Virus record (IMG/VR): IMGVR_UViG_3300032285_003957
Coordinates: 32,001 to 96,000 of that record
Source of the DNA: a virus
Taxonomy: Duplodnaviria; Caudoviricetes
Strand: one strand, 5' to 3'
DNA length: 64,000 bases
Shown here: in pieces, positions 1 to 64,000 of the stretch
How positions within the stretch are numbered: position 1 is the stretch's first letter
Layout of the letters: each line of letters opens with the position of its first letter
Notes under the pieces: model-generated
The model's database searches: none
What the model was told of the DNA's origin: nothing
The model's input: the letters and a program-made list of their open reading frames with translations, nothing else
Program-made: the position numbers and the translations under genes

Positions 1-594
1 ATGATTATATCAATAACTGAATCACAATTCAATAGAATTTTTGAACATAAAACTGTCACATGCGATAATTGTGGATGGGAATGGAAATTATCTGATGGTG
101 GTAATGAACCATATAAATGTCATAAATGTGGACATACAAGTGAAGAACAAGATATGGACGAAAGAAGTCGTAGCTTTGCTTTTACCAGAAAAAAAAGAAA
201 GTTTAGTCAACCTGAAAGAATGGCTAACCCTTTGAGATACAAAGAGGTAGATAGAATACCAAAAGAAGAAATAGATGAAACAAGTCGTTCACTTGCGTTA
301 ACAAGAAAGATTAAAATATTTGATAAGACGGCGGTTGAATATGCGCACCCAAGATTCAGTCATCACGTTAAAAGACTAAAAGGTGTTGTTAAAACTAATT
401 TAGACGAGAACGATGTGCCAATATCACCTGACCATATAAAATGGGTGGAGAAGTTTAACGAGGGCGGAAAGGTTATTAGTTGTCCTAATTGTAGAAAAAA
501 ATTTATACAAACAACACATAAGAAAAAGAAATCATTACCGATATGTCCCACATGTGGGACACACGTTCAACAAGATAAAAAGGAGGGCGAATAA
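1..594 (+). CDS. hypothetical protein with two CxxC zinc ribbons and an ITESQ-type N-terminal leader (may be 5' partial)
   Basis: CDNC..CHKC and CPNC..CPTC motifs; N-terminus MIISITESQF resembles other candidate virion proteins. Confidence 0.7.
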   Translation: MIISITESQFNRIFEHKTVTCDNCGWEWKLSDGGNEPYKCHKCGHTSEEQDMDERSRSFAFTRKKRKFSQPERMANPLRYKEVDRIPKEEIDETSRSLALTRKIKIFDKTAVEYAHPRFSHHVKRLKGVVKTNLDENDVPISPDHIKWVEKFNEGGKVISCPNCRKKFIQTTHKKKKSLPICPTCGTHVQQDKKEGE

Positions 595-630
595 CCCTCC
601 TTATTTATTTAGACCTTGTGATTAGTTTAT

Positions 631-1515
631 TTAGAATTTAGTTCCGCAATTTGGGCAGAACTTATGTGTGTCTTTTTTTCTCTTACTACCACACTCTGTG
701 CAGTAAGTAACCAAATCTTCTCTCATAATTGGTTTAGTTGATTGTGGTTTGATTTTCCACCAATTTGTCATAAATGGATAACTATTAAATGATGTGTTAT
801 CGTATGTGAAAGATTGGTTAGAATTTGAACCTTTTTCTACTCTACCGGTTTCTACTTTTCTCAATGGTGAAATTGGTGGTTCTTGTGAAACAAATGTTCT
901 AATATTTGAAGTAGAGCTTGTTAAAGAAGAGTTATAAAACGCATTTGTGCTCGTTGTTGTAAAAGTCCCATGAGTTGGTATTGTCATACCACCCAAAGTA
1001 TTATGCGTTGTATAAGTAAACGGTGTGGTATTATTAACATTCCAAGATGGGCTGTTAATTGTTAACGTATTTGCACCATTATAATATGAAAGTGTTTCAT
1101 TATAGAACTTAACAACTACATCACCATTGTTGGCGATTGCTTGTTTAACCTCCTCGTTATTCCCATTTACAACGTATGTTTCAAACAAAAACTTCTTCGC
1201 CTCATCAAGATATCTTTCAAGAAAGATACGTTCACCAGGACGAAGTATAATACCATTACCAATGGAATTACCGTTCATCTCGATTTTTGCTAAAATTTTA
1301 TTTTGTGTGGGGTTGTAAAGTTCGATTTCGAACTCATCACCGTTATTAAGATAAACGGTGTCAATGTGCTGTTTTAATCTTTGTTTACTCTTAGTAATAA
1401 AAGATTGTGGCGCAGCAAAACCAGTTGTGTTAACTGAAATTCTTCTGTTCATTTCCTTATATTTTTTTGTATTTGAACCCGAATTCGTTGGTATCAATTC
1501 CAACTCAAATGCCAC
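631..1515 (-). CDS. hypothetical protein with C-terminal zinc ribbon
   Basis: 294-aa ORF ending CTECG..CPNCG. Confidence 0.7.
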   Translation of the reverse strand: MAFELELIPTNSGSNTKKYKEMNRRISVNTTGFAAPQSFITKSKQRLKQHIDTVYLNNGDEFEIELYNPTQNKILAKIEMNGNSIGNGIILRPGERIFLERYLDEAKKFLFETYVVNGNNEEVKQAIANNGDVVVKFYNETLSYYNGANTLTINSPSWNVNNTTPFTYTTHNTLGGMTIPTHGTFTTTSTNAFYNSSLTSSTSNIRTFVSQEPPISPLRKVETGRVEKGSNSNQSFTYDNTSFNSYPFMTNWWKIKPQSTKPIMREDLVTYCTECGSKRKKDTHKFCPNCGTKF

Positions 1516-1618
1516 AAGGACACTTCCGATTCAACCACAAGGTCTATTAATAAGTATGAAAAATTTTAAAAAAGGTAAAGAGTATTTATAATAATAAACT
1601 AATACAAACGAAAAACAT

Positions 1619-2470
1619 ATGTTATTAAAATTAGGATCTGAAGGAGAAGATGTAAAAAAACTCCAAACTAAATTGGGTGTGGACCCTATAGGTAAGTTCG
1701 GACCTAAAACCGAAGCAGCTGTTAAAGCTTGGCAATCTGAACACGGTTTATCTGCAGATGGAATTGTTGGTGACAAAACATGGGCGGTTATTATGGGTAT
1801 TTCAGAATCAACACCAGTAAGTGCACCAACAGTAATTACTGAACCCGCACCTGTTAAAAGTGTCGGCGGTTTAAAATTAGAAGCCTTAAGAGGTCATGTT
1901 CCTGATGCTGTTATTGCACAGATTCCTGATACCGCGGCTAAATTTGAAATCAATACACCTTTGCGTTTAGCTCACTTCTTGGCACAATGTGGTCACGAAT
2001 CAGGTGGATTTAGATTAACAAAAGAAAATTTAAATTATTCTGCAAAAGGTCTAAATGGAACGTTTAAAAAATATTTCCCAACATTAGATTCGGCTTTACC
2101 ATATGAAAGAAAACCTGAAAAAATTGCCAATAGAGTATATGGTGGTAGAATGGGTAACGGCCCTGAATCATCTGGAGATGGTGCAAAATATTGCGGTCGT
2201 GGTTATATCCAATTAACCGGTAAAGACAACTACACAGCATTTGGTAAATCAATCAATGAGGATATTTGTTCAGCACCTGAAAAAGTTGCATCATCATATG
2301 CATTATTATCAGCAGCTTGGTTCTTTAATAAGAATAAGTTACATATTATGGCAGACGGCGGCGCAAGCGATGCTGTTGTAACATCAATTACGAAAAGAGT
2401 GAATGGTGGAACAATTGGTCTTCCTGACCGTATCAAACACTTTAACGAATTTTATAATTTATTAAAATAA
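1619..2470 (+). CDS. endolysin: peptidoglycan-binding domain plus GH19-type lysozyme
   Basis: N-terminal LKLGSEGEDVKKLQ..DGIVGDKT PG-binding motif; AHFLAQCGHES, YCGRGYIQLTG and TKRVNGG GH19 motifs. Confidence 0.9.
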   Translation: MLLKLGSEGEDVKKLQTKLGVDPIGKFGPKTEAAVKAWQSEHGLSADGIVGDKTWAVIMGISESTPVSAPTVITEPAPVKSVGGLKLEALRGHVPDAVIAQIPDTAAKFEINTPLRLAHFLAQCGHESGGFRLTKENLNYSAKGLNGTFKKYFPTLDSALPYERKPEKIANRVYGGRMGNGPESSGDGAKYCGRGYIQLTGKDNYTAFGKSINEDICSAPEKVASSYALLSAAWFFNKNKLHIMADGGASDAVVTSITKRVNGGTIGLPDRIKHFNEFYNLLK

Positions 2471-2499
2471 AAAAAAGGGACTTTATAGTCCCTTTTTTA
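2471..2499. terminator. bidirectional intrinsic terminator
   Basis: aaaaaaagggact-ttat-agtccctttttt between convergent genes. Confidence 0.85.
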
Positions 2500-4093
2500 T
2501 TTCACCCAAATCAGCATATTCAGGTTTTACTTCGCTTGTTTCTTTAATTTTTTCTATTACCGATAAGAATTGTTTTTGACTTAAAATGTAAGCGTAACGC
2601 TCGTTACGATGTTCTGTTTCGGTTTCAAGTGTGTAAAATTTATGATTGTTGTTATCCACATTTACATATTCTGAAACAACATACATATCAACATCACCAT
2701 CAGGTAATTCATATGGGATGTCAATTGTGTTAACATGTTTATATCTATCGTCATAATAAACGCCATCATGTTTTAACCAATCACTATCATTTACATTGTA
2801 TATTCCATATAGATAGCTACTGTCTTGATAAACCCTAACGTTCTTATCTTTTTTACCATAGTATGCAACGCTACATGAATGTTCAATAAAATATTTAACC
2901 AAGTATGAAATACCACCAACACCAAGAACGTTCAATCTATTGTTTAAAGATGCTGCATCTTGTTTAATTGTTTTGATGTAATCAAATAATGGTTTACTAC
3001 CAAAACGCTCAAATATCGTATCATTTTCGGTCATGTTGATGTAGGCTTTTCTTAAATCCTCATCCATATATTCCCATGAAACTGGTTTGGTAATTAACTT
3101 ACCTCTATGTATGTATTGTCTTTGTAATGAACCTGAAAGACTCGCAAACTCATATTGTGAACCTTCTGTTTCAGAAATTCTATCAACAATATCGCTTGAA
3201 TCTTCAATTTCGGTTGATTCATCATATTTAACAGCGACAATTTTATCAAGATGTGCTTCTAATTTTGGATATGTTTGAAGTAATTTTTCACGAGAAAATT
3301 CAGGGTCAGAACCGTTATTTAAAATGCTTGTAACTCTAAAGCCTGAACGAGTATCTGCAGATGTTTGTAAAGCTGATAAATAATATTGTGCAACTTGCGG
3401 ATTAGTTTCGACTGCAGGACTTTTAGTTTCGTCAATAACAAAATAGAATGTTCTTGGATATGTTCTATTTCTATAACTCACATATAAGTTATCATTTCTA
3501 TTCCATCTTGTTGTGCACCATTGCATATGCGACTCTGGTTGATTTTTGAAAAAATCACTATTCGTTACATATTGTTCATAATAACCAAAATAAATTGAGC
3601 TTTTTCTATCAGGTATCGCATAAACTCTAAAATCACCTTCATCAATGATTAGGTATTCATTTTGACCATACCATAATTCTTTTGAAGCCTCAACCAATTT
3701 ATCATTTGGTTTTAAATCGTGACCTTTTAATGCTGCAGGAACTTTGGATTCAACTGGCTGTGGTGTGTTACCATCACTATTTGGTAAATCGGTAAAAAAT
3801 TCACCGATTAAAAATCTCATTTGTTGGTATGAAAATTTTTGAGGTATTGTTAAATCCTCATCTTTAAAATCGTTAAATTTACGTTTAAATCTTTTAATTT
3901 GAGGTAGTTGTGGACCAAGTCTCTTTGAATTTTTTAGTTCAACATATTTCATTATCAAATACTCACCTTCAGCTTTTTGAGCTTCAGTCGGTTCAGGACC
4001 ATACCAAACATTAATCAAGTTCAATAACTTCTTGTCTTTTATCTCTTCCAATACCAAATCAAAGACAATATCAGCAATTTTTATCATATCCAA
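2483..4093 (-). CDS. hypothetical protein
   Basis: 536-aa ORF with upstream TATTTAT motifs. Confidence 0.7.
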   Translation of the reverse strand: MDMIKIADIVFDLVLEEIKDKKLLNLINVWYGPEPTEAQKAEGEYLIMKYVELKNSKRLGPQLPQIKRFKRKFNDFKDEDLTIPQKFSYQQMRFLIGEFFTDLPNSDGNTPQPVESKVPAALKGHDLKPNDKLVEASKELWYGQNEYLIIDEGDFRVYAIPDRKSSIYFGYYEQYVTNSDFFKNQPESHMQWCTTRWNRNDNLYVSYRNRTYPRTFYFVIDETKSPAVETNPQVAQYYLSALQTSADTRSGFRVTSILNNGSDPEFSREKLLQTYPKLEAHLDKIVAVKYDESTEIEDSSDIVDRISETEGSQYEFASLSGSLQRQYIHRGKLITKPVSWEYMDEDLRKAYINMTENDTIFERFGSKPLFDYIKTIKQDAASLNNRLNVLGVGGISYLVKYFIEHSCSVAYYGKKDKNVRVYQDSSYLYGIYNVNDSDWLKHDGVYYDDRYKHVNTIDIPYELPDGDVDMYVVSEYVNVDNNNHKFYTLETETEHRNERYAYILSQKQFLSVIEKIKETSEVKPEYADLGEIKKGL

Positions 4094-4143
4094 ATAAATA
4101 TACTATAAATATCTAACAATAGGAATAATTATCGATAAGAGAT

Positions 4144-4713
4144 ATGCCAAACGAATTTTTAACTAAAGTAGGATATTACGATATCTACATCAACAAAACA
4201 TCTAAATCCACAAAATATATTGTGGATAGCGGTAAAACGATTTTTATAGCCAAATTAAGGAAGTATATTATCAATCCGTATAGAGATTGTAAGGAGTTTA
4301 CATCATTGGAAAAAGCTAAGGAATACGCTCAAAATACACTTAAAAAGAAAGCTAAAGTTAAACAAAAGAAAATTGATAAATTACCTAAGTCACTTTATTT
4401 AGTCTTAATTAAAGAAGAGAGTTCAGGTAAAACGTTTGTTAAGGTTGGTATTACTTCTAAGCGATTCATTATGCGACGTTTCAGTAAAGCTTATGGATAT
4501 GAGGGATATGTAGTTGATACAATCCTAAGAAGAATCGATGATGTTGATGCTGAGAAATTGGAATCACAAATTAAAGACAAACTAAATAAAAAAAGGTCTG
4601 TTAAAAAATACAGACCTCTTTTGGAATCGTTTTCGGGTTATTCCGAGTGTTTTGATTATATGTGTTTAAATGAGATAATTGAAATTTTTGATTCTTGTGT
4701 TAATAAATCTTAA
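4144..4713 (+). CDS. GIY-YIG-like (T5orf172/MUG113-type) nuclease domain protein
   Basis: LYLVLI..FVKVGIT..R..E..SECF pattern. Confidence 0.55.
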   Translation: MPNEFLTKVGYYDIYINKTSKSTKYIVDSGKTIFIAKLRKYIINPYRDCKEFTSLEKAKEYAQNTLKKKAKVKQKKIDKLPKSLYLVLIKEESSGKTFVKVGITSKRFIMRRFSKAYGYEGYVVDTILRRIDDVDAEKLESQIKDKLNKKRSVKKYRPLLESFSGYSECFDYMCLNEIIEIFDSCVNKS

Positions 4714-5066
4714 GCTCCTGCAACACTTACCATTAATTTACCATTTTGTGCATATACTGTTGCTTGTTTGATGCTTGGACTTTGAATCATAATTTCATCA
4801 CCGGGTTTAAATGTTAAACTATCTTTTGGTAATATAGTCATGTTTTGGGTTATCAATACACCGCCTTTTGCTGGTTTACCTTTTACAGGTCCAACAACTG
4901 TGCAAGTTTGATTTCTTAATTTGGTTACTAAACCATCGTAAAAAGATCTATCAGATACTGCTTGACTTATTGATGTTGTTAAACTACCTCCCATAGAGGA
5001 TTGTTGTTCATTTAATTGATTGTCAATAATTTTTTTGATTTGTGATTCTGTGAAAATATATTTCAT
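4710..5066 (-). CDS. hypothetical (candidate virion) protein with TESQ..LNE leader
   Basis: MKYIFTESQIKKIIDNQLNE. Confidence 0.65.
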   Translation of the reverse strand: MKYIFTESQIKKIIDNQLNEQQSSMGGSLTTSISQAVSDRSFYDGLVTKLRNQTCTVVGPVKGKPAKGGVLITQNMTILPKDSLTFKPGDEIMIQSPSIKQATVYAQNGKLMVSVAGA

Positions 5067-5067
5067 A

Positions 5068-5406
5068 CTATTTTGTTTTTGGAGTTCTTGTTGCTTTTGG
5101 TTTTTTTACCAACGTCGTTTCTAATTTATCGTTTTCAACTCTAAGAAAATCAACAGTAACTTTAAGTTCGGCCACTTGACGGGTTAAATCTAACACCATT
5201 TTTCTTAATTCATCCTTTTCTTTTGCTGCAGATTCTAATAACGCTTCCAATTTAGAAATACGGTCTTTACAATCGTGTCTAATAAAGTCTTCGTCTTTTT
5301 CTTTATGCATTGCGCGTTTTTCATAGTAACGCCATGCGCTCGCTGATCCTAAAACAGTAATCATTGTTCCTAAAACCGCATATAATGTGTTCATGTCTTG
5401 TGCCAT
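5068..5406 (-). CDS. single-TM coiled-coil membrane protein
   Basis: hydrophobic N-terminal helix followed by heptad-rich segment. Confidence 0.65.
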   Translation of the reverse strand: MAQDMNTLYAVLGTMITVLGSASAWRYYEKRAMHKEKDEDFIRHDCKDRISKLEALLESAAKEKDELRKMVLDLTRQVAELKVTVDFLRVENDKLETTLVKKPKATRTPKTK

Positions 5407-5655
5407 CGTTTATATAAATAGTGTAATACAAAATAAAGTTTTAAACTTTTTTAAGCGTGTCGACCCAAAAACGCAAATTAATTTTTACCTGACAAATTGT
5501 CACCTTCAAAACCCACCCTTTTACCCACATATGCTTAATAGAAACCTTCATAGAAATGTGGGAGTTTTTTAATAATTTATTAATCTAATATAATTGTTAT
5601 CGCTTTTGTTTTTTATATTTATTAGTAATAAAATAAAACCAAAAACCAAAAAAAA

Positions 5656-6312
5656 ATGAGACTAGATCAATTAGCATCAAGAGTAGCGATACTCGAATCT
5701 AAAGTGAACTTTTTAATGACTGGTGAGTATGTTGCACCAGCATCATTAGACAATGTTACAGCAATGGACATTGACGCAAGATTAACATTAGTTGAAACTA
5801 CAGTTGACATGTTAGTAGCACAAAAAACTCAAGAAGTTATGACTACTATTGCTACTGCAGATTCTTCTGATGGCACAACGCCAAATGTTGACGCAATTGT
5901 TGCGTTATCACCAAGTGCCACCTTTCCAGAAGCATCAGACATCGTTAGTGCTGTGGTTCAATCACAAGTTGAATTACCTGCTATCGAATCTGAAACAGCT
6001 GCCGCAGCAGTTGCTACAGCAGTTGCAACAGTTGTTACAGCACAACCAGAAGTAGTTACTGATTCTGAAAAGATGATAGAAACTATTTTAGATGCGTTAA
6101 TCAACCAACCAGCGGTACCTGCAGGAACAGAAGCTGACCAAGCTGTTGATGCAGTAAGTGCAATTATTGCTAACGTTACAGGTGAGGATATTACAGAAGA
6201 AGTTAAAGCACAAATTATAGAAGCGATTACTTCTGATTCTGATCCTGTATTAGATGCTATTGAAGCACGTTTAGATGTGGTTGAAGCAAAATATAATACA
6301 TTGGTAAAATAA
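5656..6312 (+). CDS. acidic Ala/Val/Thr-rich hypothetical protein
   Basis: 218-aa ORF between TATTTAT motif and terminator. Confidence 0.7.
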   Translation: MRLDQLASRVAILESKVNFLMTGEYVAPASLDNVTAMDIDARLTLVETTVDMLVAQKTQEVMTTIATADSSDGTTPNVDAIVALSPSATFPEASDIVSAVVQSQVELPAIESETAAAAVATAVATVVTAQPEVVTDSEKMIETILDALINQPAVPAGTEADQAVDAVSAIIANVTGEDITEEVKAQIIEAITSDSDPVLDAIEARLDVVEAKYNTLVK

Positions 6313-6334
6313 TTAATTTAGATTATTTTTCATA

Positions 6335-6361
6335 AACCCTCCATATTGGAGGGTTTTTTTT
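6335..6361 (+). terminator. intrinsic terminator
   Basis: aaaccctcc-atatt-ggagggtttttt. Confidence 0.8.
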
Positions 6362-6390
6362 GTGAGTATTTTTTTGTATATTAAATTAAT

Positions 6391-6942
6391 ATGAGTAAGA
6401 TAATTAATTTTTTTGGTGGTCCTGGTATCGGTAAATCTACTCAAGCATCGGGGTTATTTACTGAGATGAAAAAACACCATATGAGTGTTGAATATACATA
6501 TGAATTTCCTAAAGAAGTTGCTTGGGAAGGGAATATCTCTCAATTGAAAGATCAATTCTTTATTACAGCAAATCAACATAGAAATATAAGTAGGCTTTAT
6601 GATAAAGTGGATTACATTATTGTGGATTCACCTATTATCCTTGGTTGTTTTTATGAACAGCGCTACGGTGAGGGGTATCCAGCATCACACTACGGTATGT
6701 CTGGATTAAGTAAATTTTTATGGAGCCTATTCAAACAATATGATAATATAAACATACTTTTAACTAGAAATAATGAAACATATGATACAAATGGTAGATT
6801 ACAGAATTTACTAGAGGCTCAAGAAATTGATGCGGATATTAAGCTTACATTGGACATTAACAATATATCTTATAGCGAATTTTCTGTTCATAATGATACT
6901 CCTTTGGAGATTTATAGGTATTTAATAGAAAACAAGTTATGA
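6391..6942 (+). CDS. P-loop ATPase/nucleotide kinase (NadR/AAA_28-like)
   Basis: GGPGIGKST Walker A; YIIVDSP Walker B. Confidence 0.75.
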   Translation: MSKIINFFGGPGIGKSTQASGLFTEMKKHHMSVEYTYEFPKEVAWEGNISQLKDQFFITANQHRNISRLYDKVDYIIVDSPIILGCFYEQRYGEGYPASHYGMSGLSKFLWSLFKQYDNINILLTRNNETYDTNGRLQNLLEAQEIDADIKLTLDINNISYSEFSVHNDTPLEIYRYLIENKL

Positions 6943-7601
6943 AAAAAACATTAAAGAATTTTTGGTTACCAACATTAATAGGCTTCGGTCTTTTTATCTT
7001 ATCTTTTGTGGCTGCAAATGCTCAAGATTTAGTTACAATTAAACATACTAATTACACAACCATATTTAGTAAATCTAAAAAATACCCAGTAAAAGTGGAG
7101 TGGTGGATTACAAAAGCTAAGGTTGGTTGTCCAGCACCATTGGCTAGAAAGGATAAATTTGCCCCCGATCCATTATTACCAAATGAAACTGATTTAATGG
7201 ATGATTATAAAGGTAGTGGCACTGATAGAGGACATAACATGCCTGCCGCTGAAAACCAATGTCAAACACAAGATGTTCAAGATGAATGTTTTTATTTTTC
7301 TAATATGACCGCTCAATATCATTCTTTAAATGCGGGTGATTGGAAATCATTAGAAGTTTTAGAGAGACAATTTGCTATGGATCAAGATTCTGTTCACGTT
7401 TGGTGCGGTAGTGTTGGTGAAGCTAAAAGAATAGGTAAAGTTGCTGTTCCAAAAACATGTTGGAAAGTTGTTTACATTGTAAAATCAAAAGAATATTTTG
7501 CTTATATATTTGAAAACACGCCTGATAAACCAAGTGGTTTAAATTCACATAAAGTGGAAGTATCAGATGTGGAAAAATTAAGTGGATTTAAATTTAAATA
7601 A
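6939..7601 (+). CDS. secreted DNA/RNA non-specific endonuclease (NucA family)
   Basis: signal peptide; DRGH and NMTAQ..LN...W..LE motifs. Confidence 0.9.
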   Translation: MKKTLKNFWLPTLIGFGLFILSFVAANAQDLVTIKHTNYTTIFSKSKKYPVKVEWWITKAKVGCPAPLARKDKFAPDPLLPNETDLMDDYKGSGTDRGHNMPAAENQCQTQDVQDECFYFSNMTAQYHSLNAGDWKSLEVLERQFAMDQDSVHVWCGSVGEAKRIGKVAVPKTCWKVVYIVKSKEYFAYIFENTPDKPSGLNSHKVEVSDVEKLSGFKFK

Positions 7602-7810
7602 TGTTACCAAGGGAGTTCATCAATTATCAAGACAAGTTATACTGGGTTTATAGAAAAATAAAACAATCACAAATTAAAGAAGGTTCAATTTCTGAATTAA
7701 AGGAATTTTGGATGTGTGATATGGTTGTCAAAAGTAGAAATCAAACTGATGAACTCCTTTTATTTATGAGAGAGATTGAGGAGGCTAAAATTGCGAAGGA
7801 TTTTATCTAA
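7601..7810 (+). CDS. hypothetical protein
   Basis: translationally coupled 69-aa ORF. Confidence 0.6.
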   Translation: MLPREFINYQDKLYWVYRKIKQSQIKEGSISELKEFWMCDMVVKSRNQTDELLLFMREIEEAKIAKDFI

Positions 7811-8201
7811 TATTTTTTCTAATTTCGTTTAGACAAATTTTAGCATATTTCAATTCGTTTCTTTTGGCCTCTTTTTCATATGGGTTGGTAGAATAATAAT
7901 ATTCCTTTTCATATTTGCGGTATTGAGGGCCAGATTGTAAATAATGAGTATATTCGTGGATGACTGTTGCAACAATTTCATAAGAACTTTCACAATTTGG
8001 TGCATAAATAACCATTCTATTTCGATAAAAACAATAATTACCCATAAATTCAAATCGACCCTTTTTTCTTGACCAATTCATTACAACAAAATCCAATTTT
8101 TTTCTTTTCCTTTCGTTAATACCAAGGTTTTTCCTACACCACTTTATGGCTTCATTAGCATATAGCTTTTTTAAATCTATATTTTGCTGTTTTTTAGCCA
8201 T
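7803..8201 (-). CDS. putative zinc metallopeptidase-like protein
   Basis: HEYTH (HExxH) and PYEKEA motif. Confidence 0.65.
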   Translation of the reverse strand: MAKKQQNIDLKKLYANEAIKWCRKNLGINERKRKKLDFVVMNWSRKKGRFEFMGNYCFYRNRMVIYAPNCESSYEIVATVIHEYTHYLQSGPQYRKYEKEYYYSTNPYEKEAKRNELKYAKICLNEIRKNIR

Positions 8202-8553
8202 TTTTGGTTTTATCGGTTTTAATAACCCTGTTTTGACGTTTAGTTGTTTTAGTGAATTCGTTTACCGAATCGTAATTGTTTGAGATATCTTTTAAAATCG
8301 CAGCAAATTCATAATTTTCTAATTCTTCGTTCTTTTTCCATAAAACTATAACAAAAGCTTTCATTTCCAAATCGCTAACTTGTGCTCTCATTTTGATGGC
8401 ACCTTTCATTAATTTAAAAACCATGTATAAAACCCCCATTTTGCTTTCTTGAGGTAGACTAAAGTAGTTGTTAACGCTAACATTTGTTAGTATGTTATTC
8501 GTAACATTATCCAAAAATTGAATAAAAGATGGGTGGTTTACGTTAAGTTTCAT
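8194..8553 (-). CDS. hypothetical protein
   Basis: 119-aa ORF with upstream TATTTATA. Confidence 0.6.
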   Translation of the reverse strand: MKLNVNHPSFIQFLDNVTNNILTNVSVNNYFSLPQESKMGVLYMVFKLMKGAIKMRAQVSDLEMKAFVIVLWKKNEELENYEFAAILKDISNNYDSVNEFTKTTKRQNRVIKTDKTKNG

Positions 8554-8651
8554 GTTTTCGTTTTTTTATAAATAGTGGCTAAAAAATCATTAAATTAAAA
8601 AAGGGATAAATTTATTTTTACCCCCTTTTTGTCATTTTTTCTACTTTTTGG

Positions 8652-9011
8652 TTATTTTCCCCATTTACCGTTTTTAACCAATTGTGCGATAATTGAATAA
8701 ACCGATAAATCTTGATAAGTGTCATCTACAGCTTCACCAACGTTATCCTGAGCTCCTAAAACAACAAGTTGTTTGATTCTTTGAATCTTATCATTCATTC
8801 TAAACCATAGCCCCATTTGGGATAATTTGCGGTCATCCTCCTTAGATAGGTCTTTACCTAAAGCGATGTTGTCAGGACCATAATTTGATTGCTTTTTACA
8901 AAACGTCTCATATTGCTCCCTCATTATTCTTTTAAATTCTTTGGTCATTTCAGGATACATTTCCTCAATTTCCTTGATTACTGGGTTGATTTGTTGTTTA
9001 TCTTCTGCCAT
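8652..9011 (-). CDS. DUF1599/nucleotide-modification-associated domain protein
   Basis: KKQSNYG..RMNDKIQR..DTYQDLSVYSII pattern. Confidence 0.7.
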   Translation of the reverse strand: MAEDKQQINPVIKEIEEMYPEMTKEFKRIMREQYETFCKKQSNYGPDNIALGKDLSKEDDRKLSQMGLWFRMNDKIQRIKQLVVLGAQDNVGEAVDDTYQDLSVYSIIAQLVKNGKWGK

Positions 9012-9082
9012 AATTTTGTTATTTGTTATAATATAACGATTTTTAATTGTAATACAAAATATTTATATAAAAACATTAACAA

Positions 9083-9331
9083 ATGGCTTCTAACGCATAC
9101 AAACAATCTTTAGAAAAGGGTATAGGCACAACGTCCGACCAACCAAAACACAAGAGATTAATTAAAATGTTAACTTTTAGAGTGGTTCCCGCTTATTATA
9201 AGGAAATCGAGAAGGTTGCAAACGAAAAGGGTATCACAACCTCTAAATTAATCAGAACATACATTAAGGAAGGTATGAAAAGAGACGGTGAATTATCGTC
9301 AAAAGAAGAAAAGGACTTCGGTTTATCTTAA
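9083..9331 (+). CDS. ribbon-helix-helix-like DNA-binding protein
   Basis: MLTFRV..YKEIEKVA..GITTSKLIRTYI. Confidence 0.55.
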   Translation: MASNAYKQSLEKGIGTTSDQPKHKRLIKMLTFRVVPAYYKEIEKVANEKGITTSKLIRTYIKEGMKRDGELSSKEEKDFGLS

Positions 9332-9335
9332 TCAT

Positions 9336-9665
9336 ATGGAAAAACTAATAATCAGCGAAAATATCGTTAAAAACGTCTTAGAATCGATTTTAAACGAGGA
9401 AACTTCAAAGGTTCGACGCGAAGAATATAACAAAGTTCAGTTTAGAATTGAAGAACTTGAAAATTCACTAAGCGAAACCCTAAAAGAATTTAGAAAACTA
9501 CAAGATTCTTTACCTGACGGCCTAAAAACCGTTGCAAACGGTAGAATTTCTTCAATTTCGTCTAATTTAAATGATGCAAACAAATTAATTGACGAATTGA
9601 AAGTTAAAATAAGAAAACACAAGAAAAGTTCATACATCCAACAGGTGGATGAGAAGAAAAAATGA
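9336..9665 (+). CDS. coiled-coil hypothetical protein with ISE..LNE leader
   Basis: start moved to ATG 9336; MEKLIISENIVKNVLESILNE. Confidence 0.6.
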   Translation: MEKLIISENIVKNVLESILNEETSKVRREEYNKVQFRIEELENSLSETLKEFRKLQDSLPDGLKTVANGRISSISSNLNDANKLIDELKVKIRKHKKSSYIQQVDEKKK

Positions 9666-9994
9666 TAAAATTCACAGATTTACTTAACGAATCGGAAGAA
9701 AAGGGTTTTGAAGAATTTTCTTCAAAACGTTTAAAAGGTGCAACCAAAATTGCGGACCAAGCTAAAGAAAAAGGTGGTCCATCTATGTTAACTTATCACC
9801 ATTTCCACGTTAAATTACCATATTATAATGACGCATCAGAAGGTAAATTTAATTTTGCGGCGGCAGTAAAGGAATTTGATAATTGTGTAAATAAATTAGC
9901 TGAAAAAATGGACAATATGGGACAAATCGAGTTCCAAAAGTTAATGGGTCGTATCGAGGTCCTTGGCGAATTGATAATTAAACATAAAGCTTAG
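9662..9994 (+). CDS. hypothetical protein
   Basis: coupled ORF, N-terminus MIKFTDLLNE. Confidence 0.6.
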   Translation: MIKFTDLLNESEEKGFEEFSSKRLKGATKIADQAKEKGGPSMLTYHHFHVKLPYYNDASEGKFNFAAAVKEFDNCVNKLAEKMDNMGQIEFQKLMGRIEVLGELIIKHKA

Positions 9995-10353
9995 TTATTT
10001 TCATCATCCTCCAATTTTTTTAAATAGGCTTTTCCTTCTTTAGTTAAAAAAAACATTTCTTCGGTATTATCATCCGAATACGAATCAAGCATACCCTTAT
10101 CTTTTAACTCATTTAATACATTACCGGCAATAATGTGTTTTAAAAGTTGCTCAAACTCGTCCTCAGTATACATTTCTTCAAAATCATCATCAAGTCTACC
10201 GTTTATGAATTTTTCAGTTAAATCATCTAAAATATATTCACGAACAAAATCAAAATTGGTGATTCCATATTCAATAAAGAAGTTAGATTCGGATAAACCT
10301 TCAATTAGCTCATCGGTTTTTTCAATTACAATAGGCTGATATACTTTTGGCAT
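9991..10353 (-). CDS. acidic hypothetical protein
   Basis: 120-aa ORF. Confidence 0.6.
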   Translation of the reverse strand: MPKVYQPIVIEKTDELIEGLSESNFFIEYGITNFDFVREYILDDLTEKFINGRLDDDFEEMYTEDEFEQLLKHIIAGNVLNELKDKGMLDSYSDDNTEEMFFLTKEGKAYLKKLEDDENN

Positions 10354-10460
10354 TGCATTACATATTTTAATAAAAAATAAACAAAAAATACTATAGAAAA
10401 AAATTGTAAGGGTTTTAAATCCAATGTTTTTTTGTTATATTCTAATATAAAATTTTAATA

Positions 10461-11711
10461 ATGGGAAACGGAAAGATTTTTATTCAAATTGCGTCATATA
10501 GAGACCCGCAATTATTACTTACAATTAAGGATTGTATTGAAAAAGCAAAGAATCCAAAAAAATTAGTGTTTTCAATAGCTTGGCAACATTCTACTGAAGA
10601 CGCTTGGGATAATTTGGAAGAATATAAGGACGATAAACGATTTAAAATTGTTGATATTGACTATAGAGACTCTCAAGGTGCTTGTTGGGCTCGTAATCAA
10701 TTGCAACAAAATTACGATGGTGAAGAATACACATTACAATTAGACTCACATCACCGATTTATAAAAAATTGGGATGAGGAGTTAATTAATATGATAAAAC
10801 AATTACAAGATAAAGGTCATGAAAAGCCATTATTAACAGGTTATGTTTCATCATTTGATCCTGATAATGATCCTGAAGCAAGAATAATGCAACCTTGGAA
10901 AATGAATTTCGATAGATTCATACCTGAAGGTGCGGTGTTCTTTTTACCTGCAACAATTGATGATTATTTGGAAAGAACTGAACCACTACCTGCAAGATTT
11001 TATTCTGCGCATTTTTGCTTTACATTAGGTCAATTTTGTGTTGAAGTTCCTCATGACCCTCAGTATTATTTCCATGGCGAAGAAATATCAATTGCAGTTA
11101 GAGCTTATACTTGGGGTTATGATTTATTTCATCCACATAAAGTAGTTGTTTGGCATGAATACACACGTAAAGGTAGAAAAAAACAATGGGACGATGACCC
11201 AATTTGGGTATCACGTAATGCCGCTTGTCACAAAAGAAATCGTAAGTTGTTTGAAATGGATGGTGAAATAAAAGATGTTGATTTTGGTGTGTATGATTTT
11301 GGTAAAGTAAGGTCGTTAGAAGATTATGAAAGGTATGCGGGGTTATCATTTAAGAAAAGAGCAATTCAACAATATACTAAAGATAATAAATTAGCACCTA
11401 ATCCACCGTTATATGGTGAAGAATTTGATAAATCATTCATGACGATATTCAAGCATTGTATTGATGTAGCGTATGATAAAGTTCCTGAAAAAGACTATGA
11501 TTTTTGGGTTGTAGCTTTTCATGATAATAACGATGAGACAGTTTATCGAGATGATATAAATGAGCAACAAATTAAAATGTTATATAATGACCCTGACGGT
11601 TATTGTAAAATTTGGAAAGAATTTCAAATATCAAAAAAACCAGCTTATTGGGTTGTTTGGCCACATAGTGTGTCAAAAGGTTGGTGCGAAAGATTAACAG
11701 GTGGCTTATAA
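10461..11711 (+). CDS. GT60-like (Skp1-type) GlcNAc transferase
   Basis: IFIQIASYRDP, GACWAR, LQLDSHHRF, FHGEE, AVRAYTWGYD, VWHEY motifs. Confidence 0.8.
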   Translation: MGNGKIFIQIASYRDPQLLLTIKDCIEKAKNPKKLVFSIAWQHSTEDAWDNLEEYKDDKRFKIVDIDYRDSQGACWARNQLQQNYDGEEYTLQLDSHHRFIKNWDEELINMIKQLQDKGHEKPLLTGYVSSFDPDNDPEARIMQPWKMNFDRFIPEGAVFFLPATIDDYLERTEPLPARFYSAHFCFTLGQFCVEVPHDPQYYFHGEEISIAVRAYTWGYDLFHPHKVVVWHEYTRKGRKKQWDDDPIWVSRNAACHKRNRKLFEMDGEIKDVDFGVYDFGKVRSLEDYERYAGLSFKKRAIQQYTKDNKLAPNPPLYGEEFDKSFMTIFKHCIDVAYDKVPEKDYDFWVVAFHDNNDETVYRDDINEQQIKMLYNDPDGYCKIWKEFQISKKPAYWVVWPHSVSKGWCERLTGGL

Positions 11712-11720
11712 TTATAATAT

Positions 11721-12617
11721 ATGTTAGAGATTACATTAACAGATTCTAATTTTCCTCATCAGGAATATTTGACTCCCTATTTAAAATCCAAACACATAGT
11801 TTGGAAAAGAGATGATATTAGAAGAAAAATAAATGTTTATACCGATAATTTCATTAAACAATCGGTAATTGATATTCCGCAAGATGGTAATATCAATGTG
11901 TGTATTCTATTAGAACCATACACCAATCCACCTTGGACAGACATCTATGATTATATTAGAACCGATTTTGAAAAATTTGATTTAATTATCACGCATAATC
12001 TAATGAAATTAGGTGACTTAATTGAATCAAGACCTGATAAATTTTATTATTCAACTAAATGTATCACAACCACTTGGTTAGAAGAAAAATTCATAGGTTT
12101 AAACAATAAAACAAAAATGATTTCAATGCCGTTCTCATTTAAAAATTTTTCAGAAGGCCATAGAATTAGACACATAATTTATGACAAATATAAAGATAGT
12201 GGGGTTATTGATTTTTATGGTTCGGGAATCGAAGGATATAATGGCGAATTTAGGGAATCATTGGTTGATTACAAATATTCAATTTGTTGTGAGAACTGTT
12301 TACAAAAAGGATTTAATTCTGAAAAATTAAACGATTGTTTTTTAACATATACAATACCAATTTATTGGGGTTCAGAAATTTATGATGAGAATTATGACAA
12401 ATCATCCGTTTTTATGTTTTCACCAAATAAAGAAAAAGTAGATTTTAATTTTGAAGAATCATTTGAAAATTTGGACAAAACAATACAAACAATATTAGCA
12501 ACTGACCCTTATGATGAATTAAAAAAAGCTGTAGAACATAATTTTAGTTACACCTTTAATAATTTACAAACAGAGGATAACATATATAACGTATTACTAA
12601 AAAGGAATTATATATGA
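11721..12617 (+). CDS. GT10-like glycosyltransferase (fucosyltransferase fold)
   Basis: YKYSICCEN..NSEKLNDCF..IPIYWG motif. Confidence 0.7.
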   Translation: MLEITLTDSNFPHQEYLTPYLKSKHIVWKRDDIRRKINVYTDNFIKQSVIDIPQDGNINVCILLEPYTNPPWTDIYDYIRTDFEKFDLIITHNLMKLGDLIESRPDKFYYSTKCITTTWLEEKFIGLNNKTKMISMPFSFKNFSEGHRIRHIIYDKYKDSGVIDFYGSGIEGYNGEFRESLVDYKYSICCENCLQKGFNSEKLNDCFLTYTIPIYWGSEIYDENYDKSSVFMFSPNKEKVDFNFEESFENLDKTIQTILATDPYDELKKAVEHNFSYTFNNLQTEDNIYNVLLKRNYI

Positions 12618-13387
12618 TATTTTGGTTTGGTGAAAAATTATGTGACGCGGGATTTGCTATCAACCTTAAACATAGAACAGACCGTTTAGAATCTTGTTTT
12701 AAAGAATTAGATATTTCGGGTATTGAAGGGGTTGAAAGATTTGAAGCCGTTTCAATGGAAGGAACAGCATTTCCGAGATTTGGATGCACGCAAAGCCATA
12801 TTGATATTGCAAAAAAACAAATCGAAAACAATTGGGAATACGTTTTATATTTGGAAGATGATATCCAAGCTGATTTTTATTATTGTGAAAAAATAAAACA
12901 AGAAGCGGTAAACAAACAATTAGTCGCTAAACAAATCATCAAAGAATTAAATCAACACAAACCCGATATATTATGGTTAGGCGTAAGACCCGAGAGTTTT
13001 ACTGAACCATTTAATGACATTTTAGTTAAAGCAAGAAAAACGTTAATGTCACATGCATATATTGGTTCATTAAAATATGCAAATTTTTTAGTTGATAATT
13101 TAAGATATATGGAAGAGAATCATTTTTCCAAAAGATTTGCAATAGACTTTTTTATGTCACAAATTGCTGAAAAAGACGATTGGCAATTAGATAAGTATAA
13201 AGAGGGAGATAAAATTAAAACGAATGATTTGGTGTCTTTGATAGCTATGCCAATGATTTTTAATCAAGGGCCGTCACACTCTAATTTAACTGAAGTATGG
13301 GTGGATTATAGAGTTTGGGTTAGAGGGTCTATTGATTATTATATAAATTTAGAAAAACTTAATATAAAACCATTATTACATGAATAA
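12614..13387 (+). CDS. GT25-like glycosyltransferase
   Basis: INLKHRTDR, ERFEAV, GCTQSH, LYLEDD motifs. Confidence 0.75.
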   Translation: MIFWFGEKLCDAGFAINLKHRTDRLESCFKELDISGIEGVERFEAVSMEGTAFPRFGCTQSHIDIAKKQIENNWEYVLYLEDDIQADFYYCEKIKQEAVNKQLVAKQIIKELNQHKPDILWLGVRPESFTEPFNDILVKARKTLMSHAYIGSLKYANFLVDNLRYMEENHFSKRFAIDFFMSQIAEKDDWQLDKYKEGDKIKTNDLVSLIAMPMIFNQGPSHSNLTEVWVDYRVWVRGSIDYYINLEKLNIKPLLHE

Positions 13388-14063
13388 CTCGATTAAATAT
13401 TGGGACGAAAAAATTGTCTCGAGACATATTGGAATGGAAATCAAATGGTTAATTGATTATCTAACCGAAAAAAATATAAGTGAAATATCGTATATCGATA
13501 TTGGAGGTAATGTTGGTAAATTTTACGATGAACTTTCGGAAAAATATCATATTAAAAAATGTGTTATCGTTGAAGCATCAAAAAGATTAAGTGAATATAT
13601 GGTTGAAAAATTCAAAAATATTGATTCAATTACCGTGTATAATTTTGGTATATCGGATAGCGAAGGTGAATATCATTTTGATGATTCGGGTATTGATTTT
13701 TGGGCTGACAGAGAACTAAATGAAGACATTAATTTGGGTGTCTCAAAAATGTCAAATAGACCGGGTGAAACGCCATTCATAAAAATGGACAAATTTCTAA
13801 CCGAGTTTAATACGATACCATCAAATGAAATAACATTTATTAAAATTGATACAGAAAACAGGGATATTCCAATTGTGGGTGACATGATGGAATACTTAAA
13901 AATAAACAACATAAGACCATTCATACTATTTGAAAATAATTTTCATAATGATATGTCAATGGAAGATGCTCAAAAAATTGTTGATAATTTTTGTGAGGTC
14001 CTAAATTATGAAAAAGTTGACTTAAACATAAACGGCGATAAATTTATAAAACCAATAATTTAA
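13380..14063 (+). CDS. FkbM-family methyltransferase
   Basis: YIDIGGNVG, VIVEA, FIKIDTE motifs. Confidence 0.8.
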   Translation: MNNSIKYWDEKIVSRHIGMEIKWLIDYLTEKNISEISYIDIGGNVGKFYDELSEKYHIKKCVIVEASKRLSEYMVEKFKNIDSITVYNFGISDSEGEYHFDDSGIDFWADRELNEDINLGVSKMSNRPGETPFIKMDKFLTEFNTIPSNEITFIKIDTENRDIPIVGDMMEYLKINNIRPFILFENNFHNDMSMEDAQKIVDNFCEVLNYEKVDLNINGDKFIKPII

Positions 14064-14066
14064 AAT

Positions 14067-15218
14067 ATGAAAACATCGATTGGGGATATTGTTGATAGAT
14101 ATTCAATATGCAAATTAAAATCTGAAAGATTACAGATTGAGAATTTGAAGGAAATGAACGAATTACAAAATGAAATGAATCAATACGAAGGGATTGATGA
14201 GTATGTTACCAAATTATATGAAGTAAATGGCGATATTTGGGACTTAGAAGCTGACATTAGACAAGAAAACGAAGACATACTTGGTTTAGAGGAAGTGGGT
14301 AGACGTGCAATTAAAATTAGGGGGTTTAATAACATTAGAGTCGCTTATAAAAATGAAATAAATTCAAAATATAATGAGGGTTTCCTTGAAGTTAAAATGA
14401 ATCACGGTAGTGCAAAAGAACCATCTGTTATTATTTCATTAACCACTGTTCCTGAAAGATTGGCTTTACCTAATGAAGACGGTGTGAAATTAGTTATCAC
14501 AAGTTTATGTGAGCAAAATGATGATGATTATGAAGTTCATTTTAATGTTCCAAATAAAAACGTCATAACTGGTAAAGAATATATTATTCCTGAATGGGCT
14601 AATGAGTTTTTATTAAAATATAAACATTTTAAAATTTTTAGAACGGAAGATTTTGGCCCACCGACAAAATTTGTCCCAACAATACAAAGGATAACAAATC
14701 CTGAGACAATATTGGTTGTTGTTGATGATGATATGATTTATCATGAGGATATGGTGACCGAACATAGAAAAAATCACCAACAGTTTCCCGATAGTGCATT
14801 TTGTTATGATGGAAGAGGTGCGATAAAATCATTATATGGCGGTGAATTACCTGATTTTTGGATTGTTTGTGTAACAGAACCAAGAGAAGTTCATGTCATT
14901 CAACATTACAAATCTTGTTCATATAAGAAAAAATATTTCACCGATGATTTTTTTAATTATTACATTGGTAAAACATTTTCTGATGATGTTTTAGTTTCTA
15001 AATATTTTAGGGATAATAATATTAAAATGTATGTAATGCCGTATGAGCCTGATTTACATTTATATAATACTTTAGAAAAATGGCAAGCTAATCAAGGCGT
15101 TGTAGCATTTCCAATTACAAAATATGCTCACAGTCTGAATGAAACGGGTTGTAATCATCCTGAAATGATTAAAATACAACCAAGATTTTATGAACCAAAT
15201 GATTTAGGAAAAAAATAA
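14067..15218 (+). CDS. fusion of small helical domain and GT-A glycosyltransferase
   Basis: IGDIVDRYSICKLK..NGDIWDLEADIR domain; ISLTTVPER, GPPTK, VVDDD, SDDV motifs. Confidence 0.7.
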   Translation: MKTSIGDIVDRYSICKLKSERLQIENLKEMNELQNEMNQYEGIDEYVTKLYEVNGDIWDLEADIRQENEDILGLEEVGRRAIKIRGFNNIRVAYKNEINSKYNEGFLEVKMNHGSAKEPSVIISLTTVPERLALPNEDGVKLVITSLCEQNDDDYEVHFNVPNKNVITGKEYIIPEWANEFLLKYKHFKIFRTEDFGPPTKFVPTIQRITNPETILVVVDDDMIYHEDMVTEHRKNHQQFPDSAFCYDGRGAIKSLYGGELPDFWIVCVTEPREVHVIQHYKSCSYKKKYFTDDFFNYYIGKTFSDDVLVSKYFRDNNIKMYVMPYEPDLHLYNTLEKWQANQGVVAFPITKYAHSLNETGCNHPEMIKIQPRFYEPNDLGKK

Positions 15219-15224
15219 ATTAAA

Positions 15225-17579
15225 ATGAACGGAAAAATTGATAATATTTTAAACTTTAATAATAAAAAAATTGACCCGTCAATCATAAATGATGACCAAA
15301 TTAAAAATTTGGTTCTTTATTTATCTGACGCTATTGATAGAAATATTGATGGCGATGTTGTGGAATTTGGTTGTTATGTTGGTGAGTCGAGCAAATACTT
15401 AACAAAAACATTACTTGAAAATGAATCAAATAAAAAGCTTTATGTTTACGATTCATTTGAGGGTTTACCGCCATTATCTAAATGGGAAGAAGGAACAGGT
15501 TGGAGAGCAGGAACGCTTAAAAGCACTGAGGAGATATTGATATCTAATTTTAACCAAAATAATTTACCAATACCAATCATACATAAAGATTGGTTTAAAG
15601 ATGTTCCCGAAAATAAATTACCTGAAAAAATTTCATTTGCTTTTTTGGATGGTGATTTTTATGATTCAATTTATGATAGTTTAAATAAAGTTTTTGATAG
15701 GATAAGTGATGGCGGATACATATGCTTCCACGACTATCAAAGAAACGATTTACCGGGCGTTAGAGCTGCAATAGAAGATACATTTAGAGAAAGAGGTGTT
15801 GATTATACTGTTATTGAGGTTTGTGAACAATTGGGGGTCTTTAAAAAGAATGGTATCGTTGATTTATTGGATAACACCATAACACAAAATGATAACATAA
15901 AATATGGTGGGACAACAATTGTTACTGGTATTTGGGATATAAAAAGAAATGAATTATCAGATGGTTGGAGTCGTAATTTTGACCATTATTTAACACACTT
16001 ATCTAAATTACTTAAAACCAAAGATAATGTTATAATATACATTGAGGATCAGTATAAATCATTTGTTGAAAATATAAGGGATAAAAGTAACACACTTATT
16101 ATTGTAAGGGAATTAGATTGGTTTAAATCAAATGAACTTTTATATAATAAGACACAAGAAATTAGAAACAATCCTGATTGGTATAATCAAGCAGGTTGGT
16201 TAAAAGATAGCACACAAGCAAAATTGGAGATGTATAATCCAATTGTGATGTCTAAGATGTTTTTATTAAATGATGCCGCCATTTTGGATCCATTTGATTC
16301 ATCACACATGGTATGGGTTGATGGTGCAATAACTAATACAGTTCATGAAGGTTATTTTTGGAAAGACAATGTTATTGAAAACATTAGTAAAACATTTAAT
16401 AAATTTTCTTTTGTTTGTTTTCCATACAACGGGACGGTTGAAATACATGGTTTCAAATACGATGAGATTTGTAAATACTCGGGTAAATTAGTGGATAGAG
16501 TTGCGAGAGGCGGTATTTTTGGTGGACCAAAACATCTAATATCTAAATTAAATCAAATTTATTATGGGTTGATGCAAGATACCTTAATAAAAAATTTGAT
16601 GGGGACTGAAGAGAGTATTTTTACAATTATAACTTACAAATATCCTGAATTTGTTCAATATTTTGATATTGAGTATAATGGATTACTTGGCCCATTTTTT
16701 GAAAATTTAAAAAACAACACATTAAAAGCAAAACAAGAGAATAATGGTGATGCGTCAATTAATGGTCATGATAAAAACAATACCGCACTTTATGTTTTAA
16801 CATATAATTCACCAAAACAATTTGAAACATTGTGTAAATCCTTTGAAATGTATGACCGTAATTTTTTGAATTTACCGAAAAAATATCTTTTAAATAATTC
16901 ATTGGATAGGTCAACAGATATCGCTTATGCTGAACTTTGTGACAAATACGGATTTGAAGAATTAAAAAAAGATAATATCGGTATTTGTGGTGGAAGACAA
17001 TTCATAGCTGAACATGCAGATGAAAATAATTTTGATTATCATTTCTTCTTTGAGGATGATATGTTTTTTTATGTAGGTGAAGATGAATTTTGTAGAAATG
17101 GTTTTAGAAGAAAAATAAAAGATTTTTACAATATTATGATGGATATTGCTTGGAAGGAAAATTTTGATTATTTAAAATGGAATTTCAGTGAATTTTTTGG
17201 TGATAATACACAACAATGGGCTTGGCACAATGTTCCCGCGTCTGTTAGACAAGAATATTTTCCTGAAACACCAATAAAATTAAGTAATGATGTTAGTTTA
17301 GCACCATATTTAAACTTCAAAAATATTAAATCTTTTAGAGGATTACCATATGCCACAGGTGAAATATATTATTGTAATTGGCCACAAGTAGTGTCAAAAC
17401 AAGGTAATAAAAAAATGTTTTTAGATACAACTTGGGAGCATCCGTATGAACAAACATGGATGTCATATATGTATCAAGAGACTGTTAAAGGTAATTTGAA
17501 TATGGGTATTTTATTGGCTACACCAACGGAACACAATAGATTTGAGCATTATGATGGTAAAGATAGAAGAGAAAATTAA
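15225..17579 (+). CDS. multidomain protein: TylF/MycF O-methyltransferase, HtrL/YibB-like domain and glycosyltransferase
   Basis: GDVVEFGCYVG, DSFEG, LDGDFYDS; TTIVTGIWDI..SKMFL..WVDG; FFFEDD. Confidence 0.75.
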   Translation: MNGKIDNILNFNNKKIDPSIINDDQIKNLVLYLSDAIDRNIDGDVVEFGCYVGESSKYLTKTLLENESNKKLYVYDSFEGLPPLSKWEEGTGWRAGTLKSTEEILISNFNQNNLPIPIIHKDWFKDVPENKLPEKISFAFLDGDFYDSIYDSLNKVFDRISDGGYICFHDYQRNDLPGVRAAIEDTFRERGVDYTVIEVCEQLGVFKKNGIVDLLDNTITQNDNIKYGGTTIVTGIWDIKRNELSDGWSRNFDHYLTHLSKLLKTKDNVIIYIEDQYKSFVENIRDKSNTLIIVRELDWFKSNELLYNKTQEIRNNPDWYNQAGWLKDSTQAKLEMYNPIVMSKMFLLNDAAILDPFDSSHMVWVDGAITNTVHEGYFWKDNVIENISKTFNKFSFVCFPYNGTVEIHGFKYDEICKYSGKLVDRVARGGIFGGPKHLISKLNQIYYGLMQDTLIKNLMGTEESIFTIITYKYPEFVQYFDIEYNGLLGPFFENLKNNTLKAKQENNGDASINGHDKNNTALYVLTYNSPKQFETLCKSFEMYDRNFLNLPKKYLLNNSLDRSTDIAYAELCDKYGFEELKKDNIGICGGRQFIAEHADENNFDYHFFFEDDMFFYVGEDEFCRNGFRRKIKDFYNIMMDIAWKENFDYLKWNFSEFFGDNTQQWAWHNVPASVRQEYFPETPIKLSNDVSLAPYLNFKNIKSFRGLPYATGEIYYCNWPQVVSKQGNKKMFLDTTWEHPYEQTWMSYMYQETVKGNLNMGILLATPTEHNRFEHYDGKDRREN

Positions 17580-18541
17580 ACCATAGTTTTTATCCATTCA
17601 TATGTTTTAATCAAACCATCGTATAATGGTTGTGATGGTTTCCAATTTAATTTTTCTTTGATTAATTTATTATCACTATTTCTACCCCTAACACCTTGCG
17701 GGCCGTCAATATGATTAAGATATATTTCTTTACCACTTATATCAATAATATAGTTAGCTAAAGTATTAATTGAAACAATTTCTTCACTTCCAATATTAAG
17801 TGGATTGTTAAAATTAGAATCCATAAGTTTTAATATCGCTTCAACACATTCATCAATATACAAAAAACTTCTTGTTTGTAAACCATCACCCCATATATCG
17901 ATTTGACCACCATCTAAACATTCCGCAACTTTTCTACATAAAGCCGCGGGAGCCTTTTCTTTACCACCTTTAAATGTGCCATAGGGACCAAATATGTTGT
18001 GAAATCTACCAATTCTAACATTTAACCCGTAGTTTCTTTGATATGCTTCGTATAATTTTTCACCGTATAATTTTTCCCAACCATAATTTGAATCTGGTTG
18101 TGCGGGATATACTGTGTGTTCTTCACAATTGGGATTGTTTGCGTTTTCTTGATTAAATTCAGGATATACACAAGCTGATGAAGAATAAAATACTTTTTTA
18201 ACGTTAGTTCTAATACATTCATTTAGCACGTTTAAATTAATCAATGTTGAATTATGCATAACATTCGCATCATTTTCACCAGTATTAATATAACCTGCTC
18301 CACCCATATCGGCAGCTAATTGATATACTTCATCAAATATTTCGTCGTTTCTATTGTAGAATGCTCTACCACAAGATAATGGCCTTCTTAAATCGTAATT
18401 ATAAAATTCGCTACAATAGTTTGTAAGATATTCATGTTCTTTGATATCAACTACACGAACATAATTTCCTTCATTGTATAATTTTTTAGCTAAATGACCA
18501 CCTATAAAACCGCCACCACCTAAAACCAATATTCTTTTCAT
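17576..18541 (-). CDS. NAD-dependent epimerase, GDP-mannose 3,5-epimerase-like
   Basis: GGGGFIG, LAADMGG, YSSSACVYP, YGWEK, RFHNIFGP, EKAPAALCRK. Confidence 0.85.
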   Translation of the reverse strand: MKRILVLGGGGFIGGHLAKKLYNEGNYVRVVDIKEHEYLTNYCSEFYNYDLRRPLSCGRAFYNRNDEIFDEVYQLAADMGGAGYINTGENDANVMHNSTLINLNVLNECIRTNVKKVFYSSSACVYPEFNQENANNPNCEEHTVYPAQPDSNYGWEKLYGEKLYEAYQRNYGLNVRIGRFHNIFGPYGTFKGGKEKAPAALCRKVAECLDGGQIDIWGDGLQTRSFLYIDECVEAILKLMDSNFNNPLNIGSEEIVSINTLANYIIDISGKEIYLNHIDGPQGVRGRNSDNKLIKEKLNWKPSQPLYDGLIKTYEWIKTMV

Positions 18542-18552
18542 GAAATTAAAAG

Positions 18553-18693
18553 TTACTTCTTTTCTTGTTTTTTTTGTGGTAACTGTAAACCCTTCTTAAA
18601 TTCTTCTTTTTTTTCTTTAGCTTGTTTTTCAAGCATTTTGTGTTGTTCAGATATTTTCTTTCTCTCAGCTTCAGACATTCCAAAAATTGACAT
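18553..18693 (-). CDS. small basic hypothetical protein (46 aa)
   Basis: manually translated: MSIFGMSEAERKKISEQHK... Confidence 0.5.
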   Translation of the reverse strand: MSIFGMSEAERKKISEQHKMLEKQAKEKKEEFKKGLQLPQKKQEKK

Positions 18694-18697
18694 AATA

Positions 18698-19012
18698 TTA
18701 AATTGTTTTTTTATTCATTATTTGTAAAGACTCGTCTTTTTTATCTTTTAACAAAGAACACATTTCGTATTCTTCTCTGTTTTCATAGATTTCAATTAGT
18801 GCATCGATAATTTCAACATATAATTCTAAATCCGTATCATATGTCAATATACTTGATGTGCAGTTGTAATCATTTAAAATTTCTTCGTCAATTGCAATCA
18901 TGAAATTAGTCACCATAGCTAACTCATCTTCATCGTAATTACCATGTTGTAATACCCTTGTTGCTTGTAATAAAAAGTTTGCTGTCATTGATATATTATA
19001 AATACCTTCCAT
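18698..19012 (-). CDS. hypothetical protein with C-terminal UVR-like helical hairpin
   Basis: YENREEYEMCSLLKDK resembles the UVR consensus. Confidence 0.55.
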   Translation of the reverse strand: MEGIYNISMTANFLLQATRVLQHGNYDEDELAMVTNFMIAIDEEILNDYNCTSSILTYDTDLELYVEIIDALIEIYENREEYEMCSLLKDKKDESLQIMNKKTI

Positions 19013-19335
19013 TATTTCTCTTTTAATTTTTTATCTAATATTCTAAAGCATTCTAAAAAACCCTCATATTCAACATCTTCACGAGTTTTTTTAGATTCTT
19101 GCGTTGGACCGATTATTACACCCGTTTCAAGAGCTATAGAAAAAACCCATTGGTTTGGATTATACATTTCAACCGTTAAATAAATCCCTTCTTTATCAAA
19201 AAACTGATAAAGCTTTTTTATGTCATAGATATGTAACGTAGACAGGCTTATAACACCTGTATTTGGAAACATAACATCAGTAAACCTTTTTAGGGCATTT
19301 GGATGCAAAAAATCAATAACATACCAATCTATCAT
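19012..19335 (-). CDS. hypothetical protein
   Basis: 107-aa coupled ORF. Confidence 0.6.
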   Translation of the reverse strand: MIDWYVIDFLHPNALKRFTDVMFPNTGVISLSTLHIYDIKKLYQFFDKEGIYLTVEMYNPNQWVFSIALETGVIIGPTQESKKTREDVEYEGFLECFRILDKKLKEK

Positions 19336-19417
19336 ACAATTAATTATACGAAAATCTTCTAATAATGTATAGTTTTTAAACTTTTGATTTTTTTTATCAT
19401 AATTATCATTATTTGCA

Positions 19418-19651
19418 ATGCTCTTACACGAATTTTACTACAACAATCGAAGGCTTTATGTTGAATTCTCAACTAAGGAGGATGGGGATGATTTTTATAG
19501 AACATTGGAATTAGATTATAACGATGTTGTTTACTATTCTGTTGATATAATCGATGAAACTGATTTACGTGATTTGGATGAGAGCTTAGTGATTGAAATT
19601 ATCGAACAATATCTTAAAGAGAACGACTTACCAGAACGAGAGTATTTATAG
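19418..19651 (+). CDS. acidic hypothetical protein
   Basis: 77-aa ORF. Confidence 0.55.
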   Translation: MLLHEFYYNNRRLYVEFSTKEDGDDFYRTLELDYNDVVYYSVDIIDETDLRDLDESLVIEIIEQYLKENDLPEREYL

Positions 19652-19653
19652 TT

Positions 19654-20025
19654 ATGAGTTTTTTGTCAGAAGAAGCAAAAGAAAAATTGCAAAAATTTAC
19701 AAAATTTGTTAAGGATCAGTTAGAATTAGAAACTGTTCCCACTATATCAATTCAAAACGGTCGCGGTAAATTGAAGACTACCGCTAATTATGACCATTCT
19801 AAACCTAACAAGGTTATTAAAATTAATGCACATAAACGAGCTTTAGTTGATGTTATGAGGAGTTTAGCTCATGAAATGGTTCACCATAAACAATGGGAAC
19901 GAGGTGATTTAGAAGTTAAACCACCAGATATCGGAGGACCGATTGAGGATGAAGCTAACGCAAAAGCAGGTCAATACATAAAAATGTATTCAAAAATTGA
20001 TCCCGATATATACAATATCGATTAA
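19654..20025 (+). CDS. putative zinc metallopeptidase-like protein
   Basis: HEMVH and EDEANA motifs. Confidence 0.65.
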   Translation: MSFLSEEAKEKLQKFTKFVKDQLELETVPTISIQNGRGKLKTTANYDHSKPNKVIKINAHKRALVDVMRSLAHEMVHHKQWERGDLEVKPPDIGGPIEDEANAKAGQYIKMYSKIDPDIYNID

Positions 20026-20043
20026 TTTTCATATTTATATCAT

Positions 20044-20304
20044 ATGAAACTTGTAATATCTGAAAAACAATTTAAACTAATATTATCTCACGAGAATCTA
20101 TTAGACGAAGAAGATGCGGCTCCATCAACACCAAGTGGTAATTCAGGTGGGAGTGCACCATCAGGTGGTGGCTCAGGTTATCCATCGGTTACAAAATGGG
20201 AAAGTGGTGTCACAAGAGGCCCTGCTAATCAAATAGGCGTAACCAAATGGTCAGATATTGTGGGTAACTCATTAAAAAGAGGAAACGCAAACCCATTAAC
20301 TTAA
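20044..20304 (+). CDS. candidate virion protein with ISEKQ leader
   Basis: MKLVISEKQFKLILSHENLLDE; TATTTATA upstream. Confidence 0.6.
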   Translation: MKLVISEKQFKLILSHENLLDEEDAAPSTPSGNSGGSAPSGGGSGYPSVTKWESGVTRGPANQIGVTKWSDIVGNSLKRGNANPLT

Positions 20305-20329
20305 CAATTTTCTTGATATTTATATTGTA

Positions 20330-21655
20330 ATGGAAAGTATTTTTATTTCAACCAATGGTAATTATTTTGTCACAAACGAGGTAATGTATTCAGTATACGA
20401 GGATAAGTCATACAAATTAGACGAGATTTCTCTTGAGAAATTCATTGATATTTTCAGTGAAAACACGCATTTTTCTTTAAAACATAAAATTCACGAAATC
20501 AAAGAATTAGCCGCTTACCAAAGAAGAATTACATACCAATTAATGGAAGGTTTATCAAATGTAATGAAAACCGAATTAATGATGGAGTATGAATATAAAT
20601 TTGGTGGTTTACTATTGACAGAAAATTACGCTCTACTTGAAAACTGGTTTGGTGATGCATGGAATTGGACCAAAGATAAAGTTGTTGGTGCAGGTAAAGC
20701 TATTGCAAATGGAGTTAGTTGGGTTGGTGGTAAAATTGTTGATGGAATTAAATGGGGTTGGGATAAATTAAAAGCATTTGGTGCATTCGCTATTAAAACA
20801 GGTAAGGATTTAGTTGCTTGTATTAGTGGTGGTGGGTGTTCACCCTTTTTTGAGGATTTTCGTGAAATGTTATTTAATCCTGCAAGTATTGCAGTTGAGA
20901 CTTTCTTAAGTATAACAGGCGTGGGTGCAGCAATTCCTGCAGTTTTGTGGGGAATTATGCTTGCTTGGGATTTATACCTTATGGTAAGTGATTACAAAAA
21001 TTTTAGTTGGTTAAATTTAATATTGGATATACTGGGCGTTGGGCTTGGCACTATTGCTAAGGGTTTTAGAACCCTATTAGGTGGTGAAGCAGCAATCGCT
21101 AAAACTGCAGGTAAAGAATTACCTGCTATTATTCAATGGGGTGAAAAAATACCTGGTGTTAAACAAGTTTTTGAAAAAGTAGGTGGTGTATTGAAAGATA
21201 GTTTAGGAACAATTTCAAGTGGTTTGAAATCTGCGGGAACTTTTCTTTCTGAAAAATTAGGTTTAAAATGGGTCGGTAAAATTGTCGATTCGTTTTCATC
21301 TAAAGCTGCTGAATTATTGGATAAATTAGGCGTTAAAGGAGGTAAAGAAAAATTAGGTCAGCAAGTTGATGCTATGTATGGTAAAACTGCAACAGGTAGA
21401 ACTTTCAAAGCTGCGGGAAAAGTTCAATCAGCTAACAAAGCTCTTTTACAAAAAGGAATTAGTGGTGGTGTAAAACATGGTGCAATAGCTCAAGGAGTTA
21501 TGACAGGTGCGGAATCTGAAACAGGACAAAAAATATTATCAAAAGCAGGTAACACTGTTGGAGCAATATTAGGAACTAATAAGGGTGCGGCAGCCGGAGA
21601 TGTGTCAAAATCTTTAGCAACAAGCTCAGGTTTTGTTGATGGTATTGACTATTAA
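20330..21655 (+). CDS. candidate virion/ejection protein with hydrophobic Gly/Ala-rich helices
   Basis: 441 aa; LLE-NWFGDAW boundary followed by membrane-like segments. Confidence 0.6.
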   Translation: MESIFISTNGNYFVTNEVMYSVYEDKSYKLDEISLEKFIDIFSENTHFSLKHKIHEIKELAAYQRRITYQLMEGLSNVMKTELMMEYEYKFGGLLLTENYALLENWFGDAWNWTKDKVVGAGKAIANGVSWVGGKIVDGIKWGWDKLKAFGAFAIKTGKDLVACISGGGCSPFFEDFREMLFNPASIAVETFLSITGVGAAIPAVLWGIMLAWDLYLMVSDYKNFSWLNLILDILGVGLGTIAKGFRTLLGGEAAIAKTAGKELPAIIQWGEKIPGVKQVFEKVGGVLKDSLGTISSGLKSAGTFLSEKLGLKWVGKIVDSFSSKAAELLDKLGVKGGKEKLGQQVDAMYGKTATGRTFKAAGKVQSANKALLQKGISGGVKHGAIAQGVMTGAESETGQKILSKAGNTVGAILGTNKGAAAGDVSKSLATSSGFVDGIDY

Positions 21656-21673
21656 AAAAAGAAAACAAAGAAA

Positions 21674-23764
21674 ATGGAAAGTATAAAAAGAATCAAATTA
21701 ATCATGGGGTATGATATGACAAAAACCCTAAATGAAAATAAGGTAGCATTATCTATTATTGAAGAAAACGATAATGAATATGATATCAATGAAGGTGAAT
21801 ATGACGCAATGGCTAGGTCATTTGAAACTGCATTAAAAGGTGCAGGTGAAGAATTACCTGTATTAAAATCGGCTATTGAAGATGCTGCAAATGCGGGTAA
21901 ACCTTTTAAAACTACAGGAAAATTACCAATTAAAAACATTGAGGAGTTTGAAGCAGCTTTAGCAAAAGGTGAGATTCCTGCTGTGGATTTAGGTAGAATG
22001 AGAAAAACTATTATTAATGACGCATCAACTGCTGCGGAAGCAAAAGCTGCGTTTAGAAATAGTATGACAAGTGATGCTGGTTTTATCAAAAAATATAACA
22101 CAGTTGCATATAAAGATGCAAAATCAATAGAAGCTGAATTAACAAGAAAAGGTTATAGTCCTGAACAAGCTAAAGCAATGTCTGAAGAGTTTTGGACAAA
22201 AAAGAAAGCGGGTAAATTAGGTGCACCTGGACCTGCAGCTGCGGGAACGACGGTGGCTAAAGATGCTGATGCAGCAACTGCCGCAGGTAAAGACAGCAAA
22301 GGTAAAACACAAACACAAACACAAAGTGGTCAAGGTAATGTGCAAGCCGGTCGTGATGCAAACATTAATAACACCACTAACATAACTAACAACTATATGA
22401 GTAAGGGTGTTGGCGATGTTCGTGACATTAAAAAAGTTGGTGGAACAGTTGCTGAAGATGCTGCTGCGGTAGATAAAAATATTGAAACAGCGATGAAGGA
22501 TGAAAAAGTTCCAACAGAAACTAAAGAAAAATTAGAAAATAATAGATCAAAAACTAAAAAAATTAGTAATTGGGATAAATTCAAAAATACTGCTAAAAAA
22601 GTATTAAGTAAAAAATGGCTTTATGCTTTAGGTATTATTGGCGGTGGTTATCTTGTATTAAAATGGTTATTTGGTGGTAATACTCATCCTGATATTCCAG
22701 AATGGCCAGATTGTTTAAGTGATGTTTACAACAATGGTGCCGATAATGTTGAATTATTAGGAACCAAGGGTGGTAACCCAATTTTACATGTTAAAGTTAC
22801 AGGAAGATATCCTGAAGTAGATAAAGTAGGTGGTGTATGGTTATACACATCAGGAACTGTAATGAGTGCTGATGGTGGTAAAACTAAAAAAGGTAAATGG
22901 AGTTGTCCTGCAGAAGCAGAAGAAACAGCTGCCACATCAGAAATACCTGATGAAACACCATTAGCAGAGCAAACTGCGCCTGCTGAAGATAATTTAGGTC
23001 AATTGGTAATTACATGGGATGGTGAGGAAGCACCTAAACCAATTACAGGTGGAACAACAGGTGACACAACAACATTGACTGGTAGCACAACAACTTACAA
23101 ACAATGTTCAGATTTACCATTTGCATTTGGTTGTAAAAATGATAAAATCAAAGAAATTCAAACATGTCTTGGTTTAGAAAGTAGATACCAAACAGGTAAT
23201 TTTGGGCCAATAACTCAAGATGCTATTTCAAAGAAAATTGCTGACGGAACATATAAATCAATGACCGCAGAAGCATTCAAAAATAATGGTATCCTTAAAG
23301 AGTTGTATGACGATATAATGCAACAATGTAAAGGTGGTGCAACATCAGGCTCAACTTCAGGTGATACATCAACAACTTCAGGAACTACTTCAGGTGCAAC
23401 AGCTACAACAACAGGTGCGACATCGGGTAATACCGCAACAACTTCAGGAGCTACATCGGGTAATACCGCAACAACTTCAGGAGCAACAGCAACTGATACA
23501 GTAGCAGAAGGTAAAACATTATATAATAGCTTAAGAGAAAATAAGAAAAACGATACTTGGCCAAGAATTGAGGTAAAAGGTGATGGAAGAATTAGATTTA
23601 AGGGTCCTCAACCATCAGATGCTGATTTGAGTAAATTAGATGCTTATATTAAAACATTAGGTTATAATATGATACCTCAAAGAGATACTCAATTAGATAA
23701 AACATACGGCGGTCAACCAGGTGTTAAGTATGTATGGGAAAAACCACAAGAACCAACAGCGTAA
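21674..23764 (+). CDS. large candidate virion protein with TM segment and Thr/Ser/Gly-rich repeats
   Basis: 696 aa; LNE leader; TSGNTATTSGA repeats. Confidence 0.65.
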   Translation: MESIKRIKLIMGYDMTKTLNENKVALSIIEENDNEYDINEGEYDAMARSFETALKGAGEELPVLKSAIEDAANAGKPFKTTGKLPIKNIEEFEAALAKGEIPAVDLGRMRKTIINDASTAAEAKAAFRNSMTSDAGFIKKYNTVAYKDAKSIEAELTRKGYSPEQAKAMSEEFWTKKKAGKLGAPGPAAAGTTVAKDADAATAAGKDSKGKTQTQTQSGQGNVQAGRDANINNTTNITNNYMSKGVGDVRDIKKVGGTVAEDAAAVDKNIETAMKDEKVPTETKEKLENNRSKTKKISNWDKFKNTAKKVLSKKWLYALGIIGGGYLVLKWLFGGNTHPDIPEWPDCLSDVYNNGADNVELLGTKGGNPILHVKVTGRYPEVDKVGGVWLYTSGTVMSADGGKTKKGKWSCPAEAEETAATSEIPDETPLAEQTAPAEDNLGQLVITWDGEEAPKPITGGTTGDTTTLTGSTTTYKQCSDLPFAFGCKNDKIKEIQTCLGLESRYQTGNFGPITQDAISKKIADGTYKSMTAEAFKNNGILKELYDDIMQQCKGGATSGSTSGDTSTTSGTTSGATATTTGATSGNTATTSGATSGNTATTSGATATDTVAEGKTLYNSLRENKKNDTWPRIEVKGDGRIRFKGPQPSDADLSKLDAYIKTLGYNMIPQRDTQLDKTYGGQPGVKYVWEKPQEPTA
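23420..23485 (+). repeat. 33-bp tandem coding repeat x2 (TSGNTATTSGA)
   Basis: acatcgggtaataccgcaacaacttcaggagc repeated directly. Confidence 0.85.
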
Positions 23765-23765
23765 T

Positions 23766-24533
23766 ATGAAAAATATTAAATTAGTAGTTAAAGAAAACCT
23801 CATTAAAAGATTTCAATTGCAAGAATCTGTTAATGCAATATTATTAGAAGAAAACGACAATAGAAAATTTAACATGACTATTCATCATTTGGGTAAACTT
23901 ATTGATGAGGGTTATGATGAGGGACAATTACATCAACATTTGGATGAACAATTTGATTGGTTAAGAAATTTGTTTGGTGGAGGCGGTTCTAATTCAAAAG
24001 ATATTGCTAATCATAATTCTGTTTTACAAACTGGTGAAACTTCGGCGTTTAATCAATTAAAACAATGGGGTATCAGAAAATTTTTAGGCGCGTTAGGTAT
24101 AGATTCTGAGGGACCTATGGCATATGCTATTTCAACTGCATTTACCGATATGAGTTTAATGGACATTATTTCTGTGTTTAGAGATAGACAAGGTTGTATT
24201 AGTCATTCGGATAATGTAGCAAGAGGTGTGATTGATGGTGCTGTAGCGGCAATGAGAGCTGAAGCGGGACCAAACTCAATGATTGGTAATTTTTTACAAA
24301 ATGCAATATCACAAACTCTTTATGATAAGGGTATGTTTAGAAAAATTGGTTCAGCAGTTTGTAACATGGTCTACGGAAAAGCATCAAAAAGTCTTTTACC
24401 TAAAGCGGCACAGAAAGCAATTGATGAACCAAAACCTACAGTAGCGGCGCCAACTAAAACAGTAAAAGCACCTACTGATGACGATTATCAATTTAAATCA
24501 GATTTTAGCAAAGATACGTCACCGTTATCTTAA
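23766..24533 (+). CDS. candidate virion protein
   Basis: start moved to ATG 23766; same operon as the preceding genes. Confidence 0.6.
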   Translation: MKNIKLVVKENLIKRFQLQESVNAILLEENDNRKFNMTIHHLGKLIDEGYDEGQLHQHLDEQFDWLRNLFGGGGSNSKDIANHNSVLQTGETSAFNQLKQWGIRKFLGALGIDSEGPMAYAISTAFTDMSLMDIISVFRDRQGCISHSDNVARGVIDGAVAAMRAEAGPNSMIGNFLQNAISQTLYDKGMFRKIGSAVCNMVYGKASKSLLPKAAQKAIDEPKPTVAAPTKTVKAPTDDDYQFKSDFSKDTSPLS

Positions 24534-24549
24534 TTATATGATATTTATT

Positions 24550-24660
24550 AGTAGAGTTTGGCGGTTTGGTCGCCGTTGAATGATAACTCTATTAAACGAA
24601 AAGGAGGTATTCTAAATCTCGACAAAGGGTCTTCGGACCTTTTGTTCGTTTATAGAGTTA
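24550..24660 (+). ncRNA. putative late small structured RNA containing an extended Shine-Dalgarno-like segment
   Basis: TATTTAT at 24542; several inverted repeats; cUUCGg hairpin with a G-U pair on the + strand; AAAGGAGGTATTC with no start codon following. Confidence 0.5.
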
Positions 24661-24722
24661 CCACAAACAAAAAACCCCTCGTAGAAACGAAGGGTGATGT
24701 TTTAGCGGTGGCTAAAACAAAA

Positions 24723-25119
24723 TGGTGGAGATGACGAGACTCGAACTCGTGTCTTTCCTGCTCAACAATAAATGACTACACGTTTATTACAACATTGTTT
24801 CTCAATGTTCCGAAATATCAGGTTTGATATATGTGAGAACCCTACCTGCAAACAACTTGGTCTTAGAATTATTTTAAACGAGCTCTAACCTGTCACCCGT
24901 ATATTGGACTTCTGTTCCTAGGTTAATGTCCTAATCGACCCGTGCATAGGAGGCTAACTTAGTTAGGCTGCTACTTTAGAAGTTGCAAGAATACCTGCAA
25001 TTTCCATGTTGTTGTAAACGTTGCCGTTTGAATTTTTCCACCGTAGATTTAAGTCATAGATGAAGTCTGACTACGTGCCATCTATCCCTGATACCTGAAA
25101 TCAATTCCAAAGCATCCCC
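24723..25119 (-). ncRNA. ssrA: tmRNA; tag GNVYNNMEIAGILATSKVAA* at 25025-24963
   Basis: 5' GGGGATG pairs with 3' CATCTCC-ACCA with G3-U; GTTCGAGTC T-loop; internal tag ending AA-stop; 397 nt. Confidence 0.95.
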
Positions 25120-25140
25120 ATATTTTAAAGAACTATAATG

Positions 25141-25148
25141 CAAATATA
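25141..25148 (-). promoter_or_regulatory. Bacteroidota-type -7 box (TATATTTG) for tmRNA
   Basis: matches TAnnTTTG 22 nt upstream of the tmRNA 5' end. Confidence 0.65.
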
Positions 25149-25206
25149 GATAAAAAAGGGGTTAAAAACAAATTTAACCCCGAAATATTCTATATACGTA
25201 AATTAA

Positions 25207-25413
25207 TTACTTAGTTTTTTTTGCTGCTTTTTTAGCTGCAGGTTTTTTAACTGTTTTTTTAACCTTTTCTTTAACTTCTACTTCAGCAACTTTAGCTTTT
25301 ACTTCTTTTACCTCTTCAACTACAGCAGTTTCAAGTTGGGTTAATTCAGCCGCTTTTTCAGCGATAGAACCACCGCCTAATAAACTTTTAATTAATTCGA
25401 TAATTTTTTTCAT
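25207..25413 (-). CDS. small Lys/Ala-rich protein
   Basis: 68 aa with basic C-terminal tail; TATTTATA upstream. Confidence 0.6.
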   Translation of the reverse strand: MKKIIELIKSLLGGGSIAEKAAELTQLETAVVEEVKEVKAKVAEVEVKEKVKKTVKKPAAKKAAKKTK

Positions 25414-25436
25414 AAGATTCTTTTTATATAAATATA

Positions 25437-26135
25437 TTATTTTTGGACAAAATCGACAGTTCGTAAAGGAAGCGTTTTATCATATAAAGCCTCAAAAAAC
25501 AACTTATTTTTTTCCCATTGTTTATTTGTCACCCCAATCGATAAATGAGTTAACTCAATTTTGGTTGTTACCCCAATTTTAACACCCTCTAAGAAATTGG
25601 ATACACAAAATGAAATATCATAAAAATGGAACCCACTAAATTGTTCGTCAAATTGTTTTTTAATTTGCGATTTACGAACTGCAAAAAATAAACCATCAAC
25701 AATTACAACAGGCTTCAAATTATCATTATATGTCTTTTTGTTGAAAACAGATAAATGTCTTTTACCTTCATGAACGTGCCCAACTTTACCATACATATCA
25801 GGTCTATTATCCCACCAACAACCACTAGTTAAGTTATCAGTTCCGGCCACACCAATAATACCGTAATCAGAATGCTTTTCAAAAAGCTTAACTATCTTTG
25901 GTGTGATATTAGGTGTTTCCAAAACAATATCATCGTGCATAAAAACGACAATATCATTATCGGCTGCGTTTAATCCTTTATTATAAATTTGAGTTAAGGA
26001 TTCTTCACCATTATTCTCATATATTAAAATCTGAGTTTTCGGATGAGAAAACTTTTTTTCAATGTGTTTTAAAAAATCATCATTTATTTCTCGTGTTGAT
26101 ATTACAACACTGATTACTTCATTAGTCTTTGACAT
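25437..26135 (-). CDS. GT2-like glycosyltransferase
   Basis: YNKGL..VVFMHDD..GIIGVAG..VDGLFFA..FHFYD. Confidence 0.75.
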   Translation of the reverse strand: MSKTNEVISVVISTREINDDFLKHIEKKFSHPKTQILIYENNGEESLTQIYNKGLNAADNDIVVFMHDDIVLETPNITPKIVKLFEKHSDYGIIGVAGTDNLTSGCWWDNRPDMYGKVGHVHEGKRHLSVFNKKTYNDNLKPVVIVDGLFFAVRKSQIKKQFDEQFSGFHFYDISFCVSNFLEGVKIGVTTKIELTHLSIGVTNKQWEKNKLFFEALYDKTLPLRTVDFVQK

Positions 26136-26871
26136 ATATTGCTTGTATTTTACCGTCGATTTCAACTAAGTCAACAACGATTGGTTTATTTATTGGTTTA
26201 TATTGTGCGTCACATGTTGATGCGTTTACAAACATTGTATCTCCATCATGTTGAACGCCATAACCTTCATGTATATGTCCAAAAACATTTACCAAAGGGT
26301 TGATAGTTTTAATTCTGTTTATTAAACATTCACAACCAACATGTATATTTGGTTGTCTCCAATTGTTAACTAAATCACCATATCCGTTTGGTGGTCCATG
26401 TGTAATTAATACATCTGTATCTTCAGGTATGAAACTCCACTTTGCTTGTAATTCAGTTCCTAATCTTGGTAAGTTAAAAGCCCAATTATAAAATTCAGGT
26501 TGCCAAGGACTACCATAAAATTTAATAGGTCTTGAGAACTCAGGACTTTCAATCATGATAAAATCATCTTGCAAATATGTTACATTTGATTGTGATAAAT
26601 TTTCCGATGCCATTAAATTATGTAACCAATCATAATCACCTTTATGATGAGGCTGATTGACTTTTTCAAAACAAAAATCATGATTACCTGCGATAAAAAT
26701 TTTAGTGTCAAACCCCTCAATGTTTTGAAACCAATAAACAAAATTAGTTACATCAACTTCACCACCTTTATTGGAAATATCACCGGCATGGATTAACACA
26801 TCACCTTTAGGTAACTCATGTTCCATTAGTTTATGTAAACTATGTGTATCAGATATACAAACTATTCTCAT
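26122..26871 (-). CDS. calcineurin-like metallophosphoesterase
   Basis: SDTH, HAGD, GNHD, THGPP, GHIHE motifs. Confidence 0.9.
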   Translation of the reverse strand: MRIVCISDTHSLHKLMEHELPKGDVLIHAGDISNKGGEVDVTNFVYWFQNIEGFDTKIFIAGNHDFCFEKVNQPHHKGDYDWLHNLMASENLSQSNVTYLQDDFIMIESPEFSRPIKFYGSPWQPEFYNWAFNLPRLGTELQAKWSFIPEDTDVLITHGPPNGYGDLVNNWRQPNIHVGCECLINRIKTINPLVNVFGHIHEGYGVQHDGDTMFVNASTCDAQYKPINKPIVVDLVEIDGKIQAIYVKD

Positions 26872-26902
26872 GATTAAAATATACAAAAAATTATTGTAAA
26901 GA

Positions 26903-26931
26903 CAAAAAAAAAGTCAGAATTTCTTCTGACT
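26903..26931 (-). terminator. intrinsic terminator downstream of the large ncRNA
   Basis: agtcagaa/ttctgact stem followed by a U-tract on the minus strand. Confidence 0.8.
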
Positions 26932-26999
26932 AAATTTTTTAGGATCGTATGGTTTTACATACAAACTTCCACCATTCAATTTTACTAAATTGAAAAAAT

Positions 27000-27807
27000 A
27001 AAACACTGAGAATACATGTCTTAACGAAACTCTTTAAAAGGATTATTTGATTCCCTTCGTTTCCACTAACTTTTGATTAGTAAGTTTCAGTCACGGCCAA
27101 TTAGATTAACCAATCCTTTCGCAATATCCTACTCTTTTAATACTCATTACTCATCAAATCTGCCGACCTGATTCAACCTTGCGGGTTTAGAGAACTTTCT
27201 CAAAAATCATATTGGGCTTGAGACCCTTTATGGCTGCGAACCCCTCGCAACTAAGTAGTGACCTATCGGACACTGCGGACGAACACTTTTTCTTGTTATA
27301 ATTTTAGTTGTTAAACCGCTATTAACAAAATTTAGTTTCCGAATTTGGGAAAGTAGTGGTTCGTCACCTAGCCAAGCCACCTTTTGAGCGACTCGATACT
27401 AAACTACTCTCTGTAACATCCCTGCTACCATATTTTTGGACTCCTTCAAAACTAAACCCTTGGTAGAGTTTAATAAAGGATGATAACAGCACCACCTGTT
27501 TTTCACCATACCTTTCGGTTTTAAGATTCCCATTATATTGAATCACGCAATGATATAGTCGGATAACTATACTTCTTACAATAACTCTATGGATTATTCT
27601 TATTGATGTTCCCATCTCAACCGAACAACTCGGATTGCTCGGTCATCAAACCACTTTCGCTACAGTGTTACCCTCACTACTTAAGGTTCAATGATATTCC
27701 ACTTGCCTACTCGAGCTCCATTACTGAAGCCGCAACTTACCCCAACCAAGGGTTTGTCACTTTATCCCACTTTCGTGGTTTATTTTAATCGACCATAGGC
27801 GGCCAAT
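27000..27807 (-). ncRNA. approximately 800-nt structured ncRNA, probably GOLLD-like
   Basis: no credible ORF, GC-enriched, many hairpins with GNRA loops, own promoter and terminator, next to a tRNA array; 3' hairpin GACA-UGUAUUCUCAG-UGUU resembles my recollection of the GOLLD 3' end. Confidence 0.6.
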
Positions 27808-27842
27808 ATTTTTAAATCAAAGAACTATTCTTGTTTCTTTTA

Positions 27843-27850
27843 CAAAGATA
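27843..27850 (-). promoter_or_regulatory. Bacteroidota-type -7 box (TATCTTTG) for the large ncRNA
   Basis: TAnnTTTG match. Confidence 0.7.
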
Positions 27851-27905
27851 TAAAAAATATTTCAAAAAAAGAAATGTTTTTTAAACTTTTTCTATTTTAT
27901 TTTTT

Positions 27906-28103
27906 TTAAGTTGTTTTTTTTGACGCAACTTTCTCACTTGTTTGTGATTTATAATTTGGATTCTTATAAAGTTTATATTCAGTTTTTGGTGCGAAAGCCC
28001 AATTACCTCCTTTAACTCTTAATTCCGCTTCATTATCGTCAGTTCTTAACATTTCACCGATTTCGTGTCCTTTACTTGCTTTGATTAATTTAATACATTT
28101 CAT
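27906..28103 (-). CDS. hypothetical protein
   Basis: 65-aa ORF; TATCTTTG at 28131-28138. Confidence 0.6.
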   Translation of the reverse strand: MKCIKLIKASKGHEIGEMLRTDDNEAELRVKGGNWAFAPKTEYKLYKNPNYKSQTSEKVASKKTT

Positions 28104-28162
28104 AGTTTACCTCCATGTTTTAGTTATAATCAAAGATACAAAATAAATTTCAAAAAACAAAA

Positions 28163-28624
28163 TTAAATCCTTACTAAATGATTTGCTGCGTATGTCATCA
28201 ACGCACCTAAATGTTTGTATCTAACTTTATAACCCATCCCTTCAACCATACCAACTGCTTGTCTTAAAACAGAATTAGATTTGAACTTAGGATCAGGATT
28301 TAAATCGATATCAATCCATTGAGGTTTTGGTAATCCATTTTCTTTTAGATATTCCGCAATTTCAATTGACTTCCAAACTTCCGCAAGCAATCTGTTCGGT
28401 GTATTTCTTTCCATAGGTTCGGTTTCACGCGTGCATAACACGTGAGCACCTTTACCTTTTACATAAAGAGCAATAACAACACCATAGATTGTTTTTTTAT
28501 TTCCATAACATTGGGAATCAGAGCCAATGAGAATTTCCACATTCTCTCTTGTTGCGACATACTCTCTTATGTAATCTATTACATTTGGAATTGGAGTTCC
28601 ATAGAGAGTTCTAAATTTTTTCAT
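28163..28624 (-). CDS. DUF458/RNase H-like family protein
   Basis: ILIGSDSQ, EVWKSIEIA, IDIDLN motifs. Confidence 0.75.
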   Translation of the reverse strand: MKKFRTLYGTPIPNVIDYIREYVATRENVEILIGSDSQCYGNKKTIYGVVIALYVKGKGAHVLCTRETEPMERNTPNRLLAEVWKSIEIAEYLKENGLPKPQWIDIDLNPDPKFKSNSVLRQAVGMVEGMGYKVRYKHLGALMTYAANHLVRI

Positions 28625-28653
28625 TACCTTTTCATTTTATTATAATTAGTTTG

Positions 28654-28825
28654 CTGTGGTAGCAGGAGTCGAACCATGCAGGTGGAGATTCGATTAGTAA
28701 CAAAGCGCTTGCAAGCCGGTGGTCTACCCCGATATTACTAATCTATTTCTTTGTCCACGCCCGGGAGACAACCGGGTGCGTTTGCCGAGGCCATAACAGA
28801 GACAGCCAATTTTCGCCATACCACA
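28654..28825 (-). ncRNA. 172-nt tRNA-like RNA with expanded D-loop and very large variable region
   Basis: TGTGGTA/TACCACA acceptor, GCG/CGC D-stem, CCCGG/CCGGG stem, GGTTCGACTCC T-arm. Confidence 0.7.
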
Positions 28826-28886
28826 ATATAAGGACCCAGTACCTCTTATGCTTTCACTCACCTGAGTCCAACGTGAGATAAGGTTG

Positions 28887-28976
28887 CAGAGAGTGAGGGG
28901 TTCGAACCCTCGCGCCGATTTAACTCGACCTAACAGTTTAGCAAACTGCCCCCTTCACCAACTTGGGTAACTCTCT
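28887..28976 (-). tRNA. tRNA-Ser(GCT)
   Basis: cloverleaf, loop TT-GCT-AA, long variable arm. Confidence 0.92.
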
Positions 28977-28977
28977 A

Positions 28978-29250
28978 TTAGTAGATGCTGTGTCTATCTT
29001 CTTCGTTTAATAACCCTTTACCAATATCAAACTTTTCAGCTCTTCTTTTTGCTTCTTCAGCTTCTTTAACCCAACGAATCCAAGTTAATGAAATATCAAT
29101 AGGTGCTAACACCCAAGCCATAACAATAACCATTATCGTGTCCAATTCTGCTGAATTTGAGGTTACACTTCCATCGTAGCGTTGTTTGTATTTACTAAAC
29201 AATTGATAAAAACAATACACAACGCAAATCAAATAATACGTAATTAACAT
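28978..29250 (-). CDS. small membrane protein (2 TM)
   Basis: start moved to ATG 29250 outside tRNA-Gln; two hydrophobic segments. Confidence 0.6.
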   Translation of the reverse strand: MLITYYLICVVYCFYQLFSKYKQRYDGSVTSNSAELDTIMVIVMAWVLAPIDISLTWIRWVKEAEEAKRRAEKFDIGKGLLNEEDRHSIY

Positions 29251-29265
29251 AAATAAAAATTTAAG

Positions 29266-29337
29266 TTGTCCCCCAGGGAATCGAACCCCACTTATCCGGA
29301 CCAAAACCGGATGTAATAACCGATATACGAGAGGACA
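29266..29337 (-). tRNA. tRNA-Gln(TTG)
   Basis: cloverleaf, TCCGG-TTTTGGT-CCGGA. Confidence 0.9.
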
Positions 29338-29416
29338 ATAATCTCAGGCATTCTACTTCCCGCAGCACGAAATTGTATCTTACTTAGCCCACCGTTAGCG
29401 GTATGGGAACCTGAGT

Positions 29417-29491
29417 TGGAGCAGATGAGAGGAATCGAACCTCCGTCTCCTACTTGGAAGGAAGGAGTAATGACCATTATACGACATCTGC
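29417..29491 (-). tRNA. tRNA-Gly(TCC), CCA encoded
   Basis: cloverleaf, loop CT-TCC-AA, U73. Confidence 0.92.
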
Positions 29492-29590
29492 ATTCATAGC
29501 AGTTATGTGAGCGCCCAACTCACAATACCACTACGTTTTAATGGATGAAAAACATCTGCTTTTCTTTCGGACTTCCATTGGAGTCCCATG

Positions 29591-29662
29591 AGCTCAGTAA
29601 CAGACTCGAACTGTTGTCTAATGATTACAAATCACTTGTTCTACCGACTGAACTAACCGAGC
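29591..29662 (-). tRNA. tRNA-Thr(TGT)
   Basis: cloverleaf, loop TT-TGT-AA. Confidence 0.9.
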
Positions 29663-29785
29663 AATTATTGGAACTTTAGAAGGTATTCCAACTGATGGTT
29701 TATGACTTTACCACACCACGATTCGCGAGCTGTAAGACCCCAATCATTGATACTCTTCTAACGCTTACACTTCAAGTATCTAGTG

Positions 29786-29858
29786 AGCGGAAGACCAGGC
29801 TCGAACTGGCCACCCCGACCTTGGCAAGGTCGTGCTCTACCGAATGAGCTACTTCCGC
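29786..29858 (-). tRNA. tRNA-Gly(GCC)
   Basis: canonical cloverleaf, CT-GCC-AA-type loop, U73. Confidence 0.95.
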
Positions 29859-29864
29859 TTGTTG

Positions 29865-29936
29865 TAGTCTCTGAGAATTTTGAAATCCCGACCCTCTCCA
29901 TGTAAGGGAGATGCTCTTCCTCTGAGCTAAGAGACT
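29865..29936 (-). tRNA. tRNA-Val(TAC), atypical T-arm
   Basis: loop CT-TAC-AT; T-arm GGGAT-TTCAAAA-TTCTC. Confidence 0.85.
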
Positions 29937-29937
29937 A

Positions 29938-30014
29938 TGGTGGACCAAACAGGGCTCGAACCTGTGACCTTGGCATTATGAGTGCCCTGCTCTAACCATC
30001 TGAGCTATAAGTCC
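29938..30014 (-). tRNA. tRNA(CAT), probably Ile2 (lysidine type), CCA encoded
   Basis: loop CT-CAT-AA, G1-C72; the cognate leader contains ATA, and other CAT tRNAs lie in the second array. Confidence 0.8.
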
Positions 30015-30021
30015 AATAAGG

Positions 30022-30127
30022 TGCCGAAGGAGGGATTTATACCCACACGCAGGTCATTTCGAACTCTGCTCCTTCTAGAATACAGCGCGTCTAACAGGTG
30101 GCCACCCGTCTATTCCGCCACTTCGGC
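30022..30127 (-). ncRNA. 106-nt Leu-type tRNA-like RNA with D-loop hairpin insertion and disrupted anticodon/T loops
   Basis: GCCGAAG/CTTCGGC acceptor, GCG/CGC D-stem, inserted GACGGGT-GGCC-ACCTGTT, T-loop TATAAAT. Confidence 0.65.
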
Positions 30128-30132
30128 ATGTG

Positions 30133-30215
30133 TGAGAGTGGACGGATTCGAACCGCCGAAGTCTAAGACTCCTGATTTACAGTCAGGTGCCAATTACCGC
30201 ATTGACAACACTCCC
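30133..30215 (-). tRNA. tRNA-Tyr(GTA)
   Basis: loop CT-GTA-AA, long variable arm. Confidence 0.9.
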
Positions 30216-30220
30216 ATTTG

Positions 30221-30301
30221 TGACCAAGGAGAGATTCGAACTCTCACGACTTACGTCATTGGTTCCTAAGACCAACGTGTCTACCGTTCCACCACTCGGC
30301 C
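30221..30301 (-). tRNA. tRNA-Leu(TAG)
   Basis: loop CT-TAG-GA, long variable arm, A73. Confidence 0.92.
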
Positions 30302-30308
30302 ATTGTTG

Positions 30309-30380
30309 CGCTGATGGAGAATTACGATATCTCAACCTATTGATTAACAGTCAATTGCTCTGCCGTTGAGCTACATCAGC
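30309..30380 (-). tRNA. tRNA-Asn(GTT), atypical T-arm
   Basis: loop CT-GTT-AA, G73; T-arm GAGAT-ATCGTAA-TTCTC. Confidence 0.85.
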
Positions 30381-30385
30381 TTTTG

Positions 30386-30459
30386 TTGGGAATGCAGGAT
30401 TCGAACCTACGGCCTCTTGGTCCCAAACCAAGCGCGATACCGGACTACGCTAATTCCCA
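30386..30459 (-). tRNA. tRNA-Pro(TGG)
   Basis: loop TT-TGG-GA. Confidence 0.92.
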
Positions 30460-30465
30460 TTTTAG

Positions 30466-30539
30466 TGATTCCGTTTGGATTCGAACCAAAGACCCACATC
30501 TTAGAAGGATGTTGCTCTATCCAACTGAGCTACGGAACC
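30466..30539 (-). tRNA. tRNA-Arg(TCT)
   Basis: loop CT-TCT-AA. Confidence 0.93.
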
Positions 30540-30540
30540 A

Positions 30541-30975
30541 TTATTTAATATTTTTTGCTCGATATGTTTCCGTTTGTGAATGACAATTAGGACATAACAT
30601 TCTTAAATTTTCTAATTTATGATTTGTTCGATTCCCATCGATATGGTCTAATTCCATATTTAATTTTTTACCATTCCATTCTTCAATGTCACATATAAAA
30701 CATTTGTTTTCGATTATTTTTTCTTTTAATAATCTATTTTTTAATTTGAATGTTTGGAAATGTGGATGTTTACCTTCCAATATTTCCTGTAAATCTACTT
30801 TAGGTGGGACAATCTTATTTGTTCCTTTTCCTGATTGATTCGTTACGTAACAACCAAATTTAATTGCATACTTTTTAAAAGTATTAAAATGTAAATCTAA
30901 TTTACTTGCTGCTTCAGCCATTGATTTAGATTCTTGACAGATTTTTATAAAATCGTTTTGATTAAAATGTTTCAT
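30541..30975 (-). CDS. HNH endonuclease inserted in the tRNA array
   Basis: CFIC, ELDHIDG, NLRMLCPNCHSQT; TATTTAT at 30980-30986. Confidence 0.9.
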   Translation of the reverse strand: MKHFNQNDFIKICQESKSMAEAASKLDLHFNTFKKYAIKFGCYVTNQSGKGTNKIVPPKVDLQEILEGKHPHFQTFKLKNRLLKEKIIENKCFICDIEEWNGKKLNMELDHIDGNRTNHKLENLRMLCPNCHSQTETYRAKNIK

Positions 30976-31031
30976 ATTAATAAATATCATACACTTTAGA
31001 AAAAACCATTTTAGTGTCTATCTTTTTCATG

Positions 31032-31116
31032 TACTTCCGACCAGAATCGAACTGGTACGAACTTTCAGTTCATAGCATTTTAAGTGCTACGTGTCTACCA
31101 GTTCCACCACGGAAGC
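31032..31116 (-). tRNA. tRNA-Leu(TAA)
   Basis: loop CT-TAA-AA, long variable arm. Confidence 0.93.
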
Positions 31117-31169
31117 GTTTTTTCCCAATATGTCAAAGAACAATACTAATATAAAAAATAAAATTCACT

Positions 31170-31208
31170 AAAACAAAAAACCCGAACTTTTTTAATTTGT
31201 TCGGGTTT
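31170..31208 (-). terminator. attenuator terminator ahead of tRNA array B
   Basis: AAACCCGAAC/GTTCGGGTTT stem followed by TTTGTTTT. Confidence 0.85.
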
Positions 31209-31230
31209 CAATATTCTAATTTAAATTATT

Positions 31231-31338
31231 TTAAATAAGTGTGTCCGAACTTAAAGCGCATGTAGGTTGCACAAGATAGCCATTACCATTTGTTAACGGT
31301 CTACTCGTAATCCCCAATATGTTATTTAAGTTCTTCAT
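31231..31338 (-). CDS. leader peptide B, 35 aa: MKNLNNILGITSRPLTNGNGYLVQPTCALSSDTLI
   Basis: manually translated; lies between promoter box and terminator; codons match array B tRNAs. Confidence 0.8.
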   Translation of the reverse strand: MKNLNNILGITSRPLTNGNGYLVQPTCALSSDTLI

Positions 31339-31356
31339 CGTTTTTATAAGTATAAG

Positions 31357-31364
31357 CAAATATA
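31357..31364 (-). promoter_or_regulatory. Bacteroidota-type -7 box (TATATTTG) for leader B/tRNA array B
   Basis: TAnnTTTG match 19 nt upstream of the leader ATG. Confidence 0.7.
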
Positions 31365-31405
31365 CAAAAAGTTTCAATAATAAAAAAATAATCATAAAAA
31401 TATTT

Positions 31406-31564
31406 TTACCAACGTTTCATTGGCGGTGGTGAAAATCGTGGTTGATAGTATCTGTGCACATGATACATTCCGTTCCATGGATGACGATGTGTATAAATTG
31501 CACGTTCGTAATAACATCCACTGAATGTCACTGCGATTAACAATAAGAATAATAACTTTTTCAT
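31406..31564 (-). CDS. small lipoprotein (52 aa)
   Basis: manually translated: MKKLLFLLLIAVTFSG-C lipobox; TATTTAT upstream. Confidence 0.65.
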   Translation of the reverse strand: MKKLLFLLLIAVTFSGCYYERAIYTHRHPWNGMYHVHRYYQPRFSPPPMKRW

Positions 31565-31578
31565 ATTAATAAATATTT

Positions 31579-32310
31579 TTAGTTTTTAACTAATTTAGTT
31601 CTTGATATAAAATTATAACTCTCTTCAAATGTTACAGGCTTTTCAATCGCACGTCTTTTTATATTAAGGACATATAACGCATATGAAAGTGCAGCACCTT
31701 CGCCATGACCATATATTGTTCTTCGATATAAATTCTTATCATATAATGATGCATATTCAAACACTGGTTTTATTTTTTCCAACTCATATTGAATTTTATC
31801 GTAATCTAATCCAACAGGGAAATAAAACAATTGTTCAAACATTGTTTCTAATTTTGATGGTTCGGTTCCTTCCAATGTGAGAAACTCAATTATTGGACGA
31901 GCCCATTTATCAACGTTTATGTCAGGTAGATATTTCCATGATTTCCATTCACCGTTAACATTAACGGGCCAAAAAGTCAAATATAAAACCTCATCAAAAC
32001 TTTCAAGTGTTCGATATTTTTCATCGCTTAAAAATACGTTTAGGCTATCACAATCAACATATGTAACATCAGTTTTTAATTCCTTAATTAATTTAAAACT
32101 AAAAAAGAATTTATCAAAATAGCTGAATATTTTTTTTTCGTATTGATATGTTGTGCAACCAACCCCTTCAAATTCTTGAGGTGTGTCTGTTAATATTCTA
32201 ACATCAAAATTGAATTCATTAACTAAACGCTTAACATTATCAATGCATTGACTTGCATATGATAAACCGTCATCGTCCACACCGACACATATTAATGCTA
32301 ATACTTTCAT
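31579..32310 (-). CDS. glycosyltransferase-like hypothetical protein (paralog 2)
   Basis: FSYFDKFFFSFKLIKEL, YVDCD, GHGEG shared with the adjacent paralog. Confidence 0.65.
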   Translation of the reverse strand: MKVLALICVGVDDDGLSYASQCIDNVKRLVNEFNFDVRILTDTPQEFEGVGCTTYQYEKKIFSYFDKFFFSFKLIKELKTDVTYVDCDSLNVFLSDEKYRTLESFDEVLYLTFWPVNVNGEWKSWKYLPDINVDKWARPIIEFLTLEGTEPSKLETMFEQLFYFPVGLDYDKIQYELEKIKPVFEYASLYDKNLYRRTIYGHGEGAALSYALYVLNIKRRAIEKPVTFEESYNFISRTKLVKN

Positions 32311-32312
32311 GT

Positions 32313-33053
32313 TTAAATCAATGTTTTACTTTTGTCTTGGAATATGACGTCATATCTTTCTCTAAATAACATTTGATCCTCAAGTTTTTCTTTACCAATA
32401 TTATTAACATCTAAAGCGTATGAAAGAGCTAAACCTTCACCATGTCCAAATATTAATCGGTTATTTAAATTTATAGAATACAACGACATATATTCAAACA
32501 CAGGTTTTATTTTTTCCAATTCATATTGAACATTATCGTAGTCCAAACCAACGGGAAAATACAATAAACGTTCGTGCATTGTCTCTAACTTAGATATATC
32601 ATATTTTTCCATTTCAAAAAATTCCAATAACGGATGTGACCAAATATCAAACTTAAAATCTTTTAAAAATTGATATGTCACCCATTCTTTGCTATTTTTA
32701 ACGGACCAATATGTTAAATATAACACCTTATTTTGACTTTCTAAATTTCTAAATTTTTCAATTTTAAGTAAATAATCGATACAATCACAATCAATGTAAG
32801 TTACCGATTTATTTAACTCCTTAATTAACTTAAATGAAAAAAAGAACTTATCAAAGTAGCTGAATATTTTCTTATCGTATTTGTAAATTGAACATCCAAG
32901 ACCTTCAAATTCTTTTGGTGTGTCAGTTAATAATCTAACATCGAAACCAAAAACATCAATCAATTGCTTTACATTCTCAACACATTGGGTGTAGTATGGA
33001 ACACCTTTGTAATCATTCCCAACAGATATAATTGCAACTGTTTTCATCTTCAT
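32313..33053 (-). CDS. glycosyltransferase-like hypothetical protein (paralog 1)
   Basis: tandem paralog with YIDCD DxD motif. Confidence 0.65.
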   Translation of the reverse strand: MKMKTVAIISVGNDYKGVPYYTQCVENVKQLIDVFGFDVRLLTDTPKEFEGLGCSIYKYDKKIFSYFDKFFFSFKLIKELNKSVTYIDCDCIDYLLKIEKFRNLESQNKVLYLTYWSVKNSKEWVTYQFLKDFKFDIWSHPLLEFFEMEKYDISKLETMHERLLYFPVGLDYDNVQYELEKIKPVFEYMSLYSINLNNRLIFGHGEGLALSYALDVNNIGKEKLEDQMLFRERYDVIFQDKSKTLI

Positions 33054-33056
33054 ATG

Positions 33057-33128
33057 TACTCCCAACGGGATTCGAACCCGTGACTCATCCGTGAAAGGGA
33101 CGTGACTTAACCGCTTGTCGATGGGAGC
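33057..33128 (-). tRNA. tRNA-Glu(TTC)
   Basis: loop CT-TTC-AC. Confidence 0.92.
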
Positions 33129-33330
33129 GTTTCGGGACGAGTCAGGTTAACTCTTGTGTCCCTACTTAATAGTTGTGTTTAGAGGGAAGTCCAAAACACG
33201 GTATTCACCAAAAGGGACTTTACTTTCGATTATCGCTGAAACTTTTAACTACGCTCAATGTATCTTTTAATTTGTTTCGTTTAACGTCCAAACAAATGTC
33301 CCAGTTGAGCGGGACAAAAAAGACGACCTG

Positions 33331-33462
33331 TGGGTTAGGAGTGGGAATCGAACCCATAACGATGCGTAATCTTCTACTTCAACTCCTTGTACTTCAGAGT
33401 CCGTCACCGCGTCCCGTATGTAGCCTCCATACGGTGCATCTTCCATTTCTGCTACCTACCCA
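33331..33462 (-). ncRNA. 132-nt tRNA-like RNA with long variable region
   Basis: TGGGTAGG/CCTAACCCA ends, GCA/TGC D-stem, CCGTATG/CATACGG stem, GGGTTCGATTCCC T-arm. Confidence 0.65.
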
Positions 33463-33467
33463 AATTT

Positions 33468-33610
33468 GCAATCAAGATAGGATTTGAACCTATAAGCCGT
33501 TTTCGTGTTCTTCCATTCCACTCAACGACATACCTATGTGATCCTGCGGGAAGAAATCGTCCATCTTGCGATGCCTACATAGGTGTGTATCACACTACAC
33601 TTCTTGATTG
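33468..33610 (-). ncRNA. 143-nt tRNA-like RNA with expanded anticodon arm
   Basis: CAATCAAGA/TCTTGATTG ends, ATAGG-TTCAAAT-CCTAT T-arm, ACCTATGT/ACATAGGT stem. Confidence 0.65.
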
Positions 33611-33613
33611 TTG

Positions 33614-33701
33614 CGGAGAGAGTAGGATTCGAACCCACGGACCCCTTTCGAGATCTTCAGTTTTCAAGACTGACGCAATCGGCCAACTCTGCCATCTCTC
33701 C
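33614..33701 (-). tRNA. tRNA-Ser(TGA)
   Basis: loop CT-TGA-AA, long variable arm, G73. Confidence 0.95.
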
Positions 33702-33923
33702 AAATTCCCCACATTGAGATTACTTGTGAGTAGTTATTTCGGTTTTCTATTTCTTAAAAACCTGTGAGGCATCCCTCATTAAAACATCCGACCTAATACT
33801 TGGGGGAGAGTAGGTTCACAATCCTTATTCCCAACGAGTAGTTCTTAAGATGACACTACTAACGTCTAATCCATTGTTAAATGAGTCTTGGATCAAAGAC
33901 TGCTGAGTATCTCTTACTCATTG

Positions 33924-33997
33924 CGGAACGGACGAGACTCGAACTCGCGACCCCTACAGTGACAGTGTAGTATTCTAACCAACTGAACTACCGCTCC
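33924..33997 (-). tRNA. tRNA-Asp(GTC)
   Basis: loop CT-GTC-AC, G73. Confidence 0.95.
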
Positions 33998-34083
33998 GTG
34001 TTTGATTCTAACTCACCTTAAATTGCACCATCCGAGTCACTGCTCTGGTTGACAAAGTCCTCGTTGAGTTAGTCTCAAAATTT

Positions 34084-34203
34084 TTACTTTTTTCTACGCT
34101 GTCTTAAAGCTGAACCTGCAACAGATTTGTAAGCTTTTGTTGTTTTCTTACTTCTCAATGCGCTACTTGCTTTCTTAGCAACTCTTCTTGACGTTCTTGC
34201 CAT
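34084..34203 (-). CDS. 39-aa highly basic peptide MARTSRRVAKKASSALRSKKTTKAYKSVAGSALRQRRKK
   Basis: manually translated, clean ATG-TAA between tRNAs. Confidence 0.6.
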   Translation of the reverse strand: MARTSRRVAKKASSALRSKKTTKAYKSVAGSALRQRRKK

Positions 34204-34218
34204 AGTTAAAAGTTTTAG

Positions 34219-34290
34219 TTGCGAGAGAGGGAATCGAACCCCCGACCTAAAGGTTATGAGCCTTCCGAGCTACCGCTGCTCTATCTCGCG
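34219..34290 (-). tRNA. initiator tRNA-fMet(CAT)
   Basis: C1-A72 mismatch, loop CT-CAT-AA. Confidence 0.9.
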
Positions 34291-34302
34291 ATGTTTGTTT
34301 CA

Positions 34303-34310
34303 CAAAGATA
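34303..34310 (-). promoter_or_regulatory. internal Bacteroidota-type promoter (TTTG-N18-TATCTTTG) before tRNA-fMet
   Basis: both -33 and -7 elements present. Confidence 0.7.
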
Positions 34311-34352
34311 AGAAATATTAATGATATACAAAAATATTTCAAATCTTTTTTG

Positions 34353-34420
34353 TTGCGGGGCCAGGAGTCGAACCTGGAACACTCGGCTTATGAGGCCGGT
34401 GGGAAACCATTCTCCCCGCA
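34353..34420 (-). tRNA. tRNA-Met(CAT) with reduced D-arm (68 nt)
   Basis: good acceptor, anticodon and T arms; D-arm only TGG-TTTC-CCA. Confidence 0.7.
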
Positions 34421-34425
34421 ATGTG

Positions 34426-34497
34426 GGTGTATGGACGGTATCGAACCGTCTTCCCGAGCTCCACAAACTCGTGCTTCACCTTAAAGCTTCAAACACC
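34426..34497 (-). tRNA. tRNA-His(GTG)
   Basis: loop TT-GTG-GA; G-1 opposite C73. Confidence 0.9.
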
Positions 34498-34564
34498 GTG
34501 TGTGGAATCGAACCACTTTCCCATCTCCACGACAGGCGATACGTCCATTATCCTTTACCGGGTG
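34494..34564 (-). pseudogene. degenerate tRNA-like remnant (His-GTG-like)
   Basis: intact GTGG-TTCGATT-CCAC T-arm but poor acceptor and anticodon stems. Confidence 0.35.
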
Positions 34565-34635
34565 AGTCAAGTACTGGAGTCGAACCAATCTAAAAAGTTT
34601 TGCAGACTTTCACCTAACCGCTCGGCCAACCTGAC
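34565..34635 (-). tRNA. tRNA-Cys(GCA)
   Basis: loop CT-GCA-AA, U73. Confidence 0.92.
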
Positions 34636-34694
34636 TTGTTTGTTCACTTTTTTCATCTGTTCACGGTCCGTGAACAATCAAATTTTGTGAACAG

Positions 34695-34766
34695 AGGTCT
34701 CTAAAGGATTTGAACCTTTACTAAAACATTCGTAGTGTTTCGTGCTATCCGTTACACCAAGAGACC
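34695..34766 (-). tRNA. tRNA-Arg(ACG)
   Basis: loop CT-ACG-AA. Confidence 0.9.
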
Positions 34767-34769
34767 TAT

Positions 34770-34958
34770 TTACTTCCATTGAGTCTTCCTTTGTTTTTTC
34801 CACGTTCTAAATTCTCTCCATTTGTGATTTGGTAGGTTACCATGATTAAAATTCCAACCATAATCCCAATCAAGTTCATATTTGTCCGGTGCTGTAACAA
34901 TTTTATACTCTTTGTTATGAGTGGTTTTTTGGCTTACCCTGCCTTTTACTGGTTTCAT
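34770..34958 (-). CDS. small basic protein ending WKKQRKTQWK
   Basis: 62-aa ORF preceded by repeat copy 1. Confidence 0.65.
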   Translation of the reverse strand: MKPVKGRVSQKTTHNKEYKIVTAPDKYELDWDYGWNFNHGNLPNHKWREFRTWKKQRKTQWK

Positions 34959-34961
34959 GCT

Positions 34962-34999
34962 ATTAGGTTTACCTAATGCATATCAAATTCTTTTTTCAT
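34962..34999 (-). repeat. approximately 40-bp direct repeat, copy 1 (hairpin ATTAGG-TAAA-CCTAAT)
   Basis: near-identical to 35178-35217. Confidence 0.8.
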
Positions 35000-35000
35000 T

Positions 35001-35174
35001 TTATTTCCATTTAGTTTTTCTGTGTTGTTTCCAACACTTATCAATTTTTTTTCTTGAACGATTGCAACCTTTATTAGGTCCACAGATAGGACAAGATAAT
35101 TCTCTACTCAACCAAACACGTTTAAATGTTTTACGGTCCGTAATTGTTTTGATGTTTCTTCTTGCTTTTGACAT
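35001..35174 (-). CDS. 57-aa basic Cys-rich protein ending WKQHRKTKWK
   Basis: manually translated; CPIC..C..C; C-terminus paralogous to 34770-34958. Confidence 0.65.
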   Translation of the reverse strand: MSKARRNIKTITDRKTFKRVWLSRELSCPICGPNKGCNRSRKKIDKCWKQHRKTKWK

Positions 35175-35177
35175 ATG

Positions 35178-35217
35178 ATTAGGATTTTACCTAATGCATG
35201 TCGAATTCTTTTTTCAT
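35178..35217 (-). repeat. approximately 40-bp direct repeat, copy 2
   Basis: tgaaaaaagaattcgacatgcattaggtaaaatcctaat. Confidence 0.8.
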
Positions 35218-35219
35218 GG

Positions 35220-35462
35220 TTACTTATATTTTCTTATTGTTTTAAAAACTTTTGTTATATCGGTCAATTCCATTACTTGGTCGTTTCTAATTGGATAAAA
35301 TGCAATTGTAAAACCGTGGTTTCCAAGATAGAAATCTTCCTTCATTATTCTATTGCCATTTACCTTTTCAAGATATATCCAAGGATAGTTACCAACCAAT
35401 TCAACGTTGATTCCTATCTTCTTTAATCTTGGGACTAACCTGTTTATTACGTTGTCTTCCAT
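35220..35462 (-). CDS. hypothetical protein
   Basis: start moved to ATG 35462 outside tRNA-Trp. Confidence 0.65.
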   Translation of the reverse strand: MEDNVINRLVPRLKKIGINVELVGNYPWIYLEKVNGNRIMKEDFYLGNHGFTIAFYPIRNDQVMELTDITKVFKTIRKYK

Positions 35463-35476
35463 AACTTTATTTTTAG

Positions 35477-35547
35477 CACGGGTGGAGAGATTCGAACTCC
35501 CATCGATGGTTTTGGAGACCATAATTCTGCCGTTGAACTACACCCGC
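35477..35547 (-). tRNA. tRNA-Trp(CCA)
   Basis: loop CT-CCA-AA, G73. Confidence 0.93.
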
Positions 35548-35554
35548 GTATTTG

Positions 35555-35629
35555 TGACCCCTTTGGGACTCGAACCCAAAACCCACTGGTTAAAAGCCAG
35601 TTACTCTAATCCGATTGAGCTAAGAGGTC
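35555..35629 (-). tRNA. tRNA-Lys(TTT)
   Basis: loop CT-TTT-AA. Confidence 0.93.
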
Positions 35630-35638
35630 TTACTCTTG

Positions 35639-35764
35639 TCACTTTCCATAGTTGTTGTTTTTAATTTGTTCAAATAACTTATTATGTCTTATCTTTTTAT
35701 CTTCTTGCATCTTCTTTATCAATGCAATAAAATCTTTGCTTGCTTTTACTTTAATCGTTTTCAT
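35639..35764 (-). CDS. 41-aa basic hypothetical peptide
   Basis: manually translated: MKTIKVKASKDFIALIKKMQED... Confidence 0.45.
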   Translation of the reverse strand: MKTIKVKASKDFIALIKKMQEDKKIRHNKLFEQIKNNNYGK

Positions 35765-35778
35765 AAAATACCTTTTAG

Positions 35779-35851
35779 TGGAAATGGTTGGTTTCGACCC
35801 AACTCCTGAAGATTTTCAGTCTTCCGCTTCTACCAAGTTAGCTTCATTTCC
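35779..35851 (-). tRNA. tRNA-Phe(GAA)
   Basis: loop CT-GAA-AA; T-loop GTCGAAA. Confidence 0.9.
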
Positions 35852-35856
35852 TATTG

Positions 35857-35929
35857 TTCTTAGAGATGGGTTCGAACCATCAACCTTCCGCGTATCAGGC
35901 GGATGCTCTCACCATTGAGCTACCTAAGA
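35857..35929 (-). tRNA. tRNA-Ile(GAT)
   Basis: loop CT-GAT-AC. Confidence 0.92.
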
Positions 35930-35934
35930 ATATG

Positions 35935-36007
35935 TGGAGTAAGTGGAACTCGAATCCACAACCTCAAGAATGCAAATCTTGTGCTCATCCGCTAGAGCTT
36001 TTACCCC
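35935..36007 (-). tRNA. tRNA-Ala(TGC)
   Basis: loop TT-TGC-AT, G3-U70. Confidence 0.92.
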
Positions 36008-36009
36008 AT

Positions 36010-36046
36010 AAAACAAAAAACCCCGAGATTTTTAAGTCTCAGGGTT
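36010..36046 (-). terminator. attenuator terminator ahead of tRNA array A
   Basis: AACCCTGAGA/TCTCGGGGTT stem (U-G wobble fits the minus strand) followed by TTTTGTTTT. Confidence 0.85.
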
Positions 36047-36068
36047 CTTCAATATTGTTAGTTAAAAA

Positions 36069-36167
36069 TTACCAACCACTTGCTTCACTGAGACTATTGG
36101 ACATAGCACGCTCATCCGCCCATTTTGAACAGATAATAAACGACATTGTATGTTTTGTTTGTCTCAT
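36069..36167 (-). CDS. leader peptide A, 32 aa: MRQTKHTMSFIICSKWADERAMSNSLSEASGW
   Basis: manually translated; lies between promoter box and terminator; codons match array A tRNAs. Confidence 0.8.
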   Translation of the reverse strand: MRQTKHTMSFIICSKWADERAMSNSLSEASGW

Positions 36168-36194
36168 CGAAGTTTTTTTTAATTTAATCTTTTA

Positions 36195-36202
36195 CAAAGA
36201 TA
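36195..36202 (-). promoter_or_regulatory. Bacteroidota-type -7 box (TATCTTTG) for leader A/tRNA array A
   Basis: TAnnTTTG match. Confidence 0.7.
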
Positions 36203-36290
36203 ACAATAAGTATCCGAAAAAACAAGAAAAGTTCAAAATATTTTTTTTCTTAAAATAGAATATAGAGATTGCCTAATGATATTTATCAGT

Positions 36291-36788
36291 ATGACAAAAA
36301 TATTGAAGGTATCTCTCCTACCTTTATTCATGCTGTTTATGGGCCAAACCCACGCCCAAAAAGTATATCTTGATAAGGTAGAGAACAAAGTTGTAATGGG
36401 TAAAATGGCCGGTAACCGTAATCTTGGTTTCGGTTGTAAAAACATTTTCTTAGAAATTTTACAGGACAAAAATTATGATATTACCGAAACTGTGGCAGAC
36501 GCTGACATGGTATTTAAGGCTGATATTATGTATTTTGATGTAAACAGAACAAAAAGAAATGTGTCTGTATTCCATTCCGATGTGGAAGAGACTTTGGTTG
36601 TAATCAAGGGGTATCTCTATGACAAAAGTGGTAAAAAAATTAAAGAGGCTGTTGCAGAAGAGTCAAGTTCAGAAATATCCACATCAACACTTATAACAGA
36701 TGAAGGAAGTAGCTCCATAAATCAACAAGCTTTATCGCAAGCCATTAAAAAAACTTGCGTTACATTAATAAATAAAATTTTTAAATAA
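36291..36788 (+). CDS. secreted protein (signal peptide), possibly CsgG/LptE-like fold
   Basis: signal peptide ending THA-Q; TATTTAT at 36280. Confidence 0.6.
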   Translation: MTKILKVSLLPLFMLFMGQTHAQKVYLDKVENKVVMGKMAGNRNLGFGCKNIFLEILQDKNYDITETVADADMVFKADIMYFDVNRTKRNVSVFHSDVEETLVVIKGYLYDKSGKKIKEAVAEESSSEISTSTLITDEGSSSINQQALSQAIKKTCVTLINKIFK

Positions 36789-36790
36789 AC

Positions 36791-38446
36791 ATGAAAAAAA
36801 TAATAAATTTAATTGTATTAACAACATTAATACCATTCATTTCATTTGGCCAATTAACTGTAAACCAAACAGTAACCCCAACAACAGGGTTAAAAGTTGG
36901 TGATACCGTTTCGGTAAAGTATACTGTGGCAAGAGGAACTACGACACCTCGTTATTTTTGGTTAAGATACCAATATAATAACAAAGCTTTAGCTTATGTT
37001 TCAACAACATTCTCACAAGGAACTTCAGTTCAAACATATTACACAAACTGGTCTTCTTATAAATTCACAGCAAATGCAAATAAAGATGCTACCGATTTGT
37101 ATGAGCAATATAAATTAACACCATGGGCGTATACAACCAATGCTGATTGGAATGTTGGTCAGTTAACAGTTCAAAGAACTGACGCAGCAATTAATGGAGA
37201 CATTGCAACTCAAAAATATGTAATCAAAGATTTAGGTGATTATACAAACATCCATAAAATAGATTTATCCTATTCAATTGATGGAACAGGTGCTAATATT
37301 AGCCCAATCACAACTAATCCTGGTACAATGTCTTTATCAAACGTTGTTGGTAACACATCTCAATTTAAAGTAAGAGTTTTATTCCCAACAGGATACGATA
37401 TCACTTCTCATAGTGTGTCTTTATTACCATTAAAAACAACAGGTGAGGTTGATTGGACCGCAAGAGCCATTGCAACTAAACCATTGGATGCAAGTGGTGA
37501 AGCCATTTTTACAACGGAGGCTAAAGTAGGTGACACGTTTGCTGTATTTGTAAATGCGGCATTACAGAAAACATTTATGAATAACATCATAACAGTATCA
37601 GACGCTTATAAAGCATTCTTAGGTGTTTCCCAAACAGATATCAATGGTAACGCAACTTACTTTACATATCCTTCATTAGAGAAGAAAATTGGTTTAATTA
37701 CAAACGGAAAAACAGCATTTAGCGAAAGCGACTCATACAATTTATTTGCAAATGTTATGGGTATTGATGTTAGTTCTGTTGCAATGATTCCATCAAATGC
37801 TGCACCCGTAAATGGTGTGGTTAACTTCAAATGGTATAATGGTTTATTAAATCAAAGTTGGTTAGACGGCGTTCCAACATATAAAACAAAAGTAACATCA
37901 TCAAATCAAGCGGTTGATATGGTATTTGCATGGGGCGGTGATTTAGACTGGTCTCATTCATCTTCACCAACAGAAATTGCATCAAGAATTTCAAGTGGTA
38001 ATTACGCTAACTCGGTTAACCCATCAAACGGAACCATCAAAACCATGTCTTTAACAACTATGTCATATACACCAACAATAGAAAAAGCAACATTAGGTTT
38101 AGCTTCAACAATTGTTAATGGTAAAGTTGTATTAACAGGAACTTTAACTAAAGATGGTTTAGCAGGTTTAGAAGTTATTTTACAATATGATAACACAAAA
38201 TTAACATTTGATAATATTGCGTTTGATGCGGGTGCAAGTGTAACTAACTTTTCAACAAACACAGATGGTAGATTAACATTTGGTTCTATGGATCAAACAA
38301 AAACTGCAAGAATTAAAATAGGAACACCATATAAATTAACATTTACACCAAAAGAAACATTAACAAATACAGCGGGATTATTCTACACAGTTTTAGCTGA
38401 CGCTGTTGATGGAAATGGAAATAAAATCAACTTAACGGTTGAATAA
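36791..38446 (+). CDS. secreted protein with cohesin-like domains and a degenerate dockerin-like segment
   Basis: signal peptide; LEVILQYDNTKLTF..LTFGSMD; ITVSDAYKAF. Confidence 0.6.
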   Translation: MKKIINLIVLTTLIPFISFGQLTVNQTVTPTTGLKVGDTVSVKYTVARGTTTPRYFWLRYQYNNKALAYVSTTFSQGTSVQTYYTNWSSYKFTANANKDATDLYEQYKLTPWAYTTNADWNVGQLTVQRTDAAINGDIATQKYVIKDLGDYTNIHKIDLSYSIDGTGANISPITTNPGTMSLSNVVGNTSQFKVRVLFPTGYDITSHSVSLLPLKTTGEVDWTARAIATKPLDASGEAIFTTEAKVGDTFAVFVNAALQKTFMNNIITVSDAYKAFLGVSQTDINGNATYFTYPSLEKKIGLITNGKTAFSESDSYNLFANVMGIDVSSVAMIPSNAAPVNGVVNFKWYNGLLNQSWLDGVPTYKTKVTSSNQAVDMVFAWGGDLDWSHSSSPTEIASRISSGNYANSVNPSNGTIKTMSLTTMSYTPTIEKATLGLASTIVNGKVVLTGTLTKDGLAGLEVILQYDNTKLTFDNIAFDAGASVTNFSTNTDGRLTFGSMDQTKTARIKIGTPYKLTFTPKETLTNTAGLFYTVLADAVDGNGNKINLTVE

Positions 38447-40365
38447 TGAAAAAACTACTAACCTTTTTATTCTTATTAATTTGTTCAATAACCTACTCCC
38501 AATCAGGAGTGGGTTATTTGAATTATACGGTTTATAACATCATAAGTAATGGTGCGGGTCAATATGCTAATAATGCAACTAACTTTGTTAATATGTTTGA
38601 TGTTACAAAAGGTGCTAGTGTTTATGCAAGTGGTGTGACAACCGCCGCTAAGGCTTTATATTTTGTTAATAGTTGGACACCTTCAGGAGTTCCAAATGGT
38701 GGTGCATATACCGGTATTAAAATTACAGGATATTTTGTTCCAAAAGAAAGTGGAACATATTCATTTGGTATTGATGGTGATGATGGTGTGGATTTCTCAT
38801 TAGATGGTGTTGTTGTAACGTCATTTTATGGACCACATGGATTTGGTGGTTATCGTTTTGGAACAATTAATTTAGTTGCGGGTAAAACATACACATTTAT
38901 GGCTAGATATCAAAACTGGGGAGGTGGATGGGGTTTGGATTTAGCATGGAAAAGACCTTCACAGTCACAATGGACAGTTCAATCAAATGAAGTTTATTCA
39001 ACAAAACCCGCAGAACCATCTAAAAAAGGGTTGGTAAATTTTAATTTAAATACGAATTTAAATGCAACAACATTTTCAATAGGTTCATCGACATTAAGTT
39101 CAGCAGGTTCCGCCGATATAACAAATGATTTAGATAGTAATAAAATCGCTGCAGGTTATAAAGCCGCAATTACACCAGGTCAAGTTGAGTGGTCGTATAC
39201 AAATCCAAATGCAAATTGGTTAGGTGGTAATAGTAGATTATTAATTGATATGAGACAAGTTGGTAATATAGATCCAACTAAAATTAATAGTGCAAAAATA
39301 TTTGATGCGTATGATGGTGATATAACATACACATCACATGACCCAAATGGGTGGGCGATATATACGGTTCCATCACCATTAACAAAAATAACAGATGGAA
39401 CTTCAACATATAATTCATCAATTAGAAATGTAAATGGGTGGAATACCGACTATGCATTTCAAAGCACTATTACATTTTCACAAACTCAAGTGTATAAAAC
39501 ACAAACAATACCTGTAACAACAACTAATAATATATCAACATTGTATAATAGTATTGTAACGGTATCAGATGTTTATTTGGCATTCAAAGAAGTGTCAAAT
39601 GTGGGCTTATTTGGTAATCAAAGTGGTAATGAGTTTTCATATGGAATTCAATATAAAAATGCAGATGTAAATGACGACGGAGTATTCAATGAAGTGGATT
39701 GTTTCTTATTGTTACAAAATTTGACGGGTGCAAAACAATTAGTTGATACTTTTAATTTAAACAAAACATTAAGAATAATACCACAATCAACATATGACAC
39801 TATTGGTAAATCAAATTGGAATAATTTTATAACACCATTAGGTGGTTCATATTCATTTAACATAAACACCGGTAAACCAACTGACACATTTAAATTAGCA
39901 ATAGCTTGGAAGGGTGATGTGAACCTATCTCACTCAACGACACCTACGTCAAATACTTACACCACAATGTCATTAAAATCAATGAGTGTAAGTAATGAAA
40001 TAAACGCATCAATATTAACTGAAATAATAGGTGATAGTGTTTATACATACATTACATTGGACCCATTGCAACAAAATGTTGTAGGAACACAATTTCAATT
40101 GAATTATGATAATACATCATTAAAATTCAATAATGTAAAATTTACAACAAAAGGAGCGCCTACTAATTATTCAACGGATAAAGGTTCATATATTAATTTG
40201 GGTTCATTGGTTAGTGATGGTAGCACAAATTTAGATAACACCACAACATATAAAATATCTTTTACAGCAACGACTAAATTGGATAATGTATTTGGTTTGA
40301 TTTCGGTCGGTGCAACTGATGCTATTAATAAAAGTGGGACAACATTAAAAGTAAGAATGAATTAA
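38446..40365 (+). CDS. secreted protein: PA14 domain, dockerin-like motif and cohesin-like C-terminus
   Basis: ITGYFVPKESGTYSFGIDGDDG (PA14); ADVNDDGVFNEVDCFLLLQNL; GTQFQLNYDNTSLKF. Confidence 0.7.
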   Translation: MKKLLTFLFLLICSITYSQSGVGYLNYTVYNIISNGAGQYANNATNFVNMFDVTKGASVYASGVTTAAKALYFVNSWTPSGVPNGGAYTGIKITGYFVPKESGTYSFGIDGDDGVDFSLDGVVVTSFYGPHGFGGYRFGTINLVAGKTYTFMARYQNWGGGWGLDLAWKRPSQSQWTVQSNEVYSTKPAEPSKKGLVNFNLNTNLNATTFSIGSSTLSSAGSADITNDLDSNKIAAGYKAAITPGQVEWSYTNPNANWLGGNSRLLIDMRQVGNIDPTKINSAKIFDAYDGDITYTSHDPNGWAIYTVPSPLTKITDGTSTYNSSIRNVNGWNTDYAFQSTITFSQTQVYKTQTIPVTTTNNISTLYNSIVTVSDVYLAFKEVSNVGLFGNQSGNEFSYGIQYKNADVNDDGVFNEVDCFLLLQNLTGAKQLVDTFNLNKTLRIIPQSTYDTIGKSNWNNFITPLGGSYSFNINTGKPTDTFKLAIAWKGDVNLSHSTTPTSNTYTTMSLKSMSVSNEINASILTEIIGDSVYTYITLDPLQQNVVGTQFQLNYDNTSLKFNNVKFTTKGAPTNYSTDKGSYINLGSLVSDGSTNLDNTTTYKISFTATTKLDNVFGLISVGATDAINKSGTTLKVRMN

Positions 40366-40718
40366 TGAAAATTATAAAAATAATATTAATATTTTGTTTT
40401 ATTTCTGTGGTATCATGTAGAAAACCTGATTTACCGACACCTGTTGTTGCAAACAATAAGGAGTTCTTTTCGGTTTCTGAAAACGCGGTTAAAAACGGTG
40501 ATATTATAAATTTTAGTATATCAACAGGAGGTGTTTATACATTAACGATGATAGATACTGTTCAAAATCAAGTTGTATCAAGAGAAAGGTTTACAGGTAA
40601 AGCAGGTTTGAATTCACTTAAAATATTTACAAATTCCTTACCGACAAAATACCTAAGTGTCGTGTTAAAGGACCAAAATAATAATCAAATAGGTAAAACA
40701 AAAATAATTATAAATTAA
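40365..40718 (+). CDS. lipoprotein with T9SS-CTD/Ig-like domain
   Basis: lipobox VVS-C; YTLTMID..VVS..GLNSLKI..LP pattern. Confidence 0.55.
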   Translation: MKIIKIILIFCFISVVSCRKPDLPTPVVANNKEFFSVSENAVKNGDIINFSISTGGVYTLTMIDTVQNQVVSRERFTGKAGLNSLKIFTNSLPTKYLSVVLKDQNNNQIGKTKIIIN

Positions 40719-40730
40719 AAAAAGACAAAA

Positions 40731-41099
40731 ATGAAAAAAATCTCTCTCCTAATTTTCGGATTAATTGCTCTTGCGGGTTGCACAAAACAAGATATTGTTC
40801 CACAACCACAAGCAATTAGTGATAACTTAAAAATCAGCAGTTCAGTTGGTTTAAAGTTGGAAACACCTTTTGTAACAAGTGAGGTGGCTATGAACATAAA
40901 AAGTGATGTAGCTCAAACCGTTACGGTTAAAATATTTGATATCTCTAATAGAGTTGTGTCAAAATCAACAAGTGACGTAAAAGTGGGTGATAATATCTTA
41001 AGAGTATACACCTCAGCTTTACCGTCTTCAGCTTATAGAATAGCTCTATATGACGCAAATGGTAATATGTTAACCATAACTGATTTTAATAAAATCTAA
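40731..41099 (+). CDS. lipoprotein with T9SS C-terminal sorting domain-like fold
   Basis: lipobox LAG-C; VTVKIFDISNRVV..GDN..LPSSAYRIAL. Confidence 0.6.
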   Translation: MKKISLLIFGLIALAGCTKQDIVPQPQAISDNLKISSSVGLKLETPFVTSEVAMNIKSDVAQTVTVKIFDISNRVVSKSTSDVKVGDNILRVYTSALPSSAYRIALYDANGNMLTITDFNKI

Positions 41100-41133
41100 G
41101 ATAATTATATATAAACACTAAACACAAAAAAAG

Positions 41134-41505
41134 ATGGCAAAAACAAAAAAAGAACAAACGCCTGACGAAGCGATGGCAAAAAATGAAAAACACAATGACG
41201 GTTCAATGAGCGGTTTAAAGAAAACCATTATTGGAACAGTTGGAACGTTAGTTACAGCGGGTGGAGCATTTTTAATGACTTACCTACAAAAACCAAAGGA
41301 GAGTGATGCTAAAGCTCAACCACAAACACAACAATCAATAAACATTAATATCCCTCAACAACAAGCTGCAGGTAAAACTGTAATTGTTCAAGGTGGTGGA
41401 AATGGTGCCGCATCATCAGCAAAACCTGCGGAAGCAGCAAAACCAGTACCTGCACCTAAGAAAAAAGAAGGTGATGAGTTTAAAGAAAAACCTGCTCAGT
41501 GGTAA
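41134..41505 (+). CDS. single-TM membrane protein
   Basis: hydrophobic IIGTVGTLVTAGGAFLMT segment. Confidence 0.6.
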   Translation: MAKTKKEQTPDEAMAKNEKHNDGSMSGLKKTIIGTVGTLVTAGGAFLMTYLQKPKESDAKAQPQTQQSININIPQQQAAGKTVIVQGGGNGAASSAKPAEAAKPVPAPKKKEGDEFKEKPAQW

Positions 41506-41592
41506 TCTATTACCAAATAGGAACCTTAGCAGTTATAATAGGGGGATTATATCTCCTAATAAAAATGAGTTTTAAAATAGATAGAAAAAAAG

Positions 41593-42177
41593 ATGAGTGA
41601 CGAACAAAAAACCCCACAACCAAATACCGGTTTTAGGGATTTATTAAATTCAGTAATGAAAAGAAGATGGTATATTACTGCCATGGTATTGGGTGGTTTT
41701 ATGGTGATTATAGCAGGTGTATTTGCTGCTATTATGGCTAAAACACCCGCATCTGCAGAATGGAAAGAACTTCTATTATTGATGTTGGGCGCATTCATTG
41801 GTAGTTACGGTAAAATTATTGATTACTGGTTCAGCGACCAAGATAAGGATAAAATGTTGGTCCAAAAAATGGATGAAGAAGACGGAACAAGTTTATCTCA
41901 TACAAATGATATGAAGGAAACTAACACGCCGCCTACTCCACTTATCCCTGATGCGTTTGTCGCGGGTGCAGCTGCAGCAAGAGATTTAGCTGTTGTTGAA
42001 AACAAACAAAACTTTGAATTGGAGGTCGCTCAACAAAAACATGAGCATGAAATGGAAAAATTAGAATTTGAACATCATGCACACAGACAATGTGAGCACG
42101 AATGGGGTGATTCTGACCATGACGGACACGAGGAGTGTCAAAAATGTGGACTATTACGTGAAGACGTAGAAGGATAA
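41593..42177 (+). CDS. 2-TM holin-like protein with His/Cys-rich tail
   Basis: two TM helices; HHAHRQCEH..HEECQKC. Confidence 0.55.
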   Translation: MSDEQKTPQPNTGFRDLLNSVMKRRWYITAMVLGGFMVIIAGVFAAIMAKTPASAEWKELLLLMLGAFIGSYGKIIDYWFSDQDKDKMLVQKMDEEDGTSLSHTNDMKETNTPPTPLIPDAFVAGAAAARDLAVVENKQNFELEVAQQKHEHEMEKLEFEHHAHRQCEHEWGDSDHDGHEECQKCGLLREDVEG

Positions 42178-42200
42178 ATAAACGACAAAAATAACAGACT

Positions 42201-42455
42201 ATGACATTTAAAGAATGGCTTATAGACCTTTTCAAAGATGAAAGAGGCACTATCTCGGTAAAACCGGTAATCGCATTTGTAGGCGCATTATTCCTATGTG
42301 GAACAATGTTAGCAAACTCATTTTCAAATAAAGATTTTGCACCTGCACCTGAATTAGTTAATGCGGTTATGGTTATAACTGCAATTGGTATGGGCGCAGA
42401 TACTTTGGATAAATTTACAAAGAAAGAAGCACCAAAAGAAGATTCTGAAGGTTAA
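42201..42455 (+). CDS. small 2-TM holin-like protein
   Basis: two hydrophobic helices and a charged tail. Confidence 0.55.
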   Translation: MTFKEWLIDLFKDERGTISVKPVIAFVGALFLCGTMLANSFSNKDFAPAPELVNAVMVITAIGMGADTLDKFTKKEAPKEDSEG

Positions 42456-42456
42456 T

Positions 42457-42486
42457 AAAAAGGGAGTTAAGACTCCCTTTTTTTTT
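42457..42486 (+). terminator. intrinsic terminator
   Basis: aaaagggagt-taag-actccctttttt. Confidence 0.8.
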
Positions 42487-42512
42487 GGATATATTTATAT
42501 AAAAAACAGTTT

Positions 42513-42737
42513 ATGACTTTATCATTTAAAAACATCGGAGAAACACTGTTCAAAGGTTATTTAATACTTGTTGGTGTTTGGTTAGTATTTGCATTATCAT
42601 TTGATATTTTTGGGATTATACTTCATTTCACTAATCCTGATTTAGAACTAAAAATTTCAAACGAAATAGCATGGAAAATAGACGGAACTTATAAAAATAA
42701 TCCGGATAATATATGGTATGAAGGACCAAAGAAATAA
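42513..42737 (+). CDS. small membrane protein
   Basis: hydrophobic segment; TATTTATA upstream. Confidence 0.55.
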   Translation: MTLSFKNIGETLFKGYLILVGVWLVFALSFDIFGIILHFTNPDLELKISNEIAWKIDGTYKNNPDNIWYEGPKK

Positions 42738-42742
42738 TTAAA

Positions 42743-43471
42743 ATGAAAAAATTATTATTAACAACAATATTAATGACATGTTCACTTTTTTATTACAAGT
42801 GTCATGCACAAACAATTGGTAGAACTAAAACAGAAGAATTTAAAGCGGATTTTGAAAAGAAAAAAGACATTTCGGCTTATTTGAACTATGATGGACCTCA
42901 AGTTCCAATTCAAATCCTTAAGTGTGGTATCAACGACGAGACCTATGAAATGTATCCTGAATTAAAGGAAAAACGTGTAGGCTTAGGTGTTGCAAACATC
43001 ACTTTGGAATATTTGGATAACCTTGGTCGTTTTATGTTTACTGAAGATAAAACGGAAATTAAGAACCGTATGGTAAAACAATTCCAAGCGTCTCAAGCAG
43101 GTATATCTGAAGATAAATTAGATGGTCGTGGAAAGATTCGTTTAGCTCATTATTTTGTTGAAATTGAGGTATATGATTACTCAGTATCTGAAGACGAAAC
43201 TATCAATCTAAAAGACGGTATTAAAGACAATATGGTAACTCGTATAGGTTTACAAGTAAGATTTACCGATGCTCAAACAGGAACCATCATTGGTGCTTCA
43301 GGTTTAGGTGAAGCTAAAACTAACAGAGAATTAACATTGTTATCTGATGCAACTGTAGACCCAATTAAATTTAATCAATCCACAATTAGTATTGCAACTA
43401 AAAAAGCTTTAGATATTGCATGTGCAAATATTCTTGATAAAATGATTAAAAAAGGTGTGTTTACCAAATAA
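42743..43471 (+). CDS. CsgG-like secreted protein
   Basis: signal peptide; GLQVRFTDAQTGTII..GLGEA and TKKALDIAC pattern. Confidence 0.6.
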   Translation: MKKLLLTTILMTCSLFYYKCHAQTIGRTKTEEFKADFEKKKDISAYLNYDGPQVPIQILKCGINDETYEMYPELKEKRVGLGVANITLEYLDNLGRFMFTEDKTEIKNRMVKQFQASQAGISEDKLDGRGKIRLAHYFVEIEVYDYSVSEDETINLKDGIKDNMVTRIGLQVRFTDAQTGTIIGASGLGEAKTNRELTLLSDATVDPIKFNQSTISIATKKALDIACANILDKMIKKGVFTK

Positions 43472-43529
43472 AATATTTTAAGATAATGATAAGGGGGACT
43501 AAATCCCCCTTTTTTTATATTTATATGTT

Positions 43530-44459
43530 ATGGGAAAGTCAATTGTTATAACAGAATCACAACTTAAGCAAATCATAAGTAATGTGGTAAAACCTGAACC
43601 ATTAAACGAGTGCACAGTAGCAGGTGTTAGACTTAATGATGGGGTTGTTTTAGCCAAAAACAGAGATAGAGGTTATAATGCTGAAATGGAAATTGTTCAT
43701 GAAGTTTTAAATAACGTTGAAATAGCTTATTGGCATGATGTTGATACTGATTGGTCTGAAGGTATGAATGAATTTGGTATTGGTATTGTTAATTCTTCAT
43801 TAATGGTTAATGATGATGAAAAGGAAAGTGATAAAATTAAAGCCGCTAAAGAAGAAAAAGAAGAAAATAAAGATAAAAAAAAGAATCCAAGACACGCAAG
43901 TGACGGTGCTAAAATTAGACAAGCATTATTACAAAAAAATATAAGAGATTGTATTAAAGTTTTGATATCAACAAAAGGTGACGGTAGTGCAAAAGTAAAG
44001 GGTGTTACAGGACAATCAATTGTTAGTGATGGTAATGAAATTTACGTTATTGAACATTCAAGTATTGATGTTCCTGTTATTAAAAAATTAAAATCAGATA
44101 AAAAAATTGTGGTTAGAACTAATCACGGAATATTCCATAAAGATTTAGGTTACCAAAGTGGGCCCAAAAAAGAATCTTCACATAGTAGAATGGAATTAGC
44201 TAAAGAAAATTTGAAGAAGGCTAAAACAGATCAAGATGTGTTAGATTTATTAAAGAAAAAATATAAGAAAAATCCTTTTTTAAATCCATATAGAACTGAT
44301 AACAAATTTCATATGCAAACAGTTGGTCAAATTATGATGAACTGCGATAAAAAAACTATAACAATTCGTTTAGATAAAAAACATGGTGAATTTACCGGTA
44401 TGGAAACATTGTTACCAAAAGGTTATGAACCAAAAATAAAAATTAAAATAGAAAAATAA
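43530..44459 (+). CDS. Ntn-hydrolase-like protein (Cys nucleophile) behind an ITESQ..LNE propeptide
   Basis: LNE-CTVAG..LAKNRDR..EGMNEFGI..RTNH. Confidence 0.7.
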   Translation: MGKSIVITESQLKQIISNVVKPEPLNECTVAGVRLNDGVVLAKNRDRGYNAEMEIVHEVLNNVEIAYWHDVDTDWSEGMNEFGIGIVNSSLMVNDDEKESDKIKAAKEEKEENKDKKKNPRHASDGAKIRQALLQKNIRDCIKVLISTKGDGSAKVKGVTGQSIVSDGNEIYVIEHSSIDVPVIKKLKSDKKIVVRTNHGIFHKDLGYQSGPKKESSHSRMELAKENLKKAKTDQDVLDLLKKKYKKNPFLNPYRTDNKFHMQTVGQIMMNCDKKTITIRLDKKHGEFTGMETLLPKGYEPKIKIKIEK

Positions 44460-45268
44460 TGAAAAACATTTTATTCTTATTGTTACTTATCCCAACATTA
44501 ATGTTTGGGCAAGTATCTCATTGGAGAAGTAGTGCACCACAACAAGGAAGTGTGACTCCAAGAATGCAACAATCATTTCCACAACAAAATAACGTTAGTA
44601 GATGGAGAACACAAACAGAACCAATTAGACCGGGTCAACCTATCCCACAACAACCATTAGTAAGAACATATAGACCAACTATGATGAATCCATATGGTTT
44701 ATATTACGGAACATGGGGTTGGTATCAACCATACCCATATCTTTGGTATGATAACTATGGTTGGAGACATAGAAGTGTTGTTAGAATATATGAAAATGGT
44801 AAAAGAGATACTGTAGAAAAGGTTCAATACTTTAGCGCAGGTATTGGTCACACAAATAATAAACAAGCTTCTTTTTGGGGCGCCATAGGTGGTAATAAAG
44901 GATACTTTATTTTAGATTATACAATGTCGTATGATATTGACCGCAATGAATATTTTCCATATGGTAAAATTAATATGGTAGATTTCCCACTTAGTAAAAC
45001 TGATTTTATCAAGCAAGGCACATTATATCTTGGTGGCGGTAAACGATTTGGTAAATTAGGTGTTCATGGAATGATTGGATTTGGACACGAAGAGATTAGA
45101 TATCAAGGTAAAGATAACCTCGGTGGTATTTCATTTCCAAAATCAAACGCAAATTTTACAACATTTAAGTTTGGTGTTATAAGAGATTTCAAATTCTTTA
45201 CATTAAAATTAGATAGAGACCCAATTAGAAATTACAATCAAATATCTATTGGATTGCATAACTTATAA
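44459..45268 (+). CDS. secreted/outer-membrane beta-barrel-like protein
   Basis: signal peptide; alternating aromatic beta-strand pattern in the C-terminal half. Confidence 0.6.
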   Translation: MKNILFLLLLIPTLMFGQVSHWRSSAPQQGSVTPRMQQSFPQQNNVSRWRTQTEPIRPGQPIPQQPLVRTYRPTMMNPYGLYYGTWGWYQPYPYLWYDNYGWRHRSVVRIYENGKRDTVEKVQYFSAGIGHTNNKQASFWGAIGGNKGYFILDYTMSYDIDRNEYFPYGKINMVDFPLSKTDFIKQGTLYLGGGKRFGKLGVHGMIGFGHEEIRYQGKDNLGGISFPKSNANFTTFKFGVIRDFKFFTLKLDRDPIRNYNQISIGLHNL

Positions 45269-46899
45269 TGAAAAAAATATTAATACCTCTCCTATTACTA
45301 TTTTTTTGTGTTAAATCTTTCGGTCAAAGCACTATAACACAAACTTACATTGACCCATGTGACAATAAAGTTTATGTGGTTACAATTCCATTTGGTCAAA
45401 ACCAAACTATTGCAATTATTAGAGGACAATCAAGAATAGTTACGTTAGCTGACATGAATAGTGGAGCGTTTCAATTATGGGTTAATAAGATATTTTCAAC
45501 ACCATGTTCAACACAAAATGACGCAATAGCAGCCGCACAAGCGGCAGCAGCAAAAGCGGCGGCAGACGCAGCAGCTAAAGCAGCAGCAGATGCGGCAGCA
45601 AAGGCCGCGGCAGACGCAGCAGCAAAAGCAGCAGCGGCAGCTGCATCAAACGCTGCAGGTAATGCGGCTTCATCAGCAGCAAGTGGCGCAGCGAGTTCTG
45701 CGGCCAGTTCAGCAGCAAGCGGAGCGGCTTCTAATGCAGCAAGTTCAGCAGCATCATCATCTGCAAGTTCTGCGGCTAGTGGTAGCGCGAGTTCTGCGGC
45801 AGCAAGTTCAGCTGCGGCACCTCCACCTCCACCTGCGAGTGCACCACCGCCACCACCACCTGCGAGCGGAGGATCATCATCTCCACCACCGGCAAGTGGC
45901 AGCTCATCATCAGGAGGTGAAAGTAGCTCATCTTCAAGTAGCGGCTCATCATCAAGTAGTAGTTCATCTTCTTCTTCAAGTGGTGAAAGTAAATCAAGTG
46001 GAGGTTCTACTGAACAAAAATCAGAATCAAAAACCGAAAGTAAATCTGAATCAAAAACGGAAGAAAAGAAAACCGAATCAAAATCAGAAGAAAAAAAGGA
46101 AGAGTCTAAATCCGAAGAAAAGAAAAGCGACGATAAAAAAGAAGAAAAGAAAACAGAAGAAAAAAAGGAAGATAAAAAGGAAGAAGAAAAGAAAAAAGAA
46201 GAGAAGAAGAAAGAAGACGATAAAAAGAAAAAAGCGGAAGTTACTAATCCATTACTTTTGGCTTCAGATTTAACAACAGCACAACAGGCGGATGGTAGTT
46301 ATTTGGCGTCAATATCATTGGGTGTAAGTAAATCATCATTAATGGGTGATGAAAGTTATAGCGGAGGTTTAGTTGTTAATAGTAATTTAAGTTCAGTTGT
46401 TACAACAGCGGGTTATACTAAAATGGCTATGACAAAAGATGGACAATTAAGTGGTATCCATTCATATGGAACGGCATTTGCATATTTGGCAGGAAACTAT
46501 ATGAATTTGTTGGGATATACTTTCATAAAACCCACACCAAAAAGAGGAACGTATGGTTATAATTTAGGTGTGATTAATTTATTCCTTAAAAATGATAACG
46601 GAGGATTTGATTATAATGTAGCTTCATCGGCAATTGTCTTTTGGACCAAACCTTATGTATATTCAAAAAAACTTACGATATCACCACAAGTGTTTAGCAT
46701 GTTTTCACCCATTGCTTGGAATAGTGTTACTAACGTAACAACCGTAAATAGACATATGGGCTTTTTGTTAGGTTCTTCATTTGATTACAAACTAAGCAAA
46801 AGATTTGGGTTTAGTTTTAATTACAAATTAAGTGGTAACACAAAACCTGGTACACAATTCTTAAGTAACTTCTTGATTGGTTCAAGAATGATGCTTTAA
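45268..46899 (+). CDS. outer-membrane beta-barrel-like protein with Ala/Ser/Pro and Lys/Glu low-complexity linker
   Basis: signal peptide; long low-complexity stalk; beta-rich C-terminus. Confidence 0.65.
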   Translation: MKKILIPLLLLFFCVKSFGQSTITQTYIDPCDNKVYVVTIPFGQNQTIAIIRGQSRIVTLADMNSGAFQLWVNKIFSTPCSTQNDAIAAAQAAAAKAAADAAAKAAADAAAKAAADAAAKAAAAAASNAAGNAASSAASGAASSAASSAASGAASNAASSAASSSASSAASGSASSAAASSAAAPPPPPASAPPPPPPASGGSSSPPPASGSSSSGGESSSSSSSGSSSSSSSSSSSSGESKSSGGSTEQKSESKTESKSESKTEEKKTESKSEEKKEESKSEEKKSDDKKEEKKTEEKKEDKKEEEKKKEEKKKEDDKKKKAEVTNPLLLASDLTTAQQADGSYLASISLGVSKSSLMGDESYSGGLVVNSNLSSVVTTAGYTKMAMTKDGQLSGIHSYGTAFAYLAGNYMNLLGYTFIKPTPKRGTYGYNLGVINLFLKNDNGGFDYNVASSAIVFWTKPYVYSKKLTISPQVFSMFSPIAWNSVTNVTTVNRHMGFLLGSSFDYKLSKRFGFSFNYKLSGNTKPGTQFLSNFLIGSRMML

Positions 46900-47193
46900 T
46901 ACTTCTTTATCTAACACTAACGGTTTAATATGTTGACGTTGTTTACGAAATCCATATTCGGTTGTGATTTTAGAAAGTGTAATTCCAAATGAGGAACAAA
47001 TTAAAAGAAGACCTATAAATAAATTTAACATATTGTATTTTTTTTATATAACTATTAGAATAATACAACAAAAATATTAGTTTACCAAGAATAATTGGAT
47101 AATAACAAGAGGTTCTTGATATAATACAATAAAAAAATCCTCGAAGTAAAAACCCCGAGGATATGACAAAAATAACAGCACCTCTCCAAGTAC

Positions 47194-47547
47194 CTAATCA
47201 ATAGTAACCAATAATTTTTTATTTGTCAAGCGTTCGTATAAATTTCTTATTTCAATACAAGTTTCGTAATCTTCTTTTTGCTCAAAGTAGGGCATAACAT
47301 CACGAATCAAAACAATTGTCTGCTCTCGATAGAATACAAATTCAGTATCCCACTCCAAGCCTTTGATTAAGCCTTTAAGGTAAAGACTTAGAACTTTTTT
47401 ATCGCTATCAGCAAAACCTTCATAAATTTCAATAATTTTTTTATAAATCATTTCCTTGTTTGTTTCATAAATTTCATCGAAATCTTGGTATCTACCTTTA
47501 AGATGAAGGGTTCTGTAAGGCGTGCGTGTTTTCTTGTGGTAAGCCAT
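47194..47547 (-). CDS. hypothetical protein with C-terminal UVR-like motif
   Basis: FEQKEDYETCIEIRN; ends in TAG. Confidence 0.6.
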   Translation of the reverse strand: MAYHKKTRTPYRTLHLKGRYQDFDEIYETNKEMIYKKIIEIYEGFADSDKKVLSLYLKGLIKGLEWDTEFVFYREQTIVLIRDVMPYFEQKEDYETCIEIRNLYERLTNKKLLVTID

Positions 47548-47651
47548 TGTGTTAGAATTTATGTGTTTGTAATTATTTGAAGACTAAATTATATAATTTA
47601 ATTGATGCCGCCAAAAAAGATTCAGTATAAATACTGATTTTTTTTCAGAGC

Positions 47652-48137
47652 TTATTCACTATTTTTACTGCGGTCCCAACGTGCCTCTCTAACTTCAGGA
47701 GATAGTTGAAATTGTTCATCTATAGTGTGCTCAATTTTAACGTATTGAGCTATTTGATGTGTCCTACAATTTTTAAAATAATTATTAACATACCCTAATA
47801 TATTGTGTGTGCCGACGGGATTTGCTGAATGAACATAAATTTGTGGTAACGGTATTCCCCTATTCATACTTTCAGCTACAAGAAACTTTGCAGCATCTAA
47901 TCCTGTTTTCTCAGTAATGTTAGAATAATCAATCGTATAATTATTTTTTACATTTGTATAGTATTCAATCATAGCACTATCGCCTAAATCGTGGTCTAAA
48001 GATATAACTTCAAATCTTTCTAAACCATAACGTTTTACTTCCGTCACAAAATCATCGTAGTTCCTTACAACAATCCAATCTTCAGATATAGGCGTTCTCA
48101 CGTCATCAAGATATAATCTTTTTTTCTCAGTTTTCAT
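47652..48137 (-). CDS. cyclic-phosphate-processing receiver-like domain protein
   Basis: LYLDDVR, ISLDHDLG, KTGLDAAKFL, VHSANPVG. Confidence 0.75.
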   Translation of the reverse strand: MKTEKKRLYLDDVRTPISEDWIVVRNYDDFVTEVKRYGLERFEVISLDHDLGDSAMIEYYTNVKNNYTIDYSNITEKTGLDAAKFLVAESMNRGIPLPQIYVHSANPVGTHNILGYVNNYFKNCRTHQIAQYVKIEHTIDEQFQLSPEVREARWDRSKNSE

Positions 48138-49170
48138 CGTTCTTAAATGGTTTTGAATATTTTGGATAAATAGTTTTCCAAATTATATGTTTATAATCCT
48201 TATTGTCAAACATAGCAAATAAAATAGCAGAGTTAGTGTAACTTAACGCATAATGCGCAAACGTTTTTTTATCTGTTATATTATTTCTTTCTGTAATATT
48301 TTTAAAAATTAATCGATATTCTAAATCAATCGTTTTAAATTGTTGTTCAAAATGTTCTTTGGTTTCTTTAACCCAATTGTAAAATTCATCAGGAACCTTA
48401 TCAAGTATTTCATCCAACGGTTTACCTTCTTTAACATATTCAAAAATATCTCTATTTGAGATATTTGTTAAAATTTTGTGAAGACGTTTATACTCATCAC
48501 CTTTGATTTTCATACGAAAACCATTTTTAAAACGAATCACATATCCTTCTTTATCCTTGGATATTTCTTCTTTTAATAAATCATAGCCTTCACCCCAAGT
48601 CTTATATGTGGTAACAACTTCAAATCCCGCGTCCTGCGTCCAAAACAAACTACTGTCAGGTATTTCTTCACCTGTTTCAGTATGGAAAGCACCAAGAACG
48701 ACTAACTTTTCTTCATTACCATAATCAACAACAATTCTATTTTCAGGATAAATGATTTCAAACAAATACGTATTGTCTTTTCTCCACGCACTTATGTCAT
48801 GCCTATCAAGAATTTCTTTTCCTTTAATTGCTTGCGGTGATGTGAAGGAACCACGAGTAGCTAAAATCCATTGATTTTGATAATTAAAAAGAATTCCTAA
48901 TGAACCATCCATTTTTTCATAAACAACATAATCTTCATTTGGAATATCTTCAGGTTTATATTCTTCGTAATTAAAAAATTTTTTAAATGGTCTTGCAACA
49001 ATCTCACCTTTTGAATTAGTAACTAATCCACGACATTGTATGGTGATTTCGTCCCATAATCTTTCATATTGAACTTTAGGTGAATAATTCCAAATAGTTA
49101 AATCAAGTGTTGGATGTATTTGCTTATGAAGTAAACCATCTTTGTAATATTTTTCTAATGTAGTTAGCAC
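48127..49170 (-). CDS. T4 Rnl1-like RNA ligase
   Basis: RPFKKFFN, EKMDGSLG, ATRGSF, FEII, EGYV, MKIKG motifs. Confidence 0.9.
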   Translation of the reverse strand: MLTTLEKYYKDGLLHKQIHPTLDLTIWNYSPKVQYERLWDEITIQCRGLVTNSKGEIVARPFKKFFNYEEYKPEDIPNEDYVVYEKMDGSLGILFNYQNQWILATRGSFTSPQAIKGKEILDRHDISAWRKDNTYLFEIIYPENRIVVDYGNEEKLVVLGAFHTETGEEIPDSSLFWTQDAGFEVVTTYKTWGEGYDLLKEEISKDKEGYVIRFKNGFRMKIKGDEYKRLHKILTNISNRDIFEYVKEGKPLDEILDKVPDEFYNWVKETKEHFEQQFKTIDLEYRLIFKNITERNNITDKKTFAHYALSYTNSAILFAMFDNKDYKHIIWKTIYPKYSKPFKNDEN

Positions 49171-49237
49171 AGTTTTTGATTGGTGTTTTTTGTGGTGGAT
49201 TTACCGATTTAATAAAAGATTCGATAAACTGACTCAT

Positions 49238-49663
49238 TTACAATTTGATTTGAAATCTGTCCTTCATTTGCTGAAGTTTATCTTGCGGAACACCGTGAAC
49301 ATTTTCACCTTCGTGTCTATTTTCAACAATGACGCTATGAATACGATAATTATATCTTTCAGCCATTTCGTAATATTTTTCCATTTCCCATTCTTGGGTA
49401 AATGTATTAGCCACCACAATTTTTGATATTTCATATTTCATTCTTTCAGCACATTTTTCTTGACAAAAATTATGTGCCAATTTTATTTTCGAAGCATCAA
49501 AATTGTAATTACCCTTTTCATCAATAAAAAAATCGTCGGCAGATAAAACGTGTGAATCGTCAATCGATAAATTGCGCAATATTATTTGACCCAATGTTGA
49601 TTTACCTGAACCAGGTAAACCCCTTAATAATATTAAATCCCCTTTGTATATTTTTTCTTCCAT
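49238..49663 (-). CDS. polynucleotide-kinase-like P-loop protein (AAA_33)
   Basis: RGLPGSGKST, SADDF, VVANTF, HGVP. Confidence 0.8.
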   Translation of the reverse strand: MEEKIYKGDLILLRGLPGSGKSTLGQIILRNLSIDDSHVLSADDFFIDEKGNYNFDASKIKLAHNFCQEKCAERMKYEISKIVVANTFTQEWEMEKYYEMAERYNYRIHSVIVENRHEGENVHGVPQDKLQQMKDRFQIKL

Positions 49664-49721
49664 TTGGAAGTTTTTTTTAAAGTTAAAAAAATAGGGGTCG
49701 GGTATACCAACCCCCCATTTC

Positions 49722-49916
49722 TTATTTTACAGTTGTTTCAGTTTTAGAACCACCTGTAGTAGAATCTGTTTTAACTGCAGTGCTGTCAGTTGCTTTAGCT
49801 GTTGAATCAACAATTGTTGCAGTAGAGTCAGTTGTTTGAGTTGCGGTTGACCCTGAACCACATGCTGTTAGTGTAAGTGCTACACCAAGAGCCAATACTA
49901 ATGTAATTTTTTTCAT
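49722..49916 (-). CDS. small Thr/Ser-rich lipoprotein
   Basis: lipobox LTA-C; TDST repeats. Confidence 0.75.
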   Translation of the reverse strand: MKKITLVLALGVALTLTACGSGSTATQTTDSTATIVDSTAKATDSTAVKTDSTTGGSKTETTVK

Positions 49917-49964
49917 ATACCTTAAATATACGAAAAATAAGGCAGATTACAAAATATATTAATA

Positions 49965-50066
49965 AAAAAACCCCAACGAGTTGTCGGGGTTTAAGGTCTT
50001 TCAGTGAGTTCAACGTCACTTACTTTTGAAAAAAACGAAAAGGTAATCGACAAAGAGAACCTCCAA
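49965..50066 (-). ncRNA. putative late small RNA with its own terminator
   Basis: TATTTATA at 50070-50077; CCCCGAC/GTTGGGG stem plus U-tract; two blocks complementary to the 24.5-kb RNA. Confidence 0.5.
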
Positions 50067-50102
50067 GGATATAAATATATAAATTTTAGAAAAAATTAAA
50101 TA

Positions 50103-52121
50103 TTAAATAACTTTTTTTGCAATAAATAATTTTTCATCCTTAAATTTAATGGTAATTGATTGATTTTCAACAATATTACCTTTTAAAATCTCTTCGCTTA
50201 AGAAATCCTCTAAAAGATTTTGTATGATTCTTTTAAGAGGACGTGCACCATATTCTTCTTGTGAGTTTAATTCAAATACTCTGTTTAATAAAGTTTTATC
50301 AAAATTAATTTTGTATCCTTTTTCTTTTAAACGATTTGATAACTTATCGATTTCAATGGCGATGATTTTTTTCATCGTTTCTTCATTAAGTGCGTTGAAT
50401 AAAATAATATCATCGATACGATTTAAAAACTCGGGATTGAATTGTTGCTTCAATGCTTTTTGAATCATTGATTTTCTAACCTCAAGTTGTTCTTCTTCTT
50501 TACCTTTTAAATTAAAGCCGACACCACCACCTAATTCAGATACACGTTTAGCACCAACATTAGATGTCATGATAATAATCGTATTTGTAAAATTAACTTT
50601 TCTACCAAATGAATCGGTTAAGTGACCTTCATCTAAAATTTGAAGTAAAATATTAAACACGTCTTTGTGTGCTTTTTCAATTTCGTCAAATAACACAACG
50701 GAGAATGGATTGTTTTTTATCTTCTCAGTTAATTGACCACCTTCATCATATCCAACATAACCCGGAGGTGAACCAATTAATTTAGATACGTTATGTTTCT
50801 CCATGAACTCACTCATATCAACGCGAATGATTTTATCAGGGTCGCCAAATAATAATTCCGCAATTGATTTAGCTAAGAATGTTTTACCAACACCCGTTGA
50901 ACCTAAGAATATAAATGAACCAATTGGTTTATTCGCATCTTTAATACCAACGCGATTTCTTCTAATCGCTTTTGATATTGTGGTGATAGCATCATCTTGA
51001 CCAATAACCTTAGCTTGTAAAATTTGTTCCATTTTTAAAAGCTTCTCAGTTTCTTTAGCATCCAATTTAGTAATTGGAACACCAGTCATATTAGTGATGA
51101 TAGTATAAACATCATCAACACTAACAGGGGTCTTATTATCTTTTAATGAATCAGCCCACTTTTGTTTTTCAACATCTAATTTAGTGTTAAGCTTTTTTTC
51201 GTCATCGCGTAACTTAGCTGCTTGTTCGTAATTTTGCTTTTTAACGACATCAAGCTTCTTATCCTTAATTTCATCAATTTCTTTTTTTAATTTTTCAATT
51301 GAATCGGGAACACGGCTTGTTACTTTCTTTTCAGAACCCAACTCATCCAAAACATCGATTGCTTTATCAGGGAATTGTCTATCGGTAATATATCTACCTG
51401 ATAATTTGACGATTGTTTGAATAACATCGTCTTGATATAATACCTTATGAAACGTTTCGTAAGATGGTTGTAAATTTTTTAAGATTTCAACCGTTTCAGC
51501 AGCTGTTGGTTCTTGTAAAATAATTTTTTGGAAGCGACGAACTAAAGCAGCATCTTTTTCAATATGTTTTTTGAATTCATCAAACGTTGTTGCACCAATA
51601 CATTGTATTTCACCGCGTGCAAGCGCAGGCTTTAATATATTAGCAGCATCCATTGCACCACTTGCATTACCAGCACCAACCATAGTATGTAATTCATCGA
51701 TGAAAACAATTACATTTGGTTCAGCTTGTAATTCATTTAATATTGCTTTAATTCTTTCTTCAAATTGACCACGATATTTTGTTCCTGCAACTAATGATGT
51801 TAAATCTAAAGAAACTAATCTTTTATCCAAAAGATTGGAAGGACATTCACCCTTTTGAATTAATAACGCAAGCTTTTCAACTAACGCTGATTTACCAACA
51901 CCAGCATCACCTACAATAACTGCATTATTTTTTTTCTTACGAGATAAAATTTGCGCAATGCGCTTTACCTCTTTATCTCGGCCAACGACAGGATCAATCT
52001 TTCCTTCTTCAGCCATTTTGTTTAAGTCGCGAGAAAAGTTATCAAGTATCGGCGTTGATGAGCCTTTTCTAACTTTCTTTGGACTGATGGGTGCACCATC
52101 ATCGAAATAATCTACTGACAT
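50103..52121 (-). CDS. clpC: ClpC-type AAA+ ATPase lacking the N-terminal Clp-repeat domain
   Basis: two Walker A motifs (GDAGVGKS, GSTGVGKT), UVR-type middle domain, VGF ClpP-docking loop. Confidence 0.85.
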   Translation of the reverse strand: MSVDYFDDGAPISPKKVRKGSSTPILDNFSRDLNKMAEEGKIDPVVGRDKEVKRIAQILSRKKKNNAVIVGDAGVGKSALVEKLALLIQKGECPSNLLDKRLVSLDLTSLVAGTKYRGQFEERIKAILNELQAEPNVIVFIDELHTMVGAGNASGAMDAANILKPALARGEIQCIGATTFDEFKKHIEKDAALVRRFQKIILQEPTAAETVEILKNLQPSYETFHKVLYQDDVIQTIVKLSGRYITDRQFPDKAIDVLDELGSEKKVTSRVPDSIEKLKKEIDEIKDKKLDVVKKQNYEQAAKLRDDEKKLNTKLDVEKQKWADSLKDNKTPVSVDDVYTIITNMTGVPITKLDAKETEKLLKMEQILQAKVIGQDDAITTISKAIRRNRVGIKDANKPIGSFIFLGSTGVGKTFLAKSIAELLFGDPDKIIRVDMSEFMEKHNVSKLIGSPPGYVGYDEGGQLTEKIKNNPFSVVLFDEIEKAHKDVFNILLQILDEGHLTDSFGRKVNFTNTIIIMTSNVGAKRVSELGGGVGFNLKGKEEEQLEVRKSMIQKALKQQFNPEFLNRIDDIILFNALNEETMKKIIAIEIDKLSNRLKEKGYKINFDKTLLNRVFELNSQEEYGARPLKRIIQNLLEDFLSEEILKGNIVENQSITIKFKDEKLFIAKKVI

Positions 52122-52277
52122 GTGTTTATAATTTAATGTTGATACAAATATAACAATAATTGTGATAAAAACCAAACCAAGACAAATTGTCAAAAAAAAT
52201 TTGTATATTATGACAAAGTGTCAATATTTTTGTTGTGGCAAATAATTTGATTAAATGTAATAAAAAAATATAATACT

Positions 52278-52646
52278 ATGATTACATTATTCAAAGACCC
52301 ATTCTTTCAAGGATTTGAAAGCGTGTTTGAAACATCAAAGTTTCTAAAAACTCCTGAAACTAAAGTTCAGAAAACCGAGACCGAATATAAGGTTTCATTA
52401 AGCGTCCCTGGTTTAACTAAGGACGATTTAAAAATAACAACCAAAGAAGGTGTCTTAACCATTCAATTTGAAAAAGACGAAAAGGATTTGGAACACCATT
52501 TCATTGGTTCGTTTGTTAAATCATATAATGTTCCTGATGACGTTAAAGAAAAGGATATCATCGGTAAGGTTGAGAACGGTGTGCTTGAATTGGTGCTACC
52601 AATTGATAAGAAGAAGTCATTGGAAAGACTAATTTCGTTGAATTAA
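52278..52646 (+). CDS. Hsp20 small heat-shock protein
   Basis: SVPGLTKDDLKI..GVLTI..ENGVLELVLP. Confidence 0.9.
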   Translation: MITLFKDPFFQGFESVFETSKFLKTPETKVQKTETEYKVSLSVPGLTKDDLKITTKEGVLTIQFEKDEKDLEHHFIGSFVKSYNVPDDVKEKDIIGKVENGVLELVLPIDKKKSLERLISLN

Positions 52647-52730
52647 CAAAATTTTTTAATATTTTTTGCTCAAAATTTTTTTTTACCGAATTTTTTGTAT
52701 AAATTTATTACACACCTAAATTATATACAT

Positions 52731-52979
52731 ATGAGTATTAAAAAAGAAAAAATCAACGGAAGGATGATTGATTTGAACATCACATCATCAAGTCTTAAAT
52801 CGGCTTCATTCGATTGTTTGACTGAAAAATTAGTTGTTAATTTTAACAACGGCGCATCTTACGAATACAGAAAGGTCCCAACTTTGTTATTCACAAAGTT
52901 CAGATTATCTGAATCGCAAGGTAAGTTTTTCAATCGTTACATTGCAAAGCAATTTAAGTTCAAAAAAGTTTCAAACTAA
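52731..52979 (+). CDS. KTSC-domain protein
   Basis: SSSLKSASFD..FNNGASYEY..SQGKFFNRYI. Confidence 0.85.
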   Translation: MSIKKEKINGRMIDLNITSSSLKSASFDCLTEKLVVNFNNGASYEYRKVPTLLFTKFRLSESQGKFFNRYIAKQFKFKKVSN

Positions 52980-53048
52980 AGATAAGCCCCGAGAAATCGG
53001 GGTTTTCTTTTTGGTATTTATTAGATATATTATTAAAAAATAACTAAT

Positions 53049-53294
53049 ATGTCTATTTTATCTGAAGCAATAAATGGTAAAGAAATCTCTGTTACCATCA
53101 AATCATCTAACATTACGGCCGCCACTTATGACACCGAAGCGGAAACATTAGCAATAACATTTAATACTGGTGGTATTTATGTATATAATAAAGTTCCTTG
53201 GGCGCTATTCACTAAATTTAGAATGGCTGACTCCCAAGGAAAATTCTTTAACGAGAAAATCGCTAAGAATCACGAATATACCAAAGTAAAATGA
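53049..53294 (+). CDS. KTSC-domain protein (tandem paralog)
   Basis: SSNITAATYD..FNTGGIYVY..SQGKFFNEKI. Confidence 0.85.
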   Translation: MSILSEAINGKEISVTIKSSNITAATYDTEAETLAITFNTGGIYVYNKVPWALFTKFRMADSQGKFFNEKIAKNHEYTKVK

Positions 53295-54037
53295 GTTTAT
53301 TTGAAGAATTAATTGAGGATAAGGAAGGTGACGAAAGGATTATTAAATCTTTTGAAACTAAAGAAGAATTATCCCCTCAAATATTTGAAGGTAACAAAAT
53401 GCGCGATGACATCAAGGATAAGTTATTGGAAATAGCTGACGACTTTATTGAAAGCCTTGGCGTTGATTTTTTTATTCATGATATTGTTCTTACGGGTTCG
53501 CTTGCAAATTACAATTGGTCTGATTTTTCAGACGTTGACCTACATATCATGATTGATTTTAAAGAATCGAAATATAATTCCGATATCCTAAAAGAGTTTT
53601 TTGATGCAAAAAAAGCGGTATGGAATGAAAAACATGAAGTAATTGTAAAAGGTTACGATGTTGAATTATACGTTCAAGATGTTGAAGAAGAGCATGTATC
53701 ATCCGGTGTTTATTCTGTTTTACACGATAAATGGTTGGTTAAGCCGAGTAAGAATAAGGCGAAGATTGATGACAGAAAAATATTAAGCAAAGGTGAGGAG
53801 TTTGCTAAGAAAATTGACGCTTTGATTGCGCAATCGCAAAAAGGTGTTAATGTTTTAGATAAAATCGAGTCCTTAAGAAAGAAGCTTAAGGAGTTTAGAC
53901 AAAGTGGTTTGGATACGGGCGGTGAGTATTCTTATGAAAATTTAACCTTCAAACTATTGCGTAGAAACGGATATATTGAAAAACTATTAAAATTAAAAAC
54001 AAGCATTACGGATAAAAAATTGTCTGTGGCACAATAA
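53291..54037 (+). CDS. Pol-beta-superfamily nucleotidyltransferase
   Basis: LTGSLANYNW..SDVDLHI and VELYVQD motifs. Confidence 0.8.
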   Translation: MSLFEELIEDKEGDERIIKSFETKEELSPQIFEGNKMRDDIKDKLLEIADDFIESLGVDFFIHDIVLTGSLANYNWSDFSDVDLHIMIDFKESKYNSDILKEFFDAKKAVWNEKHEVIVKGYDVELYVQDVEEEHVSSGVYSVLHDKWLVKPSKNKAKIDDRKILSKGEEFAKKIDALIAQSQKGVNVLDKIESLRKKLKEFRQSGLDTGGEYSYENLTFKLLRRNGYIEKLLKLKTSITDKKLSVAQ

Positions 54038-54106
54038 ATACCCTTATTTTTTTCCGTATTACAATGTATTTATATGATAAGAATAAGTTAACTTAATTAT
54101 TAAAAA

Positions 54107-55096
54107 ATGGCAGATTTGAAACCAGTCGGTAGCGAAAAGTTACAAGGTGACGAGAAAATGAAAAGAATTCTCGAATTAACATACTACGGTAACAATAAAA
54201 AATCCTCAACAACTAAACCTGAGTTAGTAAAAGAATCTAAAATAGGTGGTGTATATGGTATCGTTAAAGAAAAAGACGGTTACTATGTTAAAAGAGGTTT
54301 AAATGAATCATCACTCGATTATATCGGTGGTATGTTCATGAAAAATAAAAACAAATTTAGCTCATACGGCGAAGCTTTAAAAAGATTAAATCTTATTCAA
54401 GGTCAAGACGAGTTAAACGAAGCAACAAAGTATGTTTTAAAACCATCAAAACCTGAAGCGGAATTACCGGAACAAGACATGCCACCTGCACCGGCTCCTG
54501 CACCTGAAGATGCGGCTGCTCCTGCACCTGATGCCGCACCGGCTCCTGATGCTGCTCCTGCTCCAGAAATGGGCGATGCACCTGATGGTCCTGATACCGC
54601 AGATTCTGTAGGTAGTGGTGACGAAGAAGGAAAGCGTTCAAGCTATATGGCTGAAGTTCAAAAATACGCGGGTAAATTAGGTCAAGAATTAAGAGACCAA
54701 CATGAGAAAATGGAAAGCGATGATATCAAATACGTTTTAAACATGATTATATCTGCGGTTGATTTAGACAAATTAGACGATGAAGATATTGAAGAAATAG
54801 GTAAGAAATTTGAAAGAGACGAAGAAGGTGAAGAAGGTGGTGAACAACCAACAGGTGAAGAGCCTGCTGTTGAGCCAGAAGCTGCTCCTGACGCTCCTGA
54901 TCAAGATATGGGCGAGGGAATGAATGCTCTTGAGGCATTTGTAAATTCAGGCGCACCTGCTCAACAAAATGAAACAAGTTTATCTGACTACATGGATGAA
55001 AACAATTCTATGGATGGTGGTGATAAAACTGAATACATTGATTTAGAAGAAATAAAAAAAGCATTAGGTAATACTTTAAGCAAATACTTCAAATAA
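54107..55096 (+). CDS. candidate head protein, acidic with Pro/Ala linker
   Basis: several LNE sites; position upstream of terminase. Confidence 0.6.
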   Translation: MADLKPVGSEKLQGDEKMKRILELTYYGNNKKSSTTKPELVKESKIGGVYGIVKEKDGYYVKRGLNESSLDYIGGMFMKNKNKFSSYGEALKRLNLIQGQDELNEATKYVLKPSKPEAELPEQDMPPAPAPAPEDAAAPAPDAAPAPDAAPAPEMGDAPDGPDTADSVGSGDEEGKRSSYMAEVQKYAGKLGQELRDQHEKMESDDIKYVLNMIISAVDLDKLDDEDIEEIGKKFERDEEGEEGGEQPTGEEPAVEPEAAPDAPDQDMGEGMNALEAFVNSGAPAQQNETSLSDYMDENNSMDGGDKTEYIDLEEIKKALGNTLSKYFK

Positions 55097-55099
55097 CAA

Positions 55100-55501
55100 A
55101 TGCATCTAATATATGTCAATGAAATCGGCTCCGATTACAAAGGTCAAAAGCAATACGAATTCATCTTCAGTGAATCCACTGAAATTGACATGGGTGAATG
55201 GTTTGTAATTCCCGCATCTGCATCAACCCAACCAAAATCTCCTGACATGGAATATGTCGATGTGGTTGGTTTATTAAAAAATACTGATTTACAATTAGAC
55301 TTAATTCAAGACTCCGATTATTTCGGAGTCATTGATGCTGTAGATGGTGTCATAGCGTTAGCATGGGAAAAATTCGATTTTGACGCCGAAAATGAAAGGT
55401 TAACTTTTAAATTCGGAGAATCGATTGATAGCGTAACTAAAAAATTAAAACAAAGGTCATTTGTTTTATTAAAAGAAGAAATAAATTTCAAGAATATATG
55501 A
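55100..55501 (+). CDS. hypothetical protein
   Basis: 133-aa ORF in the head operon. Confidence 0.65.
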   Translation: MHLIYVNEIGSDYKGQKQYEFIFSESTEIDMGEWFVIPASASTQPKSPDMEYVDVVGLLKNTDLQLDLIQDSDYFGVIDAVDGVIALAWEKFDFDAENERLTFKFGESIDSVTKKLKQRSFVLLKEEINFKNI

Positions 55502-56772
55502 AACGTTCAGAATTAATACAAAAATTGGTTAATGAAGGAATGTCAGCAAAAACGTTGGCTAATTTCAATGACAACCAAATAAATGATTTAGCTAAAAGAA
55601 TGTTAGGTGAACAAGCGACACAAACATCAGGAAAAGCTCCTGTAACTGTAAGTGCAAAATTACCTAACGCTGCTCAAATTGCTACAGGTTTATCTAATTC
55701 AGGGACACCTGCAAATATTGGTGAAGAATTAAAAGGTGGTCAAAAGAAATTAGATAAAAATCATAACGGTAAAATTGACGCTCAAGATTTTAAAATATTA
55801 AGAGGTCAAAAAAAGAAAGAAGTTAAAGAAGATTTAAAAGGCGACCAAAAGAAAATTGATGCAAATCACAATGGTAAAATTGACGGTCAAGATTTTAAAA
55901 TATTAAAAGCTAAAAAAGAAGATATGAAGGAGGCTGATATGGGATTAACCGTTAAAGCTCCAAAATCAAGTGGTTCAGTATTTGGTGCACCTGTTAAGGG
56001 CGCAGCAAAAACAACACCTAAGAAAAAAACAGCCCCTAAAAAGAAAGAGGTTGAAGCAACTGAGGAAGATGAATCTGATGATTCATTGCATGATGTAATT
56101 CATAACGCAATTAAGGAAAAATTAACTAAGGATTTGGATAGAGAACCTACTGATGACGAGGTTAAAGACGCACATAAGAATTATGTTAACGATTGTAAAG
56201 ACGATTCAAATGAAGAAGAGTCTGATGAAAAATCTGATGATGAAAGCGATATGGATGAATCAAAACCATCTGCAGGTCTTTCTAAAGAGAAAAAAAGTGA
56301 AGTTGTAAAGAAAGCTAAGAAGGGTGGTGATATTGGTAAAAAAGGTAAAGGATTTGAAAAATTAGCGGATAAAGCAGCTAAGGAATATGGTAGTAAAGAA
56401 AAGGGCGAAAAGGTTGCAGCTGCAGCTATGTGGAAGAATCTTAATAGAGAACAAAAGGAAGTAAATAATTGGGTAAATAATTTGGCTGAAAGTAATTTTT
56501 ATCATAGTTTTACGTCAAAAGAAGAAATTATGGAACTTATCAGCACAAAATTAACAGAAGCAGACATGGCAGTTGCACACGGTCCAAACGTAAAAAAAGG
56601 TCACAATGGTGTTCCTGAATTTATGAGTTACGAATCAATTAAATCTGCGGGTCCCGCAACAGCACCAACAAAACCAACAGTTAAACCAGGAACTAAACCA
56701 GGTGAAAAACCAAAAACACCTTATAATCCGGGCAAAAAACCTAATCCAAAGCCAAAAGCTTCGTTTGAGTAA
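55498..56772 (+). CDS. candidate head protein with two EF-hand-like repeats
   Basis: DKNHNGKIDAQDF and DANHNGKIDGQDF. Confidence 0.65.
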   Translation: MKRSELIQKLVNEGMSAKTLANFNDNQINDLAKRMLGEQATQTSGKAPVTVSAKLPNAAQIATGLSNSGTPANIGEELKGGQKKLDKNHNGKIDAQDFKILRGQKKKEVKEDLKGDQKKIDANHNGKIDGQDFKILKAKKEDMKEADMGLTVKAPKSSGSVFGAPVKGAAKTTPKKKTAPKKKEVEATEEDESDDSLHDVIHNAIKEKLTKDLDREPTDDEVKDAHKNYVNDCKDDSNEEESDEKSDDESDMDESKPSAGLSKEKKSEVVKKAKKGGDIGKKGKGFEKLADKAAKEYGSKEKGEKVAAAAMWKNLNREQKEVNNWVNNLAESNFYHSFTSKEEIMELISTKLTEADMAVAHGPNVKKGHNGVPEFMSYESIKSAGPATAPTKPTVKPGTKPGEKPKTPYNPGKKPNPKPKASFE

Positions 56773-56787
56773 AAAATATTTGTATAA

Positions 56788-58149
56788 ATGAAATTTTCTA
56801 AAAAGAATTTGTTATCTTTGATTGAATCAAACATTAATGAGATGGCAATGGATTATGATACACCCGATAGACCGCATGGTGATATTACGGGTAAATTAGA
56901 AACAGGAGATACTCCGTTACAAAAAATTCCTTTACCTCAAACAGGTAGAGAAGAAGGTGCACCGGGTCAAAATTTCCAAGAGTTATTAGCATCTGAAAGA
57001 TATAAGCAAGTAGTAGCTAAAGTTAGACAATATACAGGTCAAAACGCACCAATGAACGCTGATAGAGGTATAGGTCCTTTAACTCAGATGATGATGGGTG
57101 CTCATAACAGAATTGTTCAAATTGAAGCATCACACAGAGCTGAGTTAGAACAATTAGCTGTTGAATTGGTAATGAAAGAAATGGGCATTCCTGAAGGTTC
57201 ATTCCAATGGGATGTTAAAATTGTAGGTATGGGTGAAATTAATACCGATAATTTTAATAGAGAACAACAACAAGAACCCCAAATACCTCAAGTAAACATT
57301 GAAGTTGAGGAGGAGTTAATGACAGATTTGGAGCAGTTGAATCTAGAGAAAGCCAAAAGAAGAATGATGAATGCTATGATACAAGGCGCATCTAAAAAAG
57401 GCCATTACATGTATCATTTAGTTCCTGAAAGAATACAGCAAATCACTGGTTCACAAACATTATTAAACGACTATGGCATATTGATGTCAATTAACGATAG
57501 CTTATATTGGCAATTGGGTGATGACACAATGCAAATGATGATGAATTCTGCAGGTGGTGTTGGTGGTAAAGAAGAGGTAGATACTCAAACAGACCCTCCA
57601 ACAATTAAAGTTAGAGCGTTGAATTTCCCTATATGTGTTCACGAATGTATAAAGGGTGTTATGGAAATATTTGCAATTCACGGTCAACCTGAAGATGACG
57701 AAATGAATCAAGCGGTTTCTGATAGTGAAGACACATTAGAAAAAGAAATGTGGGATTTACGTTTAGGACCTGCTATTTGGGATAGAATCAGATTACAAAT
57801 GCCAGAGGATATTTTAACCGATGAAAATAAAGTTGAAATACAAAACTACTTGTTAATGGAAATTTTCAAGTTACCTGCAAAAAAGTTTTTAGTTTTATGT
57901 AAGGAAGTGGTATCAGGTAGTGATGCAGGTAAGAGATTACTTAGTGAATTAACAGATAACATCATCAAAACGTTTAATGACGAAGAAATTAACGATTTAT
58001 TTAATAGTGATTTAGACCAATTGACTGATGAAGAAGATGACGACGAATTAAAAAGTTGGTTGAATTCAATAGGCGTTGATTTACCAAATAGTGGAAATGA
58101 CGACGAAGAAGATGACGATGACGGTGGGGAGTTAGTTCCTGCGAGATAA
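56788..58149 (+). CDS. candidate head/internal protein
   Basis: 453 aa; INE leader; directly before terminase. Confidence 0.6.
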   Translation: MKFSKKNLLSLIESNINEMAMDYDTPDRPHGDITGKLETGDTPLQKIPLPQTGREEGAPGQNFQELLASERYKQVVAKVRQYTGQNAPMNADRGIGPLTQMMMGAHNRIVQIEASHRAELEQLAVELVMKEMGIPEGSFQWDVKIVGMGEINTDNFNREQQQEPQIPQVNIEVEEELMTDLEQLNLEKAKRRMMNAMIQGASKKGHYMYHLVPERIQQITGSQTLLNDYGILMSINDSLYWQLGDDTMQMMMNSAGGVGGKEEVDTQTDPPTIKVRALNFPICVHECIKGVMEIFAIHGQPEDDEMNQAVSDSEDTLEKEMWDLRLGPAIWDRIRLQMPEDILTDENKVEIQNYLLMEIFKLPAKKFLVLCKEVVSGSDAGKRLLSELTDNIIKTFNDEEINDLFNSDLDQLTDEEDDDELKSWLNSIGVDLPNSGNDDEEDDDDGGELVPAR

Positions 58150-58154
58150 TATTG

Positions 58155-58181
58155 AAAAGAGGGTTTTAACCCTCTTTTTTT
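58155..58181 (+). terminator. intrinsic terminator before terminase
   Basis: aaaagagggtt-tt-aaccctcttttt. Confidence 0.8.
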
Positions 58182-58193
58182 GTATTTATATAT

Positions 58194-59975
58194 ATGAATT
58201 CAAAAATAGAACAATTAAAAGAATACGCAAGAATTATTAAAGATACACCATATGCTTTGAAAACATATCTTCAAACATATGACAATACGCAGAAGAAATA
58301 CGTTCCAATGGATTTATTTCCTGACCAAATTCAATTGATTGAGGATTACGAAAAGTATAACGAAAATATCACAAGGAAATATAGACAAGCAGGTGTTACT
58401 ACAGTAACAGCAGCATGGTTATCAAAAAAATTACAATTAGCAAAACCTGAAAACCCCGAAAGAGTCTTAGTTATTGCGAACAAAAAAGATACTGCAGTGG
58501 AAATGGCTAACAAGATTAGACATTTCTTAGAACAATGGCCAGAATGGTTAAACGTAGGGTTTTCACCTGATAAAAACTCTGAAAGTAGATTTAGATTAAA
58601 CAATGGTTGTGAAGTAAAAGCGGTAGCAACATCTGCGGATGCATTACGTGGTTATACACCAACAGTATTGGTATTTGACGAAGCTGCTTATATTGAAGCG
58701 GGAGAAGATTTTTGGGCGGCGTCTATGGCCTCACTTTCTACGGGAGGTAAAATTATATTAGTATCAACACCGAATGGTTATGACCCGATTTATTATGGTG
58801 TTTTTGACCAAGCATTACGCGGTATAAATGATTTCCATATTACAGACTTAAGATGGTTTAAAGACCCTCGTTATACCAAAGATTTACGTTGGGTTAAGTG
58901 TAGTGATATTTGTCATTACATGTTAAACAGAGAACAATACAATGATGATGAAGTTGTTATGTATGATTTTGATATTGAAAAATATGAAGAATACATGGAA
59001 CAAGGTTACAAACCATTCTCATCTTGGTTTGAATCAATGTCAAAAAAATTCAAATATGATAGACGTAAGATTGCACAAGAGTTGGAATGTGACTTTTTAG
59101 GTTCGGGTGATGGTGTAATTCCTGGTGAAGTCCAAGAGAACATTGCTAAGAATTTAGTTAGACAACCAAAAGAAAAATATATGCAAGGAACTTTCTGGCA
59201 ATGGAAAGAACCAATTCAAGGACATCGTTATATTATGGGTGTCGATGTTAGTAGAGGAGATAGCGAAGACTTTTCATCAATTAACATTGTTGATTTTGAT
59301 GATAGAGAACAGGTTGTTGAATATATTGGAAAAATACCTCCTGATGACTTAGCTGCAATTGCATACAAATGGGGAATATTATATGACGCATTTATCGTTA
59401 TAGATATCACAGGCGGTATGGGTATCGCAACGTCAAGAAAGTTACAAGAATTAAATTATAAACACCTTTATATTGATGGTGTAAACACACAAAATATTTG
59501 GGAATACAATAAAAAAGCCATGGAGAAAATCCCTGGTTTAAACTTTAATAATAAAAGAACACAAATTGTTGCAGCATTTGAAGAACAAGTAAGAAAGGGA
59601 TTTGCAATTCGTTCTACCAGATTATTAAATGAACTTAACACGTTTGTTTACATAAATGGTAGACCTGATCACATGAAAGGAGCACATGATGATTCAATCA
59701 TGAGTTTATCTATGGCATTGTATGCTGGTGACATGTGTTTCAATCAGTTACAAAAAAATGATGCAAAAAATAAGGCCATGATTGAGTCTTGGGTATCATC
59801 AGAAAGAACATACGAAGCAAATAAAACCTTTTATTCATACGGAACATCTTTAGACCCAATAGGTTCTATGGCCATGGATGGTGGTGTTAATAACATATTT
59901 CATCAAAATAACGACACTCGATTACCACAAGAATCATATAAGGAGTTCGGTTGGTTATTCGGTAGACCAAGATAA
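58194..59975 (+). CDS. terminase large subunit (T4 gp17-like)
   Basis: KYRQAGVTT, VFDEAAYI, STPNG, GVDVSRG, HDD motifs. Confidence 0.95.
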   Translation: MNSKIEQLKEYARIIKDTPYALKTYLQTYDNTQKKYVPMDLFPDQIQLIEDYEKYNENITRKYRQAGVTTVTAAWLSKKLQLAKPENPERVLVIANKKDTAVEMANKIRHFLEQWPEWLNVGFSPDKNSESRFRLNNGCEVKAVATSADALRGYTPTVLVFDEAAYIEAGEDFWAASMASLSTGGKIILVSTPNGYDPIYYGVFDQALRGINDFHITDLRWFKDPRYTKDLRWVKCSDICHYMLNREQYNDDEVVMYDFDIEKYEEYMEQGYKPFSSWFESMSKKFKYDRRKIAQELECDFLGSGDGVIPGEVQENIAKNLVRQPKEKYMQGTFWQWKEPIQGHRYIMGVDVSRGDSEDFSSINIVDFDDREQVVEYIGKIPPDDLAAIAYKWGILYDAFIVIDITGGMGIATSRKLQELNYKHLYIDGVNTQNIWEYNKKAMEKIPGLNFNNKRTQIVAAFEEQVRKGFAIRSTRLLNELNTFVYINGRPDHMKGAHDDSIMSLSMALYAGDMCFNQLQKNDAKNKAMIESWVSSERTYEANKTFYSYGTSLDPIGSMAMDGGVNNIFHQNNDTRLPQESYKEFGWLFGRPR

Positions 59976-60029
59976 TATACATTTTATCAATTATTAATGT
60001 TATATTCTTAAAGAAAACTATTTATATAC

Positions 60030-61868
60030 ATGGCAGAGCAAAACATGACAGTCTTTCAGAAACTTACCAAGATGTTTGGTTATCCTGGTAAAGTTGACCA
60101 AGAAAAGTCACCTTCGTTTAATTTTTCAAAAGACGAGTTATTAAAAACAGATAGCAAAGAAGAATATGAAAAGGCCTTGTTACAAGCACAGCAATCATCA
60201 TACATTGCTGACAAATGGACAAAACTTGATCAATCTTTATACAATCAATCGGTTTATTATGAACCAAATAGATTAGCAGCATATTACGATTATGAATCAA
60301 TGGAGTTTACTCCTGAAATTTCAGCGGCGTTAGACATCTATTCAGAAGAATCTACAACGATGTCTGAAAAGGGTGAAATATTAACCATATTTTCGGATTC
60401 AGATAGAATTAAAACTGAATTGGATGATTTGTTTAATAACAAATTAGACATTAACACAAACTTACAAATGTGGGCTCGTGGTTTATGTAAGTATGGTGAT
60501 AATTTTGTTTACTTAAAAATTGACCCTGAAGCAGGTATTGTTGGTGTTCAACAATTACCAAATATTGAAATAGAAAGAATTGAAGGTGCTTCATCAAAAT
60601 CACCTGTTCAAAGAGAGATTAAATTACCATCAAGAGAATTACGTTTCCAATGGAAAAATAAAGAAATGGAATTCCAAGCATGGGAAGTTGCTCACTTTAG
60701 ATTATTAGGTGACGATAGAAAGTTACCATATGGAACATCAATGTTGGATAAGGTTAGAAGAATTTGGAAACAATTACTTTTAGCTGAAGATGCTATGTTA
60801 ATTTATAGAACAACAAGAGCACCTGAAAGACGTGTGTTTAAAGTGTTTGTGGGTAACATGGATGATAAAGACATCGAACCATATGTTCAACGTGTTGCGA
60901 ATAAGTTTAAAAGACAAGCTGTTCCTGATGCTCGTAATGGTCAAGTGGATATGAGATTTAATCAAATGGCGGTAGACCAAGATTATTTCATTCCTGTTCG
61001 TGACCCATCACAATCAAGTCCAATTGAAACTTTAGCAGGCGCTCAAAATTTAGGTGAGATTGCGGACATTGAATATATTCAAAAGAAAATGTTAGCAGCT
61101 CTTCGTATTCCTAAGGCTTTCTTAGGTTTTGAAGAAGTTGTTGGTGATGGTAAGAATCTTGCATTAATGGATATTCGTTTTGCAAGAACAATCAATAAAA
61201 TTCAAAAGTCTTTAATACAAGAGTTAAATAAAGTTGCGTTAATCCATTTATACCTTTTAGGTATGGAAGATGAATTAAACAACTTCCAATTATCTTTAAG
61301 TAATCCATCGACACAATCTGATTTATTAAAAATTGAATCTTGGAAAGAAAAAATAACATTGTATAAAGACGCAACATCTGACCAATCACAAATAGGTATT
61401 TTACCTGTATCACATACATGGGCTAAAAAGAACATTCTTGGATTTAGTGATAACGATGTTATTCTTGATTTACAACAACAACGTCTTGAAAGAGCTATCG
61501 GATTTGAATTAACGAACACACAAAACATTATTAAACGTTCAGGTGTGTTTGATGAAGTGGATGCTAAATACGGTATACCTGAAGAAGAAAGAGAAAAGCT
61601 TGAAGCATCTGGCCAATTAGGTGGTGAAGCACCTGGTGGTGGAATGGGAGCTATGGGCGGCGGAGCATCAGCACCACCATCACCTGCGGGTGGAGGAGCG
61701 GAACCATTAAGCGAAGGTTACTCTAAACCAAATAAAACGAAGAAATCTAAAATATTAAGTCTATTGGGTGATGAAAGTTCTGAATTTAAAGATTTATTTA
61801 ATATGGAAAAGGCTCAACAGAATATTTATGAGATAGAAACAAAATTAAACGAAATTATAAACGAATAA
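60030..61868 (+). CDS. portal protein (T4 gp20-like)
   Basis: EDAMLIYRTTRAPERRVFKVFVGN, DYFIPVR, IETLAG motifs. Confidence 0.92.
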   Translation: MAEQNMTVFQKLTKMFGYPGKVDQEKSPSFNFSKDELLKTDSKEEYEKALLQAQQSSYIADKWTKLDQSLYNQSVYYEPNRLAAYYDYESMEFTPEISAALDIYSEESTTMSEKGEILTIFSDSDRIKTELDDLFNNKLDINTNLQMWARGLCKYGDNFVYLKIDPEAGIVGVQQLPNIEIERIEGASSKSPVQREIKLPSRELRFQWKNKEMEFQAWEVAHFRLLGDDRKLPYGTSMLDKVRRIWKQLLLAEDAMLIYRTTRAPERRVFKVFVGNMDDKDIEPYVQRVANKFKRQAVPDARNGQVDMRFNQMAVDQDYFIPVRDPSQSSPIETLAGAQNLGEIADIEYIQKKMLAALRIPKAFLGFEEVVGDGKNLALMDIRFARTINKIQKSLIQELNKVALIHLYLLGMEDELNNFQLSLSNPSTQSDLLKIESWKEKITLYKDATSDQSQIGILPVSHTWAKKNILGFSDNDVILDLQQQRLERAIGFELTNTQNIIKRSGVFDEVDAKYGIPEEEREKLEASGQLGGEAPGGGMGAMGGGASAPPSPAGGGAEPLSEGYSKPNKTKKSKILSLLGDESSEFKDLFNMEKAQQNIYEIETKLNEIINE

Positions 61869-61870
61869 AA

Positions 61871-62617
61871 ATGAATAAATTTGGCATTGTTAAATCAAAA
61901 TTGTTAACTAAGTTAACTGAATCTTACGCAAACGAAAATAAGGCGGAGATTAAAGATATTTTAACAACTATAAAGGAAAATAAAGATTTTAAAGAAATGT
62001 ATTTGTTCTATGAAGAAATCGAAAACAAGTATATTGAAGATAAGGATACCGCAAGATTATACGTTGAGGGATTAAATACGTATTTTGGTCAACCAATAGG
62101 TAATTGGGGTAAACTAAACATGTTTTGTGAATCTTTACATAATAAATTAGGTGATGTTGAAATTGTAACAAACGATTTATATGAAGCATTAGATGTATTA
62201 TCTGAACCTGACAAATTATCCAATATTGAAAAGAAGGTAACCGCAAAAAAGAAATTGGTGGAACATTTATCAACTAAAAAGGAAATTAAAGAATCAAAAG
62301 AAACAACATTAGTTCCAAACGAAAATTTATTAAACGCTGTTTTGGCAAACAATTTTAACGTATTATATTCAAATACACTATCTGAATCGGAAAAAGATGA
62401 ATTGAAAAATATCTTATCAATTTCACACGATGAATTAATAACTAAATCAAACGAATTAGCAGAATCGGTTATTAACCAAGTATCTACACTTTTAAGTGAA
62501 TCAAATGATACGGATTTATCCAACAAATTAAAGGCGGTAAAGGATGAGGTGACTCAAATGTCCCCGTCGCGATACAATTACTTTAGATTAAACGAATTAA
62601 AAAATGGTCTTAATTAA
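61871..62617 (+). CDS. hypothetical protein (head module)
   Basis: 248-aa helical ORF after portal. Confidence 0.7.
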   Translation: MNKFGIVKSKLLTKLTESYANENKAEIKDILTTIKENKDFKEMYLFYEEIENKYIEDKDTARLYVEGLNTYFGQPIGNWGKLNMFCESLHNKLGDVEIVTNDLYEALDVLSEPDKLSNIEKKVTAKKKLVEHLSTKKEIKESKETTLVPNENLLNAVLANNFNVLYSNTLSESEKDELKNILSISHDELITKSNELAESVINQVSTLLSESNDTDLSNKLKAVKDEVTQMSPSRYNYFRLNELKNGLN

Positions 62618-62801
62618 GACCATTTCTTTTTTGTTGAATATACACCGCTTTTAGCTTTTGCGTTCTTTTCTTAACTGAAGGTTTTACAAATACTTGTCTC
62701 ATCCTTAATTCTTGAACTTGCTTAACTTTTTGAACTTTATTTTTATAAGTTCTTAACGCTGTTTCAATACTTCTTTCTTTAGATAAATCAACGATAATCA
62801 T
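62610..62801 (-). CDS. rpsU: ribosomal protein bS21
   Basis: SIETALRTYKNKV..ELRMRQVFVKPSVKKR matches the bS21 pattern. Confidence 0.85.
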   Translation of the reverse strand: MIIVDLSKERSIETALRTYKNKVQKVKQVQELRMRQVFVKPSVKKRTQKLKAVYIQQKRNGLN

Positions 62802-62903
62802 ATTATATAATTATATAACAAAAATATAAAAAATTTTTGGAATTCTAAAATATTTTATTTATTTTTTAAATAACACCATAAAATATAATAATATGAAAAA
62901 TTA

Positions 62904-63329
62904 ATGAAAACAGGTAAGTATATCCCATTGGGGATTTACAACAATGTAAAAATCGGGTATGGAACAGTAGATTTTAAAAATCTTAAAACAATCTACTTAA
63001 AACTTAATTCTTGGTTACAACCCGAAATTGAAGATGAAGATTATGACAATCTAATTTTTAAAACAAGAAAACAAATAAAGCAAATTATCTATAATATGGG
63101 TAATGCCAATTTCAAACAACAATGTATTGTTGATTTGGACATAAGGACCAAAGGTATTAAAATGGAAAAAAGGTCTTTTATGAATTTGGAAATCACATTA
63201 TATGTTGACAAATTCTTTGATGTTAAGTCAAAAGAAATAAAAACGTTAACAAGAACTATCATGGAAACCGTTGTTGATAATGGTTTAACGGATAAAAAGC
63301 TATTCAATTTTCATAATACTAAAAAATAA
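62904..63329 (+). CDS. hypothetical protein
   Basis: 141-aa ORF between bS21 and the protease. Confidence 0.7.
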   Translation: MKTGKYIPLGIYNNVKIGYGTVDFKNLKTIYLKLNSWLQPEIEDEDYDNLIFKTRKQIKQIIYNMGNANFKQQCIVDLDIRTKGIKMEKRSFMNLEITLYVDKFFDVKSKEIKTLTRTIMETVVDNGLTDKKLFNFHNTKK

Positions 63330-63367
63330 TAGCGATATCGAAGTATTTATAGAAATAAAATCTATAG

Positions 63368-64000
63368 ATGAAGATATTAGGACCAAAAGATTCCGGTCAC
63401 GGAATATTAATTGAATACGACGCGGGACATGTTTCCGCTGAAGAAAATAAGCATATTCTTAGAGAAGCGAAGGATATAGATTTTTCGCAAGATTTAATTT
63501 TATACGCAGTTTTACAAAAATATGACACTCCTAATAAGAATGGTAGGATTTATCCTAAACCCATTCTTATGAGGGAGAATGAGAAATATCAATCCGTAAT
63601 TAAAAAAGGTGGTGCTCTAAATGAATTAAACCACCCATCCTCATCCCTTATTGATTTAGACCGTGTATCACACTCAATTCTTGAGACTTGGTGGGACGGT
63701 AAAATGTTAATGGGAAAAATCAAATTATTCACATCACCCGGTTGGAGAAAAATGGGTATTGTATCCACTAAAGGAGACCAAGCTGCAATGTTATTAATGA
63801 ACGGAGCAACTTTAGGTATCTCATCACGTGGTGTCGGTTCTTTAAAGAACGTTAAAGGTGAAAACATTGTTCAAGACGATTATGAATTAGTTTGTTTTGA
63901 CTTAGTTTCTTCACCATCAACACCTGGTGCATATGTTTTCCAAGATTTAAAAGATAGGGATCAATATCAAGAATCAGTGCAAGAAAAACCCCAAGAAGTG
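63368..64000 (+). CDS. prohead core protease (T4 gp21-like), 3' partial
   Basis: manually translated from ATG 63368: NKNGRIYP, ELNHP, GISSRGVGS, FDLVSSPSTPGA. Confidence 0.9.
   Translation, partial: MKILGPKDSGHGILIEYDAGHVSAEENKHILREAKDIDFSQDLILYAVLQKYDTPNKNGRIYPKPILMRENEKYQSVIKKGGALNELNHPSSSLIDLDRVSHSILETWWDGKMLMGKIKLFTSPGWRKMGIVSTKGDQAAMLLMNGATLGISSRGVGSLKNVKGENIVQDDYELVCFDLVSSPSTPGAYVFQDLKDRDQYQESVQEKPQEV

Follow-up and report, generated by a model that had tools for sequence, protein, structure and literature searches.

The window (the whole 64,000-nucleotide stretch of DNA that was analysed, part of a 234-kb IMG/VR virus record of a giant lake phage) contains a phage small RNA gene, here named s1, the centre of which resembles the translation initiation region of the Bacteroidota gene for ribosomal protein bS21 (rpsU) except that it lacks a start codon. 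A promoter-like box, the RNA of approximately 103 nt and a terminator together make it a unit of its own. On the comparisons of sequence described below, and at a confidence that falls slightly short of even, s1 may be a trans-acting, start-less decoy of the rpsU leader that occupies the freed anti-Shine-Dalgarno (anti-SD) tail of 16S rRNA. The gene sits in a 190-nt gap between the stop of a plus-strand ORF at 24533 and the 3′ end of a minus-strand tmRNA gene at 24723, and its parts are as follows (window coordinates).

24541-24548, plus strand: promoter-like box ATATTTAT, 4 nt 5′ of the conserved AGAG 5′ end of s1 (24553).
24553-24655, plus strand: s1, an ORF-less small RNA gene of about 103 nt with a promoter-like box and a terminator at its ends (covariance model score 122.8 bits).
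24557-24580, plus strand: 5′ hairpin with covarying pairs and an invariant loop UUGGUC (24566-24571).
24595-24605, plus strand: AAACGAAAAGG, block 1 of complementarity to a second small RNA, s2 (11-nt perfect complement of 50043-50033, minus strand).
24599-24612, plus strand: extended Shine-Dalgarno (SD) mimic AAAAGGAGGUAUUC (AAAGGAGGTATTC at 24600-24612), complementary to the 16S tail.
24604-24620, plus strand: small hairpin GAGGU/AUCUC that half-masks the SD, predicted by RNAalifold, with invariant arms and a variable loop.
24619-24621, plus strand: UCG where host rpsU leaders carry AUG, 11 nt past GGAGG, from the alignment of the s1 module with rpsU leaders.
24619-24629, plus strand: UCGACAAAGGG, block 2 of complementarity to s2 (pairs with 50057-50047, minus strand).
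24622-24651, plus strand: intrinsic terminator with a 10-bp stem (24622-24645), UUCG loop and U-rich tail, supported by compensatory changes.

The preliminary description had recorded an ORF-less RNA after TATTTAT, an SD-like segment at 24600-24612 with no ATG, GTG or TTG within initiation distance, and a UUCG hairpin, all of which the sequence bears out. It had also proposed two mutually exclusive stems. Both exist in the window, but the first (24552-24558 with 24585-24591) is found in only about one third of the variants and the second, longer one (24584-24600 with 24645-24660) is conserved only in its AAACGA/UCGUUU part; because both stems are poorly conserved, bistability is not a trait of the family, and neither is the AGAGUUU/AAACUCU stem. 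The folding energy of the s1 region is far below that of shuffled sequences for both strands (z −5.6 and −7.5). A covariance model search found one copy of s1 in its own genome, and Rfam 15 had no match to s1 at E ≤ 1, returning only the tmRNA and a sub-threshold chance match in the neighbouring terminator. The 11-mer AAACGAAAAGG has a single other copy in the genome, inside a small ORF at window 9221-9231 (+), which is probably due to chance.

The ATATTTAT box occurs 50 times in the genome. A same-strand ORF begins within 60 nt downstream of 42 copies, and within 8 nt of 22 of these; the distances peak at 4-5 nt, and composition-matched control octamers score far lower. The box is found 5′ of every s1 homolog, and the large terminase gene and the portal gene each have it 4 nt ahead of their ATG. 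Judging from this placement, it behaves as a phage promoter that would yield leaderless or near-leaderless mRNAs, and much of the late mRNA would be of this kind, which is notable in view of the remodelling of the ribosome by the phage's bS21. Since the box stands at packaging genes, the label "late" that had been given to s1 is reasonable, though inferred. At homolog loci, the genes 3′ of s1 have their own TATTTAT box behind the s1 terminator, indicating that s1 is a separate transcription unit. The (A)TATTTAT box was also noted 4-6 nt before many other ATGs, at window 58179-58193, 60015-60029 and approximately 20 further sites that include terminase and portal. Outside the window, at about 186176 (+), 134865 (+), 111454 (−) and 30505 (+) of G000:C1, ORF-free stretches longer than 100 nt come after the box; obvious hairpins are seen at some of these sites, all of which may be further small RNA genes.

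As a conserved element, s1 is far beyond chance. An exact 21-mer around its SD is present in 17 other viral contigs; this set is biased towards the SD, and s1 was therefore searched for again with a pattern derived from the 5′ hairpin alone, which located it in 56 contigs of IMG/VR and, among metagenomes, in at least 120. The matches listed were pooled into 128 s1 elements with 86 distinct sequences. Among these, GGAGG is present in 85 of the 86 distinct sequences (the remaining one has GGGGG), AUCUCG is unchanged in all 86, and a 25-nt core is invariant while the flanks and neighbours differ; thus the SD-like segment is conserved in homologs that were found independently of it. The 5′-hairpin pattern is absent from 185,579 bacterial and archaeal genomes, indicating that these contain no cellular or prophage copy of that exact pattern. 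A BLAST search of the s1 locus against deposited phage genomes gave no match, no relatives were found by way of the 255-aa protein encoded upstream of s1, and Pfam and PHROGs named almost none of the s1 neighbours. An anti-SD-like string 5′ of some s1 homologs was rejected as the 3′ end of a protein gene, with synonymous variation.

Covariation was assessed in an unbiased MAFFT alignment of 36 s1 variants, and a model-based alignment gave the same result. The covariation score is 0.206, compared with 0.175 for shuffles (0 of 500 reach 0.206) and at most 0.095 with slid partners. Seven pairs have double-sided changes and are located in two helices: the 5′ hairpin, in which three of nine pairs have changed in both partners (one pair, for instance, occurs as U-A, C-G and U-G), and the terminator, in which four pairs have compensatory changes beneath loops that vary among UUCG, GCAA and CUAAAG. 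The GAGGU/AUCUC hairpin has 99% of cells paired and zero covariation, although other helices of the alignment do covary. The G-U pairs of the conserved helices allow s1 to be assigned to the plus strand only, and the 1-nt indels between homologs indicate that no reading frame is conserved.

Comparison of s1 with 16S rRNA made use of 3′ ends from real Bacteroidota genomes. The terminal sequence is GGAACACCUCCUUUCU in Flavobacteriaceae; in Sphingobacterium, Pedobacter and several Bacteroidota MAGs it is GGAAUACCUCCUUUCU or ...CCUUUU(U/A). The tail given in the preliminary description, GAACACCUCCUUU, is therefore real for Flavobacteriaceae, but other Bacteroidota have GGAAUACCUCCUUU(C/U), with which s1 is perfectly complementary over 13-14 nt. 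Two Bacteroidota MAGs have GAAUACCUCCUUUU tails to which the SD mimic is perfectly complementary over 14 nt, and with tails of the Sphingobacterium/Pedobacter type its complement is 13 nt long; by tail type, s1 of the window pairs perfectly over 13-14 nt with AAUACC and over 9+3 nt with AACACC. The alignment to real tails that had been suggested as a check thus came out in favour of the SD mimic, with a complement of 13-15 nt. It is the longest 16S tail complement in the 234-kb genome, where the next-best site has 10 nt. An SD of as little as four bases is present at no more than 11 of the 260 phage genes. Across the s1 variants, the median contiguous Watson-Crick run with the tails is 13 (range 8-15), with computed duplex energies of −16.6 to −19.8 kcal/mol.

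The sole common polymorphism of the s1 module is the base after GGAGGU: of the distinct sequences among the matches listed, 58 have A there and 27 have G. Its position coincides exactly with the U/C difference between host tails, a parallel and not a demonstrated covariation. The G-type variants all have four A's before GG, whereas GAAAGG would suit the CCUUUCU tail of Flavobacteriaceae better; it therefore seems that the A-run is tuned to s2, not to the tail. None of the 86 distinct s1 sequences among the matches listed is a variant complementary to the alternative anti-SD of the Chryseobacterium type.

In Flavobacteriales, rpsU is essentially the sole gene with a strong SD, which pairs with the tail over 9-13 bp at −14 to −21 kcal/mol, and ribosomes without bS21 prefer the rpsU mRNA with its extended SD (McNutt et al. 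2023, PMC9976891); 30S subunits of F. johnsoniae bind the SD oligonucleotide AGAAAGGAGGU in vitro (Jha et al. 2021, PMC7797042). When rpsU leaders were extracted from 33 Bacteroidota genomes, the base after GGAGGU was found to follow the genome's own 16S tail in seven of the seven genomes with both, including one with an alternative anti-SD. The s1 module is identical to one host leader at 23 of 26 positions without a gap, in an alignment that ends at the AUG of the host and the UCG of s1, and it has 14 consecutive bases in common with the Sphingobacterium rpsU leader. Like the rpsU initiation regions of Bacteroidia, s1 has a 16S tail complement of 9-15 nt (at least nine consecutive bp with the 3′ tail), a variable A/G position and values of pairing length and energy that fall within the range reported for rpsU (PMC9976891); the shared bases, up to 23 of 26, extend over the A-rich stretch on the 5′ side and the spacer of 11 nt. 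In rpsU, however, a start codon stands 10-12 nt past GGAGG and is followed by the bS21 ORF, where s1 has UCG and then a terminator hairpin. With no start codon and no bS21 ORF, s1 is a mimic of the rpsU initiation region and not a member of that class; it differs further in its own terminator and extra conserved 5′ hairpin, and in being phage-encoded, 38 kb away from a phage bS21 gene that has no SD.

The phage bS21 gene and the RNA genes beside s1 are located as follows.

24723-25119, minus strand: phage tmRNA, convergent with s1 (Rfam RF00023, 83 bits; missed by ARAGORN).
27003-27411, minus strand: GOLLD RNA with an Rfam score of 303 bits, flanked by the tmRNA and an array of 25-26 tRNAs.
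62610-62801, minus strand: phage ribosomal protein bS21, 63 aa, with Tyr54 kept (Pfam PF01165, 44 bits).

No other ribosomal protein is carried by phages as often as bS21, of which Tyr54 is reported to be the residue that stacks on the anti-SD. The gene had been placed correctly in the preliminary description, and the co-occurrence of s1 with phage bS21, which it had named as something to look for, was found: bS21 is encoded by the present record and by nine of the ten other searchable s1-bearing records, the exception being a 25%-complete fragment. All of the carriers are related phages, and the link between s1 and bS21 may be phylogenetic only. Unlike host rpsU, the phage gene has neither an SD nor a ATATTTAT box on its 5′ side (window 62802-62870, minus strand), and without an SD its leader was unusable as an internal proxy for the host 16S tail. 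The architecture of the s1 phages fits that of the bS21-encoding phages that Chen et al. (2022, PMC9723584) described from freshwater Bacteroidetes, in a paper with no mention of tmRNA or any non-coding RNA. Of 16 related loci, 11 have a tmRNA that faces s1 across less than 100 nt and 15 have one within 2.5 kb, and the order s1, tmRNA, GOLLD, tRNAs recurs in at least nine related loci, which places s1 at the edge of an RNA island. Other features noted in this neighbourhood are two terminator-like hairpins after the CCA end of the tmRNA (24700-24720 and 24674-24695) and a weak extra tRNA at window 34353-34420 (−) with an Rfam score of 35.7 bits that is not in the ARAGORN list. The related phage fragment L027 has a group I intron (Rfam 65.8 bits) at 284-498 (+), approximately 650 nt from its s1 homolog, and no tmRNA within the fetched locus.

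The scan for promoter boxes also exposed a second small RNA gene with the same type of box as s1.

49964-50078, minus strand: s2, an ORF-less small RNA gene (RNA 49964-50068), with its promoter box at 50078-50071 and its terminator ending at approximately 49964.

The s2 sequence is 73-88% identical in three other genomes, and a pattern search found it in at least 119 IMG/VR contigs; most of these loci were found with a pattern that includes the s1-complementary blocks, and the conservation of the blocks is therefore partly by construction. The GGAGGU of s2 in the window is not conserved among its homologs. In all genome pairs examined, and in 17 of 17 contig pairs, s1 and s2 are complementary in two blocks, perfect and co-linear, of 11 nt and of 9-11 nt that flank the GAGGU/AUCUC hairpin and would leave it as the third arm of a junction. 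The length of the s1 A-run before GG (3 or 4) equals that of the s2 U-run in 14 of the 17 contigs holding both RNAs; the three exceptions are a single GGGGG variant in which a G-U pair preserves the pairing. At the A/G site of block 2, none of the 17 contigs has an A-C mismatch with s2. The duplex energy of the whole molecules is only 2.5-4 sd below that of shuffles, which is attributable to both RNAs being long and A/U-rich, and the block structure was relied upon for this reason. It supports a real pairing of the blocks, with shared ancestry as a caveat, and makes it plausible that s1 and s2 together form a two-RNA switch. A candidate third contact between the s1 loop GGUC and GACC of s2 comprises only 4 bp and is not claimed. 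Against host rpsU leaders, s2 mostly pairs no better than against shuffled leaders (z +0.5 to −2.7).

If s1 acts as a decoy in infected Bacteroidota, its centre, predicted to be single-stranded or weakly masked, would serve as a start-less copy of the host rpsU initiation region and would pair with the anti-SD tail where this lies outside the pocket formed by bS21, bS18 and bS6, that is, on ribosomes without bS21. It is proposed that the resulting complex of s1 with the 30S subunit could not initiate because the P-site position would be taken by UCG, with a stable hairpin starting one base further on. The RNA would then compete with the rpsU mRNA, which is essentially the sole message of Flavobacteriales that needs anti-SD pairing; the feedback re-synthesis of host bS21 would be blocked, and phage bS21, the gene for which has no SD, would take over. 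By pairing with both flanks of the SD hairpin, s2 would probably tune s1 or switch it off. Autoregulation of rpsU has been proposed as a counter-defence against phage bS21 by McNutt et al. (PMC9976891), who also predicted explicitly that unknown phage products aid the exchange of bS21. The decoy reading has its difficulties: anti-SD pairing gives no reason for AUCUCG to be invariant, which speaks against the reading; the SD core is half-masked in the predicted fold of the free RNA, in which GAGGU pairs with AUCUC at a predicted opening cost of about 5.6 kcal/mol, and this is a weak point; and abundant phage bS21 might already silence rpsU by itself, which would make a decoy less necessary. The interpretation offered in the preliminary description, an anti-SD-binding decoy or 30S sensor acting alongside phage bS21, is thus partly supported.

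Small non-coding RNAs that display the recognition element of a natural substrate in an unproductive form are exemplified by GlmY, by 6S RNA, which mimics an open promoter for RNA polymerase, and by CsrB and RsmZ, which are GGA-site decoys for CsrA. The proposed action of s1 is of the same kind, but its target would be the 16S anti-SD tail of a subpopulation of ribosomes, it is encoded by a phage, and it has no sequence or structural similarity to these RNAs, nor any Rfam match. For the relation between s1 and s2, the nearest precedent is AgvB of enterohaemorrhagic E. coli, an anti-sRNA of phage or prophage type that acts on GcvB: there, two small RNAs share extended complementarity and one is able to neutralise the other, an arrangement that would fit s1 and s2. 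In contrast to AgvB and GcvB, both s1 and s2 are phage-encoded, 25 kb apart and under one promoter type, and no host sRNA was seen. The leader of rpsF, which is bound by S6:S18, is a ribosomal-protein leader that mimics rRNA for autoregulation, and s1 would likewise imitate a ribosomal recognition site to control the supply of a ribosomal protein; however, leaders of the rpsF type bind protein and act in cis on their own operon, whereas s1 is a free-standing RNA for which pairing with rRNA is predicted.

The conservation of the s1:s2 complementarity raises the alternative that the sense-antisense pair is primary, as a sponge or a two-RNA switch, and that s1 is SD-like by descent from rpsU or imitation of it. 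Either s2 would be the effector, acting as an antisense RNA on rpsU while s1 titrates it, or the three-way junction formed by s1 and s2 would be the active species. The co-linear blocks around the SD hairpin, the A- and U-runs that match in 14 of 17 contigs with a G-U pair rescuing the exceptional variant, the absence of an A-C mismatch at the A/G site, the presence of s2 in at least 119 contigs and its promoter box of the same type are all as expected from this alternative. We nevertheless hold it to be unlikely, since the part of s1 that s2 leaves uncovered (AGGU...AUC) is the most invariant and so is unexplained by pairing with s2, the pairing of s2 with rpsU leaders is mostly equal to that with shuffled leaders, and part of the conservation of s2 was built into the search pattern. 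The same invariant segment could instead reflect binding of a protein: the GAGGU/AUCUC hairpin might be a miniature SD:anti-SD helix recognized by host or phage bS21 or another platform protein, not by the tail. Arms that never change around a variable loop, with no covariation among helices that otherwise covary, would fit such a site, as would the fact that AUCUC is the anti-SD ACCUC with one C-to-U change. This second alternative, however, leaves unexplained both the complementarity to the tail, which continues for 4-5 nt past the stem on each side, and the flanking A/G variation that parallels host tails, and it appears improbable. Taken together, the two alternatives nevertheless keep an appreciable share of the probability, given the weak points of the decoy reading.

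Were s1 only a remnant without function of an rpsU leader once captured, or just a spacer or two-way terminator separating the tmRNA from the upstream ORF, it would be expected to lie between convergent genes with a terminator at its end, as it does; the phage did also acquire a bS21 gene at some time. Such a remnant would not account for the promoter box belonging to s1, for the 25-nt core that stays invariant in 86 distinct sequences among the matches listed amid changing flanks and neighbours, for the occurrence of s1 apart from tmRNA or for the 38 kb that separate it from bS21; the pattern of conservation largely refutes this very improbable explanation. A slimmer chance still is given to s1 as a portable cassette of promoter and leader, or as a tiny gene with a non-AUG start at the AUC 8 nt past GGAGG. 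That AUC is invariant, and cassettes of promoter and stem-loop are present in phages of the T4 type; but the codons after AUC enter the covarying terminator stem, vary freely and do not keep a frame, the downstream genes have their own TATTTAT box after the s1 terminator, and on the plus strand of the window there is nothing 3′ of s1 except the convergent tmRNA.

The decoy reading of s1 may be extended to a module of two RNAs and one protein for takeover of the ribosome, comprising s1, phage bS21 and s2 as timer or antidote, an extension that we regard as rather doubtful. In such a module, s1 would pair with the entire 16S 3′ tail and either keep it out of the pocket of bS21, bS18 and bS6 or trap subunits free of bS21, and the only SD-dependent circuit of the host, the autoregulation of rpsU, would be cut while phage bS21 is being installed. 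The finding bears on how phage-encoded bS21 redirects host ribosomes, a question that s1 makes concretely testable. If the decoy reading is true, s1 would provide the first demonstrated case of a natural small RNA that works by occupying the anti-SD of 16S rRNA, and an example of a virus that disables a ribosomal-protein feedback loop by mimicry.

Follow-up and report, generated by a model that had tools for sequence, protein, structure and literature searches.

The window analysed here, a 64,000-nucleotide stretch, belongs to a giant phage genome of 234 kb that carries 26 tRNA genes, all on the minus strand and arranged in two arrays. ARAGORN detected 25 of these genes and Rfam one, a CAT tRNA (34353-34420), in agreement with the number and the arrangement claimed in a first-pass annotation of this DNA. 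Array A provides 12 decoder species and array B 13, the CAT tRNA of array B being a full-length match to the E. coli CAT-anticodon tRNA-Ile. Upstream of each array lie a TAnnTTTG promoter box, an ORF of 32 or 35 codons and an intrinsic terminator, and the common layout that had been proposed for both arrays is thereby borne out by the sequence. By the promoter consensus for this group, the leader promoters are of the Bacteroidota type. The combination of AATATTGAA, a hairpin and GGT(5-8)GTTTT occurs twice in 234 kb, both times at the leaders. The leader-array units are located in a translation island together with tmRNA, GOLLD RNA and boxA.

Table 1. Coordinates of the tRNA arrays, leaders and regulatory elements in the window
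Feature	Position	Strand	Details
tRNA array A	33056..36007	-	Ala, Ile-GAT, Phe, Lys, Trp, Arg-ACG, Cys, His, Met, fMet-like, Asp, Ser-TGA, Glu; small ORFs interspersed; ARAGORN + Rfam
Leader A promoter	36195..36225	-	-33 TTG 36225-36223; -7 box TATCTTTG 36202-36195; spacing 20 nt
Leader A ORF	36069..36167	-	32 codons; open in 14 distinct lineages
Leader A codon core	36155-36099	-	codons 5-23, KHTMSFIICSKWADERAMS
Attenuator A segment 1	36160..36173	-	start-codon region; pairs with segment 2
Attenuator A segment 2	36088..36095	-	AGTCTCAG, codons 25-27; complementary to terminator 5' arm
Intrinsic terminator A	36010..36051	-	segments 3 and 4 and U-tract; tRNA-Ala begins 3 nt on
tRNA array B	28886..31116	-	Leu-TAA, Arg-TCT, Pro, Asn, Leu-TAG, Tyr, Ile2-type CAT, Val, Gly-GCC, Thr, Gly-TCC, Gln, Ser-GCT; ARAGORN + Rfam
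HNH endonuclease gene	30541-30990		inside array B
Leader B promoter	31357..31364	-	-7 box TATATTTG; conserved in alignment of 12 B-type units
Leader B ORF	31231..31338	-	35 codons; open in 19 distinct lineages
Leader B codon core	31332-31261	-	codons 3-26, NLNNILGITSRPLTNGNGYLVQPT
Attenuator B segment 1	31324..31334	-	AGAACTTAAAT; pairs with segment 2
Attenuator B segment 2	31245..31251	-	AGTTCGG, codons 30-32; complementary to terminator 5' arm CCCGAAC
A-tract and intrinsic terminator B	31170..31215	-	AATATTGAA A-tract; 5' arm 31205-31199; 3' arm 31187-31181; U-tract 31180-31170
Degenerate TAnnTTTG box	31146..31153	-	TATATTAG; possible weak internal promoter
rrn-type boxA-like element	31130..31141	-	GTTCTTTGACAT; 14 nt before tRNA-Leu(TAA); unique in genome

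Leader codons match the downstream array

In this phage, the codon content of each leader matches the array that follows it far beyond chance. By codon labelling, 18 of codons 5-23 in leader A and 23 of codons 3-26 in leader B are read by tRNAs of the own array, the same counts as given in the first-pass annotation, and the longest stretch of consecutive own-array codons is 16 in either leader. The further claim that each leader lists all tRNAs of its array holds as well, since every decoder species has a codon in its own leader (12/12 for A and 13/13 for B). The mapped segments also fit the earlier description of a codon core that ends before a segment complementary to the 5' arm of the terminator. 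A test of coverage against genome codon usage had been suggested; we applied it to the whole ORF, with no codon window selected, and full coverage proved to be rare (P = 2.8e-4 for leader A and 4.3e-3 for leader B). Among the 1235 short ATG ORFs of the genome, only two cover all A species, leader A being one of them, and a single one, leader B, covers all B species. The association between codons and arrays is likewise significant in a 2x2 Fisher test (p = 1.6e-4). The reported split of synonymous families by isoacceptor could be reproduced: Arg CGT, Ser TCN and Ile ATY are found in leader A, and Arg AGA, Ser AGT and Ile ATA in leader B. Codons 4 and 7 of leader A are Thr codons, and Thr tRNA is absent from array A.

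Leader codons co-evolve with array content

About 120 related metagenomic loci were sampled, and across them leader codons were found to track tRNAs that had been gained, lost or moved, as would be expected if the first-pass reading is right. ORFs of 29-53 codons stay open in about 40 distinct units of three leader types, and their codons vary more at the third position than at positions 1 and 2. In 33 of 33 A/B units from distinct lineages, the leader core contains, ahead of segment 2, a codon for each tRNA species of the own array, and the purity of the core is 0.83-0.86 for the own array versus 0.21-0.28 for the other one. For species of variable membership, the codon is always in the leader when the tRNA is present in the array (87/87 and 124/124), but only in 13/39 and 18/56 cases when it is absent. 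The true pairing of leaders with arrays scores above all 100,000 within-type array permutations for both types, a result to be read with the fact that the permutation and Fisher tests ignore phylogeny and that about five to seven of the events are independent.

Individual loci illustrate these moves. Where the Gln tRNA is in array A (L023), leader B is without Q (GVQP -> GVLP) and leader A has a new Q (HTM -> HIQ). In a locus whose B-type array includes the Asp and Glu tRNAs (L095), leader A is without D and E (WADER -> WTAIRH), and leader B has gained D, E and E. Three loci of one clade with Val tRNA in array A (L106, L107 and L112) show a V gained by leader A and the core V lost from leader B. 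A block of different composition, with Ser, Gln, Pro, Phe, Asn, Val, Ile, Ser and His tRNAs (L125), has a matching leader that covers 9/9. In relatives with a single array, the one leader contains 19-20 kinds of amino acid and covers 21-22 of the 22-24 species, in every case ahead of segment 2.

The isoacceptor split recurs in the relatives. Ser TCN/AGY codons number 35/0 in A cores versus 10/20 in B cores, Arg CGN/AGR codons 13/0 versus 1/18, and Ile ATY/ATA codons 31/4 versus 2/22. The A cores show 33 amino-acid-changing codon states in 19 columns, and the array of the carrier can still read 31 of them. In these leaders, selection acts on the codons rather than on the peptide. The tracking is one-sided, in that some leaders retain codons lacking a tRNA in their array: several B leaders keep a single Thr codon, some keep TCA, and F and K codons persist in a locus that has lost those tRNAs (L011).

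RNA geometry and the boxA-like element

The RNA layout, as modelled, is that of a classical four-segment attenuator (1:2 / 2:3 / 3:4). The minimum free energy (MFE) folds of the leaders combine 1:2 and 3:4 pairing, with the start-codon region paired to segment 2 (z = -5.0 for A and -5.15 for B). The 1:2 duplex amounts to -14.6 kcal/mol in attenuator A and to -6 to -16 kcal/mol in relatives, and the terminators of all units consist of a GC-rich hairpin and a U-tract (-15 to -23 kcal/mol). Segment 2 has a constant codon position in each leader type and changes in step with the terminator arm. The sequence variants, at least six in number, include the compensatory segment 2/terminator pairs CCCTGAGA/GTCTCAG, CCTCGGAA/GTTCCGAG, CCTCGAGA/GTCTCGAGG, CCTCTAACT/GTTAGAGG and CCCTGACT/GTCAGGG. 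With 6-8 bp and -7 to -10 kcal/mol, the 2:3 helices of the A and B types are short, and taken singly they are no better than codon-shuffled controls. The 2:3 pairing does form in the MFE structure when the 3' arm is still untranscribed and a ribosome footprint is imposed with its A site at codons 8-20. In equilibrium folding the terminator wins in every case, and therefore antitermination would have to be kinetic. Own-array codons first occur at least 4-5 codons ahead of segment 2, the spacing that a ribosome footprint would need. Only 3-22 nt separate the U-tract from the first tRNA in units of the A type or with a single leader; as this leaves no space for a promoter, the first tRNA can arise solely through read-through.

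In 43 distinct contexts the boxA-like motif is conserved at a distance of 12-19 nt ahead of a tRNA. It lies just past the terminator or, in some relatives, past the first tRNA. An identical extended motif is present between the spacer tRNAs and 23S rRNA in all seven Bacteroidota rrn operons examined. The motif GTTCTTTGACATATTGGGAA behind terminator B, which resembles E. coli boxA, is nearly identical to the Bacteroidota 16S-23S spacer element, recalling rrn antitermination (boxA with NusB/NusE). Unlike the rrn boxA, the phage element sits in a tRNA operon, downstream of a regulated terminator. It probably renders escaped polymerase resistant to termination across the multi-kb array. Between the terminator and boxA, 19 nt past the U-tract TTTG, many B-type relatives also have a TATATTTG box of consensus sequence, which is degenerate in this phage; with such an internal box, array B may also be transcribed independently of the attenuator.

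A proposed switch for tRNA supply and its alternatives

Anatomy, conservation, RNA covariation and leader-array co-evolution were computed directly; leader translation, ribosome stalling, the kinetic choice of structure, boxA function and the physiological trigger are what we infer. We consider it quite likely that a ribosome-mediated transcription attenuator precedes each array and that the array is expressed as a read-through operon. Transcription would start some 15-25 nt ahead of the leader ATG, at the Bacteroidota-type promoter. With no ribosome on the leader, segment 1 would pair with segment 2, the 3:4 terminator would form and polymerase would halt before the first tRNA; a ribosome reaching the tail of the ORF would likewise favour termination, by covering segment 2 or by allowing 1:2 to re-form. 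A ribosome stalled at any point of the core that separates segments 1 and 2 would keep 1:2 apart and leave segment 2 free to pair with the 5' arm of the terminator before the 3' arm is synthesized, and polymerase would enter the array, through which the boxA-like site would then carry it. Since the core holds at least one codon per array tRNA species, slow decoding at any one listed codon would switch on the whole array (an OR gate), and since the products are the tRNAs themselves, the switch would act as a negative-feedback homeostat. In other words, the phage probably makes each tRNA set only when ribosomes read its codons slowly. The idea of a tRNA-availability sensor, put forward in the first-pass annotation, gains support from the leader-array tracking and from the complete 1:2 / 2:3 / 3:4 geometry with its compensatory changes. 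Candidates for the trigger in vivo are homeostasis, starvation and counter-defence; a physiological role against anticodon nucleases is speculation.

The closest parallels are the enterobacterial amino-acid operon attenuators, which share the short leader ORF, regulatory codons, an intrinsic terminator and exclusive 1:2 / 2:3 / 3:4 pairings. They likewise read out ribosome stalling, with a terminator stronger than the antiterminator and a kinetic choice. Multivalent leaders exist among them, such as ilvGMEDA/ilvBN (Ile, Leu and Val codons) and thr (Thr and Ile), besides trpL, hisL, pheL and leuL. However, they regulate biosynthetic enzymes and not tRNA genes, and their leaders carry codon runs for 1-3 amino acids, whereas the phage leaders list 12-13 decoder species, most of them with 1-3 codons each, are split by isoacceptor and, in single-array relatives, list all 20 amino acids. 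The phage units are also phage-borne, belong to Bacteroidota-type hosts without Shine-Dalgarno-led initiation and have no sequence homology to these attenuators. In E. coli, the pheST operon (phenylalanyl-tRNA synthetase) is controlled by leader-peptide attenuation that depends on charged-tRNA supply, so that here, too, a leader peptide controls a component of the decoding apparatus, but pheST is a cellular system with a single amino acid and a protein product. T-box riboswitches resemble the phage units in that the state of a specific tRNA sets the decision between terminator and antiterminator, but they recognise uncharged tRNA by direct binding, independently of a ribosome. Between 27500 and 37500, Rfam gave no T-box or other family at the leaders, only tRNA hits and noise (E up to 0.1); its model recognised no specifier loop or T-box sequence there.

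The same switch might respond to another input, namely amino-acid starvation or the general status of aminoacylation or translation, in which case the arrays would be a stress programme rather than product feedback or counter-defence. A stalled ribosome cannot distinguish a missing from an uncharged tRNA, as established for the trp and his attenuators. Moreover, leaders retain some codons without a matching array tRNA, and all 20 amino acids occur in the leaders of single-array phages, which would suit a gauge of translation in general. Nonetheless, such a gauge has no reason to list exactly the species of its own array, and it leaves unexplained both the codons that follow moved tRNAs and the isoacceptor split of synonymous families; we therefore regard it as unlikely. 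It is also conceivable that the unit mainly couples tRNA synthesis to active translation or infection timing and that the codon lists only slow ribosomes uniformly, in line with a geometry that terminates when no ribosome loads and with the position of the units in the translation island beside tmRNA, GOLLD RNA and boxA. Uniform slowing, however, could do without a full and array-specific codon list, and the leader-array co-variation does not follow from it, which makes this coupling very improbable.

Finally, the leaders might be ordinary micro-protein ORFs with their own terminators. The arrays would then have promoters of their own, and the codon match would reflect coincidence or shared ancestry. 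Both leaders are indeed conserved as ORFs, and many relatives have a promoter-like box beyond the B terminator. Yet the chance probabilities are very low, the peptide is not conserved while its replacements remain within the own-array codon set, codons and tRNAs move reciprocally, A-type and single-leader units have no promoter space before the first tRNA, and segment 2 within the ORF co-varies with the terminator. This explanation is strongly disfavoured, with a negligible chance of being correct.

No published description of such control over phage tRNA arrays was found. The attenuator reading can be extended to a fuller proposal, in which a pangram or half-pangram leader senses, codon by codon, whether each phage-supplied tRNA is limiting and opens a kinetic attenuator, a hijacked rrn boxA takes polymerase along the entire array, and the resulting inducible replacement of the tRNA pool represents a widespread undescribed class; we offer it tentatively, as possible rather than probable. 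If it is true, phages with large tRNA sets would carry a self-contained homeostat of decoding capacity, and the tRNA pool would be replaced inducibly upon its depletion by host defences (anticodon nucleases) or by host shut-off. The leaders would then constitute a widespread, previously undescribed regulatory class, evolving in lock-step with tRNA gene content.

Layout of the tRNA region and of related loci

The source genome is a single contig of 234,116 bp with a G+C content of 33.5%, and the window lies inside it. ARAGORN identifies 25 tRNA genes at 28886-36007, all on the minus strand, and a 26th, a CAT tRNA at 34353-34420, is found by Rfam. Together they form two blocks of 13, array A and array B, each preceded by a promoter box, a short leader ORF (leader A or leader B) and a terminator. 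The A-tract/hairpin/U-tract layout occurs twice in the genome, both times at a leader.

Features of the tRNA region in window coordinates, followed by two features of related metagenomic loci in coordinates of those loci
Feature	Position	Strand	Remark
Promoter box A, TATCTTTG	36202-36195	minus	
Leader A ORF	36167-36069	minus	
Terminator A	36051-36010	minus	
Array A, 13 tRNAs		minus	downstream of terminator A; tRNA-Ala begins 3 nt past the U-tract
8-codon mini-ORF MKKEFDMH-stop, two copies	35191-35217; 34973-34999	minus	within array A
tRNA-like filler, 67 nt	34497-34563	minus	between tRNA-Cys and tRNA-His
Non-coding gap, 484 nt	33129-33612	minus	between tRNA-Ser(TGA) and tRNA-Glu
Three protein genes		minus-strand order	between array A and leader B promoter
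Two paralogues in tandem, 243 and 250 aa	31579-32310; 32313-33065	minus	between arrays
Promoter box B, TATATTTG	31364-31357	minus	
Leader B ORF	31338-31231	minus	
Terminator B	31205-31170	minus	
Conserved 12-nt motif, GTTCTTTGACAT	31130-31141	minus	between terminator B and array B
Array B, 13 tRNAs		minus	after the 12-nt motif
HNH endonuclease gene	30541-30990	minus	inserted between tRNA-Leu(TAA) and tRNA-Arg(TCT)
Stretch of 232 nt	28654-28885	minus	tRNA-Ser(GCT) to RNaseH-like gene; T-arm/acceptor-like end
RNaseH-like (PF04308) gene		minus-strand order	3' of array B
GOLLD RNA, 302 bits	27003-27411	minus	just downstream of arrays
tmRNA	24723-25119	minus	just downstream of arrays
Anticodon-CTA tRNA	L019 15029-15100; L125 13910-13981		also in L020, L101, L120
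Insert between terminator A and tRNA-Ala	L006 4867-4955; L011 3144-3233; L025 4677-4735		

GOLLD RNA and tmRNA are adjacent to the arrays in every relative examined, and relatives also retain the 52-aa lipoprotein-like ORF that lies upstream of leader B (31406-31564 in the window). The tandem paralogues have no Pfam match and no IMG/VR relatives; the HNH gene is kin to those of T4-like phages. Each MKKEFDMH mini-ORF directly precedes a small basic paralogous ORF (35174-35001 and 34958-34770), and 8/8 of its codons are read by array-A tRNAs. Relaxed ARAGORN searches label the 67-nt filler Thr-CGT, with no Rfam call, and report odd tRNAs in the 28654-28885 stretch, both in this genome and at the corresponding site of relatives; this stretch has no Rfam match, and the fold of the 247 nt that follow tRNA-Ser(GCT) does not rise above shuffles.

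Neither DNA nor the RNaseH-like protein reveals a close relative among INPHARED and GenBank phages, and scanning IMG/VR for the exact motif AATATTGAA...GGGTTTTTTGTTTT returned three chance matches, all without tRNAs. Relatives were recruited via the RNaseH-like neighbour gene, which gave 40 IMG/VR loci and 80 metagenome loci, mostly freshwater. Three layouts are seen among them. The first is that of this phage, with two arrays and an A-type or B-type leader before each. In the second (loci L029-L042) gene order is different, and a single leader of 38-53 codons, using 19-20 kinds of amino acid, stands before one long array. Single leaders cover 21-22 of the 22-24 decoder tRNA species of their array, all upstream of the antiterminator segment, and their amino-acid diversity has P ~0.001-0.03 each in random ORFs of the same length. 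In the third layout the arrays are reduced and the leader ORF is decayed or missing. Since the C-terminal tails of single leaders and A-type leaders are homologous, the leader family is old.

Relatives also differ in minor features. Several carry an anticodon-CTA tRNA (amber-reading; labelled Pyl by ARAGORN) some 5 kb past the arrays. In L106, L107, L127, L101, L105 and L120 the CAT tRNA of the B array is accompanied by a tRNA-Ile whose anticodon is TAT, and most tRNAs of L125 occur in pairs. The 60-90-nt insert between terminator A and tRNA-Ala, present in three lineages, bears a TTTTGGC...GCCAAAA-type inverted repeat.

Leader codons and array content

Under ordinary wobble rules the two arrays of this phage divide the sense codons between them, each codon having its decoder in one array and none in the other. 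The first-pass annotation had proposed that leader codons list the tRNAs of the array behind them, counting 18 such own-array codons among codons 5-23 of leader A and 23 among codons 3-26 of leader B. Both counts were reproduced, and leader A and leader B alike contain an own-array run of 16 consecutive codons. The match also holds in formal tests with no chosen window: at genome codon usage, a random 31-codon ORF includes codons for all 12 A species with P = 2.8e-4, a random 34-codon ORF those for all 13 B species with P = 4.3e-3, and the whole-ORF 2x2 table gives Fisher p = 1.6e-4. The six frames of the whole genome contain 1235 ATG ORFs 25-45 codons long, of which two cover all A species, leader A being one, and leader B is the single ORF that covers all B species. 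Because the array-B CAT tRNA aligns at full length (76.6%) to an E. coli CAT-anticodon tRNA called tRNA-Ile by PGAP, it is Ile2-type, and the claimed match of the leader B ATA codon is genuine. Codons for tRNAs outside the own array do occur in some leaders, Thr foremost.

For comparison across lineages, the leader core was defined as codon 2 through the last codon before the segment pairing with the terminator arm. In 33/33 distinct A/B units, 100% of own-array species are represented by a core codon, and core purity is 0.83-0.86 for the own array versus 0.21-0.28 for the other. Arrays were also shuffled within each leader type, so that the A/B split common to all units could not contribute, though kinship could; the true pairing exceeded all 100,000 permutations for both A-type and B-type leaders. 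Where membership of a species varies, its codon is in the leader in 87/87 (A-type) and 124/124 (B-type) cases with the tRNA present, and still there in 13/39 and 18/56 cases with the tRNA absent; these tracking statistics ignore phylogeny, and independent events number about five to seven.

Individual moves of tRNAs and codons between arrays are reciprocal. In L023, a complete 310-kb genome, the Gln tRNA is located in array A; leader B has GVLP versus GVQP in all others, leader A has HIQ versus HTM, and leader A codons 2-26 are all own-array. L095 has its Asp and Glu tRNAs in the B-type array: WTAIRH replaces WADER in leader A, and leader B has gained D, E and E, while the Leu-TTR and Arg-AGR codons are gone from its core together with those tRNAs. 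The L106/L107/L112 clade carries Val tRNA in array A, with 1-2 Val codons added to leader A and the core Val lost from leader B. In L125, the leader is made solely of residues of its block (Ser-TGA, Gln, Pro, Phe, Asn, Val, Ile, Ser-GCT, His), with 9/9 covered. In other words, leader codons follow array gains, losses and moves, just as the first-pass reading demands.

Synonymous codon families are also split by array within leader cores, and the isoacceptor-level split claimed for this phage is seen across lineages. Ser TCN/AGY counts are 35/0 in A cores and 10/20 in B cores; the corresponding values are 13/0 and 1/18 for Arg CGN/AGR, and 31/4 and 2/22 for Ile ATY/ATA. The leaders might instead be thought of as functional micro-proteins. 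This is contradicted by peptide drift: A-type cores hold 33 amino-acid-changing codon states over 19 columns, 31 of which are still read by the carrier's own array.

Putative RNA switch and read-through into the arrays

Leaders A and B fold well beyond shuffles (z = -5.0 and -5.15). In both MFE structures segment 1 (start-codon region) pairs with segment 2 (late ORF), and the terminator forms from its 5' and 3' arms (segments 3 and 4). Segment 2, roughly a copy of the terminator 3' arm, occupies codons 25-27 in A-type, 28-32 in B-type and 32-49 in single leaders. The leader segment described earlier as complementary to the terminator 5' arm is confirmed at fixed codons within each type. It changes in step with the terminator arm, giving at least six different pairs, including CCTCGGAA + GTTCCGAG, CCTCGAGA + GTCTCGAGG, CCTCTAACT + GTTAGAGG and CCCTGACT + GTCAGGG.

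For a transcript that ends short of the 3' arm and bears a ribosome footprint at A-site codons 8-20, the MFE structure pairs segment 2 with the 5' arm; without a ribosome, segment 2 is held in 1:2 and the 5' arm is free. Own-array species first occur at least 4-5 codons upstream of segment 2, fitting the footprint requirement. Equilibrium folding with the footprint gives the terminator in every case and the antiterminator never, the latter appearing in the truncated (kinetic) view alone; therefore, the attenuator choice must be kinetic. The trp attenuator likewise decides kinetically. The 2:3 helices are short in A-type and B-type leaders, and against a codon-shuffle control the 2:3 duplex is significant for the single-leader type and not for A or B units taken individually. 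The leaders match no Rfam family, and stalling at single codons may be weak.

Promoters downstream of the terminators would bypass such a switch, a difficulty recognized in the first-pass annotation. A promoter ahead of the first tRNA is excluded for A-type and single-leader units, in which only 3-22 nt separate the U-tract from the first tRNA, so that this tRNA is made by read-through alone. The B-type spacer is longer (40-150 nt), and many B spacers contain a perfect TATATTTG box 19 nt past the U-tract TTTG, a possible internal promoter. The box is degenerate in this phage (TATATTAG, 31153-31146) and absent in L016 and L095.

B-type spacers also carry GTTCTTTGACAT, 12-19 nt upstream of the first tRNA; here it (ATTGGGAA) precedes tRNA-Leu(TAA) and is the only occurrence in the genome. 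In other lineages the motif sits 3' of the first tRNA past the attenuator. A scan of prokaryotic genomes finds it mainly in Bacteroidota, and in 7/7 rrn operons checked there it lies, in the same extended sequence, between the spacer tRNAs and 23S rRNA. A role as phage promoter is ruled out by its uniqueness in the genome, its post-tRNA sites without a promoter box and this near-identity to the 16S-23S spacer element. In those operons it stands at the position of the spacer boxA, and it resembles E. coli boxA. GTTCTTTGACAT therefore looks like an rrn-type boxA carried by the phage and positioned past the attenuator, where it could serve as an antitermination site for polymerases already beyond it. 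Its presence in Bacteroidota rrn operons points to a Bacteroidota host.

Implications for the control of phage tRNA genes

The leader-array unit is a real, conserved and co-evolving regulatory unit. Judged from sequence and predicted folding, the explanation that fits best is a leader-peptide attenuator with multiple inputs that controls phage tRNA operons. A ribosome stalled in the leader core would let segment 2 pair with the terminator 5' arm before the 3' arm is made; with no ribosome on the leader, segment 2 would stay in 1:2 and the terminator would form. Such an attenuator would be a variation on a known mechanism, distinguished by its multiple inputs and its control of tRNA operons. 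Leader-peptide control of tRNA genes is described in none of the papers retrieved by full-text searches, and the first-pass annotation likewise knew of no account of the one-codon-per-tRNA design in phages.

To our knowledge, the regulation of phage tRNA genes is largely unknown. The near-complete tRNA sets of jumbo phages are debated in terms of codon-usage matching versus escape from host tRNA-cleaving defences, and a counter-defence role of leader-array units is speculation. If leaders do enumerate all tRNAs of their operon, they would represent the first attenuator controlling tRNA genes and the first form of a textbook mechanism to take many inputs (12 to 20 and more). The idea also predicts what many of the unannotated mini-ORFs next to tRNA arrays in phages do. 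The leader-terminator unit would then be a compact natural part that turns the availability of a chosen tRNA set into transcription. The lock-step of leader codons and array content offers an uncommonly clear example of regulatory co-evolution, legible from sequence alone.

Follow-up and report, generated by a model that had tools for sequence, protein, structure and literature searches.

An apparently undescribed family of tRNA-like RNAs with aspartate and GatCAB marks in phages and Bacteroidota: possible aminoacyl carriers outside decoding

Five strong determinants mark a tRNA for aspartate (G73, G34, U35, C36 and C38), a U1-A72 pair confers amidation by GatCAB, which the G1-C72 pair of tRNA-Asp prevents, and A73 is crucial for LeuRS (PMC9976931). 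A single AspRS can be non-discriminating, as has been shown for Bdellovibrio (PMC4206432). Among other RNAs that resemble tRNAs, Y RNAs are characterised by an acceptor-like stem that is internal and closed and by a Ro60-binding motif, and are found within 4 kb of Ro60 (PMC4201824). Dimers formed through palindromes are known for the RNAs HYER1/5, OLE and ARRPOF (PMC12990946). Phages from freshwater that encode the ribosomal protein bS21 have genomes of 293-331 kb and are predicted to infect Bacteroidetes (PMC9723584).

The RNA gene described here is located in a window of 64,000 nucleotides (the whole stretch of DNA that was analysed), which is part of a 234-kb phage record with 33% G+C and a completeness of 70%. 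In the window, the minus strand has 25 tRNA genes; a GOLLD RNA, a tmRNA and a bS21 gene are present, too. Compared by gene content rather than by phylogeny, the record fits the bS21-encoding freshwater phage type. The gene codes for a tRNA-like RNA of 172 nt without an encoded CCA end (Table 1). A plus-strand reading was rejected, since both the array of tRNA genes and every motif lie on the minus strand. The 172-nt RNA is not called by ARAGORN with default settings and has no match in Rfam 15, and a promoter scan gave results at chance level only. When the single sequence is compared with its own shuffles, its fold energy is within chance (z = -0.82), and thus the case for the RNA rests on conservation.

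In the original prediction, which was made from the letters of this stretch, the gene had been described as a tRNA mimic. The acceptor, D stem, anticodon-like stem, bulged T arm and D-loop hairpin named there are all present, on the minus strand, which had been left unstated, and the anticodon-like loop indeed lacks a purine 37, having U37 instead. The nested variable domain also exists, with 80 nt rather than about 85, and does not start with a 5-bp helix: covariation gives a 4-bp helix, a 4-nt bulge and a 3-bp helix, which are followed by a purine-rich conserved internal loop, an 11-bp helix, a hairpin (H3) and a palindrome. The gene had been called the last RNA of its tRNA array (array B); it is the last tRNA-shaped gene, with GOLLD RNA and tmRNA further downstream on the same strand. 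While the tRNA-shaped body had been recognised, it had not been noticed that the RNA bears the aspartate identity marks and a U1-A72 pair and contains a palindrome.

Table 1 The tRNA-like RNA gene, its parts, and other features of the 64-kb window. Counts are given for 131 phage-side and 57 cellular copies.
Feature	Position	Strand	Remarks
tRNA-like RNA, whole gene	28654-28825	minus	130.6 bits with the family model; ordinary tRNAs below 60
Acceptor stem (7 bp), 5' strand (U1, G2, U3)	28819-28825	minus	U1-A72 in 130/131 and G2-C71 in 131/131 phage-side copies; 57/57 cellular copies
Acceptor stem, 3' strand (28655-28661), and discriminator G73 (28654)	28654-28661	minus	G73 in 131/131 phage-side and 57/57 cellular copies
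D arm as in tRNA-Leu (stem of 3 bp, Levitt pair A15-U48), inserted hairpin included	28778-28816	minus	A15-U48 in 131/131 phage-side copies
Optional D-loop hairpin (6 bp, 7-nt loop)	28789-28807	minus	Insert in 87/131 phage-side and 0/57 cellular copies
Anticodon arm (5-bp stem; 7-nt loop 28765-28771; GUC 28767-28769, U37, C38)	28760-28776	minus	GUC in 131/131, pyrimidine 37 in 129/131 phage-side copies
Variable domain, 80 nt	28680-28759	minus	Two terminal elements at the tip
Hairpin H3, small, conserved	28718-28730	minus	126/131 phage-side and about 21/57 cellular copies
Perfect 10-nt palindrome, predicted dimerisation site	28707-28716	minus	Palindrome in 122/126 H3-bearing copies
T arm, bulged U between positions 51 and 52	28662-28679	minus	Bulge in 33/131 phage-side and 5/57 cellular copies
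tmRNA	24723-25119	minus	Rfam 83.2 bits; missed by ARAGORN
GOLLD RNA, short form	27003-27411	minus	302.7 bits against RF02032; 1.2 kb downstream of the tRNA-like RNA
Spacer of 60 nt from tRNA-Ser to the tRNA-like RNA	28826-28885	minus	Homologue at the same place in L172; 4-nt spacer in most relatives
Structured RNA, conserved, about 78 nt, flanked by tRNA-Gly and tRNA-Gln	29338-29416	minus	Paired ends, invariant middle; about 20 matches in related loci; no Rfam match
Leader ORF of 35 codons before array B	31231-31338	minus	Five Asn codons, one Asp codon; followed by a hairpin
Second oversized tRNA-shaped RNA, 129 nt	33332-33460	minus	No canonical anticodon loop, long variable arm; conserved in related phages; no match to the 172-nt RNA family model
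Third oversized tRNA-shaped RNA, 141 nt	33465-33605	minus	Acceptor, T arm, branched middle; almost the same in L004, L009 and L018
tRNA with CAU anticodon, 69 nt, reduced D arm	34352-34420	minus	Rfam 35.7 bits; missed by ARAGORN with default settings
Element of about 66 nt between tRNA-Cys and tRNA-His	34497-34563	minus	T-arm-like hairpin at the end; conserved in at least five other loci
bS21 ribosomal protein gene	about 62640-62792	minus	Genome position 94640-94792

Some neighbouring features deserve a comment. The 60-nt spacer that precedes the gene may represent another small RNA. In related loci, the tag peptides of the tmRNA homologues end in AVA or VAA. If the leader ORF belongs to an attenuator, array B together with the 172-nt RNA would respond to a shortage of Asn-tRNA; its enrichment in Asn is weak when set against the 6.9% Asn in the long ORFs of the phage, and the counts of Asp and Asn codons are both indecisive.

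Phage-side loci were gathered via a neighbouring RNase H-like gene and by four DNA patterns, two of which do not include the anticodon. This resulted in 131 distinct full-length homologues from phage and metagenome contigs, which have 110-176 nt (108-212 nt for the family when cellular copies are included) and a mean identity of 72% (lowest 49%). For the 24 copies without a D-loop insert, 97.5% of the alignment cells are paired and 29 of 46 pairs have changed on both sides; none of 500 shuffles was as high, and slid controls were paired to 42-53%. Compensatory changes were found in every stem of the RNA family. With the covariance model, members score 80-164 bits and ordinary tRNAs less than 60 bits. 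That this is a functional tRNA-shaped RNA, the insertions being selected rather than decayed, had already been proposed, and the 131 phage-side and 57 cellular homologues with their covariation support this view. Only the D-loop hairpin must be taken out, which is not part of the core and is absent from 44 of the 131 phage-side copies and from all of the cellular ones. Of the checks that had been recommended along with the proposal, the covariance model was built from the conserved homologues and also found cellular copies, and Rfam gave no match for phage or cellular copies. The RNA represents a real and apparently undescribed family of tRNA-like RNAs, no description of which was found in the open literature.

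Homologues were not found by an exact 20-mer search, and cultured phage genomes contained no match to the RNA. A loose pattern that was applied to bacterial genomes yielded mostly chance matches, only 2 of 80 being real. The downstream RNase H-like gene (PF04308) was considered as a coupled partner, which was rejected: of 70 copies that were found without using this gene, 60 do not have it within 1.5 kb. A tRNA-Ser gene precedes the RNA in 47 of 88 loci and is thus commoner than the RNase H-like neighbour but not obligatory. In one clade (L030, L033, L034, L035, L037), a 176-aa ORF is located between the RNA and the RNase H-like gene; two HxT-like motifs suggest a phosphoesterase of the 2H type, as in 57B beside the tRNA cluster of T4.

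Canonical tRNA-Asp(GUC) has G73, G2-C71, G34-U35-C36 and C38 in common with the RNA, and the anticodon loops of the RNA and of phage tRNA-Asp differ mainly at position 37. The differences are a pyrimidine 37, a variable position 33, a class II core, a length of 150-170 nt, and U1-A72, which in the family has replaced the G1-C72 pair that is conserved in bacterial tRNA-Asp. On the phage side the marks for AspRS and GatCAB hardly vary (Table 1; C38 in 126 of 131 copies), and copies retrieved with patterns blind to the anticodon keep these marks as well. G10 is not conserved, being present in about half of the phage-side and in few of the cellular copies. A normal tRNA-Asp is encoded in the 64-kb window, too, and in 25 of 34 tRNA-rich loci, so the RNA does not replace it.

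Decoding needs U33 and a purine at position 37. In the phage-side copies, position 33 is U, C or A, and at position 37 there are 122 U, 7 C and 2 A, so that a purine occurs in 2 of 131 copies. Among 632 canonical phage tRNAs from the same loci there is one true pyrimidine 37. The T-stem bulge, which occurs in about a quarter of the phage-side copies, is situated where EF-Tu binds. The cloverleaf with its 7/5 acceptor-T branch and the bases of the D-T elbow are present as in canonical tRNA, but the combination of U33 and purine 37, a length of less than about 95 nt and a call by RF00005 or ARAGORN are not. Judged by this anatomy, the RNA appears unsuited for reading codons. There is no support for pairing between the anticodon and a GAC in H3: position 37 does not covary, and many copies without H3 keep GUC.

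The core of the RNA is of the tRNA-Leu type. Its A15-U48 pair is found in all of 61 phage tRNA-Leu, and almost all tRNA-Ser have G15-C48. Further features shared with class II tRNA-Leu (RF00005) are the 3-bp D stem and the one and two unpaired bases around the arm, and tRNA-Leu is the best T4 match to the family model (47 bits). In contrast to tRNA-Leu, the RNA has G73 (LeuRS needs A73), an aspartate anticodon, a giant arm, and a score below the RF00005 threshold. Membership in tRNA-Ser was rejected because the core with C72, C11-G24 and G15-C48 is missing.

A further reading is that the RNA decodes, inserting Ser (long arm and G73) or Asn at Asp codons in the manner of allo-tRNAs. tmRNA is an example of a large arm that can enter the ribosome. 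G73, G2-C71 and the long arm are determinants for serine (PMC9976931). Allo-tRNAs also have a long arm and G73, GUC is frequent among their anticodons, and some occur in phages, but they decode, and the RNA has a 7/5 fold rather than 8/4 or 9/3, no Sec-like D arm and an arm that is several times longer (PMC5389517). Missense decoding is very unlikely in view of the Leu-type core (A15-U48, two unpaired bases 3' of the arm), the failure to keep C72 and C11-G24, the loss of purine 37 and U33, and the bulged T stem in a quarter of the copies; moreover, it is implausible that a housekeeping-like chromosomal gene mistranslates Asp codons.

With a lowered threshold and introns allowed, ARAGORN reports a tRNA with a 90-nt intron, as would be expected for a precursor that is spliced to an ordinary tRNA-Asp. 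This call uses a different anticodon, though, and many spurious calls appear in the same run. Removal of the inserts leaves the pyrimidine 37 and the Leu-type core in place. There is no bulge-helix-bulge, neither a splicing endonuclease nor RtcB was found in the 70% complete genome, and for a self-splicing intron the arm is far too short and the length too variable (108-212 nt overall). We consider splicing hardly credible.

T4 codes for two oversized stable RNAs of unknown function which likewise end a phage tRNA cluster, the species 1 and 2 RNAs (rnaC with 139 nt, rnaD with 119 nt). Unlike the family, they have no cloverleaf with an aspartate anticodon, and homology is restricted to the T arm (16.8 bits, below all T4 tRNAs but one). 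The bacterial Y RNA YrlA resembles the RNA in being a tRNA mimic that occurs in some phages, but the RNA has no Ro60-binding motif, and its acceptor is formed by the free 5' and 3' ends and is not permuted (PMC4201824). The original prediction had also mentioned a Y-RNA-like adaptor. This idea was dropped, given the ordinary tRNA topology and a 70% complete genome in which no Ro60 (TROVE match) was found.

Two elements were added or are much more frequent on the phage side. The D-loop insert, found only there, is of several unrelated kinds, many of them palindromic, and the D-loop hairpin shows compensatory pairs across 20 variants. The palindrome next to H3 has at least 8 nt in 119 copies; palindromes were seen in 5% of shuffled segments and in none of 148 canonical variable arms. 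The palindromes are of 20 different kinds and have 7 different 4-mers at their centre. A tree that was built without the palindrome columns needs 16 switches, some of which may be deletions of repeat units rather than double substitutions. Even the two central bases switch (GC, CG, UA), and these cannot pair within one strand. Some of the 8-nt palindromes would leave a hairpin of only 2 bp. The predicted energy for the copy described here is -16.3 kcal/mol as self-duplex and -1.7 kcal/mol as hairpin, compared to -16 to -24 and -1 to -5 kcal/mol, respectively, in the family. A self-complementary element is thus conserved by covariation including its central bases, as would be expected of a palindrome-mediated RNA dimer, and the simplest reading of the palindrome points to pairing between two molecules. 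Such an element, predicted to pair two molecules, is also present in HYER1/5, OLE and ARRPOF, to which there is no relation in sequence or fold; in the present family, it forms the tip of the variable arm on a tRNA body (PMC12990946). As the palindrome is rare in cells (about 10 of 57 copies) and missing in 9 phage-side copies, the dimer is not a core feature.

With the covariance model, cellular copies were detected in an isolate of Runella, in 27 of 41 genomes from the Runella order and in 19 of 40 genomes from the order of a Chitinophaga genome. An independent pattern found the RNA in 47 of 80 genomes from the two orders and in 16 of 151 genomes across the phylum, all counts being from draft genomes that are not independent of each other. 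The 57 cellular sequences (108-212 nt) have covarying core stems, and U1-A72, G2-C71, G73, U35, C36, pyrimidine 37 and C38 are present in every one of them. Position 34 is G in 50 cases, the other anticodons being CUC (3), UUC (2) and AUC (2). Even copies of 108-123 nt retain the conserved internal loop at the arm's base. Tandem arrangements of up to four copies occur in several cellular genomes (L516/L521 in G139, L525 in G189, G177, L517/L522 in G043). In G139, both copies have a UUC (Glu) anticodon, which represents the other GatCAB substrate class. Head-to-head with the RNA, an AsnC-like gene is located upstream in 37 of 50 cellular loci and in none of the 131 phage-side loci; AsnC is the best NCBIfam match of this gene, at a score below the cut-off. 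Phage-side and cellular copies form the two sides of one branch (SH-aLRT 93; the tree is unrooted), which fits a single capture.

In the 80 genomes, GatB is present whenever the RNA is, and the RNA occurs in none of the 9 genomes without GatB. Genomes with GlnRS provide a sharper test because GatCAB is not needed there for glutamine. Among these 32 genomes, the RNA is found in 22 of 23 with GatB versus 0 of 9 without (Fisher p = 4e-7 with kinship ignored; both states occur in both orders), and in the lone exception, G199, the GatB-like match is weak and atypical. GatB is not sufficient for the RNA, however: in the phylum sample, 126 of 151 genomes have GatB and 16, again all with GatB, have the RNA.

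Other routes to asparagine were also surveyed. AsnA is encoded in 4 of the 80 genomes, two of which are RNA-positive. AsnB-like genes occur in 74 of 80, a count that may include other amidotransferases besides true synthetases, and 5 of the 6 genomes without them have the RNA. AsnRS is probably present in all 80 genomes. A first screen for it was negative in 26 genomes, and these absences were left unused since five that were checked have a third class IIb enzyme and one that was scanned passes the AsnRS cut-off. The Chitinophaga order includes many genomes with another type of AsnRS (L578-L582), which has about 506 aa and an insertion and escapes a strict TIGR00457 search.

In three genomes with RNA, GlnRS, AsnRS and GatB (G225, G075, G071), the only tRNA-Asn found has G1-C72, so that the RNA is left as the obvious substrate of GatCAB; in G075, neither AsnA nor AsnB was found. 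Most hosts have a tRNA-Asn with U1-A72 and, with an AspRS that is possibly non-discriminating, the known tRNA-Asn route could explain the retention of GatCAB there. Nine AspRS lack the His which we take to be the mark of a non-discriminating enzyme, which is a weak test.

The same observations bear on a scaffold function, in which the RNA would hold AspRS and GatCAB together or relax the specificity of AspRS so that ordinary tRNA-Asn is amidated. A scaffold tRNA-Asn holds the two enzymes together in the transamidosome of Thermus. The U1-A72 pair in the tRNA-Asn of most hosts suits such a role, as does the internal loop at the base of the arm, which resembles a protein-binding site. However, the RNA-positive genomes with G1-C72 in tRNA-Asn, GlnRS and GatB have no tRNA that could serve as substrate for the complex, and we consider a scaffold to be unlikely.

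A decoy or brake, which would bind, with no productive turnover, to AspRS, GatCAB or a defence nuclease that cuts tRNAs, is rather unlikely as well. It would tune the Asp/Asn pathway under AsnC in cells, and the dimer would act as a two-handed sponge in phages. Identity marks and gene links suit a competitor as well as a substrate, tandem copies (up to four) and phage dimers would raise the titration power, and the location in a phage tRNA array also fits. On the other hand, a nuclease decoy should copy the loop of real tRNA-Asp, from which the RNA differs at positions 33 and 37, and chromosomal copies that are lost together with GatB would stay unexplained. A ribosome ligand, which had been proposed in addition to a nuclease decoy, is possible, but neither of them accounts for the chromosomal copies beside an AsnC-like gene or for the link to GatB. 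Whether carrier, decoy or scaffold, all of these readings place the RNA away from the ribosome, as a partner of AspRS or GatCAB.

To the first of them we give an even chance: as an aminoacyl carrier, the RNA would take no part in decoding, Asp would be turned into Asn on it off the ribosome, and the phage copy would add to the asparagine supply. Tentatively, this can be extended to an ncRNA dedicated to carrying a biosynthetic step: AspRS would charge it, GatCAB would amidate its amino acid, it would never decode, and AsnC would have it as a target instead of a gene for asparagine synthetase. The phage version would be a self-dimerising auxiliary metabolic gene that consists of RNA only. The bS21-encoding freshwater phages would have taken the RNA from their Bacteroidota hosts. 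Transcribed at the end of the tRNA array, it would be matured by the RNase P of the host and by its CCA-adding enzyme, as acceptor and T arm are intact. Host AspRS would then charge it with Asp via G73, GUC and C38, and GatCAB would read U1-A72, to which the co-occurrence of the genes adds, and amidate Asp to Asn. The pyrimidine 37, the variable position 33, the frequent T-stem bulge and the 80-nt arm would exclude the RNA from decoding. The Asn might be released for AsnRS, which is speculative, and we know of no such release step. In cells, the RNA is probably controlled by the AsnC-like regulator and would occupy the place which asnA has in E. coli. The phage copy, which is without asnC, gained the covarying palindrome that would join two molecules tip to tip. 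The dimer might perhaps grip the dimeric AspRS-GatCAB complex more tightly, and both this and the benefit to the phage are speculative. In the phage genome (70% complete), no GatB, class II synthetase, AsnC or YqeY was found; without a GatB, synthetase or asnC of its own, the phage would use the host enzymes.

As a carrier, the RNA would work most like the tRNA-Asn of the indirect pathway, but it is not a tRNA-Asn (PMC4206432, PMC9976931). Both have U1-A72 and G73, the RNA is linked to GatCAB in genomes with AsnRS and GlnRS, and it is likewise a proposed source of asparagine where AsnA is absent. It differs in its aspartate anticodon, so that a discriminating AspRS would do, in its class II Leu-type body with an 80-nt arm that appears unfit to decode, and in being a separate gene beside an AsnC-like regulator. 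Evidence against a carrier comes from position 34, which varies in 7 of 57 cellular copies, from the unconserved G10, and from the replacement of G1-C72.

About half of the genomes that were sampled in two orders of Bacteroidota contain the family, as do more than 100 phage contigs, and standard tRNA and Rfam scans miss it. Unlike that of T4 rnaC and rnaD, its function is directly testable, as there are named enzymes, a regulator, and cultured hosts. The phage form is a candidate for a compact natural RNA dimer that is suited for structural work. There is a fair chance that the family has a new kind of function. If the RNA is indeed a carrier, this would explain why GatCAB is retained in many Bacteroidota that have both AsnRS and GlnRS. 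It would also represent a new use of the tRNA fold, as a metabolic carrier that was split off from decoding, and phages would have an auxiliary metabolic gene made of RNA alone.

Follow-up and report, generated by a model that had tools for sequence, protein, structure and literature searches.

Phage tRNA genes are usually viewed as constitutive cargo, serving either to adjust codon usage or to replace the tRNAs that host defences remove. The locus described here raises the question of why an array of such genes should be preceded by a short open reading frame (ORF) and an intrinsic terminator. The virus record (IMGVR_UViG_3300032285_003957) is a single contig of 234,116 bp with 33.5% G+C. The stretch that was analysed, 64,000 nucleotides at positions 32,001 to 96,000 of the record (hereafter the window), carries every tRNA gene of the record, all on the minus strand according to ARAGORN and Rfam, and these genes form two blocks, arrays A and B. 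It is proposed that leader B and its terminator form a ribosome-mediated (leader-peptide) transcription attenuator for the tRNA genes of array B. This reading is considered likely in the absence of expression data, and most of the doubt that attaches to it concerns the share of transcription that comes from a downstream promoter. An initial annotation had interpreted the element as an independent leader-peptide attenuator with codons matched to array B, an interpretation that comparative evidence supports. Its sequence statements (the ORF, the codon list, the GTTCGG/CCGAAC complementarity and a T/A-rich tract downstream of the terminator) all held on re-checking.

The elements of leader B are listed in Table 1. 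The first of these, P1, is taken to be a promoter from the published Bacteroidota consensus TAnnTTTG, its function being inferred; an 18-nt A-rich spacer separates it from the leader ATG. Of 36 leader types, 28 have a strict TAnnTTTG in the 60 nt that precede the ATG, in most cases at a distance of 25–26 nt. The leader ORF encodes a peptide that begins MKNLNNILGITSRP. A 54-codon reading from an ATG at 31395 was rejected, as relatives keep only the 33–36-codon ORF, and a Pfam search with this 54-residue translation, which contains the 35-residue ORF, returned no match. Region 2 has two alternative partners, region 1 or the 5′ arm of the terminator, and its GTTCGG core is the exact complement of CCGAAC in that arm. 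The terminator begins 22 nt after the ORF stop, has a 10-bp stem and is separated from tRNA-Leu(taa) by a 58-nt spacer.

Table 1. Leader B, the two tRNA arrays and neighbouring features, in window coordinates (position 1 is the first nucleotide of the window).
Feature	Coordinates	Strand	Description	Basis
P1	31357..31364	minus	promoter-like −7 box TATATTTG (TAnnTTTG type)	sequence
Leader ORF B	31231..31338	minus	35 codons plus TAA; ATG at 31338, TAA at 31233-31231	
Region 1	31325..31333	minus	GAACTTAAA, codons 2-5; putative anti-antiterminator	minimum-free-energy fold, covariation
Sensor window	31261..31332	minus	codons 3-26	codon/tRNA matching, family-wide positional profile
Region 2	31245..31255	minus	TTTAAGTTCGG; core GTTCGG at 31250-31245 (codons 30-32)	
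Intrinsic terminator	31175..31208	minus	AAACCCGAAC / 11-nt loop / GTTCGGGTTT / T6	
Region 3	31208-31199	minus	terminator 5′ arm AAACCCGAAC	
Region 4	31187-31178	minus	terminator 3′ arm GTTCGGGTTT	
P2-like site	31146..31153	minus	TATATTAG, degenerate TAnnTTTG; possible bypass promoter	
Conserved box	31130..31141	minus	GTTCTTTGACAT, before first tRNA; kept in nearly all relatives	
tRNA-Leu(taa)	starts 31116	minus	first gene of array B	
Array B	28886..31116	minus	presumed regulated genes, 13 tRNAs and an HNH gene: Leu(taa), HNH gene, Arg(tct), Pro, Asn, Leu(tag), Tyr, CAT, Val, Gly(gcc), Thr, Gly(tcc), Gln, Ser(gct)	ARAGORN, Rfam
HNH endonuclease gene	30541-30990	minus	between tRNA-Leu(taa) and tRNA-Arg(tct)	weak Pfam HNH matches
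CAT tRNA, array B	29938-30014	minus	elongator-like, CCA end encoded	
Array A	36007 to 33056	minus	Ala, Ile, Phe, Lys, Trp, Arg-acg, Cys, His, two CAT tRNAs, Asp, Ser-tga, Glu	
CAT tRNA, array A	34218-34290	minus	C1xA72 mismatch, initiator-like	
CAT tRNA, array A	34353-34420	minus	odd D arm, 3-bp D stem	Rfam; ARAGORN only when relaxed
Tandem paralogous genes	31579-32310, 32313-33065	minus	243 and 250 aa, between the arrays	
Lipoprotein-like ORF	31406-31564		52 aa, after the paralogue pair	
RNase H-like gene	28163-28624		adjoins array B	
GOLLD RNA	27003-27411	minus	just downstream of the tRNA arrays	
Phage tmRNA	24723-25119	minus	just downstream of the tRNA arrays	

The codon match between leader B and array B exceeds chance. 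The sensor codons 3–26 are exactly those listed in the initial annotation; array-B tRNAs decode 23 of the 24, with ATT the sole exception, and all 13 array-B tRNAs have at least one codon. Each of these tRNAs has just 1–5 codons in leader B. Among approximately 60,000 segments of the same length taken from the genome's long ORFs, none combined full coverage of the set with a cognate run of at least 16 codons; full coverage was found in 0.2% (B set) or 0.08% (A set) of segments, and a run of at least 16 same-set codons in 0.6% (B set) or 0.14% (A set). A survey of all ATG-started ORFs of 25–60 codons, in six frames of the whole genome, gave 881 small ORFs, and only leaders A and B displayed both coverage and run. 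Leader A (36167–36069) has an unbroken run of 16 array-A codons and leaves none of the 12 array-A tRNAs without a codon. The two leaders were claimed at the outset to use complementary codon sets, and this held: leader A has 21 A-set and 10 B-set codons, versus 7 and 27 in leader B (Fisher p = 1.6e-4). A second claim, that G-ending codons are unusually frequent in both leaders, held only in part. Their genome-wide frequency is 8.0%; leader B shows a significant excess (7/34, p = 0.016), whereas the value for leader A (3/27) does not reach significance.

The codon sets also bear on the identity of the three CAT-anticodon tRNAs in the genome (Table 1), among whose tRNA genes there is no UAU tRNA. 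Leader B has an ATA codon and no internal ATG, whereas leader A has two internal ATG codons and no ATA, a distribution that fits an Ile2 identity for the array-B CAT tRNA. This identity, suggested in the initial annotation, is plausible, but the support for it is indirect, and Ile2 and Met cannot be distinguished from sequence.

The match to the array ends at a defined distance from region 2. In a positional profile drawn from 23 leaders whose arrays are well sampled, 0.8–1.0 of the codons are cognate at distances of 25 down to 4 codons upstream of region 2; at a distance of 3 codons the fraction is 0.35, and inside region 2 it is 0.04–0.35. By inference, a ribosome stalled 4 codons before region 2 would reach about the first base of region 2, and the loss of cognate codons probably corresponds to the 3′ reach of a stalled ribosome, approximately one footprint. 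Codons closer than 4 to region 2 could not signal, and these are the same codons that are without constraint.

Conservation of this anatomy was established with two sets of relatives. The RNase H-like gene that adjoins array B retrieved 40 IMG/VR loci and thus relatives that are independent of the element. In the closer group (76–94% identity), leader B precedes tRNA-Leu(taa) in every locus with this tRNA except L024, the ORF has 33–36 codons, GTTCGG begins 82–88 nt into the ORF, and the stop-to-terminator distance is 24–26 nt. Ten distinct leader versions retrieved via the neighbouring protein, rather than via the element, share the geometry. A second IMG/VR search, with a pattern of region 2 and terminator, produced 69 loci and 41 distinct leaders, with ORFs of 28–36 codons. 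More than 40 distinct versions keep the ORF, its length and the position of GTTCGG. The terminator stem CCCGAAC/GTTCGGG is invariant in all relatives, including those found through the neighbouring protein, and its loop varies freely. In a distant group (56–60% identity), the tRNA genes form one long array in a reshuffled order, headed by a single merged leader of 38–53 codons that spans nearly all 20 amino acids, and the terminator of this merged leader ends 5–20 nt before tRNA-Asn. A nucleotide search of GenBank phages with the leader region returned tRNA-Leu matches only.

Several further observations concern the surroundings of these leaders. In L096 (IMG/VR record 640196209_000005), the region 2 and CCCGAAC terminator pattern accompanies a 36-codon ORF with no tRNA within 1.8 kb downstream, making this locus an exception or an attenuator with another target. 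The HNH endonuclease gene occupies a gap in array B of the window, and similar-sized gaps occur at other positions in the arrays of relatives, suggesting mobile insertions. For the 243-aa member of the paralogous pair between the arrays, no Pfam match was found, and a pattern search found no relatives in IMG/VR. GOLLD lies just downstream of the tRNA arrays in the window and, in distant relatives (L030:72-481), immediately upstream of tRNA-Gly and the merged leader; the linkage between GOLLD and the tRNA array is therefore kept across the phage group. Several relatives carry tRNAs with a CTA anticodon (labelled Pyl by ARAGORN, i.e. TAG-reading), which are situated approximately 5 kb downstream of the RNase H-like gene in L016, L017 and L021, and near the tRNA arrays in L057 and L098. 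They may indicate suppressor tRNAs or stop-codon reassignment in part of the phage group.

A conserved ORF admits the alternative explanation of a gene for a small functional peptide, complete with promoter and terminator, whose position before tRNA genes and whose composition are incidental. In support of this view, the ORF is conserved, partial motifs recur (N-N-I near the start and N-G-N-G in mid-peptide), and the promoter–ORF–terminator unit is self-contained. Against it, the residue order changes and radical substitutions accumulate while the tRNA set is retained. The window and L013 peptides differ at approximately 13 residues, many of the differences being radical (Gly to Arg, Tyr to Gly, Ser to Pro, Arg to Asn), and yet every substituted codon is still an array-B codon and coverage remains complete. 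The N-I motif falls at the position of RNA region 1, and region 2 survives a shift of frame: in L020, GTTCGG lies in another reading frame and is therefore conserved as RNA, not as peptide. The peptide has no Pfam match, its composition follows the array across lineages, and the leader is unique in the genome for both coverage and run length, its sister leader A aside. A functional peptide is accordingly held to be very improbable as the explanation of this locus.

The attenuator reading draws comparative support from relatives with other tRNA sets. Matching of codons to tRNAs is observed across lineages as well as within this genome, and leader composition follows the downstream tRNA set where sets differ. 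In the relative G001 (310 kb, with direct terminal repeats), tRNA-Gln sits in array A, not in array B. Its leader B has no Gln codon, with CTA where other leaders have CAA, and its leader A has two Gln codons inside a 25-codon cognate run; the window leader A has one Gln codon, positioned before its cognate run. Several leaders that share the B terminator head arrays of quite another composition, to which their codons correspond. The clearest case is L068, where an uninterrupted stretch of 23 codons covers exactly the first 12 downstream tRNAs and is made up solely of Lys, Leu-CTN, Val, Asn, Gln, Ile-ATY, His, Phe, Cys, Trp, Tyr and Arg-CGN codons. Eleven consecutive codons of the L085 leader specify Arg-CGN, Ser, His, Lys and Phe, and the downstream array comprises Phe, His, Lys, Arg-acg and three Ser tRNAs. 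Codons for Ser, Gln, Pro, Phe, Asn, Val, Ile and His abound in the L104 leader, and exactly those tRNAs follow. The L072 leader lacks Thr codons, and tRNA-Thr belongs to the other array there.

An array-swap test, performed on 13 leader types with 200,000 permutations, quantified this correspondence. The fraction of sensor codons served by a leader's own array (precision) averaged 0.81, versus 0.50 for the arrays of other leaders, and the fraction of array tRNAs with a codon in their own leader (recall) averaged 0.95, versus 0.60. None of the 200,000 permutations reached the observed value (z = 5.5). Tracking is nonetheless imperfect. L018 retains Thr codons though tRNA-Thr is in the other array, L003 and L022 retain GGT without Gly-gcc, L022 also retains GTG without tRNA-Val, and Gly codons persist in L013, whose short contig carries no Gly tRNA. 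The array of L023 is much reduced.

The RNA itself provides further evidence. In the minimum-free-energy fold predicted for the untranslated leader, a long hairpin pairs GAACUUAAA (codons 2–5) with UUUAAGUUC, and the terminator also forms. UUUAAGUUC overlaps region 2; region 1 pairs with region 2 and its 5′ flank. This 1:2 helix, GAACTTAAA/TTTAAGTTC, was missed in the initial annotation, and its covariation supports the attenuator reading put forward there. Across 26 aligned B-type leaders, four of its nine pairs change on both sides (for example, UA 12 / AU 9 and AU 12 / GC 9). The covariation score is 0.207, compared with 0.106 when shuffled (0 of 500 as high) and at most 0.103 in slid controls. 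Region 1 was absent from every search pattern, and the test of 1:2 covariation is therefore independent. A codon-shuffle test of the 1:2 duplex energy (mean z = −1.2; 22% of leaders with p ≤ 0.05) was dropped in favour of the alignment count, being weak because shuffled codons keep the same pairing-prone words.

The antiterminator pairing (2:3) spans 6 bp in the window and 7–8 bp in B-type relatives; the original caveat that its core is only 6 bp therefore held for the window copy. A 6-bp match alone is estimated to arise by chance in approximately 1 leader in 5, and its significance rests on the relatives and not on the window copy alone. For an 8-nt match between region 2 and the arm, the estimated chance is approximately 0.01 per leader. 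No covariation of the 2:3 core could be shown inside the B family, where the core is invariant and also forms part of the 69-locus search pattern. Matched changes between lineages are, in contrast, directly visible. Eight different versions of region 2 and the terminator 5′ arm occur across leader classes, and all are complementary: GTTCGG/CCGAAC in B leaders, AGTCTCAG/CTGAGACT in the window leader A, GTTCCGAG/CTCGGAAC in the G001 leader A, GTTAGAGG/CCTCTAAC in L028 and L038, GTTAGGGG/CCCCTAAC in L039, GTCAGGGT/ACCCTGAC in L026, and weaker pairs in two further classes.

Folding with a masked ribosome predicted that stalls at codons 3, 7 and 24 lead to 2:3 pairing in the nascent RNA, and that a ribosome on the stop codon abolishes it. 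With the ribosome at codons 13 and 20, the 1:2 helix re-forms behind it, and a trailing second ribosome would therefore be needed. The predicted energies are −8.7 kcal/mol for the 2:3 hairpin, −9.2 kcal/mol for the 1:2 duplex and −14.7 kcal/mol for the terminator hairpin. As 2:3 is weaker than the terminator, any antitermination must be a kinetic effect, which is also the case for classical attenuators. Some merged-type leaders have a region 2 that ends 23–29 nt before the stop, too far away for a ribosome on the stop codon to cover it.

The location of region 1 invites a further alternative, in which the switch senses translation itself, or its general speed, and not specific tRNAs. Any ribosome entering the leader would then open 1:2 and give read-through. 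In favour of this model, region 1 directly follows the start codon, so that initiation alone would free region 2, and the 1:2 helix is well supported. The model offers no account of the match between codons and array, of the end of this match one footprint before region 2, or of complementary sets in two leaders of one genome, and it is held to be very unlikely.

In the proposed attenuator, transcription would begin at P1, and the 35-codon leader would be translated while it emerges. Without a ribosome, region 1 would pair with region 2, leaving regions 3 and 4 to form the terminator, and transcription would stop before tRNA-Leu. If codons 3–26 are read rapidly, the ribosome at the end of the ORF would cover region 2, and the terminator would again form. 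If the ribosome stalls within codons 3–26, through scarcity of the cognate tRNA for any of the 13, it would cover region 1 and leave region 2 free. Free region 2 would then pair with region 3, no terminator would form, and RNA polymerase would enter array B, the products of which would relieve the stall and so exert negative feedback on tRNA supply. Sensitivity to each single tRNA may be low, because each has 1–5 codons and not a run. In the absence of expression data, it is only by inference that the leader is taken to be translated and ribosomes to stall on it, and the same applies to the direction in which the switch responds and to the share of read-through relative to a second promoter.

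The most serious objection is that most transcription of array B starts from a promoter located beyond the terminator, namely P2 and/or the GTTCTTTGACAT box, and that the attenuator contributes little or governs only the fate of a short leader transcript. A possible bypass promoter had been raised as a caveat in the initial annotation, and this caveat stands: the T/A-rich tract between terminator and tRNA-Leu contains TATATTAG, and half of the relatives have a consensus promoter in this position. TAnnTTTG with TTTG approximately 19 nt upstream is the Bacteroidota promoter consensus. Bacteroidota are also the probable hosts for relatives of this phage. A strict TAnnTTTG occurs in the terminator–tRNA spacer of 18 of 36 leader types, several with TTTG approximately 19 nt upstream, and the arrangement TTTG-N19-TATATTTG is found in the spacer of many relatives. 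Distant relatives possess a promoter, the box and tRNA-Leu(taa) without any leader. Nearly all relatives carry the box GTTCTTTGACAT ahead of their first tRNA, whether or not P2 is present. In the window genome, it (as GTTCTTT(G/A)A..) also lies directly before the tmRNA 5′ end (25122–25133, minus strand) and approximately 400 nt upstream of the GOLLD match (27817–27825, minus strand), following promoter motifs of both genes. Over the three sites in this genome, the distance from the TAnnTTTG motif to the box ranges from a few to approximately 17 nt. It is possible that the box is a 5′-leader or processing signal of stable RNAs. Its interpretation as a sigma-70 or ECF promoter was considered and does not fit, and a by-eye search for pairing between the box and other parts of the leader found none.

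Against a dominant downstream promoter, the window spacer contains only the degenerate TATATTAG, and L013 and many non-B types either have no spacer TAnnTTTG or have spacers of 15–45 nt. In A-type and merged-type relatives, the terminator ends 5–20 nt before the first tRNA; this leaves no room for a promoter, and read-through is therefore the sole route there. Furthermore, the codon set has been kept matched to the array, including the loss of Gln from the G001 leader B, which is hard to explain without read-through. A marginal role for the attenuator is therefore regarded as unlikely, although less firmly so than the peptide and general-translation alternatives. From the promoter-like sites and the box around the spacer, it is inferred that array B probably has, or had, its own promoter, and that the attenuator adds a regulated input.

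Leader B was compared with the amino-acid operon attenuators, which include ilvGMEDA of E. coli and Salmonella (Ile/Leu/Val), thr (Thr/Ile), and the single-amino-acid leaders trpL, hisL, leuL and pheL. It shares with them a short translated leader, mutually exclusive 1:2, 2:3 and 3:4 pairings, an intrinsic terminator before the genes, a decision made by ribosome position, and the sensing of more than one codon type. It differs in that it controls tRNAs rather than biosynthetic enzymes, that it has 1–5 codons for each of 13 tRNAs in place of runs for 1–3 amino acids, that the sensed tRNA is the operon's own product, and that region 1 occupies the very beginning of the ORF, which also contains region 2. 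The Rfam leader families (Trp, His, Leu, Thr and similar) gave no match at the gathering score and nothing credible at E values up to 10. The E. coli pheST attenuator (pheM, with Phe codons) places a translation-apparatus gene under leader-peptide attenuation that responds to charged-tRNA supply; unlike leader B, it senses one tRNA and controls a synthetase. T-box riboswitches also switch between terminator and antiterminator on tRNA status, but a T-box binds one uncharged tRNA directly and requires no translation, whereas leader B has a conserved ORF and concerns 13 tRNAs; the Rfam T-box model did not match leader B. The closest counterparts are leader A, the terminator of which precedes tRNA-Ala, and the merged leaders, which have the same architecture and logic. 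Leader A differs from leader B in its peptide and in having its own region 2/terminator pair; its terminator abuts the first tRNA, so that a P2-like site and the box are lacking.

The mechanism itself is classical attenuation; its tRNA-gene target and its codon-checklist design were not described in the literature searched, and a full-text search found no description of leader-peptide control of tRNA genes. To our knowledge, no described attenuator extends beyond two or three amino acids, whereas leaders A and B span 12–13 tRNAs. If the proposed reading is correct, the phage gauges the decoding speed of the listed codons and makes tRNAs on demand, and attenuation extends from amino-acid supply to the tRNA pool itself. 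For annotation, leader composition would predict the tRNAs of one transcription unit and help to assign ambiguous CAT tRNAs. A bolder reading, which is no more than possible, is that attenuators of this codon-checklist type are widespread among large phages, where they form a self-tuning circuit and also act as a sensor of host attacks on tRNA. In that case, tRNA loss caused by an anticodon nuclease or triggered by infection would stall the ribosome on the leader and switch on the replacement array, and separate arrays with their own leaders would allow separate responses to separate losses.
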